A stretch of 64,000 nucleotides of DNA, taken from contig JBLDXI010000032.1 in the NCBI GenBank assembly GCA_047495785.1, positions 2,480,001 through 2,544,000 of the forward strand. The letters are read 5' to 3'. The position numbers and the translations under genes were made by a program. Origin of the DNA: Lepidodermella squamata. Taxonomy: Eukaryota > Animalia > Gastrotricha. Numbering within the stretch: the stretch's first letter is position 1; every line of letters begins with the position of its first letter. Positions 1 to 64,000 of the stretch are shown here, one piece after another. The notes beneath the pieces were generated by a model. It was not told the DNA's origin, did no database searches, and saw nothing but the letters and a program-made list of their open reading frames with translations.

Positions 1-2510
1 CCTCCAAAGCATTGAAAACCGATTCGGAGAACGAGATTAGGAGTTTGGCGAAAGTACTGCGATGAGTAGCGACTATTTTGTCGAAAAATTCCGAGCACAA
101 TGTCCACACACTGAAAACAAGGCGTTTAAACATTGGAATCTGCTTGCCATTTGTCAAGATTTTGTAAAGACAATTCAGAAGGGAAATGGCAAATTCCGAG
201 CCATTTTCTTTCGAGCAGCGCATTAAAGCTTCAAGGTAGATGAGAGCGTAGTTGGCTAAATCAGAGGCAACGATAAGATCCAAGTTGGACGGCTCGAAAA
301 TATCGCCACTTTCTTCGCAACTGGCGGCAATTTTCGCGCAAATCTCCTCCCAGTTTTTCGACTCGAAAGTCTCGGAAAGGCCACGAAGTTGTTCATAGCA
401 ATGGGTCCATTTCATTTCCATCAAAATGTCCTCGCGCGGCCATAACGGCCGGCGAAATACGTGCCCAAGATACAGTGATGTGAATTCATGCGCATCGTTC
501 AACACTGAACGGCACGATGAAGATGCCATTTGCATGAGTTGGAAGTTATGCGTGACTTTACTCAGCCGAAAAAACAGAAGGCAATGCCGAATTTTGTCAA
601 TTCGCCGCTGTTCTACTGTCCCGCGATACTTCAGAGACGGAACTAAAATGCTCGGCATGGTTACGCAATCTATTTCATTGGTCAGATCTAGCTTGACCGG
701 GGGCGACGTGAAGCTTGCTAAATAGTTTTGATCCTCAGTGGTTGGCGTCAGAAATTCGACAACAGCTTCCAGGAAAACTCGAACTATTTCGCAAACGGAA
801 ATGTTGTAATAGTCATCAAGCGCATTGAACGGTTTCACGTCTTCGAACTTTCGGAACTGTTCGTATAACAGGCAGAAACCAATGCAATCATCTTTATCCC
901 AAATGTGGGTAGTCGATAACTGGACTAGCCGATCAAGGGCAATTTTGACCAATTGCCTTAAACACTCGCCCTTCTGACTCCAAGCGTCGATTTCTTCGAA
1001 TAAATCAACGTCAGCCAGTTTAGGTCTCGAGGGCCCGTCTTCACCGTTGGTCGAAGCCTGCGATGTCGATAATCTACGTTGAGAGCCTACGCTCGCAGGT
1101 TGATCGCAAGTTTCAGCCTGGTCACATAGGCCTTTTAATTGAGCAATGTACTTCAATACTTTCGCCCTTCCGCCTGGAGTGCTCGAAAGCTGACTTCCAG
1201 GTTTCGACTGCGACAAATTCGCGGTATTTCTCGACGCTCGAGTGCTTTGTTGAGGGGTAGTTGGCATACGCTGTGAGCCAGTTTGAACCGATGCGCGGGC
1301 ATCATCGACTGCCGACGGCTCTTCTTTCAAAATTTTGAAAGGAGAGTCCAGGTAATTTGATTTTTCATTTACAGCCTCATCGCATGCTTTGGCTAGGTAT
1401 CGGCAAATTTCCAGGACAGTCACTTTCCGGTCGGTTTGAACTTGAAGTTTAGTCGACGGAAGAAAATCAGACGGTTGAGAGGGGACAATCGATGATATAA
1501 TTTCAATGTGGTGTTTACTGATATTTTCACATTCAGTAATAATCTGCGAATAACATGAATTTTGCAAAATGGATCAACTATTTTGTTGATTTTTTACCCT
1601 CTGGTCAAATAATTGCTTGTCAAGCAAACTGGCACTCTCTTTGATTGATCGATTGTATTTGACGATAGTAGGTTCCCGTTTCAATATTTCGAGGCATAGC
1701 GTATGACCAGCGACGAACAGCGAATTTTCAGCAATTCCTTGCAGACAATAAGAGATGCAATCTGAAATTCATAAGAAATCATTTAGCATACTTATTTAAT
1801 ACCGCAAACTTGCCGTCGTAAAGGCCGATAACAAACAGGCATTGGCATAGTTTGATGAGTGAAGCCCAGTGCATTCCTGGGCAATTGGCCACAGCCTGTT
1901 GCCTCGTAAATTATGTTTCGAATCTCAGTTGAACGATTTTCTTACCTCTTTAAATACTGGAAATGCTTCGTACACTGTTCGGGTTTTAATCAGCAAGCAG
2001 CCATACTTGAACCAAGCTGTTGAATTTTTCGGTTGGAGATTGCAGGCCTGAAATTGATATAATGATATTATATTTTTTTCACCTTTTTCCGCGAGCTCAC
2101 TTCTGAAAGAGTTGATATTGCCTCCTCGGATCGGCTTAGATTGATGAAGCAATCAGCGAGATTCATCAAAACTGGAAAGGTCAGCTTGTGCACTTTCCTG
2201 GACTGTTTCACATGTTGTATAAATAGCGCGAGTATCAAGGTAATGCTTCATTACTGATTTCGTAGCAAAATGCTTCCGAAGCTTTTCAAGCTCAATTTCG
2301 GCTTCTTTGTACTGCTTTTCGCCAATATTTTGTAAAGCTTGCCCGTACACATTTATTATTTCGTCCTGTGAAGTAAAAAACAACAAAATTACAACGATAA
2401 ATTGCGGCTTTCCTGTATACTTCATCGAAGTCGTCTGGGTTTTTCACGAATTCCTCGACTTCTTCTTCCTCCTGTTCTGCTTCATAGGGCGCGTTCAGTG
2501 GGTGAAACAT
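1..2510 (-). CDS. CABIN1: Calcineurin-binding protein 1 (CABIN1/HIR3)-like TPR protein, multi-exon, runs off the left edge
   Basis: Spliced N-terminus MFHPLNA..., QDEIINVYGQALQNI, ACNLQPKNSTAWFKYG, AVANCPGMHWASLIKLCQCLFVIGLYDG, CISYVCKGIAENSLF parallels the CABIN1 TPR region (NPDHWPCLDNL...CLYFICKAL). Confidence 0.65.
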
Positions 2511-2711
2511 CGAGGGTTAAATTTATAAATACGCCTAATAAAACACATCACGTCGGCTGAACTGTTCATCATTTTATTTCTTTCTCATCAAATTATCAAA
2601 GCTAAAGCTTTGGAACACACTATTTCAATGCTTGGTTCATCATTTAATATGACAAAATTGGAAGCATTGTCAACGTTAAGGTCGAGTCGGAATGATTGCA
2701 GAGGGCGGCGC

Positions 2712-3554
2712 TTACTTTTTGGCCCATTCAACGTGGAGCACCAGGTGGTCATATTTCATACCGTTCAAGACGCGCAAGCACTTTTCAGCTTCGTAATGGC
2801 TGTCGAAGCTGATGTACGCAAAACCGCGAGAGCGCTTCTTGTCGAAGTCCTTCGGAATGTGGATACGTTTGATATGAGCCAAGTCCATTTGTTGAACTAG
2901 CTCGCGTAGATCTTCTTCCGTAGCATTGTCTGTCAAGTTGCTAATACGCAAAGTTGGCAGATCATCGCGAGACGAAAAGTTTCCGATCGCAGAAGCACCC
3001 GGAGCGCGCATAGCACCAGCGCGTGCGCCAGGAGGAACATACGCACCGGGGGTGCCAGCATTGCTAGGAGCGGCAGGAGCGGCTCCGGCTGGCGGCGCTC
3101 CTTTGCCAGAGATATTGGCGATGTCGCTAACAAGCGACCGCAGCGGGCATTTGACACTGTAATGAGGACCTTTGCAGTACTGGCACTTGATGACTTGAGT
3201 CTGTTGACCAATGTTATCGACAGCGCCTCCACCTTCGCCGTCGTCATCGCGATCGTCATGGCCACCGGCTTGGGTGCCGACCACAAATTCCATGCGAACC
3301 TCTTGAAATTCCATGTGAACAGATTCACCGCGTTCAGCGTCGCCAAACTTCTTCCACGAACGACGGGCTAGAACGCCCTTGGGAACTATCTGCTTAACGA
3401 GGCGATACGTTTTTGTCACCTTGTAGCGCTTTCCGTCGCGCTCTTCATATTCGACAACATGCTTCAAGCCAGACTCCTCGTCAATGTCCGTATACCCTTC
3501 TTGTTCGCGCTCAACTTTGTCTGCCCAAGACTGTGAAACAGTTCCGTTCGTCAT
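2712..3554 (-). CDS. EIF3G: Eukaryotic translation initiation factor 3 subunit G, intronless
   Basis: SWAD N-terminus, RRSWKKFGD, zinc knuckle CQYCKGPHYSVKCP, C-terminal RRM (RGFAYISF, YDHLVLHVEWAK). ATG at 3554. Confidence 0.97.
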   Translation of the reverse strand: MTNGTVSQSWADKVEREQEGYTDIDEESGLKHVVEYEERDGKRYKVTKTYRLVKQIVPKGVLARRSWKKFGDAERGESVHMEFQEVRMEFVVGTQAGGHDDRDDDGEGGGAVDNIGQQTQVIKCQYCKGPHYSVKCPLRSLVSDIANISGKGAPPAGAAPAAPSNAGTPGAYVPPGARAGAMRAPGASAIGNFSSRDDLPTLRISNLTDNATEEDLRELVQQMDLAHIKRIHIPKDFDKKRSRGFAYISFDSHYEAEKCLRVLNGMKYDHLVLHVEWAKK

Positions 3555-5251
3555 AATAGAACTCAGGAAGATGTGTAAAAACACGTCAAAATAACCTAGA
3601 ATATAGTCAACATAAATTGATAGATTGTGCAAAGGCTATTCATGTGAACACATTTCTTATGAAATTTCTACTATTACCTAAAACGAACGTAGTTTCAATC
3701 GCCAGGCTGACCTATGAGAGCGACTAATAACACAGAAACTGAATTGGCCAATCGAGAAAACTTAGTGCAACAATTCGAAGTTAGAACATTAGTGCAGGGG
3801 TAGACGGAGTAACCATATGTTAAAAAGATGCTCTTTTGGCCAGAAACCCGAAAAAGTAATGCATCGGTAAATATTCAATTAGAAAAACCAACAAAGGTCG
3901 TGAATCAGAGGCCGTGGTTAATTGCGACGGCTATTCTACATGATTTCATCAGTCTTGTGAGAGACTTAAAGATTGCCTAATGAAGAAGAGCGTTGGCTTT
4001 TCGTAAAATTTCCTTATCCGGCGCGCTGTGCTTTGTCGAGCGTTTTTAGGGCCATTCCAGAGCCTGCTTCGAGGAGCATGTCACAGTAGCCGAAGTGAGA
4101 TTCAATGAACCCGTTGTATAAGTATATGGAATGCCTTCTTCGACCGACTAAAACATGTGCACTCATTGCGGATAGTGGAGCGACGAGTTTCGTCACCCTA
4201 GGCAAGCTCGTCGTTAATTTATAGTAATTTGATGGGTGTGGTCGAAGAAAACAGTTGAGCAAAGGTTCAATTACTAATTAACTGCTAGTTAAGCCTAACC
4301 TAATCGCAACTAGAACCTAAACCACCTACCTCGGTGGATTAGAAACATGCATTTAATACTTACAACTCAGGTTAACTAGTAGTTGATGTTTTAAATATGA
4401 TGATCGACAACCCGACAACATCCACTACAACTACTGACTGTATTATCGGCAATAAAATCATCATCATCATTCAGAGTTAACTGGAGTTAAGCTGCTAGTT
4501 GTTTTTCGATCGCACCGTTGTTTTGCGTGCCGAAACCTTAATTGACTCATTTTTCGAGTTAATCGAGTGGTCCCAGAGCCTCTCCTCTCTCCGCAACGTA
4601 CTTTGTGGGTTGGCAAAAATTAACACAAACATCTGGGAACAGGGCAAAGAAGGGTGTGCGATCAGCTGACAGCTGACAGAGCAGAAAATGCGGATAAAAA
4701 CTGACTGCTGATGCGGTCAGTCACTTTCTTTATATTTTCGCGTGAAGGTCATTTGAACACTACCAAAAAGATATTCCAAAAATGAATACAGAGAATTTTC
4801 AATAAAATTACATGCAACTTTGTAGCAAATATTTTGTAAATAATTAACTGACAAGGTTTTCCATCAAGTTTCATTTTTTTGAATCCGTTTCGAAATCGAG
4901 CCGATCGAGCGAGCCCTCTCCCGCTCTATGACTTCTCAAGGGGAAGCAGGCATCAACCCCCACACCCCACACCCAGGGTAGCAAAAACTGTCCTTCAAAC
5001 TGTCCTCAAATACCCTCCTATTTCCTATTTCCTGTAGATGAAAGGTGAAACGTTTATCCATCCTAGTGTTTCGTGTTTCTGTCACTTTACACCAGGAGGG
5101 TCGAATGTTGACCTAGAAAGTGGAAGAAGCATAAAACAACTCCAGAATTTCTTTCCACGATCAAGTTTTGCCCCTCATCCCTCTTTGTTATCTTTTCATT
5201 TTGTAATATTATCTTATATCTGATCATTTTTTTTATCTGATAGAGGTTAAC

Positions 5252-5707
5252 ATGTCAAAGACTAAGGCTGAGGCTCCCAAAGAAGATAAAGCGAAGCCGG
5301 TTAATTTCTTTGGGGTAGACGATGACTCGGATGCCGACGATGAACCTGAAGGAGATGATGGTAGCAATGGCAGCGCTACTTATGACGCACGCGCAGATGC
5401 TTCGGACGAAAAACCTGAGGATAATGGCATAACTTCCGAGGAGGCTGAATTAGTATTGGATGAATATCGCAGTGCACGGACTTCTGGCTTGCCACCTCCT
5501 AACGTGCTGTTTGCTGCCAGTAAAAAGCCCGAATTTCTTAAAGCTTCTACTGTGGCATCAAAATGGGACGGTGAAAGGCACCTGCACAATCTCCGCGCGG
5601 AAAGAGATAGAAAAACTGCTAATCCCGATGTTATTTCCTCGTCAGCAAAAGTCGGTGACGATTGGGGTGAAGAAAAACACGAGTCTAAACGCTCAAAGCG
5701 CTCGTAA
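5252..5707 (+). CDS. C1orf52: UPF0690/C1orf52-like acidic protein
   Basis: NFFG followed by an acidic tract, LPPPNVLFAASKKPEFL (cf. LPGPDELF..V.RPAFL), WDGERH, basic C-terminus. Confidence 0.7.
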   Translation: MSKTKAEAPKEDKAKPVNFFGVDDDSDADDEPEGDDGSNGSATYDARADASDEKPEDNGITSEEAELVLDEYRSARTSGLPPPNVLFAASKKPEFLKASTVASKWDGERHLHNLRAERDRKTANPDVISSSAKVGDDWGEEKHESKRSKRS

Positions 5708-5813
5708 AATTCACTCTCTGATACTTGTTTTTTTTACTTTTCTTTCTCGAAACAAGATTGTTTGATGTAGATTCCCTACTTATTTTTGCTATTTAGGTTT
5801 TCTTAGCTTTTTG

Positions 5814-7046
5814 ATGTCGTCATGTCTTCCGTGTATCCGTGGATCGTACGATGTCTACCGGGTTTCCGAAGAGGATCGGAAGCGTCACCTGATGATTGAA
5901 AAACAAATCAAAGACGACGCGCGCAGAATTCGATCCGATCGCCGGTTACGTGTTTTATTGCTAGGTACAGGCGAGAGTGGGAAAACCACATTCATTAAAC
6001 AAATACGCATAATTTATGGCAATGGGTAAGTAAAACCTGCTTTCTCAAATACTCTAGTTAAATTGTTTTTTTTTGTTATCATAGGTTCACTGCTGATGAG
6101 CGACTGGAGTTCAGGTCACATATTTATCTCAATGTCGTGCGAGGTTTGAAAGTATTGGTCGATGCGATGCGCAAGTTGAACATTCCCTACACCGACCCGC
6201 TCAATTCACAATATACCGACCTCGTCCTGTCGTTCAGTGATTATCCAGATCCAGCTTCCTTTCGAGATTTTGCTCCCGTTGTTCAGCGGTTATGGGCTGA
6301 TGCAGCAGTGAAACGAGTCGCCGAACTTGGCGGTAAATACTTTCAGTTTACCGAGTCAGTGAAAATATTCTTCGAGCAGATAGCTCGCATCTCCAATATG
6401 GTAAGCTGACTTACCTCTTGCTGGTGAACTTGACTAATATTATTGCTTTTAGAATTACATTCCCACGGAAGCAGACATCGTTTTGGCGCGAAAACCGACG
6501 AAAAATATTACAGAATATACTTGTTTTGTCGAGGGATATGAGATGAATTTCATCGACGTCGGAGGTCAACGTTCCGAAAGGCGGAAGTGGCTTACTGCTT
6601 TCACAGGGATGTTACATAGCATTCTCTTCATGGTCGCTATTTCTGAATTTGACGAGGTGCTTTTTGAAGCTGGCTGTGATGATCGGCCTAATCGAATTCG
6701 CGAAGCGTTTGGAGTATTCAGACTTATTATCAATAATCGATTCTTGGTTGAACGCGTTGCTCCAATAATTTTCTTCAACAAATTCGATCTGCTGCAATAT
6801 AAAGTGGTCAATCGTATCGCTGATATTCGTGCAACGTTCCCAGACTACCGCGGCGATCCTTACAATATGGAGCATGTCCAGGCTTATTTCATCAACATGT
6901 TCCGACAGGCAAGAACGTTCAACGCTGGGAAACCGTTTTATTACCATTTCACGACTGCGATCGATACCACGAACGTTAAACGTGTTTTCGACAGCATCAA
7001 ACACACGATTATTCAACAAAGACTTTCCGAATTCGGTCTGCAATGA
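5814..7046 (+). CDS. Heterotrimeric G protein alpha subunit, G12/13-like, 3 exons
   Basis: GTGESGKTT P-loop, LARKPT, DVGGQRSERRKW, SILF, FNKFD, HFTTAIDT, N-terminal SCLPC, C-terminal LQ. Short introns near 6026-6084 and 6401-6452. Confidence 0.85.
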
Positions 7047-7218
7047 TTTAGTCTTCATTCCAATTTTACTACGCAATTTATTCTGTGTTATCTCAACATT
7101 CTTCCATGAACTATGCATCAGTTTGTCTGCTGATCAAGGCCAAAGTTTTGTTACTGCTAAATTGCTGATTATTACTATTTATTTCGTAGTTTGTCAGTTT
7201 TCTATTGATGCTGTCTTC

Positions 7219-7242
7219 GTTGTTGTTGTTGTTGTTGTTGTT
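7219..7242 (+). repeat. (GTT)8 microsatellite in the Galpha 3' region
   Basis: Read directly from the sequence. Confidence 0.95.
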
Positions 7243-7617
7243 ATCGCTTTAAAAAGCGGAATTCATTCGGTTTTATTGTGTCAAAATTGTTGTCCCATGA
7301 GAAATCCGTTGTTCCTGTCTGTAATCTTTCGGTTTTGGATAAATTGTTTTGCTATTTTCTTCCAGTGTTAATAATGCTTCGCGCCAAACCGAATAAGAGT
7401 GCTATTAATATATATAAATATAAATTTATTAAAACCTTGCGATTTTTTAATGTCGAATAAACCATCCATGACTCTTTATATAATCGTGTTTTATTACTTC
7501 CGGCTACGTGACAAAAATAAAGATAGGTATAATCCGAGGGTTGTAGCTACCTATTTACAGGCTGGTAGATCGCGGGATCACATAAAAGGCCAGGTCACTT
7601 TGGTTACATTTAAGCGT

Positions 7618-8550
7618 TTAGGTAAGTGAATTTTTACAGGTCAAAAAGTGTTTGATCATTTTTTTCATCATAATGTAACGGTCCCACGGTGCGAATCGTT
7701 TCGCCTCCGTGTATTCCTCCTCAAGACGTTGAATAGCTGAACGAACGCTCTGAATTTTTGACGCAATTTCGCCGAATTCCTCGTCCATTTTGCGGGTGTC
7801 TTCTTGTATTTCGAGCCGCGACATGTTTTCGTATTTCTGAATTTTCGCCGCAATCTCCTTGTGTTGCCGATTAACGCCTGGAGGGATTATCGCTTCTATA
7901 TTCAGAGTCGTCGCGCCGTTTTGCATATGAACTGAAATGTCATATAAATGTTATTTTTCTTAAGTCAAATGAATCATTGGAAAAGGTCTAGAACCTTTGC
8001 TACTGCTGTTGCTACTACAACTACCGGTCTTGTGCATCATACCAGGGGTCTCCTTATTTTCTGCCGGAGGTTCTATCGGTGGGCTCGGCTGGTTAACTTT
8101 CGACAACTCTTCCTCTTGCATTAATATTCGCTTGATCATCAATTTCATCTTCCCGTATCGAGCAAAGCACATTGATTCCTTCGCGGAGGTGTACTCGTTT
8201 GCCAAATGATCGATTGCCAATCTGGATAAAATTATATTTTCGCGACAAAATCGGTTATAGCCCAAGATTTACAAACCGATAATCCCGCTGTTTTTGTCGA
8301 TAGTCAATAAGCCGCTGCGTCGCCGATAGATTGGCTTTCTTAACGGCCTCTTCCTGCTTGATATCAACAAATAAGCCTAAAATAGATTACATTTAATTTT
8401 ATTTAAGAAAAGAGATCAGCTGAACTACTTACTTTTTGTGCGCTCAATTTGTCCCTTGACAACTCCGTGGTAATCATGAATTTTATCCTTGAAACTTTTG
8501 TTTCTGACATTACGCGTCAGACCTCCTGCCTGAAGAGAATTCTCGGACAT
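7618..8550 (-). CDS. Uncharacterised helical protein with two internal repeats, 4 exons
   Basis: ATG 8550; GT-AG joins stay in frame; the motif RxAIxxLxxEYTxAKxxxxxxRYxxMKxMIK occurs twice. Confidence 0.75.
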
Positions 8551-10301
8551 GCTCGAAGAAGTGCTACAAAAATATGAGCGAACTGGAAACGGGCAACAGA
8601 ATTTTCTAGTACTGTGATACAGGGAGAAAATGAAAGCTGAAAAAAACTGATCGATCGATAGGTGAGAATATTTTCACGGCGGTTCAGAAGACCCAGGGAT
8701 GACTGGGAAGGATGAAGCCTTTAGTTCCGCTATTTATCTAGCTAAAAAATAATTGAAATTTATAGAGATCGTTAGATGTCTTCATGATAAAGTGTCGCGC
8801 CGGAAAGTAATATATTATTTAGAAAACCGCTACATTCTTTATTATTCGCACGATCAGCGTAAAAAAGGCTCATTAAAAGGTTGTGGTCAAATAACCCGAC
8901 CATGTATGAACTGAAAAAGATTCTCAAATCGATATGCTGGGCTTTTGATCTGTTCCAATATTCACCGGCCGCGAGCTGTGCGATGATGCGGTGAAGGCAC
9001 GGGGGTAGCAAGATTCAAATTAATGTAAGAGAAAAACTTCGAAACAAATGTGAGTATGTCGTGGAACGTACTCGCCGCTGCGTATGCTCTCGATATTCAA
9101 CTCAGATCAGCCTGAGCTCAATTATTTTCAGCTTCTAATTGATATCGAATATTTCGCGAAATGTGCGCATCGGCATCGAAATCCGCCGTCTACGCATAGC
9201 TAAGCTGCGCTTTTTCCAGATTACACTCAACGTGCGATTGTCAATTGATCAGCGTGCGCGCGGTACCTGTTTGCGTCAAAGCCTCGCTGAAAAAATCGTT
9301 TCAATCGATATAAATAAAACTATCACATGATCGCGTCCATCCATCACGCCGAGAAGCAAAAAATCTTTCTTTCTCGTATCCGGGCTTTTATTTTATCCAT
9401 ATTTCACTGCCTCAGCCGACTGATGTTATTCAGAGAACTATTAATATTATTATTACTTTAGCAGCAACATAAATTAGTTACAGGCGCATTACTTGGGACG
9501 ACGTTACAAGAATTAGTAAGTGTATAATATTATCATCAGCATCACAATTATGTTTCAATCTTCCCGTGTTTGAACTGTTTTCTTCCTCTAGCGACATCAA
9601 AACTGTCAAAGTGTGCAATTTTCTATAATTCATTTTCAATGTTGCGACTCAAGTCCTAGATACCAGATACCACAACCTTGGTGAGAATCGGCGCGAGGTG
9701 ATAAAGCAAGAAAATTCGACGATTGGGTTCAACTACTTCAACAACGAGGGTGACAAAACCTAACAAAATAGGTTCACATATGGAATTTAACAACGCACAC
9801 CGATGATATTGCAAATAGTAGCGCTTTCGAGAAATGCAGAGGAGTTGTGAGGATAGTTCGGTAAAAGCTTTATTCCTAGCTCTTTACACCCGTGAACGAA
9901 GAAAAAACCGGAGGATTAAAACTCAACGACAGAAAAATAACAAGCGGGCCAGATCGTGAGGCGTCGATACAACGACAGCACTAAACAAAACGAACAGGAG
10001 AAATAACTTTGATCTGAGACAGCCGCGCGAGAGAAAGAACAGCGCACGGTTACATTCGTGTCAGAACTGTGAGTACAATGCGCGATCTTTGACGTGATAA
10101 AAACTTTTGTATATTATTATGTTAAAAACGCACGCAGAGAAAAATCTGGCGAAACAAAAAAAATCCACCTCAACAATTGCGAATTTTCTCTGTGAACAAA
10201 ATACGGAGAAAAGATCTTGAATTAAACCGTTGCTAAGTGTCATAGGTAATGAAAATAACTATGAATTTTGTCGTCTGCTAGCTGAAAAACTCGGCCGGGC
10301 T

Positions 10302-11798
<1,497 letters not shown>

Positions 11799-12260
11799 CT
11801 GAAATTCATCATTAAATCCTAGTTCTCATTGTGAATAACCACGTATGACTTGCTAAAAGGGTCGAGTATATTTAATAGAAAATTCAACTATAAGTGTGGG
11901 TGTATGCTGTTTACTTAAATTTTACGTTGACTTACTTGTCAAGGGTGCAATGAAGGCGGCGCTAATAACAACAGCGATAAGCTAATCGAAAGTGACAGGT
12001 CGATATTTCAGCGACAGCTTACTCGAAGAATCAGAATGACGTACCAAGGTGATTCAGTTCACATTTTTCCAATCGCCAATACATGGTATCAATAAATTAT
12101 CTAAAATAAATGTAAGGCATTAGTTCAAACAGGCTTCTTTGCTGTCAATCACAACTGAATTCAGAGCAATAAAATATGTAACCAAATAAATAGGTACTTG
12201 AGACAATGAACGACAATCGTTTGCATGTTTTTTGAGAATAATTACAACGAAACATCTGGT

Positions 12261-12337
12261 GGTGCCACATCAGTCGCCATCATCCTTCTAAGAGAAGGTT
12301 TCTGATTGCAACGTCATTAATGAAAAGTTGGCACACC
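12261..12337 (-). promoter_or_regulatory. Type II SECIS element of selenoprotein S
   Basis: Minus strand reads GTGCCAAC...ATGAC-GTTGCAATCA-G-AAA-CCTTCT-ctt-AGAAGG-a-TGATGGCGAC-TGAT-GTGGCAC: AUGA/GA core, helix II, unpaired AAA, apical mini-stem and helix I. Confidence 0.92.
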
Positions 12338-12360
12338 GAGAAGTTCTATACTAGTTTGAT

Positions 12361-13058
12361 TTAAGATCAGCTACGCCCTTGCCGGCGTGACGATGGTGTC
12401 CAACGACAAGAGCCGCCACTGCTACCGCCTGAATTAAAACCACCACCACCACCGCCCATCGCTTGAGCCTAAGAAAACTAGTAAATATTTATTATCGAAG
12501 TTAGGGTGGCAATATACAAACTCTTTCTCTGCTGGCTTTCGATGTTCCACCCCTTAATTGAGACTCGTAGTCTTCAACTTTTTGCTTGCGGATTTCTTCT
12601 TCGCGCTTCTTCTGCTCTTCGGCATGCTGAGCGGCAATTTCTGCATAACGCTGTTGAATCCGTAAACGCGCCTCCATCATATCCTCGTGACGACGCAGCT
12701 CTTCGGCAGAATCTTGACAAAGCATATAAGCTATATACCTGCGCAAAATACCCCATGGAAATGTCAAGTTACCAGTTTTATGGGCTTGTGCATCTTCTCT
12801 CATCCGCTGCCACCTTTCGAGCTTACGCTGTAACAGACTCAGTAGATACCAGAGAATCACGCCACCGAAAAGGCAGAACCATCCATAGCTAGCGAGAAAT
12901 TGAGATACTGGAAGAAAAAAGATGAGAACAATTCTTCAAAACCAAGCCTACATACCTGCTTGGAAAGTGTAGGTGATGATTGCAGGATTCTTATTCGCAA
13001 CATCCTCTGTGAATTCCTCTCCTACATCATCTTCGACGATTGCGTCTTCGTCGCCCAT
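12361..13058 (-). CDS. SELENOS: Selenoprotein S (VIMP), 4 exons, Sec encoded by TGA at 12367-12369
   Basis: SYGW plus TM helix, coiled coil (EARLRIQQ..EEIRKQKVE), Gly-rich tail GGSCRWTPSSRRQGRS-TGA-S-TAA, SECIS immediately downstream. Confidence 0.92.
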
Positions 13059-15959
13059 GATGTAAACTCTACGAACAAAACAATTTTAAATGACGATTGG
13101 CGCTCTTAAAAAATAATAAAGCTTTAACCGCAAAATTACTGTCACAACTTTTAACTATTTTGAACACTTCTTCAAATAACTTCCTTCACTACTGAGAAAT
13201 CTCTTCAACAATCCAACAACCGCTCATCTCAAAAAGCACATTTAAAAGCAAAATAATCTGCGAAAGGAAATTTTGCTCAAAGGAATACATTCAGGTTTGA
13301 AAACAGGGGTTTACCATTTCCTAGGCAAAATGTAGTAAGCGTAATTTTACGAAAACTGAGTTCAATCTAGGCCAAATCAAGGGGTGTTGACATGTTTCCT
13401 TGTTGGCAAACCTCATTAAGTTATGTACTCTTAAAACTTAAATCACAAGACAAGGTCAGCCTTTAGTCTTGTGCCCCAACTAAACATATTCAAGAGCTAA
13501 TTCTGCATATTGGTAAATGGTAGATGTCGACACCACCAAAGCAAAATTCAGCATATGAAACTCCAGCGTCATTTGACCTTGAAGTGAAAGTTGTCCAATC
13601 AGGACCAGCTTCGTGCCATTCAATCAGTCCGGTTTAGGCCATTATTTTACATTTATCCTACAGAGCCTACATTCCACATTTCAAGCCACTGAAAATTTTC
13701 CGAGTTGGACACATTTTATTGCAATCAGAAATTTAGAAATTTAGGAATAGACTCCGTGAATGCGTCACTCGTCACCCGTAACCAGGTGAACGATGGCAAT
13801 TCTACACTGAGAAGGAGATTAGAAAGATGAAGAAAGGAAGAGGAACAAAAGCTTCATGTGTTTGTCAGCCATTACAGGGGATAGTGGATAGTGAATTTGT
13901 ATATTACTTTTCAATGAAGTCCTACAAAATGAACAATGAACGAGGTCCAAATTGCGGGTTGAAACAATTCTACGCGAGAAATCACATAATCAAGCAAGGA
14001 GAAGAGTTGAACATATCAAAAATAGAGTAGAATGCACTGTTTGAATCGCATTCAGCCTCCAGGTGTCAGGTGTGCGTCATCATCCTTCGGCCAACTCATC
14101 ATCAAACTCTTCGATCGAAACCACAAAAAAACCTGTATCAAATTTTTCGAGTTTTATTGAGTTTCACTTAATTAAATTTTAAGTTGAAAATATATGTACA
14201 CGCTGTATTATAAACAATTTTTTATAAAACATGATTTTCTTGGCAACACGCGCGTCCTTCGAATCCGGCGCATCTGTGATTGAAACCCAAGAAGGAGGAA
14301 AGAGCATTGAACTTGACTTTGTCAGAAATCATCGGATTTTTTATGCTGAAAACCAAAGTGAAACCTATTGGAACAACTGCCCACTGCCAGTGATATCGTT
14401 TTGTTAAGAATGGATCTAACTCTCGGCGGTATCAGGCCGCCAATCTGATATTTGAAAAAAAACGATCGAAAGCAATTCTGGCTGGCGATAATGATGCAGA
14501 AAGTATACATAGTATAGGGGATTTTAACGATGATTCATCTCGTGAGATGATCGAAAAAGGGACTGCAATTCTTCTGTATGGTTGCATGATTTATGATGAA
14601 TAGTTGTAGCTCTACACCAACTGTTTTCTGAAGAAAGACAACATCATCAGAGGAGCAAGCCGGTCATGATCAAAATGATTAATTGTGACGTGCTCGCAGC
14701 ATTTCTATGGGAGAAAGAATTAATGAACCGTTGTATCAGAGATATGACTCAAGTCGGCCTCGTAACAGCGATTGGTACTAAATAATAATGATCAGTACCA
14801 TCCAGGCCGTTATTAAATGTGGCTAACAAAAATTTCTTATGGAAAATGAAACCAATATTCATAGCGCCGATCCCTAATTTAACCTTGATTGTTCGCAATT
14901 AATGCATACCGAATTTGAAATATCTTCTATAACTTGACCGCATGAGTGAGGTCTCGATGTATTCTTGCGCTCATTATTCGAAATTTTCATGCGCATAGCA
15001 GAGAAATTCAGGTTCTTTTCGACTCAATCTCGCACCATAACCGTTCCAGAAACCAAAATCTGGCGTAATCTGGCATAATCAAGAAAAAACTAGTGCTTAC
15101 CGATCTCTCGCATTCCGCATCCTTTCGTCCATTAAAAAAAATAATGTGTTATCATCAGCTGAGTCAGATAATGCTGAATGAGGAGAAAGGAATGACGAGC
15201 CTGAGCGCATTATTGAGAACCTCAATCGTGTTCAATTAAGTATCGGAACGAGGACGATTACATTTTCCATCCGCCAGTTTTTTATTTAAAAATTAACGCT
15301 CAACAAAGCATGAACAAAATTCTGATGCGTATACGCAGCTTCCAGAATCCCTATCGTGTTGACTCGTGGCTTACATCTTTTCGGTTTCGTTTTACGATTC
15401 AGCTGGAATAAAGGAAAATAATGGCATATGCCGAGTGAGGCAAAGTGCGACCAATATTGATAATATTCAATAATCAATAATCAATATTCAATATACCAAT
15501 ATTCTATCATGAGGATTAATCAAAAATTGGGTCTGGCCGGCACTTCCGCCAATAAATTTTGCTGAACTGATTAACGCATCATCTCATAGCACCACTCGGC
15601 AGTCGAAATTGATATTTTGATTACTTGTATGAATGGAGTCTTTGGTTCAAAATTTCGAGCAACATCTGTGTAAACATTACAACAAAGGTTATGGCAGCCA
15701 CGCGTTTTAACCATAGAGCTTTCTACGGTCTTTACACATGCTGGACAAATTTCATCTCAATTCAACTTAGCTGCTTCAAATTAGAAAAATGCAATTGTAG
15801 CGCTCGCCTCAGAGTTGGATCGGCGTATCGCAAGCTCTCCCATCAAAACTCTTGTCACACTACCTACTTTTAAGATATAATTTCTCCTGATAACTGACAT
15901 GTAAAGATAACATAAGTTGTTGGTTTATTTCTGGTCGTTTTTAATTGCAGGAATTATTT

Positions 15960-18900
15960 ATGCCGCAACCTTCCGAGATTTCGCGTATACTTGTAAACTT
16001 AATTTAATTTGGAAACACCAGCAAAATCTTTTTTAGATCCGGGATTCGGGAAGCGACACATCATCGCCCTATGGCTCTTTACTGGCTTTATCAATGTTTA
16101 CATTCTGCGAGTTTCGATCAACGTCGCCATAGTTGCCATGGTCAACAGTACGGCAGTCCACCCGAATTTGTTCTCAAATACCTCTAGTGGGCCGTTGAAT
16201 GATACATGCCCAATTACGGCAAATGATTCTGCAAAAACTACTATAGAGGTTGTTATAGCGAGGAGTGCCCCCAAGCGGAAAAAACATTTATCATTTTAGG
16301 GTGATTTTGATTGGGATCATGAAACCCAAGGAATCATTCTAAGCTCGTTCTACTATGGCTACATCTGCACGCAAATCATTGGAGGCTACTTGGCGAGGAT
16401 AATCGGCGTGAGGTTGCTGTACGGCATCGGTGTAGGAGGAACGGCTTTCCTCACGATCTTCAACCCAATCGCAGCAAGAACCAACGTTAACGCCCTTATT
16501 GCTCTTCGTGTTGTCGAAGGCCTGTTAGAGGGTGTCACCTTTCCATGCAGCCATTTGCTGACAAGCACTTGGGCGCCCAAAAACGAACGAACAATGCTAG
16601 TAACCATTCCGCTGTCAGGTTAGAAACTGAAAAATTGGAATTCACAATAAATTTCCGTCGGAAATGAAATATAGGATCTTTTATTGGAACGGTCGTAGCT
16701 GCACCTGTGACAGGATGGCTATGCGAATATGGCTTTGACGGCGGTTGGGCTTCTTCCTTTTATATATTTGGCGGGCTCGGTGTGCTGTGGTGCTTCGGCT
16801 GGTTTTATTTTGTCTACAACTCACCGGCTGAACATCCCAGTATCAGTCGCGAGGAACGTGTTTACATTGAGGCGAACTGCCAGTCTCACGCTCACCTCAG
16901 CACCTCTCTGAGCGCTGTTCCTTGGAAATCCATTTTCTTGAGTACGAAAGTATGGGCCATAATTGTGGGTGAGTTTTCCTGTTCTTTTTCACTGTTTTAT
17001 TTCGCACTTCTTCATAATTGGCTAAGTTTAAATTGAAATTAATTAGGGAATTCTAAATTGTTCTGTAAATGGCTTCTGTGTAATGGGAGGACATTGAAAT
17101 TAAATTGCAATAGACACAAGCCGCAGAAATATCGCGATTAGTCATATTCATTCGCGCATTGTAGTCTTGCCATTTCCAATGAGCTTTCAAGCTTCCTAGC
17201 TTCATCGGATGGAACATTTCGAAGCTAGTGCTGTAAGTCACGTGGAGTGGTAATCGTCGCCGAGAGCCACCTTCGCATTCTTGACCAGCCCAATCGACAA
17301 TTTGCAGGTCATCACCGGCCACCGTCATCAACGCCGAGTAAAAAGCGATTTCCACAAAAATCTTGTGCCTTGGAACCAAGCATGGGTAGACTTTTTGCAA
17401 TTATATTTAAGCAAAAGCTTACTTGCTAAGTAAAGACAGAAGTGGCGCGATAGAGTCGAAATATTTGCGGTTGACATACACCATGTCAGCATTAGCTCCA
17501 AGAAACCTCCGTTCACCACCGGTGACTCGCGTTAAATTTCGCTTGATATCATCCCAATACTGATTGGTACCATTCGCTAAGACTTTTAGGTGATCGTGAA
17601 AAGCTACCATTTCTTGCTTATTAGGTCTAGGCCATCGCCAGCTGTAATTTGTGGAACAATTTTGGAATGAATCGTTGACTCTGCAGTAATATTTTATCTA
17701 AAAAATAATGCTTGAAAATATAACAAAAATAATCTCGATTTGAAAACCTGATCAACGGTGAACGAGAACCCGTCATTGCCAGTCAAAGTCCAAGGCCTGT
17801 CGAGTGATTTTCCTTTGCGCTTCCACTGCCAATAATTTATAACCAAGTCGTCCGACATCAATAGGATTCCCGTATAATTATTTGCCGGGAATTTGTCCAA
17901 AGCCAGCGGCAAGCATCGATAGAAATTAACATGAGCTTTGCGATTGCGGGAGCCGTAGGGTAAAAAATGAACACTCGATGGAAGGCGAGCATATTGCTTT
18001 GCGAAATCCGACTCGCGTTCACTGGGCCCGCAAAAAATTATTTGTTGAAATAGCCTGGGAAAATCAAAAGGGTAACAAAATATTGTTATAAATAGCCAGC
18101 GTTACTTTTCGTAAATCGCAAATACGTTGGGCGCCGATTGATAACCCACATGGTTGTAGTGAACAATCAGCAGTACTTGACGGTAGTCGAAAAAGTCGCT
18201 CTTCGGCTCTAGCGATGGAAGTAAATGCTGCCTGCTATTATTCGCGAATAAAATGGCTGGGCACTCGGCCTCTTCGAAGAAAGTTCGACAGCTGTTTGTC
18301 TGCGCATTGAGCGAATCCGGAAATTTAAAGTCGACGTCATTGCGAAACGAAGTTCCTATTCTTGAATCCAAGCGTGAGATATTCAATATATTCCTGCCAG
18401 CGAGGTCAAATACAAAAATTGCTAGCAGTGAACAAAATAATAGGGCTGCAAACAGATACTTAGCGAAACTGCTTATATCTGCCTTTTGCATTGCAATTCA
18501 GTTTAAAAAATTCAGTTTTAACCCTTATTTTCAGGAAAAATCAGGAAACAGCACGCGATCAATTTACGTTTAATCAATCAATATTATTGCGAATTATTAG
18601 AAGCATTTGTTTTTCTAATTTTTTCAGCTCATACATGTTGGAACTGGAATTTTTACACGTTACTAACGGAGATGTCGACGTATTTGAAAGATGTCCTACA
18701 CCTCCCGACTGGTCTGAATGGCATCGTGACATCGATACCTTACATCTTCCTATTCGTGCTGCACTTTATCGGGGCTTGGCTAGCTGATGTGCTGCGCAAG
18801 CGTGGATTCAAAACAAAAAATGTTCGCAAAAGCATGCTGGCGATCGGCCTCATTCTTTCGGCCGGTTTTCTGGCGATCATCGGCAATGCTGGATGCAATA

Positions 18901-19334
18901 ACGCTGCCGTGATCACCCTATTGTGCCTTTCAGTCGGCATTTCCGGCTTTGGTCAATCGGGTTACATGGCGAATCACGTCGATATCGCTCCGCAATACGC
19001 AAGCATTTTGCTTGGAGTGACTAATTCTTTCGCGACTCTGCCCGGCATCCTATCGCCTATATTAGCCGGTAGTATAACTAATGATCAATCAACCATTTCC
19101 GCATGGCAAACTGTTTTCTACATCTCAACTGGATTTTCGTTATTTGGCGCCGTCTTTTTTCTCATTTTCGCCGATGGCGAGGTTCAACCTTGGGCAGTTA
19201 TGCCTGAAGATACCAAGAGCTTAGCGTCTGATCATTCTGATGAGCAAATTGTCTTTCAAAATCAGTCTTACGGAAGCGAGGCTCAGCATGATGTTGTTGC
19301 TATTGAAGCGTCCGTCAAAATAAAAAAGCGATGA
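15960..19334 (+). CDS. SLC17/sialin-like MFS anion transporter, paralog 1
   Basis: YILRVSINVAIVAM, SSFYYGYICTQ, EGVTFP, WAPKNER, VPWKSI, NHVDIAPQYA, GEVQPWA; large intron 16969-18627. Confidence 0.93.
17053..18491 (-). CDS. Type II membrane DUF288/STELLO-like putative glycosyltransferase, nested antisense in the SLC17 intron
   Basis: N-terminal TM helix; LLIVHYN, IIFCGP, FYRCL, YTGILLMSDDLVINYW, ADMVYV, FVEIA, FHPMKL; about 4 exons with short introns. Confidence 0.75.
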
Positions 19335-19561
19335 ATTTAGGAAAATTTAGAACACGTGCGCAATCACGAGAGTTTGCTTTACAAGCGATAAGATAACGTT
19401 GCCTTGAAATCATCTACAGCTGAATTTTTCCTGCTTATCTCTTTAGGACAGTAGGTAATTTCGATTATAATTCAACGGGTTTAATGTCATATGAGGACTT
19501 GACCGGCATTTCCATACCTATCTCATACATCACATAAAATAATTGGAGTTTGCCGAAAATA

Positions 19562-21192
19562 ATGGACGACCAACCTCCCAAGCCTCTCGGTTGTAAGTTC
19601 GAAATAGCTCTCAAAATGTAACGCTTATTTGGTTGATTGGTATACAGTCAAGTTTGGAAAGCGGCATATTCTTGCGCTATGGCTTTTCACCGGTTTCATC
19701 AACGTTTATATCTTGCGAGTTTCGATCAACGTCGCCATTGTCTCCATGGTCAATCAAACAGCAATTGGTGATAATTCGAATCACTCATCAATCGCTACAA
19801 ATGGAACGTGCCCAGTTCCGGAAAAGAAAAATAATACTGCTCCTGCTAAGGATGTAAGGGATCTGCTTTTATAGTAATAGCCATGAATTCGAATGAAATC
19901 GTATTTATTAGGGCGAATTTGTGTGGGACCATCAAACTCAGGGGGTCATTCTGAGTTCTTTCTACTACGGCTACATTTGTACCCAATTCCTCGGCGGCTA
20001 TTTGGCTCGAGCGTTTGGGGCCAAACTTCTCTTCGGCCTCGGGGTCGGTGGCACTGCTGCTCTTACACTTTTTAACCCAGTCGCTGCTGGTGTTAGTTCA
20101 AGTTTTCTCATCGCCATTCGTGTAATCATGGGTGTTTTGGAGGGCGTTACTTTCCCAAGCAGTCACTCATTGAATGGCAACTGGGCCCCGAAGAATGAGC
20201 GAACCTTAATGGTCTCATTCCCGTTATCTGGACCTTTCATCGGAACTGTTATCGCTGCTCCATTGACGGCTCTCTTGTGCGAATATGGTTTTGCCGGAGG
20301 TTGGGCTTCGTCATTCTACGTATTCGGTGGCCTTGGTCTATTCTGGTGTGCTGGTTGGTTTTACTTCATCAGCGATACGCCGGCGAAACATTCGACAATC
20401 ACACCTGAGGAGCGTAAATACATAGAGGAGAACTGTCAATCTTCGAGCGCTCCGGTATCTATCACCTCGTTGCCATGGAAATCAATTCTACTGAGCCCTA
20501 GAGTATGGGCTATAGTCGCAGCCCATACTTGTTTCAACTGGAACTTTTACACGTTGTTGACAGAAATGTCAACTTACCTGCACGATGTCCTCCACATAGA
20601 TTCGACCATCAACGGAGTTGTAACGTCAATTCCTTACATTTGTCTGTTTATCTTTCAAATGATTGCGGCTGGGGTTAGCGACTACGCCCGTAAAAAGGGT
20701 ATAATTTCGACGAAAAATGCGCGCAAAATTTGCTACTCAGGCGGCATGCTATTGTCGGCACTTTTTCTCATAATCATCGGGCAGGTTGGCTGCAATACGC
20801 CAGTTGTAGTTCTACTGCTTTGCCTCTCGGTTGGGTGTCTTGGATTCTCCCAATCAGGGTTCATTGTCAACCATGTGGACATCGCACCGCAATATGCGTC
20901 CATCTTAATGGGTTTTACCAATACCTTTGCGACAGTGCCTGGCATTGTTTCGCCTATTTTAGCCGGTGCTATTACAAATGAAGAGTCGACCATTGCGACA
21001 TGGCAAATCGTTTTCTACATTTCAGCCGGTTTTTCAGTTGCTGGTGCGCTTTTATTCGGCCTTTTAGCGGACGGCGAAGTTCAACCTTGGGCGAAAGTCG
21101 AAGCAGATGTGGAACCAATAGTCGCTAAAAAGGACACGGATGGCCAAACACCGCATTACGGCTCAGATTCCATCAACGATATAGGGCACTGA
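19562..21192 (+). CDS. SLC17/sialin-like transporter, paralog 2
   Basis: Same motifs as paralog 1; two short 5' introns followed by one long exon. Confidence 0.93.
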
Positions 21193-21319
21193 GTTGGTGT
21201 TTCGAGCGGCTGATATTATTTCAACTAGAGTTGTAATTTTTTAATGTCAAAATAATTTTTTTTGTTCATGAATAAATTATTTGTCGCTCCCTTCATAGAC
21301 GTGTTTTTTCGGGTTTTAT

Positions 21320-23007
21320 ATGGAAAAATTGCTGTCCGATGGTAGCTCAACGTCAAATTCTACGAAAAAAGCCAGGATGTCAAATAATAGTATGCTTGAA
21401 GCTGAAAATATTCTGCAATATATAACTAAATTTTGTAAAAGATGTACCTCTGTTCGGAAAAAGGTACACCGTGGCAATTTGGCTTTTCGCCGGTTTCCTG
21501 AACATTTACATCCTCAGAGCTTCAATCAATATAGCTATCGTCACCATGGTTAACAACACTGCAATAGAATCTCGAGTGGATTATAGTAGTGGTAGAGAGG
21601 ATTCATGTCGAAATTCCGATTTAAACACTACAGCCTCTACAACAACAAGAGAGGTATGTTATCAGAGGAGCTTTAAATTTGGCGTTTACTTTATGTCTTT
21701 TAGGGTGAATTTACATGGGATCGGCAGACACAGGGCCTTGTTTTAAGTTCATTTTACTACGGATACATCTGTACTCAGCTCATTGCCGGCGTCTTGGTCC
21801 GAATCGTGGGAGCGCGAATTATGCTGGCTTTTGCGGTCGGAGGCGCAGCTTTCTTTTCCCTGTTCAATCCCTTAGCGGCTCGGCAAAGTCCTGGGTTATT
21901 GATAGCGCTTCGGATTTTAGCCGGTCTCTTTGATGGGATGAGCTTTCCATGCAGTAATTACCTCGTGGCTAATTGGGCACCTAAAGCTGAGAGAACGCGG
22001 ATAGCTTCGTTCCCAACAGCGGGTATGCATTTCCCAATCTTTATTTGATTCAAAACTTTCGGACGAATTTGCTTATTCATTCCTATCTAGGTGGCTTATT
22101 AGGAACAATCATCTCTGGACCACTCACAGCTGTTCTATGCGAATATGGGTTAGATGGTGGGTGGCCGACACCTTTTTACGTTTACGGTACTACGGGTTTG
22201 CTTTGGGTTGCCGGCTGGCTATATTTTGTACGCGATTCGCCCGCTCAACACCCAACAATTACAAGCGAGGAACGAGAATACATCGAGCAAAACACTCAGT
22301 CATCTACTACACCAGTTCGATTCGTTGAAATACCTTGGAAATCAATCGCAAGTAGTACGGCAGTTTGGGCGGTGGCGGTTGCTCATACAACATTCAATTG
22401 GACATTCTACACTATCATAACCAGCTTGCCAATGTATCTTCGCGACGTCTTGCGAATTCATTCCAGCATGAACGGTGTAGTCACGTCATTACCATGGATT
22501 ACGTTGTTCATTTGTTTCGTTTCTGCCGGCGTTTTAGCAGACTTTCTGCGAACAAAATTTGCTACGCGGAATGTGCGAAAAGCATTTGTTGCGTTCGGCA
22601 TGGTTTCTGTTTCAAGCTGTTTAGTCTCGGTGATTCATTTAGGTTGTAATACTGTTGGCGTTATTGTCATTCTTTGCCTTGGTTTCGGCCTTTGCGGCTT
22701 CGTCTTGTCTGGTTACATCGTGAATAACGTCGATATCGCACCTCAATACGCTGGAATTCTCATGGGAATCACCAACACTTTTGCTACGATTCCCGGCATA
22801 ATTTCGCCCATTCTAACCGGGTATATAACCAAGGGCCAATCGAATGCCGAATCTTGGCAGATTGTGTTTTATATCTCAGCAGGAATCGCCATGGGCGGAA
22901 TGTTATTTTTCTCAATATTTGCGAAAGGCGAAGTGCAAACGTGGGCGAAAGTTGTGGAGAAGCCTGGTGATTTGAAGATTTCGAAATTGAGAACTATTAG
23001 TGCGTAA
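21320..23007 (+). CDS. SLC17/sialin-like transporter, paralog 3
   Basis: YILRASINIAIV, SSFYYGYICTQ, WAPKAER, NNVDIAPQYA, GEVQTWA. Confidence 0.92.
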
Positions 23008-23741
23008 AAAATAATGAAAATAATAAAACTGCATTGTCAGGTTTTGCCATGGTAAGATCGAAATTTCAGCTTTCAAACAAAACGGATTGGGAGGAGTACC
23101 ATAATTCGATGTGCTGAATCCGAATTTCGAATCTGCAATGAAAACAGGGGATCAAAAATTTGGTGGGGCCGATGACGAATTATCGGTCGATTTCAGAAAT
23201 AATAGAAATGTTACCTGAAAATTTAAAACACGCTCAAAAAAGCCGTCAGTAAACAGAACCATCTCAAATGATGGTAGTAAACCGTAAAGATGATTTTTTA
23301 CTTCGAATCGCCTTAAATTCGGTCAAATAAATCGCACGGTAATTAAAACAAAAAAGCAATAAAATGTCAATAAAATGTCAAAAAGAACAATCAAGGTTAT
23401 AAAAAGGAGCTCACAACTAAATTACGGTAACATCGATCGGAGTAACTTTGAAAAACTAATAATTTGATAGTAAATGGGTCACAACATGCACAATTGGCAA
23501 ATGCGTGGAAGCTACAAATTATAAAAAAAATAATCTGGAAAACTATACCGGATTTTCTTATTGCTGATTATTGATTTGGCATGGGCTTGAAAAACAACAC
23601 TCATCGGTCAGTTAACGTGTAAATGTAAATGGAACGAAGCAAATCATGGTATTTAGCACTGTAAATCATCACCCAAACAATATATCGGTTTTTATGTAAT
23701 GTCTCATTCGATGGTGGTGCGATTGGAAATCTGCGATGTAT

Positions 23742-26700
23742 TTACGACGACGGTAAAACAATCGAAAACTGCACGAATACAGGGAAAGCTGTTGGAACGA
23801 ATCGAACTACACGACTAGTCGTTCCACGAATAAGAAATTTGCCGCGCAACGGCCCCGTTGTCGAACTTCGCAGGCTTCCATCTTGATTCAGATTATATAT
23901 GCTTATCGAGTACATTAGATAGCGCTCGCCGCGAAGAGAAAACACTTCCCGTTCGGCCTTTTCGGCTCCGAAAGAAGGATCTTGAGGGTGGCGCCGTTGA
24001 ATGAAAAAGGATAACGAAGACGGAGATGCGTCGCCTGTAACTTCAGCTCCGTCTGTTCCTTCGATATTAGCTGGTGTTGCCACCAACGTAAAATGAAAAC
24101 CATATAATGCGACAGGTTCAATTATGGGCATCTTTGGCCTCTGTAATGCAATTAAATTACAACTGCGTCATTGAGAATGTCAATAAAAAATACCTCGGTA
24201 AGAATAAAACCTCGCCTTACGCCATGGCGATGAAGGTCGGAAGCCGAACGCATGTCTCCTCCTTCACTAAACTATAATTGAAAAACTTGTTATGGTCAGC
24301 TGGTTTGCGGGAAATCAAACAAACCGATGTGAGCTGCTCAGATAGCAATCGGACAAACTTTGACGTGGGAAGTATGTTCGCTTGTTGAACTTCATAAATT
24401 TCCTCTGGACTTGTGATTCCCTGGAAAATATCGCCGAGTATAACTATTTTTATCAAGGCAAATTCCGGAACACCAACGGCCCGTAATTTGGTCACTACGT
24501 CTTATCATGTAGTTTTGCCCGTAGTAAAGAGGTTTATGGTCTTAGTAATATCCAACGTGTTGCCGGAAGCACTCCCAACCATTGACGCTGCCCACGCTTT
24601 CTTTTTGTAAATCTTTCGAAGCTTTCAAGGAGAAAACTTTCAACAAAATTTGGCTGCAATTCTACTAATAATAGTAATTTTTTATTTCTTTGAGATCCCA
24701 ATACCAAACACCTGCACAAGGGCCCCACATTTCTACATGCATCTCTAAAGGCATCCAATTCATGGGTTTCCTATAATTGAATAGTGGGGAGCTGCGACCG
24801 GTTAAGCTGCTCAGGCTCGCGATATACAAAAAAACGCACCTGATAGCGAACAGAGTCGAAAATACCAATGAACTGATGCCCTTCAGGTCGGTCCAGTAAC
24901 GATGTTTCTCTCGGCAGACTTGAAAAATAAGCTAAAATAGCTCCGGGTGGAGGAAGGTGGTCGATCCGAGGATTCAGTTTAACAAAACACCATGAGATCA
25001 AAGCGCAGAAAAGCGCAAATTCGGATGGAACAAATAGTCTGAAAAACAATTATGAATAAAAATTGGTCTAATTAGCTAAACAGATTTGGCCTACTTGTCA
25101 GATTTTAACAAGGACTCGAGCAGAGCAATATCGATAAATCTCAGATGAGAATCTTGAGACATCTGTAAGTATATTATAGAAGTGAGCGACCCATTAATAT
25201 GATAATAACGTTCACTGACCTTTGTAATAAAATTCATCGCAAGCCAATTGAATGCCGCTGACGCCAAGTTGCTAGCTTTATGTCTAGTTGCGACGGATAA
25301 AAACAAGACGACGTTTGATGTCGATAATGCAGCAATCATGCATCTTTCGCAAAAATCTCGAAGTGCTGGAAAATCCAAGAGCGATGCTATGGCAAGGACT
25401 GAAGATAGCAGCTTGCTCGGACACGTCACGCCACGATCTGCCATATATAGGTTACCCAGAGCGACGGACATGCCTTAGGTATGATATGATAATTTAAAAA
25501 TCGACTCATAATGTCGTCAGTGGATAAATAAAACACGCTATCTCCTGCTGATAATGCATGTCAATCCGCGAAATTGACTTTCAAACAGTTATCAATAACT
25601 TTTTACGATGGCGAACCGATAGCACATTTTATTTTTCCACTGATTTGGTGAGCATCTAACCTTCTTGCGTTAAAATCGGATCGTTTGGCAAGAGGAGTTT
25701 AATCATCAATGGTAGACTCTGACTGCCATTCGGCTGACCGTTGATACTTTTTGCTGCATTCTCGCTATTCATTGAGCCAATCTCTTCCAGCGCAGAGTAT
25801 AATTGACTTTGTAAAATTTTCGCTAGAGTGTTATTACTATAAGTAAGATAACAAGAAGAGCGAAAAGAACTCACAGTGCTGAAATACACTCTGGTGTAAG
25901 TTCCAACTGCACCCGAGCGATTCGACAATGACATCTACGGCACAAGATAATGACTGCTCAGCCTGAGGTCAAATATTTGTATTTTACCTGTAGGAGTTTG
26001 CGGACCGTACATCTGTTGTGCTCTTTGAAGAAAGTAAGCTGCGTGCCTGTCTTGCTTTTTCTTTGTGCCGCTCTTCCTCTTAGGCTCAACATTTCCACCG
26101 AAATCACCACTACTAACGTTACTCGATCCAAAAATTAATTGGTAAGGATGGGAGACGTCGGTTGAATCACGTTGGGCAGGAACTGGAGGCCCGCTGAGAA
26201 AAGATGTTAGCTTTCCCGATTTATCAATTTGGACATCCGGCAAAGATCGCCTGGGCTCATCTCCATCTAATAACTGGATTTTACGATGAATTTTTGAAGA
26301 GCCGTAGATGTTGCGCGGGGAGAATATTGATATATCCGTTCGGGAACGCTCGGAAGGCAATAAATCAACAGCCGGAACCAAAGACCGGAATGCTTGCGCT
26401 GAACCTAAGAGATCAGCGTATAATAGATCGGGAAATTTCCAGCGGTTGACAAGCCCCACTTTGTCACGCCCATGAAAATGAAGTTTTTCAGGATGCACCT
26501 GTAGTTGATAACTTATTAAATGGTGGGTTTCGGCAGGAAATTGTGACAGCTTACCTTGACAGGTTTTTTGCCATCGTATGTAATTCCAAAAAGGGCATGG
26601 GGTGGTGCATTCCTCACCGCGCGACCGTAAAAGTAATATCGCTCGGTTGGAGTTGGCTGTGAAGTCGGTAAATAATTCTGCTGTTTCTTCGCAAACCTGA

Positions 26701-26846
26701 TCTCACTAAGTGACTGCATCGTAAGTAAAATTTCTAAAGAGATCATAGCGTTATTTAAGGATAACAGGACCTTGAAATTTAGTGCAACGTAGAAAATATA
26801 GTAAAAGATTAAAATATCAAGACCTGGCTGGTAGTGAAAGGTGCAT
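23742..26846 (-). CDS. BTBD16: BTB/BACK protein, BTBD16 (germ cell-less related); 5' end tentative
   Basis: VGLVNRWKFP...ADLL, spliced NDPILTQEG|MSVALGNLY, WLAMNF, LLKSDK|LFVPSEF, SLLDRPEG, YQ|GITS are collinear with BTBD16 as recalled. Confidence 0.75.
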
Positions 26847-27656
26847 GAAAATAAGCTGAACTAAGCTTAACCAATATTATATGGCAGTGCTATCACCAAT
26901 AAAACGGTCATGGTGCTCTCAGATAGCTGCAGCAGATAGGAAGTTGACCGTGGCTTGTCCAGCGGAAGTATGCCCATCTGTAAGAGTAGTACATGCTGAC
27001 ATCATGCTGATCTCATCGACCTTGTGGCTGACCCTGCAGATGCTCTCTACAAATCTAGGGTAGCACTCATTTTGCCGCGTCTTAATATTTATCATTCAGG
27101 ATCCATGCTTAGAATGACTCGTAGCACCCTGCCCCGTCTTTTCTCACACAAAAAAACCGCAGATGACCCCACAGGTGCGATATTTGCCGTCATTGCAGAC
27201 GATCAAATTTTTAGTTTGTTGTTCCAACTCTGCTCAAGTATCTGCATATATGGATATGGATGGATGGAAAATGTTAAAGTACTGCCAAAACAGCGCGGTA
27301 AACGTCCCGCAACTCGTTGCTATGACAATATAAATATATTAATATATTGTACTTTAAAAATGACTAAAAGTCTTATTTGCAATAAAAAATAAAAAAGCTG
27401 GTCAATTTTAAATAACATTAAACTTTCATGACAAGGAAGAAAAAATGAGGGGGGAGGTCGTTTTTGAATGAAAGGTTTTCCTCTCTCGGCTGTATCTTGT
27501 TTCCATCACCTTTGCTCAGCTCTTTTTGTCTCTACCGAATTCCTAATTTCTAATTTTTCACGCCTGCACCGTGGTTCCGCAATATCCTCGCCATTTTATG
27601 TCTGAGCCACTGCATTTTTTCGAATTTTAGGTTGAAAATCCTATTCGATATCTGAA

Positions 27657-28894
27657 ATGGAAATGGAATCATCTGCTTTGACAGCGACTGCATCACTCGA
27701 AATTAAAGCTGCTTCTGACGCTAAAGAAGTAGCGGAGCACGCAGAGCAAATAATTCCTGATGGGCCCAGCAAAGAGGCGGATAAAGAAGCTATAAAGATA
27801 AAAATATCATATGCGAAGCAATCTTTGGATGTAATTGCCGAGGCAAGAGTTTGGAAGCTAGGTTGAATTGTCGATCATTGCGTTTCATTTTACAGCCTGA
27901 TGATACAGTGCATGTGCTGAAGAACCGTATTGAAGTCGTAAGCGGTATACCGGTTGGCATGCAGAAGCTTGTTTACAAAGGTATGCCGGAATTAAATGCT
28001 AATTTTGATAGAAATCCTATGCCTCGAAATCGCGAAATTTCACATTTCATTGCTTAAATTGTTTGATTGGTTCATCAATTACCCTTACCATTGTATGTAT
28101 TCAGGTCTCGCCCGCGATGATCAAACGCTTCGAGAACTCAACGTTAATAACGGTGCAAAATTTATGCTCATTGGATCTACTGCTGAAGCCATTCAAGAAA
28201 TGAACCGGGCTGTTTCTATTGCGCAGGCTTCACCAGACGAAGCTAATTCGGTCACCAAGAAAGAACCCCTCTCATCTCAAAAACCGCACTGCATTGTTTT
28301 AGAGAAACACAAGATGCCGGAAGATGTTATGCCGGGAATTTTGAATTGTAAAGAGCCGCTTCCATCTGTTCCTCTTCATGGTTAGTTATTGGATCTTTGG
28401 ACTTGAATGTTGTATACTAAATTTGTCTAAATGAATTGGCGCTAATATTAAAGGCATGTACAACAAGTACGGATCTAAAGTTCGCCTCACTTTCAAGCTT
28501 GAGACTGATCATCTGTGGATAGGGACTAAAGGTAATGTCTTTCTTTTTCAATATTCCATCTGGCGATTAATATTGTCCAATTATTTTCTTCTTAGAACGA
28601 ACTGACAAGATACCAATGGATTCTATCCGATCAGTCGTTAGGTATATTTTTCCCGCTTTCTTCATAACGATGGACTTATCATTTCATCACTTTCTAGTGA
28701 ACCGATTGTTGGCCACGAAGAATACCACATGATGGTGAGAAATCACTTCATTTATGGAATCTCTTTTTCATTCCATAAATATACAGGGTTTACAAATGGG
28801 CCCAACTGAAGCTTCGAGATACTGGATTTACTGGGTTCCTGCACAATATGTTGATGCGATCAAAAATACTGTTCTAGGAGCTTTTCCATTTTAA
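27657..28894 (+). CDS. UBFD1: Ubiquitin family domain-containing protein 1, multi-exon
   Basis: UBL (GIPVGMQKLVYKGL), HCIVLEK..PED.MPG, GMYNKYGSKVRLTFKLE, GPTEASRYWIYWVPAQYVDAIK. Confidence 0.93.
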
Positions 28895-29498
28895 AATCCC
28901 CGCCTACTCCTGAAAGTGAGGACGACACATTTTAGTGCATGTCATTTTGCTATATAGGTACTCGCCTTTCTTCTTTGGTATTGCTTTTCCCTTATTAATG
29001 AGAGCGATTCTAGTTAGCTTTTTCTCATCAGACCGAGTGAATACCTGAAAATTTATGATATTTCAGCCTCTTGAAGAATTGTACCTGACTTCGGGAGTTT
29101 TGTAAATTTTTATGAGACATCCCACTTTAAACAATGTGATCTAACTTGCCTTGGAGCGTGAGGGTGGGTTTGCGCTTTTTCGATGAGACATCAAGTCTTT
29201 CTTAATTGTATGGCACATTTCGAGTTCTATTCTCTACTGTTACAGTGCTCTGAAAGAGCATTCTAATCATTCATTGACATGCGTCGAAATGCAACATTTC
29301 GAGCTAACCTTATGGCCGGACTAGCCGACAGTTTCGACCTCGGCAAAACAATAACGGAGTTGACAGAAGGCGATAAAGAAGGCTTTTTGTTATTAAACTT
29401 ATTTTTTCATTCGAATTATTTTATCGTTTGCACTGTTAGTCACTAGGTATATTAATTGAAAAGAAGAGATTTCGCATTGCAATCAGCGATTTTTCTAA

Positions 29499-30624
29499 AT
29501 GGCGGAGAATGACGTCGAGAATTGGCGTCGAATAGCAGAGGACAGATTGCAAAAGCTGAGTGATTTACAAACTGAGTACGAGGAATTCCAAGCGACCAGT
29601 CGCGATTTCGAAGCGGAGTTGGAACGCGAACTAGAGGCAAAAGACCGAGCCCTGAAAGAAGCGAATTCGAACTTCACAAGGCTGGCGGAAGAACGTGAGG
29701 CGTTACGCGGACGTGTCGTCAATCTACAGGCTGAGCTTACTCGGCTTGAAGCAGAAAACGACCAGCTTCGCAACTCTGAGCTGGTATCCAAGGACATAAT
29801 CCGTCAGCTTGAACAGAAAAATGACGACCTCGAACGCAGTCTAAGAGCGACAGCGTCGAGTCTGGAGGATTTGGAACAGCGGTTCTCTCAGTCTCTTGAG
29901 GAAAAAGCGTTGCTTTCTAGTGAACTTTCCGAGAAGGAAGCACTTCAGGTAGCGGTGCAAAGGCTTAAAGACGAGGTGCGAGATCTGCGGCAAGAAATGA
30001 GCGTGCGTGTTCAGCATGAACAGCAACAACCCCCGGTTGGCAATCAGCAGCACCAGCGTAGGCGAAACACGGATTCAGCTTCCACCTCGAGCGCCGGTTT
30101 GAACGGCCACTCGGGATCCCCGCCGAGCCTAGAACCCCTCATCAACCCCACCGACCAACTCGGAGCCGTACTGGCTCTGCAGGCATCGCAGATACCTCCA
30201 ACTGCTCAACCCCGGCGTAGTTTAGGTGTCTCTACTCGTCAAGCTGCTCTCGATTGTGTGCAACAACTTATTAACTGTGTAACGGTAAGATGATTTTCCT
30301 ATCAGAGACTTCGCCCTTCTAAATTAAGCACTTGCAATTTCATCAATTGAAAGATGATGGATTTCGTATTGAGAAATAAGTGTTTCTTTTTTGTATAATT
30401 CTTAGATGATGGAGTCTAAAGTCGATCAGCTAAAACGCAGGATGGACCGAGAACCGCTTAACGGCAGCGCAAACAACGCAGTAACAACACCGTCAAAAAC
30501 CGTCCCTTTAATGACGTCGAACGCAATAAATGGCAATCATGCTTCGGCTTCGGCCTCTCGCCTCGTCACTCACGCGCAACAGGTTGCAGTGCAATCTAGC
30601 GGCGTGGCCCCTAAGCGCTTCTGA
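29499..30624 (+). CDS. NDE1: NudE/NDEL1 dynein regulator, 2 exons
   Basis: EYEEFQATSRDFEAELE, IRQLEQKNDDLER, VQRLKDEVRDLRQE, RQAALDCV..MMESK. Confidence 0.93.
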
Positions 30625-31853
30625 GCGAAACTCAAAAGCCTTGAATTTATGTGCAGCTATTAAATTGCAATAACTATTTTTGCAAGTACAAAAACAGTCC
30701 TCGCTCCAAGCTGATTTGTTGTCTGCCGTGCGTCTGACATGGCAAATGACAGTTAATCAATGTTTCTACCGTCTTCCTTTTTGTTTTCGGAGTTATTAGT
30801 TGGCAATACGATGTAGCGAGCCTTGCGAGACTTGACTAGCTCAAGACCAGCGTGCGCCGGCTATGCCTTTCTGGTCGATTTGATAGATTAGTTGCTGCGT
30901 GGGGTCTGCTGTTGGCTGATTTTTTGCTAACACTCTCTACTCTATCTTCTTTCCTTTTAACGCTACGGTTAGCCCATCGATTTGCTACAATGACGGGGTC
31001 ACCGCAACCGCCATCGCTGCTCTCTCGACGATCGGTTACAACGTTTGCGTTTCTCTGGGTTTTTTTATGTCCGTCCAACAGTAGACGGACGAAGCCAAAC
31101 CTGATCGCATATTATTACCACCTAACCTATTACGCTATCATATGACAAAATATATATACATACACAGCTTAACTTTTTCGATAAACTTAAGTTATCATTA
31201 CTCCGGTTTTGTTAGTTGCTCTTTTTTTCTAGAGCAACTTGACATGATACTTCGTGTAAAGGCGCACTGATGTAGATTATTGTCGAACTTCATTTCTTTA
31301 TTTCCCTCTTTTAGTGTTATCTCTATCACCGAAAGATTCCATCACAGTTGTCGCGCAAGGACTGTGATTGCGGTGGTCCGTTGCCCTGAGAGCGATTTTT
31401 TGTATTCGTCATCTTCTTATACACTTCTTTTTAATGTTTTTGTTTGACATCTAGTAGGGAGAAGACCAACATGATTAACTCCCATTCCGCTCCTTTCTTA
31501 TTCTTGCACCGCAAATGGAAGCGGTGCGATTGTAAACGGCATTGTTGCGATATGATGAATAACATTATGATTTTCTGTTTTTATAAAAAATACCCTCAAA
31601 TATCGAGAATGATAGAGACAAGAATGTACTGTTCTGGCAATTTATTATTGTATCTGTTTCGACCTGCGTGTTTTTTTTTGCTTTGGCTGGTTTGGATTGA
31701 TATAGTTATTATAATTATTATTTGACTTGAAGTTGATGTCGAAAACAATTGAATGACGAAGTTATCAGCCTCGTGCGAGAGCTGCGAGTAATTGATGCCA
31801 AATGAAACAAAAACTGAAATTTCGTTGCTTTTCTTAGGCATATTTATTATAAA

Positions 31854-34800
31854 ATGCTAAGGATTCCCGGCATTGCCAACGGCCGTTTCGGAACCAAATT
31901 CATTCTCAGCACCATTCGGGGCAGCGAAGACACAGTATGTCGCATGCTGGCATCGAAATCCAATGCGGCAGCACCACTCTCGCCCGTGTTGAAGCAGAGC
32001 TTTCTTAGCGGCTCGAATGCTGCCTACGTGGAAGAAATGTACGAGGCGTGGCAGCAGGACCCATCGAAGGTCCACAAATCTTGGGATGCATACTTCCGCG
32101 CCGTCACCAGCGGCGCGCCAGTAGGCACCGAGTATGTTTCGCCATACAATTTGCTAAGCCAACTCGGCCAACAGCAAGTAGCTACGCTGCAACAAATTCT
32201 CTCTGGAGGCGGTGCCCAGTTGGCTCCGAGTGACTCCTTAGCAACTCAGGGCAATATTAGCAAACTGATCAGCGACCACCTTAGCGTTCAAGCAATCATT
32301 CGTTACTACCAGTTGAAGGGTCACCACATCGCTAAATTGGACCCTCTAGGAATTGGAGCCGCAGATTTATGTGACGAAATCCCTGAGGAACTCAAGTTAG
32401 AAACTTACGGCTTCACTGAGAAGGACCTAGATCGTGTTTTTCGCGTTTCTGCGGTCACTACTTACATTGGCGGTGACAATGACGCTGATTTGACGTTGCG
32501 CGAGATTATCGATCGACTCCAAGCTGCTTACTGCCATCATATTGGCGTTGAATTTCTGTCCATCAACAACCGAGACCAGATCAATTGGTTGAAGCAGCGC
32601 TTCGAAAAGCCGAATATTGTGTACAACAGTTTGAAACCCGAGGAAAAGCGTCTGTTGCTGGCTCGACTAATCCGTTCAACCATGTTTGAACAATTTCTGG
32701 CGAAGAAATGGCCGGGTGAGAAGCGATTCGGCCTCGAAGGTTGCGAGGTAATGATTCCGGCGATGAAAACCATAATTGACCGCGCAACTGAGCACGGCGT
32801 CTCCTCGTTTGTTATCGGCATGCCTCATCGGGGTCGACTCAATGTTTTGGCCAACGTTTGCCGCAAACCACTTGAACAACTTTTGTGCCAATTCGACCCG
32901 TATGTTGAGGCGAATGACACTGGCTCTGGTGACGTCAAATATCACTTGGGCATGTCACACGAGCGCATTAACCGACTTACGAACAAGAAAATTAAGCTGG
33001 CTGTTGTCGCGAATCCATCTCACCTCGAAGCCGTTGACCCCGTTGTTCAGGGTAAAACGAAGGCGGAAATGTATTACCGGGGCGATGAACACGGCAAGAC
33101 TGTCATGTCGATCCTACTTCACGGTGACGCTGCCTTCGCCGGCCAGGGCGTCGTCTATGAAACGCTGCATTTGTCCGACTTGCCGCACTACACCACCCAT
33201 GGTACGATTCACATTGTTGTCAACAATCAGATCGGTTTCACGACGGACCCGCGTATGTCGCGCTCGTCCCCCTACTGCACGGATGTGGCGCACGTGTTGA
33301 AGGCGCCGATCTTCCACGTCAACTCGGACGACCCCGAGGCCGTTGAGTACGTGTGCCGCGTCGCGGCTGACTGGCGCTCCACCTTCGGCAAGGACTGCGT
33401 CATCGACTTGGTCTGCTACCGTCGCCACGGCCACAACGAAATGGACGAGCCCATGTACACGCAGCCGCGTATGTACACCGCTATTAAGAAGCACCCCCGC
33501 GTTCTTGACATTTACTCGAAGAAGCTGATCGACGAGGGCGCCGTCACCCAGGAAGAGTACCAAGCTGAGATTCAGAAGTACGAAAATATCTGCGAAGAGG
33601 CGTTCAAGAAATCGAAGAAGAACGCCGCTGTTCGGTGGCGTGATTGGCTGGACTCGCCGTGGTCGTCCTTTTTCGAGACGCGCGATCCGATGAAGTTGCC
33701 GGTGACTGGTGTCGATGAGAGCATTCTCTCTTTGATCGGCACGAAGATGTGCGAGATCCCTGGTGCCGATTTCACCCTGCACCGCGGTCTCGTCAAGGTG
33801 CTTGAGCAGCGCCGTAACATGGTCACGGAGCGCTGGGCTGACTGGGCTATGGCCGAGTCGATGGCGTTCGGCTCGTTGTTGCTCGAAGGTACCCATGTCA
33901 GATTGTCCGGGCAAGACGTCGAGCGCGGTACTTTCTCGCAGCGCCATCACGTTCTTCACGACCAGAAGGTTGACAAACACACTCACGTGCCGTTGAACCA
34001 GCTGACGGAAAAGGCGAAGTACGAAGTTTGCAATTCATCCCTCTCTGAGTTCGCCGTCTTGGGCTTCGAACTCGGCTACTCTATGCAGAGCCCTGACGCT
34101 CTCGTCTTGTGGGAAGCGCAGTTCGGCGACTTTGCCAACAACGCGCAGTGCATCATCGATCAATTTATTTCGTCGGGCCAGTCGAAATGGGTCCGCCAGT
34201 CGAGTATTGTCTTGATGTTGCCGCACGGCTACGAAGGTATGGGCCCTGAGCATTCGTCGGCCCGTTTGGAGCGATACCTTCAATCTTGCGCGGATGATAC
34301 TGATGTCATGTTGAAGATTGATAGCAATTTCGAGATGCAACAGTTGCACGAATGCAACTGGATCGTCGCCAACTGCACGACCCCAGCTAACCACTTCCAT
34401 ATTCTACGCCGTCAGATCCACCTGCCGTTCCGCAAGCCGCTTGTTCTGATGACACCGAAATCGGGTCTCCGCCACAAGGACGTCCGCTCGTCCTTCGATG
34501 ATATGAAAGCGGGCTCGCGCTTCCAGCGTGTCATTGCCGACGACGGACCAGCAAGTCTGCCTGAAAACGCTGCGAATGTGAAGAAGGTCCTGTTCTGCAG
34601 CGGAAAGGTCTACTATGATGTGAAGAAAGAACGTGACGTCAAGAAACTGGACTCGCAAATCGCTCTGATCCGCGTCGAGCAACTCGCCCCCTTCCCCTAT
34701 GACCAAATCCTTGAAGAACTGCGCAGGTACCCGAAGGCTAAGGTCTGCTGGCTTCAGGTTTGTCATTCCGCTTCATCGATGATTCACATTTAAGGATTAC

Positions 34801-35004
34801 TTTTTTGTTTAATAGGAGGAGCACAAAAATCAAGGCGCTTGGTCCTACATCAAGCCTCGCATGCGCAATGCAATTAACAACGAGGGCAGCGCACGTTACA
34901 TCAAGTACATTGGTCGTGACCCGTCATCTTCGACAGCAACCGGCAACAAGCACCAGCACGTATTGGAGACCTCGAAGCTTCTGCAAGAAGCTCTGTCTGT
35001 CTAA
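31854..35004 (+). CDS. OGDH: 2-oxoglutarate dehydrogenase E1, mitochondrial; single intron 34758-34815
   Basis: [54 protein letters not shown]|EEHKNQG. Confidence 0.98.
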
Positions 35005-35851
35005 TTGTGTCTCTGGCGTTGTTTTAGCTGATTATATTCACTCTGGAATGAGACTTATTGTCCTTTAGTTTTTTAACTTGGAAGAAACCAACTTGGGCGC
35101 TTCTTCTCAACCTGCTAACCCTATATGAGAACATCTGTCGCGGGTAGAACTGCTTAAATTCTTGAAATATCTAATCAAATTATGTTATGACCCGTCCTTT
35201 GCGAAAAACGGCCCAAACCTTTTCCGTATTTTCTGGTTGCTTGCAAGTGATAACTCTACGTAGTTACGCTGTGTTGTTTTTTCAGTCGAAACAGCCAAAA
35301 GCTGCCGCTGGCAGGATAGTTCTATTATTCCGTCCTCTACTAATACACTGGAAGGCAAGCGATGTCTTTCACACCCGTTTTTTCTCATGCCGAGTTGCGT
35401 GCATCATCAAACTAATCGTAGATTATCTATTGTTGTCGCTTCTTTTAGACCTTAAATCATGCTTAATCCATCATTATCTGATAATATCCTGGTGTTACAC
35501 ACGCACTATAATTTTCGAATGAAAAAAATACCTTTGTCTAGTTGTTATCGACGATCAAGCTACTGTCAGTTGCCCCGGAAAGTTTGAAGAAATATATTAA
35601 TATTTATCCATTACCAATGCCGTTTTGTTGCATTGAAAAAATGACATGAATGAAATCTGCACTGGGCTGCCTATTTTTCTCTCGTTCTCTTTATTCGCGT
35701 GTTTGTGTGTACCTTGAAGATCGAGATTGGCGATGACCCTATAACAAAGAATGATGCAAGATTATACAGTAAAACAGCCCTCGGCAGGTTGAAAGTAAAT
35801 TGATTGAAATGTTTCAATTTTTTTAGGGATTAACGAAAATTTTCCGATTAA

Positions 35852-37825
35852 ATGCTGGCAACGATCACTAATCGATTCAATAACATCGTCTCTTACTTCA
35901 GGCCAGGCAATGGCTCCAGCTCAAGCGGGCCGGCCGGCAGCGACCAGCGGGCGGCTCAAACTTGTTACCGCTACATTCCTAACACCGAGAGTCATTATTT
36001 CGCCGACAGCTTCATTCTAGGCAGCGAGAAGTTCGAAACACTCCAGCCGGAGACATTCCTATTTGGTGATAACTCGGATCTGAATTTTTTGAATCCCGAG
36101 CCTCTTCAGGTGCCGTTCAATTTGTCGATGGAACTGTCTCCGGTTTATCCTATTCGCAGTCTGATTCACGTGCGCAGGGATACTATCCGTCTCGTTCGCA
36201 ATCCGTCGGCACCCCAGTCGTATCGAGTTGAGTTCTTTTTCGACTGTGACGTACCAGTAGAAATTACTGTTCGATGCCTCGTCAAAGAAACTTTCATCGG
36301 CAACAATGGCGGCCAGCTGTTACTGAACTACCAACCGACCAACGATCAGTTTTCGACGGTGTCGCCAATTTATCGCTACCCTAGTGGTGGGGCGCAGCTT
36401 TTCTCGAAAAATGATTGGTCATTCACGCCGTCGGACTGGCCAACTGATTCGTGGCTGTTGAACGCCGATCCCACTTCGTCCACGCTGACTGTGCCAATCG
36501 TGGTCAGGTGCCGAACCAGTGCGCCCAGCGAAGTTGCCCAGGCACGACGTGTTGCCCAGGCTCAAAATCAAAACGGGCAGCAACAGCAGCAGCAACAACA
36601 GCCGGCACCCCAACAAGAGCACGTGGTGCTGATTGGACTCGAGAAATCGTCGAACGGCGACGGCTCGTTCCACCTTAAAGTTGTTCGGCAGAAGCTTGTC
36701 GACAACGGTTGCGGCTGTGTGTTTCTATTGCATGAACTCTACGGAGCTGAGAATAAGCAAATGAACGCCATAACTGCTCCAGTTATTGCTCCTGTCACGC
36801 TGAAAAAAGTGGACGAGCAGGCTCAAAACGAAGAGACTGCTGAGTTGACGGCGAATAATGCGACGGAAACAACCGCCACGGATGCTACAGCCGCAGCGAC
36901 GACGATACCAGCTGCAACTGCTCCTCTTGCCATACCGGCTGCCGCCCCAGCCGACGATGCTCTATCTGAAGTACGTTTCGCCTGATTGAATTCGTTTGCA
37001 TTCAGTATTTTTTCGGTTTCAGTTGGACGATTCTGCTGGCGAGTGCGTTGTGTGCATGTCGTCTGAGCGCGACACAGTTTTATTGCCATGTCGACATTTG
37101 TGTGTCTGCGCAACGTAAGTCTTGCGTACCAGTTCGTTTCAGTATCATTTCATCGCCCATTCTTTTAGATGTGCCGAATCATTGCGATCTCAATGTGCCG
37201 ATTGCCCTATTTGCCGTTTGCCATTCAAAGTAAGAAGCCATTTCATTTATATCACGGTGGTGTTAATTGATGCGTAGGCTCTATTGCGGCTTCGAGCGGT
37301 GCGACCTGCTGACCCGGCCATGGCGGCCTCAAACTCAATGCTGCTGTCGACGACTGGCATCGACCCTGGTTTTGCCCTATCATCGCCAACTGTTATGAAT
37401 GGACACAGCCAAAACGCTGGTCCTAGTGGAGCTGTTGATGCAATCACTGGTGAGAATACTCCTCCTGGCTACTCGAGGTATGATAGTTCTCCCTTGTCTC
37501 TCTCGATCTATTTTATTCGTGATTCAGTGTTTCGTTAATGGAAGCGCTTTACGGCGCATATGCTGCTAATTTCCGCAAATCGCGCCCGTCAACGTCGAGC
37601 CAAATGATTCCGCAGAACATCATGCGCCCCGACACCGCGTCACCGCTGCCGACCGCCTCTATGGCGACCCCGAGGCCAACGCAGCAGACGCCTATATTCG
37701 GGCGACAGCTCAGCATAGCTCCGAACGATGATGGTACGGTTAACTCAAATCATTGTGGTGATAACACCAATTTAGCGTTTGAAACTAATGAAAAACCTAA
37801 TGATGATTCAAATTCGATCGCGTAG
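35852..37825 (+). CDS. MGRN1: MGRN1/RNF157-type RING E3 ligase
   Basis: QPETFLFGDNSDLNFL, LIHVRRDTIRLV, LHELYGAE, spliced RING CVVCM..LLPCRHLCVCATCA..CPICR, PPGY.SVSLMEAL. Confidence 0.9.
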
Positions 37826-39009
37826 CTTGAAGACGGAAGTCAACCGAAAAAAACGCTCATCATATCTCAATATTTTCTCATGTTGTGTCGTTCAATCAGA
37901 TGTCTAACCCTGCACGCCAGCACTCGTTGCGCATTTGGTCGCACAAAACGTATATGTCACAAGTACAAAAGTTGACAGTAGCCGTAAATTTCTCGTTTAG
38001 ATGGCGTAACATTTGCGTTCTGTTTTTTCTAATTTCCTTTATTTGTTGTGTTGCCCCCTTTTGCTGAACATCAATTAATTATTATTACCATTTTCGATTC
38101 ATTTCACTTGGCTCTGTGATCTCTGGCTTTGCTTCTCTTTTGTACCACTAGCAAGTGTCGTTCATATAAGATTTCTATCTAACTTGATCCTGAGTACACA
38201 CCCACCTTGAGTCTGCGGTCTCGCGACGCGCTGTTCATCCCTCCAATGTTGTCGAGTGATGCGTCGTGCTTTTTTCTTTTGGTTAACTTTATGTTCATTG
38301 TTTTCCGCGGGCCTAGTCAGGTAGCTGCTAATTTATTTTCTCAACAATGAGATCGCAGAGGCCGTATCGCATCGCCCGCCGCTGCTTTTTCGATCGAGCT
38401 GAGTTGCTCTAGAAATGCGACGATTTATAATTGGTCATCATCATCATCGTCAACCGCGCTGATGAACGGAATACATATTTGGCTATAAGCTGCTGTTTCT
38501 TTGCTGTTGTTCTCAGTGCACACATTATTTTGATACTTATTGATTGGCTGCGTTTTGTAACTGCAATCGCAAAGTATTGGCAATATGATACATTATTAAT
38601 TATGCGGCATTGGATTATACTGTGAACATTCTGGCTTGATAACTGATGTTATGAATTACTAAGTGAGTCAAATCCTCTCTGTTTTGCTGTTTTAGTGGAA
38701 AATTTAATTGACCGAAGTTAATTTTATTACGAAGCTCCCCTCTATAGTACTATTTTCTACCTTAGCTTTTCCATAGTAAGAAGACAATTGGCTTTGTTTG
38801 ATTCTGAGAGATATATTTTCTAGTTACATATTTTGCAAAAGAACACTTGTTGATGGAGATTTTATTGATATTCTACACGGTTTTGCTATGAATTAAATGA
38901 ATGGCAGAATAAAAAACTATAGTTCTATAATTTCTAAAGTTTGCTTTGTTTTAGTCGCCTAGATTTGCCCTTTAATTTGAAATGTCTGGAATTCGCTAGG
39001 TTTCGAAAT

Positions 39010-39904
39010 ATGCAATATATCCTCGTTTTGGTGCGTCAGTAAGTTGGCCTATTTTGCGTGAAATACAGCTTAGCATTCTCGTTGATTAGCGCCGAAACGG
39101 AGGGCAATATCAGAGGAGAAATTCAAGGGCACAGAGACTCGCCGCTATCAATGAATGGCGTCCACGGTGCCGAAATTTTAGCCGAGTGGTTGTCGCCAGT
39201 AAAATTCTCCCACGTAGTCACTTCAGATTTGGTAAATTAGTGTAAATTTGGAATTATCTTTCCTACAATTTTATCACTTTTAGGGAAGAGCGATCAGAAC
39301 TAGCGAGATTGTTATCTCTAGAAATAAGGCGGCTAATGCGAATGCATCTGACATAACTTTCATTCGTGACGAGAAGATTCGAGAGAGAAATTTTGGCGAT
39401 AAATGGAGCGGCAGGTCATTCCGCGAATTGTACGCCGAGGCGAGTCGTGCCGGCGCGATCTACCCTAATTTCGCACCTGATGGCATCGAATCTCTGCATC
39501 ATTTGCGGCAACGGGCTTCCGAATTTTTCGGCCATTTGTCGCGTATCATGTTCACGACTTGCAAAGAACCGTTCGCTGTGAGCTCGGAAGCGAGAAGCCG
39601 GCTCGGTGTCAGCCCGTCGTTCGATGCGAGCAGAATTAACGCTGTTGTACTACTGGTAACTCACGGCGGCATCATCCGTGAGCTGCTAGCTGATCTCTCT
39701 GCTAAAAAACTAGTCCATGGCGGGTTGCCTGCTGCAGCGCAAAAACTCGCCGGAAATTGTTGCTATTCCACGATTGTTGTCAGTGTCGGCGAGCAGACAT
39801 CGCCTGAACTGCCGCTGAGCTGCGTGCAGGACGTGCAGATTCTTCATGCCAATGCGAAGCCTCAAGAACAGCATCCAAATATCAAATTGCCGGCAGCCAA
39901 ATAA
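39010..39904 (+). CDS. Histidine phosphatase (TIGAR/phosphoglycerate mutase-like), 3 exons
   Basis: LVRH|AET, IQGHRDSPLS, SDL.RA..T, RERNFG, LVTHGGII. Confidence 0.85.
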
Positions 39905-40148
39905 TCATGGTTGAACTCTCTTTTTTGAGAAATTGCTATATATCTACAACATGCGCTGTTGTTTTTGATTTTTGCATCTGTCTATCTTCTGAAACAAATT
40001 TACACTGCTTCTCAGTGGTTTGCCAAGTTTCGTCGCATTCCTTTTTCTATAAAAGCTTACCGTTCTTTTGATATAAACGACGTATTGGAATTAAATTCTT
40101 CATCTGCATATTTGTGGGTTTTTTTACTACTTAGTGTTGATTTTTATT

Positions 40149-42285
40149 ATGAAAGAAGCTAAAAAGCGCAAAATCGATTCCAGCGCCGTCAAAGCATCGA
40201 AAGCAGCTGTCGAAGTTTCTGTCAAGAAGCAGGAGGTTGAACTGAATGATGACGATGATTTTGAGGTAGATGGACTGGCGTTAGCTGAACAAGATCGCGA
40301 GTATAAAAGCAGGAATTGCCCTTACCTGGACACGATCAACCGGTTGAGTGACTAATTTTTCAGCATTGCGTTTGAATACGTCTGAATACGTAATTTATAG
40401 GTCACTTCTCGACTTCGACTTTGAAAAACTGTGCACCGTCACGCTCACTCATCTCAATGTCTACGCGTGTCTAGTTTGCGGCAAATATTTTCAGGGCCGA
40501 GGCCCGAAGTCGTACGCTTACATTCACAGCGTTGAGGAGGATCACCACGTGTTTTTGAACTTGGAAACTCATCGCTTCTACTGCTTACCCGATAATTACG
40601 AGATCATCGACTCCAGCTTGGCGGATATCGTTTTCGTACTCAATCCTACATTCACAACAGCCGAAATTTCGCTGCTGGACTCTGAAACGGCGCTAGCGCG
40701 AGCGCACGATTCAACGTTGTACCTTCCTGGTGTTGTCGGTCTCAACAACATCAAAGCCAACGATTACTGCAATGTGATACTCCAGGCTTTCAGCCAGTAG
40801 GTTTTTTCTACAGCGTCTACCATTTTTTAATTTGCAAATCGTTTAAGGAAATTGAAATAATTTTTTGAAATTAAGTCCACTGGGGAGTCTTCCATCCTTT
40901 TTATCTACGATTTTACCGAAGAAACTGAAAATTTACCGGAGAAAACACCGAAAACCCCGATGGAACTGGTTCGGTAATTTTCGGGTTTTACCTGGTTGAA
41001 TCAGATTTTCTCGGATTAGTTTTAATCCCATTCAAAAGAGACACTTGATTACTATTCTTATATGGCATTTTAGATTTGTCTAAGATTTTTCTGGCCATTT
41101 CCTCTCCCAATTTATAGTTTCTGATACCTTTTCTATGCATTACCTTTGTTTGTTTTACATGCTGTAAAACGTACTTTTTGAATCAAATTTTTCTTTTTTT
41201 TACAGTGTTTCTCCTTTGAGAAATTATTTCCTCACCGAGGGCAATTATCGCGCAATTTTGGCGGCTAGACCGCCAGGCGATCAGTTGTACCTGGTTGTCC
41301 AGCGATTCGGCGAGTTGATTCGCAAGCTGTGGAATCCTAGAAATTTCCGTGCTCATGTTTCTCCCCACGAAATGCTTCAAGCAATCGTGCTGTGCAGCAA
41401 AAAGCGATTCCAAATAACTGAACAAGCGGATGCCGTCGATGTTTGTGATTGCTAAAATTCGAGTAATTCATTTAACTAATTATTCAATTTTAACAGTTGC
41501 TGACATGGTTTATCAACGCTTTACATGATGGTTTGGGCGGTGACAAGGGTCGCCTGCCATTACCAGCTGGGAAAAAGTTCAAATCGATCATCGCCAGCAC
41601 GTTCCGCGGTCAGATGCGGGTGTGGTCTCGGAAAATCCCGCCGGAAACCAACACCGAGGAAGAGCGGAGAAAAATGGTGGAATCTGATGCCGAATACGCT
41701 GAAACAGTGAAAGACACGCCGTTCTTTTTCTTGACATGCGAACTACCCGCGCCGCCACTTTATCCTGACGCCATGAAAGAATCCATAATTCCTCAGGTGC
41801 CCCTGGCAACGTTGATGGCCAAGTTCGGTGGAGTTGTTGAACGCGAGTACAAGACACACAAAGAAAATTTCATAAAGCGATATCAATTGCGAAAACTGCC
41901 GCCTTATCTGATCGTGTGCTATAAGCGCTTCAATAAAACGTATTTCGTTCACGAGAAGAACAACACGATTGTCAACTTTCCGATTCGGGATGTCGACTTC
42001 ACGGATTTGTTAGCGCCTGAATGCCGCGGGCAAGGCGAGTATATTTACGACCTGGCTGCTAATATCATTCACGATGGCGAGCCTGGGCCTGGTAAGGGGA
42101 CTTACCGAGTTTTTGTTCTTCACAGAGGCTCTGGCAAATGGTTCGAAATGCAAGATCTCCATGTCCGAGAAATTCTGCCGCAGACGATTCCTCTTTCTGA
42201 ATCGTACATACAGATTTGGTCACGACGTTCTGCCACCGAGTCCAAGGCGAGCGAAGCATCCGCTGCCAAAATGGAACAGTCTTAG
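40149..42285 (+). CDS. USP39: U4/U6.U5 tri-snRNP protein USP39/SAD1, 4 exons
   Basis: CPYLDTINR, LDFDFEKLC zf-UBP, GLNNIKANDYCN, HVSPHEMLQA, EKNNTIVNFP. Confidence 0.97.
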
Positions 42286-43145
42286 CTCAAATTTCAGTAG
42301 CGCATTACGCTATTTGAGTGCGATACTTGCAGTTGTATCTGCTGACCTTTATCATTTACGGCACTAGTAGTGGAATGTGACTGAACGTTGATAAGTTGAT
42401 ATACATACTTTTGCAGGATGATCTTTCGAAATTATATCGAAACGCGGAAAAGAATTAATAAACTGGAATTGCTGGAAACTTTTTTACATCTTTGAGTTCG
42501 GAAAATGTCCAGGTTCGAGGTACACAGGTACCAGAGCTCCACTTTAATTCTTGCTTTTATCGATGGAGATTGAAATTGGGTCTTGCTTTTAGCGGAACCA
42601 AATTTTGGAATTTCAATGGGCTTAAACCCATTTTCGAAGCCCTTAAGGATGTCATGATTGATCGGCATAATTTTAAATAAATTATCTTCAAATTCTGTAT
42701 AAGACGCATTCTTGACTATAGAATTCATAAATTGCCTTAATTTCGTGGAAATATTAGAAAAGCGTTTTTTTCTTATCTAAAATTAGGTTCCGCAACATGT
42801 GGATTTGGTTCCGCTAAAAGATAATCTGATTGAAATTGTCACCCATTTCTTCATTTTCAATTTTCAGGTTTTTTCACGAGTTGGCGATTATCGAGATGAG
42901 CAAAATCTCTTTATTTGTTTTGTTTTAACGATTTTATTGTTTATTCATTCGATTTCGATTCGACGGTTTTATGCAAGCCTTGATCACTGAACCTTAAAGG
43001 CCTAATAAATTAGAATCCACGCGATAACGTCGAAATCGAATTTCTAGCTCGAAAGTAAAAAATAATTTACACACAACAGAAAACAGGTGCATCTTGCGCC
43101 ATGAAAATGAGAATGTATAGGTCTTTTTGAGCACACGATTGTCGA

Positions 43146-44488
43146 CTACAATAGAACAGCTCGGGTGATGATTGAGGCAACGCAGGAATTGGCGAGTAAG
43201 GATTGAACATTAAATGAGCTGATTTTTGATGAAATCGAGGCGGCTTGTTGATTGAACTCGTATTGATCGTCAAAATGGCCGTTGCAACCATCGTGATCGC
43301 TGCAACATTCGCTTACGATCACCCTGGGATCAGCAAGCGGCGAAGGTGTTCCGGAATAATGCGGGCATGACTCGGCACAACTTTGTAAAATTGATCCGTC
43401 ATCTTTTAATTCTTTCTAAAAATGAAAATTAAATGGTAAAATCTTCAATTTTCTTCGGTTTGGTGAACCTACGTAGCAAAATTTGGCTGCTGCATCGCAT
43501 GTAACCAGTTCAGCAGTCAACGATGAATTACAATGATCACAAACGAAACATCGTTTTGGTTTTGATGTTGAAGAAGGTCGTGTTCTGGACTTCTTAGTCG
43601 TCGATAAGGCCTTGGTTGTGGGCAACGTTGTCGATTTCGCTTTCTTGGTTTTCGGCGCGTGGGAGACTGATTTTGCTGTAGTTTTAGCGGAAGAGCTAGA
43701 GGAGGCGGTAGTTGATCTCATTGCGGTCGAAGTGGCAGCGGTAGTAGTCGACGTGAAATTTGCTGTTGTTGAAGCTTTTGTTGGGGCAGTCTTGGTTATG
43801 TAAGTCGTCCGAACGGATTTGGTTGTTTTTGCTGTCGCGGCGGTTGATTTCACCAGGTTGGTAGTCGATGTTCGATTTTCAGGTAAGCTCGTGTTTGCTT
43901 TCATTATATTCGTTTTCTTAGTAACTGCGATGCGAGCAGGCCTGCTGGCGAAAGACGTCGATGAATAATTACGCGATGGGTGATAAGTAATTGGAGGTGG
44001 GTCAGGATCCGTATCTTCCTCGCTCAGCTTATTACAGCCATTGGTTGAACAACACTCGACCCTTGACGTGCGACCATTCAACGTGAAAGTTCCGTTCTCG
44101 CATTCATCGGAACAGCTCAAAAATCGTGCACCATCCGCAAAAGTTTCTTTCTAAAATTACGAAAACTAAATTAATTCCTTTACGTAAATTCTGAATAATG
44201 TTTACGAAGCAAAAGTTCTCTCCTGGCAAACACTCTGCCAGTCGAGGTCCATCCCAGTCATCATCGTTTGTAACGTTACATGGCGAACAAATATAGCATT
44301 TAATGGAGCTCTTTTGCAGTCTCAAAGAGTGAGCCAAGTAATCCGGATCATCTAAAATCTACCTAAAATTATAGGCCTTTCGAAACAGGGAGAACTGTCC
44401 TACCTTTGGCACAGCTACTCGGTCCGATACAGTTGATTGAAATCGCTACGAAAAAAAGTAGCTTCCTTAATAATTTCAAGGCTCTCAT
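43146..44488 (-). CDS. Secreted or GPI-anchored protein: Ly6/three-finger domain, Thr/Ser/Lys mucin stalk, second Ly6 domain
   Basis: Signal peptide; IKCYIC...ECCSTNGCN; T/S/K-rich linker; KRCFVC...ECCSDHDGCN; hydrophobic tail; 4 exons. Confidence 0.8.
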
Positions 44489-46630
44489 CTCTTTTGCTGC
44501 TATACCAGAGCAATTGTTAAACAAGAGATTTAAAAGAATTAGATGTTATATGTAAAATGAACGAGAATATAAGCGATGATATTGTTAATTGTCTTCATCT
44601 CTCGCTGTTTCTTTAATTGTACTTTCTTGACTGCATACAGCAGCGCACGTACATCTTTAAAGATTTCGAGAAGCGGCTCGCTCTTTTCTATAACAAACAT
44701 CGACTGTCCGATGTTGCGACAAAACATAACCTCGCCGTTTTCGAGAGTAACGACCGCGAGCGGAATTAAACACGGTGTAACTAGTACGAAATTCTCTGCC
44801 GAGCCGTAATAAAATAATGCACAGTTAGTAGCACTGTTGTATTTATGTGTGGGCTGTGACTTGTTTTACCTGAATGCGCGCGTGCGAGTCCCGCGCGACG
44901 TTTGTTGCTACTGCCAGGCACTTGAAGATTTCAAGTCCCGACGTCAGGTCGCTTCACTGTTGGTAGGCAGGCAGGCACAGGTATTATCAGGCAATACCAC
45001 TGTCGCAGAACAAAATGGCTGCTCACCGCAGATTTAGCACACATTTGACGCATAAACGACTGACGCGCGTTTGTTGCATTTCAATAATAAATTCCGGCGG
45101 CTATACTAACTGTACGTTTCGCATGTCTGGCACTGTATAAGGCGACGAATCTCGACAAAATGCCGTATAAAACACAAACATTACACCTGTTTTACTAAAA
45201 TTCTGCCGCAAAAAAGACAAGAAATTGAGAAAACACGTGTTTTAATAATGATGTATAAAATATTGTTGCGTTTTATCTCTTCAATAGCGCCAAGTCGTAC
45301 ACTATTGCTCATGCACAACCTATCATTAATACCCGGCTTGTTTTTCTCCCAACAAAGCGCCGGAGATTCAAGGTGGAATTAAGTTCTCAAAAACCCCGAG
45401 ACAAACCAGCTGGGACTGGTGGAACGATGGCTGGCGGCGCTGGGGCGCTGTGGTGCTGTGGAAGAGCATGCGAGTTGTCGTCCAAGTGGCGCGTATGTTC
45501 CTGGTAGTGGTGCTCCCGGAAGATGGCGTGGCCATAGCTTGTCAAATAAAAATTAAACATATTGGAATCACCATCGACGTAAAAATAACCGAAAAAGAAA
45601 CGAAAATTAAGTAAATTATTATATAAACCAGCGCATGTTCGATGTTCCAGCGCGTTGAACCCCGTTTGAAAAAATACAGGGCTATGTCTTCTAATTCGTA
45701 AAATGCGGTATGAGCGACATTATTAATGCACGCCGTTCGTTTACCATCCTCGATCCTCATCCAAGCTTCAGAAGAATTCGAAAGAGTCAATCGTCCAAAT
45801 ACCTTTCGTAATTTTTCGTAAAGGCAAAGAGTTTGACGCAGGCGAAGCTTATTTTGGTTTTCCCACAGAGGAGATTGACAAACATCTTTGACCGTCGAAT
45901 CGCCGCATTTTCGCCGTTTCAGATTCCAGGCGCTATGAAATGTGCCCCAAGCAACTGTTCTCCAAGCAACTGCTTCCGAAGCAACATTTGGCCGAAAACC
46001 CGAAAGCAGTGAAAACGTTCCCTTCTTTTTAGTTTGAAACCTTCCAAACTTCCGACCGTGGACCGTGACCCGAGACTGCGATGACCGCAAAAAAAACCGC
46101 CGAACTGGTTATATCCGACGGAAAATGCTTGCAGCTATTATATGTTATATCTCAGAAATTCGCGAAGAAATTAATTTATGTATTGAATTCACATTTATTT
46201 TTTTAGTTAATAACCTTGACTTGCCGCTATGTTTCCGCTGGCGACGTGTCGTGCATCAGATTGGCTCGGGACTCTGGATGGGCGCGGCTTTCGATAATAA
46301 CCGAAAATCGATAACGAGTGGGGTTATAGGTTAGCGCAACCCGTTGCCGGTTGTGTGGCATGTTAGTCGCGTATCCATTGTCCAATGTCCAAAATCTCAA
46401 CCTGGCCCATAAGCTTGGGCACACCTTTAATCCGCAGGAACGGAAGTGGAGATCTTTTGATGCGTCTCTTCTTTTCTTAATTAGCCTTGAAGTGAACAGC
46501 ATTTACTATTCTCTCTGAACTATAGACAAGGGAGCAGCTTTCATCTTCAGTTCGAATTCTCCTTTTTCTTCTTTTCCCTTCAAGATACAAGCTTTTAATC
46601 TATAATCTATTACCACCGATTATAGGACTA

Positions 46631-48438
46631 ATGCATTTGCGAATTTGCATTGTTGCTGTTTTATGTTTTGTTTCCCTGCCCGCAAAAGCAGACGATGGCG
46701 ACGAATTTGATGATGTTGAAACAACACTGGATACGAAAGCCGAGGGAAAGCCCCTGGAGTTAGGTGGTCATCATGCCAAAGCAACCGAGAATAAGGATGT
46801 TACGGCGGAGTCAAATCCTGGAGAGGATACCAAGCACGTAGTTTCGTCTGAAAAGCCAAGCGTCAACGACGAGGTTAATGGTGACGACGCCGTTACTTCT
46901 GGCAGTGTTAAAAAGAGAATATCTCTCCCACCCGACGAGAATAAAGTTGTGAAGAACAAAAGTGCGGCAATCGGCGTGACCAATGAGAGTGACAAAGGGA
47001 AGAAAATGCTGAAAGGTTCTTCAACTACTGCCGGTGATAACCATAATGACGAAGAGTCTTTAACGACCAAAAAGAAGTTGCTTGCAATGAAAGGAAGCCA
47101 GACAACCACTAAAGTTATCAAGAAACCAGACGAGGCTTCATCTGCCAAAGATGACCAGATTCAAAGCGACAATACCAATGCTACTCAATCAGATGAAGCA
47201 GGAATTACAGATGCTGCCGCTACCAAAAAAATGACGGAAGTGAAAAGTAGTAACCATTCTGTCAAGTCCTCGGACCAAACTACATTGAAACCCTCCGACA
47301 ATGCGAAAACAACCAGCGCAAATGGCTCCGTTAACGATACCATTTCTTCTTCCCCTTCCAATACTCCAGCATCACCTGAAGAAGCTGTCTCGCCTAAACT
47401 AGTCAAACAAACCACAGTAGATTCAGAAGCTACTACAGCACATGCATCCGAGGCTACAACAAAAGCTGCCGATGCAGTAACCAATGCTGCCGATGCTGTA
47501 GTTGAGCCCAAAACCACCTCTTCAGCACCGAAAGTTGAGGAAACCGAGGCTACCACGACGAAAGCATCCACTTCGACACGAGTAAAAACTACGACAACAC
47601 TAACTGAAGAAGATACCGGGGTTGGTGAAGGTGAAAATTCGGAAGAGGAGCATCCTCAAGCCCCTGCTCCAGTTAAACCTCCAGAAGGTCCAAAACCGCC
47701 TGTTGATAACGGCGGAGGTATGTATATTAGTTAATTAGTTAATTAGTTAATTACACTCCTATAATGTTTCGCAGAAGAAGAAATCGAGGATACTCCACAT
47801 GCCGATGGTCACAAAGGCTTGCCTAATTCTGACATTGGCAGTGACGACAAAGAAGAAACGTTGTACCGGCCAGTTGCTGACGACGACGATGCTGGCAACA
47901 CGCGCTTTTTCGTATTTCTGGTCATCGCGGTTGCCGTCGTTCTGCTCATCTACATGGCCTACATCAACCGGGCCAAGGTTCGATGGGTTGGTTTTTGATG
48001 TTGGGTGTCATAGTGCATGAATTGTCTCGTAAAAATTGTCTGTGTAAAATAGCACGCCAAACAAGCACCCAGTGTCAAAGCCCCATTTATTTCGACCGTT
48101 AACCATGCGCTAATTCGATTTCTTTCATTCAGGTCATGGCGATAATTGTCGAAGGCTGGTCTGGCCGAGGTGGCTCGGGCCGCGCTCGTTCATCTTCGGG
48201 CTCTCGGAGCAATTACCAGTATCAACCGCTGGCTACCCGGCCGGCGACAAGTGACGCCCGCCGGCCTCTGACTGGCGACGACCCTGATGAAGATGAAGAC
48301 GCTCACATTGTGATGTCCGCTCCGCTTGGTTCCGGGACGGGCGGTTCTAGTGGCCGTCGTTCGCCTGCTGCCAACCCTGATTCGGTGATTGTCGTCGACA
48401 AGAAAACGCTGCAAGCCGTTAAAAACTACGTGTATTAA
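46631..48438 (+). CDS. TGN38/TGOLN2-KCT2 family type I membrane protein, 3 exons
   Basis: Signal peptide, long S/T/E/K ectodomain, FFVFLV..TM..YINRAK|VMAIIVEG, YQPL motif, C-terminal KNYVY. Confidence 0.75.
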
Positions 48439-49735
48439 AGCGTTTACGATCTTCAAAATTATGCAAAGTTTGTTTGTCATTTCTCATCTCTGTTTTATAT
48501 ATCTAAAGGTGAGGAAAAATTATTCCACTGTTTCGTTCACGTGAAGCGTTAATTTGTGGCAAATCTATACGCTATGTTCTCATTCAAGCAATGTTTTATA
48601 TGTGTGCGACATGAGCTGGTCAATTTGTTTCTATTGAGAGAAAAACCTCAATTTGATTGGATTAGACAGGCACGTTGTTACTATTTTCAATCCTCGAACT
48701 CGGCCCTGTGAAATTAGCGATTTCGTTAAATACTTACTGAGACACAAAAAATGAAAGTATCCATGTTTATGTTCGTTTCCGGCTGCCAATCTGATGCGCT
48801 AAAGTACCGCATTTCGTGATAAAATATTTGAAAATATTGCTCCTTGCTGGATATTTCGTTCGTCAAATGCTATCGTAAAATAAATTTCAGTGATAAATCG
48901 AGGAAAAAGCTAACATCACCTCGATACCGAACAAAAATGCTAAAAAATTCGATTGTTTTGTACTAATAATTCGCTGTAATTAATGGTTGATTATTTTCTT
49001 GTTTTGTTTGCCTTTTTGCAAGATTAAAAATTGAGGGCGTTAGGAAGATGATAATTAAAGATTGATTGATCGGTTTTAAGCTGCTACTACGAATCGTTTG
49101 AATTGATTTTGATTGAAACATGAAAATTGTATTATATGAAAATATGAATTAAAATGTTGTGTATTTGCGCCATGAATCACCCGTATCGAATCGACAGCTT
49201 TCGGATTTCCCACTCTCGAAACATCTGCTCTCTATCTATCTCCATGGTTTTCCTCATTTCATGTTTTTCGTTGGTTGAAGTGCCGTGAGATGTATCAATC
49301 ATCATCATCATCTTTCTCGAAGGTATATATAACACAATGCGACAGATATACAGCGAAATGGTTATGTTTTAATAAAAAGCAAAGGAATGACTCGTCGCTT
49401 GTTTACAACTTGACAATTTAAACAGTAAAATGATTAGGCAGCTTCGGTTTCAACTTGACGAAGTTTTTTTCACTCATTTTTTGTCCATGCTTTTCAATTT
49501 AGCCCATGTCCTACCCAATGAATCATTTTTGAGATTTCAGCCAAAATGTTGAGCTGCGCGTTTATATAGCGCCGTGTTATTTCCTGTTTATGACTGACGG
49601 TAACGTGAGTTCCACTATCTGATAGTATACCAAACGCTCAGGTGCATGAATTAATTAACTGAGGAGAGTTAGATATTACACAGTGCATGAGTTTCATCCG
49701 ATTCAACCAGTCAATTTTTAAACACAACAAGAGTT

Positions 49736-50666
49736 ATGTGGAAACAGCTTTTAATTTCTTTGATTTTCGGCCTCGCATCGGCCAATCCTGTCTCTGAAAA
49801 TGCGGATCTCGTAATGCTGCATAACGGGACCTCAGTGCACACTGAAAATTCAAGCCATGTAGGCACCACTCAAGCTCAACATGAGCTTAGCTCGACTGTA
49901 ATTACCTCAAGCACTACCCCGGAAATTACTACCACGACAGAATCATCAACATCGTCTCATATTTCAACAAAATCTGAGTTGGATTTGGAGTCGACCGTCC
50001 ATCACGTAGAAATTTACCCACTAAGCGATGCAGATCCGTTCAATGACACATGGCTTCTCACGCATCACTCCAGTAAGCCTGAGATGACAAATCCTAATAA
50101 CGACCAGGGTATGTTGAAAAAATAGATCATATGTCGAAATATGTCCAATTTTCTCAGGAGAGCCGGCTGATTTTGTGAGCATAAGGAAACTGACGCGGCA
50201 AATAGCCGATACCGGAATGGTTCAATTTTCTATCTGGCTGATTGTTGGCTTGTCAGTAGTGATGGTTTTATACACGATCTGGGCATACAGAGATAAGGTT
50301 GGCATTTAATTACAATAGAAGAACGTGACAAGACTGGAAACATTTGCGTTGTTACAGATAGCTGCATTGTTCCGCCGTTTTTGCTTGCCGTCGGACTGGC
50401 GCTCGATCACGAATACGCCGCGAGATTCAAACCTCAATTACCAGGCACTCACCGCTGAAGCGAGTGCGAGACCTGCGGCGACTGAAATGGATCGATTGCC
50501 TCTGACACGCAATATGGACGTTGATGACGAGGATGAGGACGATTTTTTCGGCGCTCTCAACACGCGAACGCCACTACGCGTGGGTGGAAATAACGCCGGC
50601 AGTAGTAGACCGGGCTCCACTGCCAACCACAGTGTTCTGAGTTCTGTAAAGAACTATGTTTTCTGA
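49736..50666 (+). CDS. Shorter paralog of the TGN38/KCT2-like protein, 3 exons
   Basis: Signal peptide, S/T-rich region, TM..WAYRDK|IAAL, YQAL, acidic patch, VKNYVF; same exon layout as the neighbouring gene. Confidence 0.75.
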
Positions 50667-51128
50667 TTCTACGATACGCTCGAAATGGTGCTCTTAAAAG
50701 CCTTGCAAGTTTTCGGCAGCAAAGTTTATTGTAATGAAAAAACGAGTAAAAAATTCAGCTATCACTTAACGTCGGTTTTCTGCCTAAATGCGAAAAATGC
50801 CTACCTATAACATCAAGTATTGAAACTGTCAAATTCTAAGGAGTGATTGTGAAACTCAGAATCCAGGCTTCTAATACCGAAAAATCGCTGCTCGGGTTTG
50901 GTCGCACTTTTAAACCGAGTTCCAGGCCATAAAAAGAAAGACGCGAGAATCAATTGTCGATGCCTGGTATTCAGAGGTCAATTCAACTTTCGATATGCGA
51001 TGTGAAATTTTAGCCTCTTGTTTTGCATTTTGCATCATTTTGTGTTGGTATCGTAAAATCGACAATTATCAGCACATAAAAACGCTCAATTTTAACAAAA
51101 ATCAAGCAAATTTTCGAAAAATCGTGAA

Positions 51129-51287
51129 GGCTCTCCCAAAACTTTCAACGTCGGTTTCTTAGCGCCGAGTCATCGAGGAAGCAGGAGCTTAAAAATGATG
51201 CGCATTGATAATAATGATACTGCCCGAACCTGTGCGAAATCCCGCAAGTTTATTTGTCGAAAACTCATGTCAATGAAAGAAGCAAAA
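51129..51287. repeat. ~160 bp dispersed direct repeat, copy 1
   Basis: Shares cccaaaactt..tcttagcgcc..gcttaaaaatgatgcgcattgata..gatactgc..gcgaaatcc..aaactcat.tcaatgaaa with 53561-53714. Confidence 0.9.
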
Positions 51288-51365
51288 AAGTCACCAACAT
51301 CGTGTCATTAGACTCACAGATCGGGTGTTTTAGAGCTAAATCACAAGAGACACTAGTAAATGGTG

Positions 51366-52073
51366 TCACAATCCTCTCTCAAAGCCCGGAAGTCCATTTC
51401 CAAGAAGAAAATCGTGAATACGACTTGCCGTTTCAATGCGAACATAATTATTCGCAACATCAGCTGAGCCTTGAACCACTCCCACAACTGAGCCGCGGAT
51501 GTTAGCAACTGGTGAGCCGGCAAATCCAGGGTCGGCATATGCGGCAATGGTACCAATCGTTTCGTCCACACTCATCGTGGACACGTGACCAGTCGACGCA
51601 AATATTCCCTCTGAAGTGGGACAAAAGCCGAGAACATAAACTTTATCGCCTAGTCCACAAACACTTCCACCAAATGAGGCAGTCGGTGTTCTAGTTCCAC
51701 GAAAAACGGCTATATCAGGCTTTGGAATATGCGCAGCAGGTGTAGTCGCTGTGGTAGTGGGAGCTGCGACGAACTGAACTGGCTCAGTGAATCCATCGGA
51801 AAAGTATGTAACTTCGAATTCGAAATCGGAGGGTGATCGAAAAGGCGAAGTCAAGACAGATGGGTTATCTAATAAGATGTGACCAGCGGAAAGCAGTAGT
51901 GGACCAGATTTGTGGTACATGAAACAGGACATTGTAGCAACCGCAGAAGTCTTCTTGTCGATTCGACGCAGCTTTCCAACGAACGGCATCATTCGATTCC
52001 ATAGGCTTTTATCCTTATCTTGCTCAATAGATGCAAACGATGAAAACGTTAAATTAAATGCTTTAGTTGCCAT
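51366..52073 (-). CDS. Intronless trypsin-like (Trypsin_2 type) peptidase homolog, nucleophile Ser replaced by Ala
   Basis: LLSAGH (His), PDIAVF (Asp), GDKVYVLGF, DPGFAGSPV, VVGV. Confidence 0.75.
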   Translation of the reverse strand: MATKAFNLTFSSFASIEQDKDKSLWNRMMPFVGKLRRIDKKTSAVATMSCFMYHKSGPLLLSAGHILLDNPSVLTSPFRSPSDFEFEVTYFSDGFTEPVQFVAAPTTTATTPAAHIPKPDIAVFRGTRTPTASFGGSVCGLGDKVYVLGFCPTSEGIFASTGHVSTMSVDETIGTIAAYADPGFAGSPVANIRGSVVGVVQGSADVANNYVRIETASRIHDFLLGNGLPGFERGL

Positions 52074-52212
52074 TTCCTAAATAAGTAACAGAAATAACAG
52101 AAAATGAGACAGTAAGCAACATTTTTAGGTTTAGGCTCGATCAGAACATTTTTGAATTCAGACTTGAATGAATTTTTTTCTAAAACACTTAAATTTTAGC
52201 GAAAATTGGCTG

Positions 52213-52864
52213 TCTTTTTTCATTTTGCCAAACATCTTTTTCTATCTAACCAAAATTTGTATCTGTTAATTGTTAAATCTAGTGTAAATTCGCAATAAAT
52301 CTTTTTTCATCTTGCCAACGTCTTCTTTCATCTTGCCAACATGTTTATCAATATACTAAGTAAATTAAACACATTTTTAATCGGGCAATATTCCTTCCAT
52401 GGTTTCCTTTCAATCTAGCTCCTCGGGAGATTTTCAGCGACCATTGGTAGTACGGCGGCCACGGTCTAAGACTACGCTCCGCAACGCGACCATAACTGCG
52501 TCGTGCGGTACCGGGCGGCCGTACTATCCTTGGTCGATTCGAAGTTCCTAAAGAACAGGCCTAAATCAGCGGATGGGCTTGGCTTGAGGAACCGAATCGT
52601 GAGATTGATTTTCTCGACTACCCTAAGCGTACTGACCACTTGGGTGGTAGGCTATTGAAGATTTCGTAGTGAGACGCGTGGTCGCAAAAAAAACAATTGA
52701 AACACGTGGCAAGATGAAAAAAGATGTTGGCAAGATACAAAAAGACATTGGCAAGATGAAAAAAAGATTTTTCGTATTTTTCACGCGAGAAAATGCTAGT
52801 TAGATGAATAAAGATGGAAATTTTCAGTTAGATAGAAAAAGACATTTGGCAAGATGAAAAAAGA
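52213..52864. mobile_element. MITE/foldback-like element with long subrepeated terminal inverted repeats
   Basis: Left end tcttttttcattttgccaaacatctttttctatctaac is nearly the reverse complement of right end gttagatagaaaaagacatttggcaagatgaaaaaaga; ~20 bp subrepeats tcatcttgccaac / ttggcaagatga. Confidence 0.8.
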
Positions 52865-53560
52865 TTAACCCCAAAAATTAGGCATATTTTCGAAAAATCG
52901 CGATGGCTCCAGTGTGGAATAACGTGGTGAGGATGGTGGATACGGTACCCGGCAGTTGGCCCTTTTTAGCCCATACCCGCCTTGAGACTAATATAATGAC
53001 TATTAGTCTCAAGGTACCCGCCGGGTATGACCGCAGTACAAGCAAAATAGTTGGGAACGTCAACCATTGTTTACAGTTTACAGCCAATCAAAGCATTTCT
53101 CGCACTGACTCCCTTTCAAACGCAGCTCGCAGCTGATTAGCCGGCACTAATAACTTCAGAGAGTGTGGCAGCGCACTAATGCTACATGATATACTGCGCG
53201 CGCCCGCTTCGAGCGTGCTCACGCAGTACGCCAGTCATCGCCAATTGCGAGCGAACGCAGTGCGCGATTGCGCGCGCGCCAGTAATGGAAAACGGGAATT
53301 TCTGTTAGCCGAATTTGTAATTTTCCAAGCAAAATGTTAAAAAATTCCTCAAGGAAAATGTCATGACTTTCCAAAATTTCCGGCGTGCCAAGCACGCCAT
53401 CATTGCATGTATTTCTAGCGCTTAGTTTCACACCACTTTGGAATAAGTTTTAGAAATGGAATAACCCATGCGAGCGATGCGGAACATCGCAAGCGCAATT
53501 TTTTTAAGATTTTTTTAACTCATACCCGGCAGTTGAAAGTTTCTATATTCCACACTGGAT

Positions 53561-53714
53561 GGCTCGCCCAAAACTTCTCAGTGCCGGTCTCTTAGCGCCA
53601 AATCATCCAGAAAATAGGCGCTTAAAAATGATGCGCATTGATATTAACGATACTGCTTGAACATGAGCGAAATCCTACTTTTTGTTGGAAACTCATTTCA
53701 ATGAAAAAAGCAAA
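53561..53714. repeat. ~160 bp dispersed direct repeat, copy 2
   Basis: See copy 1 at 51129-51287. Confidence 0.9.
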
Positions 53715-53868
53715 CGAATTTGAGGCTTCACTATCAGTTTATTAAAAGTTATCCGCGTAATATGAAAGCTGCAACATCGAAAGAGATTTGAGCACGAGAT
53801 ATGAGAAAAAACAACGGAATAGGTTATGTCATCACTAAACAATATCATCGTCAAATTTAAGCTGTTCA

Positions 53869-56800
53869 TCAGTTCCAATTGGCGATTCGAGGTCGGGCAT
53901 TCAGAATTTCTGCCTCAACGCTACGTTTCATTGAAAATCTAGCATTGTCCATCGGATCACGATTCCTGACGTCCCTCGCGTAGATATTAGCACCCGCATT
54001 GATCAGCGCTCGAGCCGTCACGCCGTTTCCAGGCCCCCGAAACGCACACATGTGCAACGGCGTCCGCCGCGCGTTGTTCACCGCATTGACATCCGCGCCA
54101 TGTTGCAAAAGCAGCTGTACTATGTCCACATTTCCACTCCCACTAGCGTTGTGAAGCGGCGTTCCACCAGTTTTACCATCCCGAGCTCGAACATTAGCGC
54201 CATGTTGGATCAACAGCTCTGCAACTGCGAAATGTCCGTAATGTGCGGCGAAATGAAGCGGGGTTTGTCGAAACATCGAATCATGCAACTCAGTATTCGC
54301 CCCACGAGCTAGCAACGCCCTAGCCGCTGCTGTCTTACCCTTCTGAGCTGCTATATGAAGAGCCGTTTTGTTATGCTGGCCGAACTCGTTCACAAGAGCT
54401 CGGTTATCAAGCAGCAACGTGACCAAATTCGGGTTGTTCGTTATTGTGGCAATATGTAACGCGGTGTGTTGTTCGGCGTTTTTCAAGGCGGTATTCGCGC
54501 CGTGACGTAGCAAAGCTCGAACAGCCTCGATATGGCCGAGCAGGGTGGCACGATGAATGGCGTAGTCCCGGTTCTGGTCTCGCGTTTCGTTCACGATTCT
54601 TCGCCCATGCTGCGCGACTAGTCTATCGATAGCAGCCACGTCGTTTCGATCGGCGGCTGCGATCAGCTGATTGACGGCTACGTTCAAATCTGCGACGGGT
54701 TGAGCTGGTCCGAGAACAACGACCGGCGTACCGTTTGGCCGATTCGGGGCACGCCGTTGAACGAGAACGGGTGTTTTTGGCGCAGAGACTGTTAGCGTGG
54801 CGAGGGTAGCATTGACGACGGCTAACGGGTCGACAGGGTCCGATGAGCTTTGCTTGGAATTACCGGCCAATCGGGCGGTTTTCTGCCGTTCCAAAGCTGC
54901 TTTGGCTTCGGCCTAAAAATACATTAGAAATTGAGATACATGTTGAATGCTGCGCAATTTAAAGAGGGTCGGTCGATTTTCTCGACTCCTCGATTTCTTA
55001 GACACTCCCAGTTATTTAAAGGTGCAACGATCATCGGCTGTTTGTTCACTTCAAACAAGCTGTTATCCGGTGGATTCAACAGAACGGTCTGATTGCGAAC
55101 TAACTCGACAAAAACTCAGTTGGCCAAGCGACTCATGGCGCTGCCTTTGGTGCCAGCTCGTAAGGTGGCTAATGCGCTCCAGATCATCAAGTATTCTGCT
55201 CCAGCCCAAGATCGTGATCGTTGGTCTCGCTTTCTCGCTTACTTCGAGAGACCTCGTTTTACCACGCTCAGGCCAGCTTTCTGGAGCCGTCTCCACCGTA
55301 GAAATGCGGGCTAACAACCACGTCGAGGGCTGCATTATCGAACAGTTTGTAGCAAGCTAGTTGTGAGAATGAGGTGGAAAATGATCATGAAACATATGTA
55401 TGCAACTACGTCTCTGGTCATTGGTTCAATGTAAACTTTATTCATCGTCTGTCAGTTTTTTCTTTGCCGCGTGTCGGGTTGACAACCGTCACGGTTTCCG
55501 ACCATGCAGCGCTACAATGGCTCGTCTCACATATGGAACCGTCGCAAAAGGATGCAGCGCTGGATTTCGGTTTCGCAAAAATGTAAACGAAAATTGTGTA
55601 GTTAGAAAACTAACAGCTAGTCATTGGCAACTCGAAGACGAGGATAGGCGAACGATAGGTGAGGCGAACGAAGTGAGAGCGGAGAGAACCCACGAAAAAC
55701 CTCTAATTCCTGCGTTTTCTAGCAATACAATTTTCGCGAGTTCCAATTTCAATTTCTATTCAGTTTTCACCAAACAGGCCACTCATCTTGAACAAACTTT
55801 AACACTCGACTTCATCTGAACAAATTACGTCTTTCGACAAGCGGATTGATGTGAATATCCTTTAGACCCTATTAGACCCTTAGAACTTCGAAATGTACTA
55901 TTACGTAGGTATGTAAAACCAATCCATTTCGAAGCTCACCAATCTGGGGTTTCCCCATTGAATAAACCAAGAGTTGAAAAGCCAATAGCAGCTTTCTTTC
56001 AGTGAAACAAGCCAATCACTTATCAACTTACATCGATTCTTTTGATTCTTTCAGCATCCTCGGCAGCTGGGTCAATCCACAGCGAGCATTTCCGGCACTG
56101 GTCGCACGGCTCGCCAGGGTTTCGGGGGTGTTGGCAAAAGTGATCGTATCCAATGAAAGGTTCGCGGCAAACGTAACACATAGTCGCCTTACAGCTGCAT
56201 GTCATTTTATTACAGCCCTCATTTTTCACCAACGGCGTACGGCATTTCGGACACGGTCGAACCAGCTCGGCGGTCATGCGCTCTTCGAAAAGTTGACGAA
56301 TTTTAGTTTCATCTGTCGTTTCCAATTCTTCACAGCTTTTTCCACGATGTTCGGCTGTCCAAGGCTGTTGGCAACGTCGGCAGCTCGCATGTTTGCAAAC
56401 TACACATTCCAGCACTTGAACACTGCTTTCCAACTCGAACACAGTCTGGCACTTGGGGCATCTAAACAAAATAAATAAAAAATCTTAATGCTCTAAATTT
56501 TGAAATTTCACCGAACAATATCAGCAAGATCGGCTTGATTAATGTTGGCCATCGCAATTCTTTCGTCGAGTTTTTCCATCAATTCATTAGGCAGGCGCTG
56601 GGTCAGTACATCTGGACATCAATGATTCATTTTAAATTGTTAAATTTCGAAAAATTGAGCATACTTTGAGAAAAAGGTGCCGTGCATTCATTTTCCATGC
56701 ATTCAAGATAGCCCTTGTGGAAAATAAAATAAAAAATTGCGCAACTTTTCAGTTTCAAATTACCTGTTTAACACCATCTTGGATTTTAGCGTTAACGTAT

Positions 56801-57898
56801 TCAATCAGGCAAGATTGGCAGTAGATGTGTCCTTCGACACAAGTAACAAGCGCATCGACCGTGACTTCATCATCGCATATCAAACAATGCACAGGTTTAC
56901 TCTCCGATTTTGCCGTTCGCAATTTTGCCAACTCAGTAGCAAGACGTGGGTGAGTAACATTTATCGGAACTAACGAAACTTTTCTCACGACTTTCAATAG
57001 CTCGTACTTATTTTCTGAAAAAGAACATAATTAAACAAATCCACCTTAATATTCGCCAATTCACCTCCATTGATTATATGAGTACGCCCCTTCGCTTTTG
57101 TCAAAACCTGATCGAGCCTTCGAGGGTACTGCGGGTGAACAGGGTCAATAGCGCCTAAATTAACATCTTCCTCAGCAAGTTGCGACGAGATCAAACTGAG
57201 TAAAAATGTCCGCGTAGCAGAATACTCTTTGTTATTCAACTTGAAAGCACTTTTGATGGCGTTGACGAAAAACCAACGGAATTCGTTATTCAATAATTGC
57301 ATCGTCTCCGCCTCGTAAACCTCGGGCAGATAATTTGGGTCGTCCATGTCCATGCTATCAGAACAGCCGGGCGAAGTCGTGAATACCGATGATCTCAAGC
57401 CAGGCTCCGCAGTTGCGGGTCGATCCAAGCCCAAATCACCACCTCCCGCCGCGATGGGAAGTAGCGAATTTTCATCAGGCGGATGGAGATTGATTGTTGG
57501 GAATCGGTCTTGTAAATTTTCAATGGCACTCATAGCCCGACGAGGGGCGTGTTTCGGATAATTCGGTGTCATAAATATTCGTTCGAGAATCAATTGAACC
57601 ATTTGGAAAGTTATATCTGGATTGTAATTTTCGTTGGTTTCAACCGGCAAGTCAAGTCCTTCGCTATCATCCAACTCATTTTCGGGTATAGGAGGCGGCA
57701 AAGCTGGGATGTTTAGGAAACGCTTCCGATTAGCAGCCACCTCACTCTGCTGCTTCATGACATCGGCTACTAGAGCGCTTAGAAATTTCCGATTACAATC
57801 TGGAATTACTTCCAGCTAACAATTATACCATTAAAATCAAATCAAATTAAAATTTTGAATTATCTTACCGCCGCATTGAAAATTTGAATAGCGGACAT
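53869..57898 (-). CDS. RNF216/TRIAD3-like RBR E3 ligase fused to C-terminal ankyrin repeats (gene A)
   Basis: ATG 57898; RING1 CLIC..C..GHIYCQSC; IBR; RING2 VKNEGCNKMTC..YDHFCQHPRNPGEPC..CSLWIDP; phase-0 intron 56031-54913 joins RID|AEAK to an exon with about 6-7 ankyrin repeats. Confidence 0.82.
55040..55335 (+). mobile_element. Degenerate Mutator/MULE transposase fragment (intronic)
   Basis: LMALPLVP..RFLAYFE..FWS, then frameshifted RANNHVEG (RTNN..EG motif). Confidence 0.75.
55480..55566 (+). mobile_element. Ty3/gypsy RNase H-like remnant (intronic)
   Basis: TVSDHAALQWL...EPSQ then frameshifted RMQRWI resembles TDHxALxWL..PSxRxxRW. Confidence 0.55.
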
Positions 57899-58557
57899 AG
57901 AGATTAATGCATAAGGTTTAAGTAATGCCTATAATTTAAAAATTGGAAAATGAATGCTATTGCTGAGTTTATTTTATTCCCCACAAGCGACGAGTACCAA
58001 ACAGATAATAAACAAAAATGAACTTGATCAACAAAAGCTGTTCATGATTGATAGCGAATAGACTTTAGAGAAGCGATTTCTGCATTAATTTACTATTTTT
58101 CAACTTTAAATTTACAACTTCATCTCACAAAAATCCCCAAAGTTCCTCGCGGATTGATTTCAAGCACAGAACACGTAAATTATGGCGTCTTGGTCCCGTT
58201 TTGAGCCGGTTAGCTAAGTAATGCCGAAATCGCTTATCGGTCTATACAAAACAGCAACACGAGTTTAGAATAAGCTAATCGACAATTTTCCGAATAAGAA
58301 CAGACGGAACACAATTCGTGTGAAAAATGCTTCTCAACGATAAAAGAAGCAAGCCATTCTCGTTTAAAAGCGCGATTACAAGAATACAGAGTTTCGTTGA
58401 CTGTTATACACGATGTATAAATGCTTGTGTTAGATAAATTGATTAAAATAAGATATCAGATGACTGAAAAACGACTGGATTCATTAGCAGGTATTTCACC
58501 AAAGTACTGGTGCCTCGGTAAGACATTTCCATGACATTGCTTGTTGAGAAAAATTCA

Positions 58558-61500
58558 TCACGACTGTTTAGCACGCTTGTTACTTTTAGAAAAAGAATCG
58601 TCATAATGAGGATCACTGGGTTCAGATCGCTTCAAAGATCCATCGCGATTTTCCTGAGCTTCGCCGAAAAATATATCGATAAGATGTTCTTGTTTTCCGG
58701 CCAGTGCCGAGTCGACAGGGGTATTGCCGAGCGCATCGACCGCCTGGCAATTAGCACCTCGCTCTTTCAGAAGCCTCACAATATCGCCAAAGCCAAAATA
58801 CGCTGCAAGATGTAACGGCGTAGCCCTGCTAGTTTCATCAGTTACGTTGATACTAGCCCCATTGTCGAGCAGGAACCTCACCAATTCGATGTGGCCGTAT
58901 GAACTCGCTAAATGAAGCGGGGTTCGGCCGAATTCGCCTGGAACGTCGATTCCGGCTCCTCGTTGATGTAGTAGCCGGGCAATGTCGAGTTGCCCCAACC
59001 CAGCTGCGTAGTGTAGCGGCGAATTCCGCGCACGGTTACTCGACCAGACTTTACACCCGAAATTCACGAGAGTTTCAACAGCAGGTAAATTCCGAGCCTT
59101 GATGGCTGCATGGAGTATGGAATCGCCCTCTGCATTGATCGCGTCTCTTACAATGAACTGGCCATGTTGAGCTAAAACATCGCGAATGGTTACCAAATCG
59201 CCATCATCAACCGCTTTGAACAATGCTTCGCCGGGTTTTGCGTATTTCCGTTTCGGCAAATCAGCCGAATTCGCTGCCATGGCTGCGGCCACGGGCGGAC
59301 GTGGCGCTTGATTGGACGATAAAATTCGTTGCGCCTGCTGGTTTTGGCGGACGCCATTCATAATTTGACCTGCTGCTGCTGCTCCAGTTCGAGGTGGCTC
59401 GATAACAACGGGCGGCAGTGGCATGTTATTTCGGGTGGGGGGCCTCACGACTTTTTCAGCGGCGGCTTCAAATCGACGCATTGCCTCCTGTCTTTGCATA
59501 GCACCATTAAATTGCAGATCGGCTTGTTCCCTGGCGGAGAGTGCTTGCTGATCAGCTCTTCTAGCCGCCTGCCGCTGAGCCTGGGCGGCTTCAATCCGAG
59601 CCTGGGCTGCTCGAAGCTGGGCTATTTCAGCTTGCCGCGCCGCCATAGCTCGTTCATGGTGCATCCTTGCCATACCAGCTTGCTGAAGAGCCATAGCCTC
59701 GATGTGACGGGCGTGTAGGACTTCTGCCGGTATGTGAGCTCCTCTAGGATGCCGTCCCTGAGCGGCACCGTTCTGTGGAAAGACATGATTGATATTCGGA
59801 AATGGCGCCACACCAGGAACAACGGGTAATACCTGCGGCATCCCGGGCATGCCACCTGGAAATCCGGGCCTTATAGGGAGTCGAACTCCATGTCCCATTA
59901 GGTGGGGTGGGAAGATCACGGGTCCGTGGTTATGTGGCGCAATAAGTGCAGGCGCGGCCGCTGCAGCTAACCGTTTAGCCTTTAGGACGTCCATGTCCTT
60001 CTTATGATCAGCGGCCAGCTTTTCCAGCTCCGATTTGTCAGCTTTACCCAGTTCGACGAGTTTATTGACACGATCCATATCAGCCACATACTTCGCTTCC
60101 GCCTGAAACAGAGTAATAATTAATAATGGATCGTTTCAATGTTCTTCCTTCAAATTATTTGCCCAAAAAATTCTAGATTTCAGGTGCTTGACCTAATCTA
60201 ATTGGCCAGACTTGGGATTAGTCTCAAGCTCAGGTCACAATTTTTTAATCGGCTCAATCGGGTCAAGCTACCTTAATGGCGGGAAGCAGTGATAAATACC
60301 GCAGCAAATTCGAAACTTTGGACAGTTTTACGTCTAGAGTTGAGGAACAGATATTGCTTTTTAACTCTCGCTGAATTCTTTACTGAAATTTGTGATTCAA
60401 ATGCATTTGCTATGCTTGGAAGCTTGAAACCAGATTGAAAACCATTTAAATGGTCAAATATCTAAAACAAACCTCAAGTTCCCCAACAGTAAGGTTGTCT
60501 TGGGCAGCCGGGTCTACCCATAGCTTGCATTTCTTGCACTGACCACATGGCATGCCAGGATTAGTAGGATGATTGCAAAAATGATTGTAATCGATGTTTG
60601 GTTCACGGCAGATGTAACACATTTTACCACCGCATGAACACGTTAGCTTATTGCAACCTTGATTTTTCACCAAAGGCGTTTTGCATTTCGGACATTTCCG
60701 AATTACGGCTTCAGTCATTTTCTCCTCGAGAGCGCGACGCGCTGCAGTTGCATCATTCGACTCGAGTTCTTCACACTTCTTCCCAGCATGCTCAGCCGAC
60801 CACGGAACATGGCAGTGCCGACAACTATGATGCTTACAAGAAGCGCAGGCTAAAACCTGTACTTCAGCTGGCAATTCGAACTGCATCTGGCACTTTGGAC
60901 ACCGGACTAGGTCGTCTATCGAAGCTTGAATGATATTCGAGGCCGCGATACGCTCATCTAAACGAGCTAACAAATCCTCGGGAATGCAACTGGTTAGTAA
61001 TGCTGAAAAAATTGAAATTAAAATGAGATCATTCTAGCAAAATGTGACTTACATCTCGCAAAAGGTGCCTCGCAGTTATTTTCCATGCACTCCAAAAATC
61101 CGTGTTTGACTCCGTCTTGGATTTTATTTTTGACGTAATCAGTCAGGCAGGGATTGCAGAATAAATGCCCCTCGCAGCAAGCGACCATCTTGACAAAATC
61201 AGTCTCGCAAAAACAGCATTGACACTCAAGTTGGCCACCTGAATGGCCGCCGGCTGATGACGACCTGGTTTCCTCATCAACCGATAAACCGCCCATTGCG
61301 ACAAGCGGCTGCTCTGATGATTTAGTCAAGTCATCAGCGCTTTTCGATTTCGCAGCATTGCTTGATGAAGCAACATTTGAATGACTAGCCCCACTGGTAC
61401 TTGGCATGTCGAGGTTTTGCGATTTAACGGGGCTTTCAGGTCTCGGGTCTGGAGGATTATTCGGTCCGGCAGGTGTGTAGCCATTATTAAACAGGTCTTC

Positions 61501-61736
61501 AACTATCATCTGAGACAATTCCCCGACCATTTCCTCGCCCAATTCAACCTGGTCAAAGGGCACATTGCCATCGCCCAACACGCCGGTATTCACCAGCAGC
61601 GTTGAAATTTTGTTTTTCAGGAAGGTAGCATCGCAATCAGGTATAATTTCTGTCTGGGAAAAACGATCAACAGACGTTGAAGATAGAGAATTTTTAAATC
61701 TTTTTCACGTACCACTGCTTTGAAAATAGCAGCCAT
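58558..61736 (-). CDS. RNF216-like RBR E3 ligase with Pro/Ala/Gln linker and C-terminal ankyrin repeats (gene B)
   Basis: ATG 61736; RING1 ECQCCF..CCEGHLFCNPC; IBR; RING2 VKNQGCNKLTC..YNHFCNHP; phase-0 intron 60472-60103 joins ELE|AEAK to an exon with about 5 ankyrin repeats. Confidence 0.85.
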
Positions 61737-61920
61737 CAAGAACTCATTGCGTCTTCTACAACGATCTATAAAATTAAGGCGGATTTTTATCATGCAAAAT
61801 ATAATTTGTATTCATTTTTCTTTCTTTTCAACGATAATCGCAACAAAACGATGATATAGAACTCTAAATCTGGAGATTTCTCATTATATCAGAAACAAAG
61901 CATGAGATAGCCTAGCGTTT

Positions 61921-62646
61921 TCAGTCCATGTCATCAATGTTACAGCCTTCACTCAGTAAGACCGCCAGATCTTTAAAACCGCCCCGTTCAGCGGCTTCGC
62001 TCGGCGTGAGGCCATCGAAGTCGAGCGCGTTTAAATCGGCGCCGTATTCAACGAGTAGCTTCACCACGTCGGCCCGGCCGTAGTAAGCGGCTAGATGAAG
62101 CGCAGTCGCCCCGCTGTAGTCGTCAACGTCATCTAACGAGGCGTTGGATTTGAGTAGTAATTGAGTACAAGCTAATTCGCCGTAAGCGCTTGATAAATGT
62201 AATGGGAATCGGCCTAAATCGCCAGCCATAGATTTTGCACCGCATTTCAGCAACTTATCGACAACTTCAGGGTACCCCCAAGCAGCAGCACAGTGAAGGG
62301 CTGTATTACCCGCATCGTTTCTAATATTTACATCACAACCCGCCGCTACTAATTCTTCGATTGCGGCTGGATTGCAGCATTCGACGGCTTTGAAGAGTCG
62401 GGCGCAAAAATCGAGTTGAGCTTTGCCTGACGAACTGGTTTGAGCTTTCATAACAACTGGTTTCTTTGGATAGCCGTTTTGAAACAGGTCGTCAACGACC
62501 ATTTCAGCAACATGTGGCACAACTTCGGTTGACACGCGGATCGAGTTGAATTGAACGTCGGCAGATTCGATGTAATTGAGCATCTGCAATGTTCTGAGGA
62601 TTTTAGACTGCAAAAAGTCACTTTCACAGTCGGGCAGCAAATGAAA
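61921..62646 (-). CDS. Ankyrin-repeat protein with the RNF216-like N-terminal helical domain and no RBR (gene C); first exon not located
   Basis: LPDCESDFLQSKI..MVVDDLFQNGYP aligns with gene B IPDCDATFLKNKI..MIVEDLFNNGY; followed directly by about 4-5 ankyrin repeats. Confidence 0.8.
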   Translation of the reverse strand, partial: FHLLPDCESDFLQSKILRTLQMLNYIESADVQFNSIRVSTEVVPHVAEMVVDDLFQNGYPKKPVVMKAQTSSSGKAQLDFCARLFKAVECCNPAAIEELVAAGCDVNIRNDAGNTALHCAAAWGYPEVVDKLLKCGAKSMAGDLGRFPLHLSSAYGELACTQLLLKSNASLDDVDDYSGATALHLAAYYGRADVVKLLVEYGADLNALDFDGLTPSEAAERGGFKDLAVLLSEGCNIDDMD

Positions 62647-64000
62647 CTGAAAAACAAGAAAAAATATTCGTTTTTATCTAGAGTGGAGCTTGTCTTAGAT
62701 ATATATGTACGCGATTTCCCTGCTCGCACAAATGGGAATTAAATAGCTAATACTGTTAAATGGACACTCGCTACTTCAATCCAATAACAATCGACCTAGA
62801 TCAGGTTCGGCGACGGTTGACTAGAATGAATAACTTTCTTAGTGCTCCCTCGAAAAGGTCAGCTATTCATTGCGGTTTCGTGCCCGTGTATTTTTGTCAG
62901 CTTTTCTCTTCTGAGTACCGAACCGATAGATGTTGGTTGAAACGTCGCACGAATATATAACATCTTCATGAAATAAAATGACTCGAAACTGCACAAGTAT
63001 CTTGCTAAAATATCGTCTTTTCTCTTCTATTTCATTTTTTACTGACCTAATTGGCCGCTGATGGAAAGGACACCATAAAATATGTTATGTTTCTGTTTTT
63101 ATGTTCATCGCGCTGAGGTAGCTCAAACTATCGTTCTTCAATCGCTGGATATGGCCATTCTATCGCCGAAGTAATGGATGGCGCTGTGATATCACGCCAA
63201 GTTGATTGTAGAGTATGAAGATCTCGGAATCGCGGAGTTGAGATAGCCACAGGATATGCGTATCTATTCCCCATAGTTATGTGCGAATCAACATGACGTT
63301 GATGTTACACCACTTTGATAGCGATCAAGGAAGAAATAGGCCATTCACCCGCCACAAAACAATCGTTTTGTCTCGCTCGTAGTCAGGCGACGTTACTGTT
63401 TACATTACAAAGTCACTCTTTGGCAAATGCTCAGTCCTTTGGGCTTCCGCTTATGGGGTACTAGTTTCCGTCATCGACGATCGAGAAAAAGTCCTATTGG
63501 ATTGGCTATACCGCCACTGGCCACCGCCCAGAGTGGGTCCGTTCTAGATTACGCTTTGATCAACTTCGAAAGTTTCCATCGGATGGATAAGATGACCGTA
63601 ATAGATACTATGGACATTTCGGACCATCGATAGCCCGAGAAAAGCCCATCCTAGAGCGAATGCACATTGCACATTGACGAGAAAATCTTTGGTACAGAGC
63701 TGCGCAACATTCACCCTAACCCTAAAATCTAAACCTATGAACGAGCAGCCTCTTTTCAATAATTCGTGGCAATAAGATTTCTGCTTAAGAAGTTGAAAAA
63801 ACTTACGACTGAATTGAAAACTTCGGCCATCCCAAAACACTATCAACACAAAAATAAAACTCTATTCAATTAAAAAATTGCATATAAAGAAGAATCAGAT
63901 AATGAAAATTGGATTGAGTAAGAAATCATAACAAAGTTGGCACATTGAAATTAATTCTTTGAGTATTTATCGAACATCTTGACAATTTTTGGTAGCTTTC

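What the first reader, a model, noticed from the sequence alone, without database searches (positions are those of the whole stretch)
53869..61736. Two RNF216/TRIAD3-type RBR E3 ligases fused to C-terminal ankyrin arrays
Seen: the RBR ORFs and ankyrin ORFs look separate in the ORF track. Each RING2 exon ends at a phase-0 donor (ATC GAT|gtaagt at 56031; CTT GAG|gtttgt at 60472), and each ankyrin ORF lacks an ATG start and follows an in-frame acceptor (ttttag|GCC GAA GCC AAA at 54912; tttcag|GCG GAA GCG AAG at 60102). Both exons begin AEAK, which continues the post-RING2 helix of RNF216. The catalytic Cys (GCNK) is intact in both. Known: RNF216 has no ankyrins and regulates TLR/RIPK1/TRAF3 signalling, and the RBR protein ANKIB1 has its ankyrins at the N-terminus. 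Inference: a lineage-specific RBR-ANK architecture in which diverged ankyrin arrays serve as interchangeable substrate receptors, possibly in innate immunity.
Basis: partly seen in the sequence, partly recalled or inferred. Interest (0 to 1): 0.88.

Follow-up and report, generated by a model that had tools for sequence, protein, structure and literature searches.

The report
Two RNF216-type ubiquitin ligases with ankyrin tails
Two neighbouring genes of a small-intron animal each splice a complete RNF216-type ubiquitin-ligase core onto a tail of ankyrin repeats, a domain combination found in no other RNF216 relative examined, which makes it a new variant of a well-known enzyme family, not a new kind of system.

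Summary
Both genes lie on the minus strand.

- **Splicing:** Contigs of run X1 behave as RNA. They show a poly(A) end, no depth in the large intron, and GT..AG joints. They join RING2 to the ankyrin exon exactly where predicted, at 56032|54912 (gene A) and 60473|60102 (gene B).
- **Gene models:** A is 884 aa and its real ATG is at 57898. B is 879 aa.
- **Family:** The IBR-RING2 exons match human RNF216 (7M4M) at E 3e-42 to 5e-45. Other RBRs reach only about 1e-5. All zinc ligands and the GCNK cysteine are present.
- **Junction:** The "AEAK" start of each ankyrin exon aligns with the helix that follows RING2 in canonical RNF216.
- **Purifying selection:** 28 of 32 coding SNPs in gene A are synonymous.
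- **Rarity:** None of 246 RNF216-family proteins or 80 metagenome loci carries ankyrins.
- **Relative:** One syntenic relative keeps the gene-A arrangement, with RBR 76% identical and ankyrins 32%. Its gene-B counterpart has no ankyrins.

The roles proposed for the ankyrins, substrate receptor and immunity, were not tested. An earlier scan note (s1-379591) describes ligase-less ankyrin paralogues directly upstream.

Verdict: a real, lineage-restricted new architecture of a known family, of moderate interest.

The parts
57869..57898 (-). Gene A exon 1 (ATG at 57898; MSAIQIFNAA)
   Evidence: The joint 57815->57869 (53-nt GT..AG intron) is seen in X1. It is in frame with exon 2 and parallels the gene B N-terminus MAAIFKAV..IPDC.
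57065..57815 (-). Gene A exon 2: N-terminal region. It holds a short 'IPDC' motif, a UBA/CUE-like helix (...IFMTPNYPK) and the pre-RBR domain shared with canonical RNF216.
   Evidence: Model built. The joint 57014->57065 is seen in X1. BLAST to canonical RNF216 extends upstream of RING1. phmmer hits to the pre-RBR region of RNF216 proteins are weak.
56764..57014 (-). Gene A exon 3: RING1 (C3HC4)
   Evidence: Weak Pfam RING hits. It aligns to family RING1. The joint 56712->56763 is seen in X1.
56665..56713 (-). Gene A exon 4 (end of RING1)
   Evidence: Loose end at 56611 in X1 reads CTTTTTCTCAAA on the minus strand. Frame checked.
56512..56611 (-). Gene A exon 5 (RING1-IBR linker helix)
   Evidence: Loose ends at 56611 and 56512 in X1. 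Frame checked.
56032..56461 (-). Gene A exon 6: IBR + RING2 (catalytic Cys in EGCNKMTC) + RNF216-type zinc insertion HFCQHPRNPGEPCDQCRKCSLW
   Evidence: phmmer to RNF216 7M4M gives E 3.2e-42. Pfam finds IBR. All 8 listed SNPs in this exon are synonymous.
54913..56031 (-). Gene A intron 6 (1119 nt, GTAAGT..TTTTAG), between RING2 and the ankyrin exon
   Evidence: Skipped in an X1 contig, and X1 depth is zero over 54919-55913, while DNA run X2 covers it.
53869..54912 (-). Gene A exon 7: AEAK helix, a flexible tether of about 60 residues, a 7-repeat ankyrin solenoid, and the stop codon
   Evidence: Pfam Ank E 4e-39. AlphaFold2 gives a helix at 2-15, a low-confidence stretch at 40-73, and an ankyrin stack at 74-340 with pLDDT above 90.
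61713..61736 (-). Gene B exon 1 (ATG at 61736; MAAIFKAV)
   Evidence: Sequence only: a phase-0 GTACGT donor and a CCCAG acceptor. It parallels gene A exon 1. No reads were laid on it.
61053..61653 (-). Gene B exon 2: IPDC motif, UBA/CUE-like helix (MIVEDLFNNGY), Ser-rich spacer, RING1
   Evidence: Model built. The N-terminus is homologous to the neighbouring ligase-less gene. RING1 aligns to the family.
60473..61002 (-). Gene B exon 3: IBR + RING2 (catalytic Cys in QGCNKLTC) + zinc insertion
   Evidence: phmmer to RNF216 7M4M gives E 5.1e-45. Pfam finds IBR.
60103..60472 (-). Gene B intron between RING2 and the tail (370 nt, GTTTGT..TTTCAG)
   Evidence: The joint 60101->60472 (cut +1) is seen in X1. 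X1 depth is 0.7-2.5 in the intron against 16-25 in the exons.
59833..60102 (-). Gene B exon 4: AEAK helix and start of the coiled/low-complexity linker
   Evidence: AEAK aligns with the family's post-RING2 helix.
58558..59772 (-). Gene B exon 5: Ala/Gln/Arg-rich linker, 4-5 ankyrin repeats, and the stop codon
   Evidence: The 60-nt in-frame intron 59773-59832 is seen in X1. Pfam Ank E 7e-30.
57955..58557 (-). Gene B 3' UTR, ending at a poly(A) site
   Evidence: An X1 contig covers 57955-59772 with 22 loose T at 57955.
61921..62640 (-). Neighbouring ligase-less paralogue (gene C): a gene-B-like N-terminus joined directly to ankyrin repeats
Evidence: N-terminus aligned. Its ankyrins are the closest to gene B's (43% over 137 aa). 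Pfam Ank.

Best explanation
Two tandem, diverged paralogous genes on the minus strand each encode one polypeptide. Its order is a short N-terminal UBA/CUE-like module, a complete RNF216/TRIAD3-type RING1-IBR-RING2 core, the family's post-RING2 helix, a flexible linker (about 60 residues in A, about 290 in B), and a C-terminal ankyrin solenoid (7 repeats in A, 4-5 in B). SHOWN: the exon structure and the RBR-to-ankyrin splice in RNA; RNF216 homology with all zinc ligands and the catalytic cysteine; purifying selection on gene A; absence of this architecture from the other family members examined. INFERRED: the proteins work as RBR ligases. RING1 would recruit E2~ubiquitin. Ubiquitin would pass to the RING2 cysteine and then to a lysine, probably building K63-type chains as in RNF216, because the RING2 zinc insertion that sets acceptor-ubiquitin binding is conserved. 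The tethered ankyrin stack would act as the protein-binding receptor that brings a target, or a location, to the catalytic core. The ancestor of A and B most likely already had the intron before AEAK and an ankyrin tail. The ligase-less neighbours would then derive from a B-like gene by loss of the RBR and linker.
For: - RNA joints at both predicted junctions, a poly(A) end, and introns without depth in X1.
- Open, stop-free spliced models of 884 and 879 aa.
- RNF216 7M4M hits at E 3e-42 and 5e-45, against about 1e-5 for parkin, ARIH1 and RNF31.
- Zinc ligands and G-C-N-K are invariant in the alignment.
- AEAK aligns with KEAEEARK-type helices of mollusc, amphioxus and Hydra RNF216.
- In the relative's gene-B orthologue the RING2 end and this helix lie in one uninterrupted ORF.
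- The same phase-0 intron position is found in A, in B and in the relative's gene A.
- In L003 the ankyrin exon starts with TTG, not ATG.
- 28 synonymous against 4 non-synonymous SNPs in gene A.
- A confident ankyrin solenoid behind a low-confidence tether.
- PMC9834252 reports that RNF216's RING2 zinc insertion is needed for acceptor-ubiquitin binding and chain type.
Against: - No biochemical evidence exists for ligase activity, chain type or any ankyrin ligand.
- The RNA evidence comes from assembled contigs of a single run that is only guessed to be RNA. It has one contig per junction and cannot show isoform proportions. Unspliced transcripts would end 2 codons (A) or 9 codons (B) after RING2 and give RBR-only proteins.
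- Gene B's ankyrin exon has an in-frame ATG at codon 9.
- The relative's gene-B orthologue has no ankyrins, so the tail is dispensable or recently acquired for B.
- In other RBRs, flanking domains are often autoinhibitory, not receptors (established knowledge of parkin and ARIH1).
Confidence: 0.7

Rival explanations
1. The ankyrin stack is mainly an intramolecular regulator. It would be autoinhibitory, or relieved by a ligand, and would dock on the RBR core as the Ariadne domain does in ARIH1 or the REP/RING0 elements do in parkin. It would not be a substrate receptor.
For: The long flexible tethers (for A; the low-complexity linker of about 290 residues in B) would let the stack fold back on the core. 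Most characterised RBRs are autoinhibited by flanking domains (established knowledge). RNF216 itself is allosterically regulated by K63 di-ubiquitin (PMC9834252).
Against: The ankyrins diverge far faster than the RBR surface they would have to bind (32% against 76% identity). The relative's gene-B orthologue works without them. The ligase-less paralogues keep the ankyrins without any RBR to regulate.
Confidence: 0.15
2. RBR-only and ankyrin-only products are the main functional units, and the spliced joint is a minor read-through or conjoined transcript of two adjacent genes.
For: Gene B's tail exon has an in-frame ATG at codon 9. The intron-retained forms stop just after RING2. Contigs cannot give isoform ratios. 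In the relative's L002 contig the gene-A ankyrin exon happens to start with ATG.
Against: Gene A's tail exon has no Met before codon 213. The exon starts with the family's own post-RING2 helix. X1 depth is zero or near zero in both introns. L003 has TTG at the same position. No poly(A) loose end lies near either donor.
Confidence: 0.07
3. The ankyrin tails are evolving neutrally as decaying appendages with no present function.
For: Low conservation of the tail between syntenic orthologues (32%). The tail is lost in the relative's gene-B orthologue.
Against: Both tails are long open frames with canonical, confidently folded repeats. Repeat consensus residues are kept, and orthologue-specific motifs such as PGN..TAR are retained. 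The tails are transcribed and spliced.
Confidence: 0.08

Closest known systems
Human RNF216 / TRIAD3 (PDB 7M4M, 7M4N/O, 8EB0)
   Same: The RING1-IBR-RING2 core is shared, with the RNF216-specific zinc insertion after RING2 (HFCQHPR.PG.PC..C..CSLW) and the catalytic Cys in GCN(K/R)M. A helix follows RING2, and UBA/CUE-like modules lie N-terminal to the core. Hits are E 3e-42 to 5e-45.
   Different: RNF216 and all 246 relatives examined end in a short or disordered tail without ankyrin repeats. Here a 4-7 repeat ankyrin solenoid is tethered to the C-terminus.
ANKIB1 (the RBR ligase with ankyrin repeats)
   Same: It is an RBR ligase that also carries ankyrin repeats.
   Different: In ANKIB1 the ankyrins are N-terminal and the RBR is Ariadne-type (established knowledge). 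Here the ankyrins are C-terminal, and the RBR matches RNF216 about 40 orders of magnitude better than it matches Ariadne or parkin.
Other ankyrin-bearing E3 ligases (MIB1/2, HACE1, ASB-SOCS adaptors, plant XBAT)
   Same: The general logic is the same: an ankyrin array serves as the target-binding part of a ubiquitin ligase (established knowledge).
   Different: The catalytic modules differ (RING, HECT, cullin adaptor). None has an RNF216-type RBR.
Ligase-less N-terminus + ankyrin paralogues directly upstream (earlier scan note s1-379591; gene C at 61921-62640)
   Same: They share the N-terminal IPDC / ..DLFxNGY module with gene B, and their ankyrins are the closest to gene B's (43%).
   Different: They lack the RBR core and the linker, so they cannot transfer ubiquitin themselves.
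RRM + Rcat_RNF216 proteins of Meloidogyne (P0206, P0224), and the RRM-RNF216 gene noted elsewhere in this genome (s1-387794)
   Same: They show that the RNF216 catalytic cassette has been recombined with other binding domains.
   Different: The added domain is an N-terminal RNA-recognition motif, not C-terminal ankyrins.

Membership tests
RBR (RING-between-RING) E3 ligases | RING1, IBR and RING2 in that order, with complete zinc ligands | tested here: met
   Pfam finds RING and IBR x2. All Cys/His columns that are invariant in 100 family members are present in both genes.
RBR (RING-between-RING) E3 ligases | Catalytic cysteine in RING2 | tested here: met
   EGCNKMTC (A) and QGCNKLTC (B) align with human EGCNRMSC.
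RBR (RING-between-RING) E3 ligases | E2~Ub transthiolation activity | not testable with these tools
   Needs a biochemical assay.
RNF216/TRIAD3 subfamily | RBR closer to RNF216 than to any other RBR subfamily | tested here: met
   7M4M hits at E 5e-45 and 3e-42, against 6e-5 to 1e-5 for parkin and ARIH1. Orthologues in L001-L004 carry the precomputed Pfam families RING-HC_RBR_RNF216 and Rcat_RNF216.
RNF216/TRIAD3 subfamily | Zinc-finger insertion in the C-terminal half of RING2 (the acceptor-ubiquitin site) | tested here: met
   HFCQHPRNPGEPCDQCRKCSLW (A) and HFCNHPTNPGMPCGQCKKCKLW (B) align without gaps to the human sequence. The role of the insertion is taken from PMC9834252.
RNF216/TRIAD3 subfamily | Helix following RING2 | tested here: met
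   It aligns with the family, and AlphaFold2 predicts a helix at residues 2-15 of the tail exon. A phmmer search with the short piece alone against PDB found nothing.
RNF216/TRIAD3 subfamily | N-terminal UBA/CUE-like module(s) (Pfam UBA_RNF216) | tested here: inconclusive
   The local Pfam copy gave no hit. Gene A's pre-RBR region aligns with canonical RNF216. The short ..LFxNGYP helix gives only weak hits.
RNF216/TRIAD3 subfamily | K63-linked chain formation | not testable with these tools
   Needs a biochemical assay.
ANKIB1 | N-terminal ankyrins with an Ariadne-type RBR | tested here: not met
   The ankyrins are C-terminal, and the RBR is RNF216-type.

The most novel reading that the evidence does not exclude
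The cluster (two RBR-ankyrin ligases plus several ligase-less N-terminus-ankyrin paralogues) is a fast-evolving, modular recognition system. Diversifying ankyrin receptors would recognise changing targets such as pathogen or selfish-element proteins. The RNF216 core would tag those targets, and the ligase-less copies would act as decoys, competitors or adaptors. This would be an invertebrate immune or conflict locus built on an RBR ligase.
Probability: 0.12. Interest if true: 0.8.

Novelty: new variant of a known kind. Interest (0 to 1): 0.45.

Why it matters
RBR ligases are a small, intensively studied family (14 in humans). How each finds its targets is largely open, and for RNF216 (Gordon Holmes syndrome) substrate recognition is poorly understood. 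A natural RNF216 core with a tethered, exchangeable ankyrin receptor sits here beside paralogues that keep the receptor but have lost the ligase. That gives a ready-made comparative system for asking how a receptor domain redirects an RBR core. It is also an example of exon-level domain accretion at a conserved intron. It does not reveal a new mechanism.

Tried and rejected
- **PDB search with the tail starts alone:** the first 40-60 residues of the tail exons gave no RNF216 hit because the pieces are too short. The family alignment settled the question instead.
- **Atlas search with the gene B tail and word-index protein search with the same exon:** both returned only generic ankyrin proteins. 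They say nothing about the architecture.
- **Pfam scan of the 100-protein alignment:** It was replaced by phmmer with the window's ankyrin domains against all 246 family proteins. There were no hits, and the positive control worked.
- **JGI metagenome scan:** it found only distant RNF216-like loci (46% identity or less). The one locus with same-strand ankyrins downstream (L031) has a Ras-like gene on the opposite strand in between, so it was rejected as a fusion.
- **Naming the organism through its OGDH gene:** the best identities are only 59-66%, spread over molluscs, annelids, insects and a nematode, so the phylum stays open.
- **Terminal repeats in gene A's large intron:** no clear transposon ends were found.
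- **Folding the full fused protein:** not possible.
Full report
**1. What is in the sequence**

The region holds two minus-strand genes with very short introns of 50-60 nt and (T)TTCAG/TTTTAG acceptors.

- Pfam finds IBR/RING2 domains in 56023-56469 and 60446-60973. It finds a weak RING1 in 56758-56997.
- Pfam finds strong ankyrin repeats in 53872-54912 (E 4e-39) and 58561-60102 (E 7e-30).
- A third ORF at 61924-62640 also carries ankyrin repeats.

**2. RNA evidence**

Only two public runs hold this DNA. X2 covers exons and introns alike and behaves as DNA. X1 is labelled only as 'RNA?', but it behaves as RNA when laid on 54720-60680:

- It has no depth over 54919-55913.
- Depth is 0.7-2.5 in 60093-60490, against 16-25 in the flanking exons.
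- One contig ends in 22 loose T at 57955, which is a poly(A) tail on the minus strand.
- Every joint but one has CT..AC ends, which is GT..AG on the minus strand.

- **Gene A:** 54911->56032 with one substituted letter. This means intron 54913-56031 plus a G>A SNP at the first exon base.
- **Gene B:** 60101->60472 (cut +1), which means intron 60103-60472.

Other joints and loose ends define the remaining introns of gene A (50, 50, 53 and 50 nt). They also show a 60-nt in-frame intron inside gene B's linker and a 53-nt intron upstream of the ATG I first assumed for gene A.

The evidence has limits. It comes from assembled contigs with one contig per junction, so isoform proportions are unknown.

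**3. Gene models**

- **Gene A:** with the X1 joints, gene A is 57898-57869, 57815-57065, 57014-56764, 56713-56665, 56611-56512, 56461-56032 and 54912-53869. That gives 884 aa with no internal stop.
- **Gene A start:** It parallels gene B's start (MAAIFKAV|TEIIPDC...).
- **Gene B:** gene B is 61736-61713, 61653-61053, 61002-60473, 60102-59833 and 59772-58558, giving 879 aa. Its first intron was not covered by reads.
- **Junctions:** the RBR|tail junctions fall at residues 537/538 (A) and 385/386 (B).
- **Unspliced forms:** reading through the donors gives stops after 2 codons (A) and 9 codons (B).
- **Internal starts:** gene A's tail exon has no Met before codon 213.

**4. Family**

- The IBR-RING2 exons hit human RNF216 (7M4M/8EB0) at E 5e-45 (B) and 3e-42 (A). 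The alignment runs without gaps through the RNF216-specific zinc insertion after RING2.
- Parkin, ARIH1 and RNF31 score only 1e-5 to 1e-3.
- All Cys/His ligands and G-C-N-K are conserved.
- According to PMC9834252, that zinc insertion is needed for acceptor-ubiquitin binding and chain type, and RNF216 is activated by K63 di-ubiquitin.
- A and B are old paralogues. Their RBRs are 55% identical and their ankyrins 30-42%.

**5. Is the tail exon part of the ligase?**

Searched alone, the first 40-60 residues of the tail exons find nothing in PDB. Aligned with family members, however, 'AEAK...' falls on the helix that follows RING2 in mollusc, amphioxus, Hydra and sea-anemone RNF216 (KEAEEARK, QEAEKERM, KAAREQKK). 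BLAST alignments of gene A to canonical RNF216 also run up to 20 residues past the junction.

AlphaFold2 was run on gene A's last exon (mean pLDDT 84).

| Residues of the exon | Prediction |
|---|---|
| 2-15 | helix |
| 40-73 | low-confidence tether |
| 74-340 | ankyrin solenoid, pLDDT above 90, seven repeats plus a cap |

**6. Population evidence**

Gene A differs from the X1/X2 alleles at many sites. Of 32 coding differences listed, 28 are synonymous and 4 are not. None of the non-synonymous changes is in RING1, IBR or RING2. This supports the reading frame and indicates purifying selection. Only about 190 nt of the ankyrin exon was covered (1 synonymous, 2 non-synonymous), which is too little to judge the tail.

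**7. Relatives**

*Family-wide searches*

- A full HMMER scan of 1.84 billion representatives with gene B's IBR-RING2 exon found 3699 relatives. None of the best 150 contains ankyrin repeats by phmmer. The positive control worked.
- A second search listed 120 of the 124 RNF216-family proteins of 381-1213 aa that it found, from animals, fungi, plants and protists, with precomputed Pfam domains. None has an Ank family. Other additions seen are CUE and, in Meloidogyne, an RRM.
- Eighty RNF216-like loci from JGI metagenomes show no downstream fused ankyrins.

*The one close relative*

The only close relatives are metagenome contigs L001-L004. They are syntenic, in this order: a canonical RNF216-like gene (P0003), an ankyrin gene, the gene-B orthologue (P0002), and the gene-A orthologue (P0001) followed by an ankyrin ORF.

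- **Gene-A orthologue:** it has an intron at the same codon position (RIN|..AAQAELDKAKK). The donor is a GCAAGT (GC-AG) site and the intron is 97 nt.
- **Start of its tail exon:** the exon starts with ATG in L002 but with TTG in L003. This argues against independent initiation.
- **Divergence:** its RBR is 76% identical to gene A's, but its ankyrins are only 32% identical, although they are reciprocal best matches.
- **Gene-B orthologue:** RING2, the helix and a 276-aa coiled/Pro-rich tail lie in one uninterrupted ORF that ends without ankyrins. Gene A's first exon follows 250 nt later. The helix therefore belongs to the ligase, but B's ankyrins are not conserved.

*Caveats*

- Many database entries are unspliced ORF fragments. 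P0001 and P0002 both run into introns.
- No close relative of this animal has an annotated proteome in the databases. Its OGDH is at most 66% identical to anything.

**8. Origin**

The intron before AEAK is shared by A, B and the relative's A, so it most likely predates the A/B duplication.

Gene B's ankyrins are closest to those of the adjacent ligase-less gene C (43% over 137 aa). Gene C's N-terminus is homologous to B's. A gain of ankyrins by B from such a neighbour is not excluded, given the relative's ankyrin-less B.

**9. Mechanism**

*Inferred from RBR and RNF216 biochemistry (PMC9834252):* RING1 binds E2~Ub, ubiquitin passes to the RING2 cysteine, and then to a lysine, probably forming K63-type chains.

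*Most likely role of the tail:* the tethered ankyrin stack is a protein-binding receptor that selects the target or the place of action. I give about 0.5 to the receptor role itself and about 0.9 to the fused architecture.

*Rivals:*
- An autoinhibitory or regulatory tail.
- Mainly separate RBR-only and ankyrin-only products.
- A decaying appendage.

Nothing here tests a link to innate immunity.

**10. Verdict**

This is a new domain architecture within a known family (RNF216-type RBR), and its logic of ankyrins on an E3 ligase is familiar from ANKIB1, MIB, HACE1 and ASB proteins. Interest is moderate.

Noticed in passing
window 57898-57955 (minus strand): Gene B's poly(A) site (57955) lies only 57 nt upstream of gene A's start codon (57898), and a TTATAG acceptor-like site lies in between. 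This spacing is operon-like and could mean co-transcription with trans-splicing.
   Followed up: no
window 54913-56031: Gene A's large intron looks structurally polymorphic or repeat-bearing in DNA run X2. There are loose ends at 55013, 55047, 55859 and 55949-55953, and depth swings from 64 to 249 against about 106 nearby. No clear terminal repeats were found, and there is no other copy in the window.
   Followed up: partly
window 56032-57898 versus 57955-59772: Gene A carries many allelic differences in both runs, with some contigs only 90-99% alike and roughly half depth in X2, nearly all of them synonymous. A 1.8-kb X1 contig over gene B has none. The two adjacent genes therefore differ sharply in heterozygosity.
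   Followed up: partly
window 59773-59832: A 60-nt in-frame intron sits inside gene B's Pro/Gly-rich linker. Retaining it would add 20 residues (VLPVVPGVAPFPNINHVFPQ) without breaking the frame, so two isoforms are possible.
   Followed up: no
L002 9833-9929 and L003 9281-9375: In the related species, the intron between RING2 and the ankyrin exon appears to use a GC-AG donor (AAT|GCAAGT). There is no RNA evidence for that species.
   Followed up: no
L002 1631-3408: The relative's cluster starts with a third, canonical RNF216-like gene (P0003, 386-aa ORF, with a weak UBA_RNF216 hit upstream) that has no ankyrins. Whether this genome has the counterpart beyond the window end is unknown.
   Followed up: no
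proteins P0206, P0224, P0239: RRM + Rcat_RNF216 proteins exist in Meloidogyne. The RNF216 catalytic cassette therefore seems prone to recombination with binding domains.
   Followed up: no
window 31854-34793, 41497-42285, 51366-52073, 2712-3632, 10302-11567, 19921-23007: The rest of the window holds ordinary animal genes: OGDH E1 as a single 979-aa exon, a USP-type deubiquitinase fragment, a trypsin-like peptidase, eIF3g, a protein kinase and two MFS transporters.
   Followed up: partly
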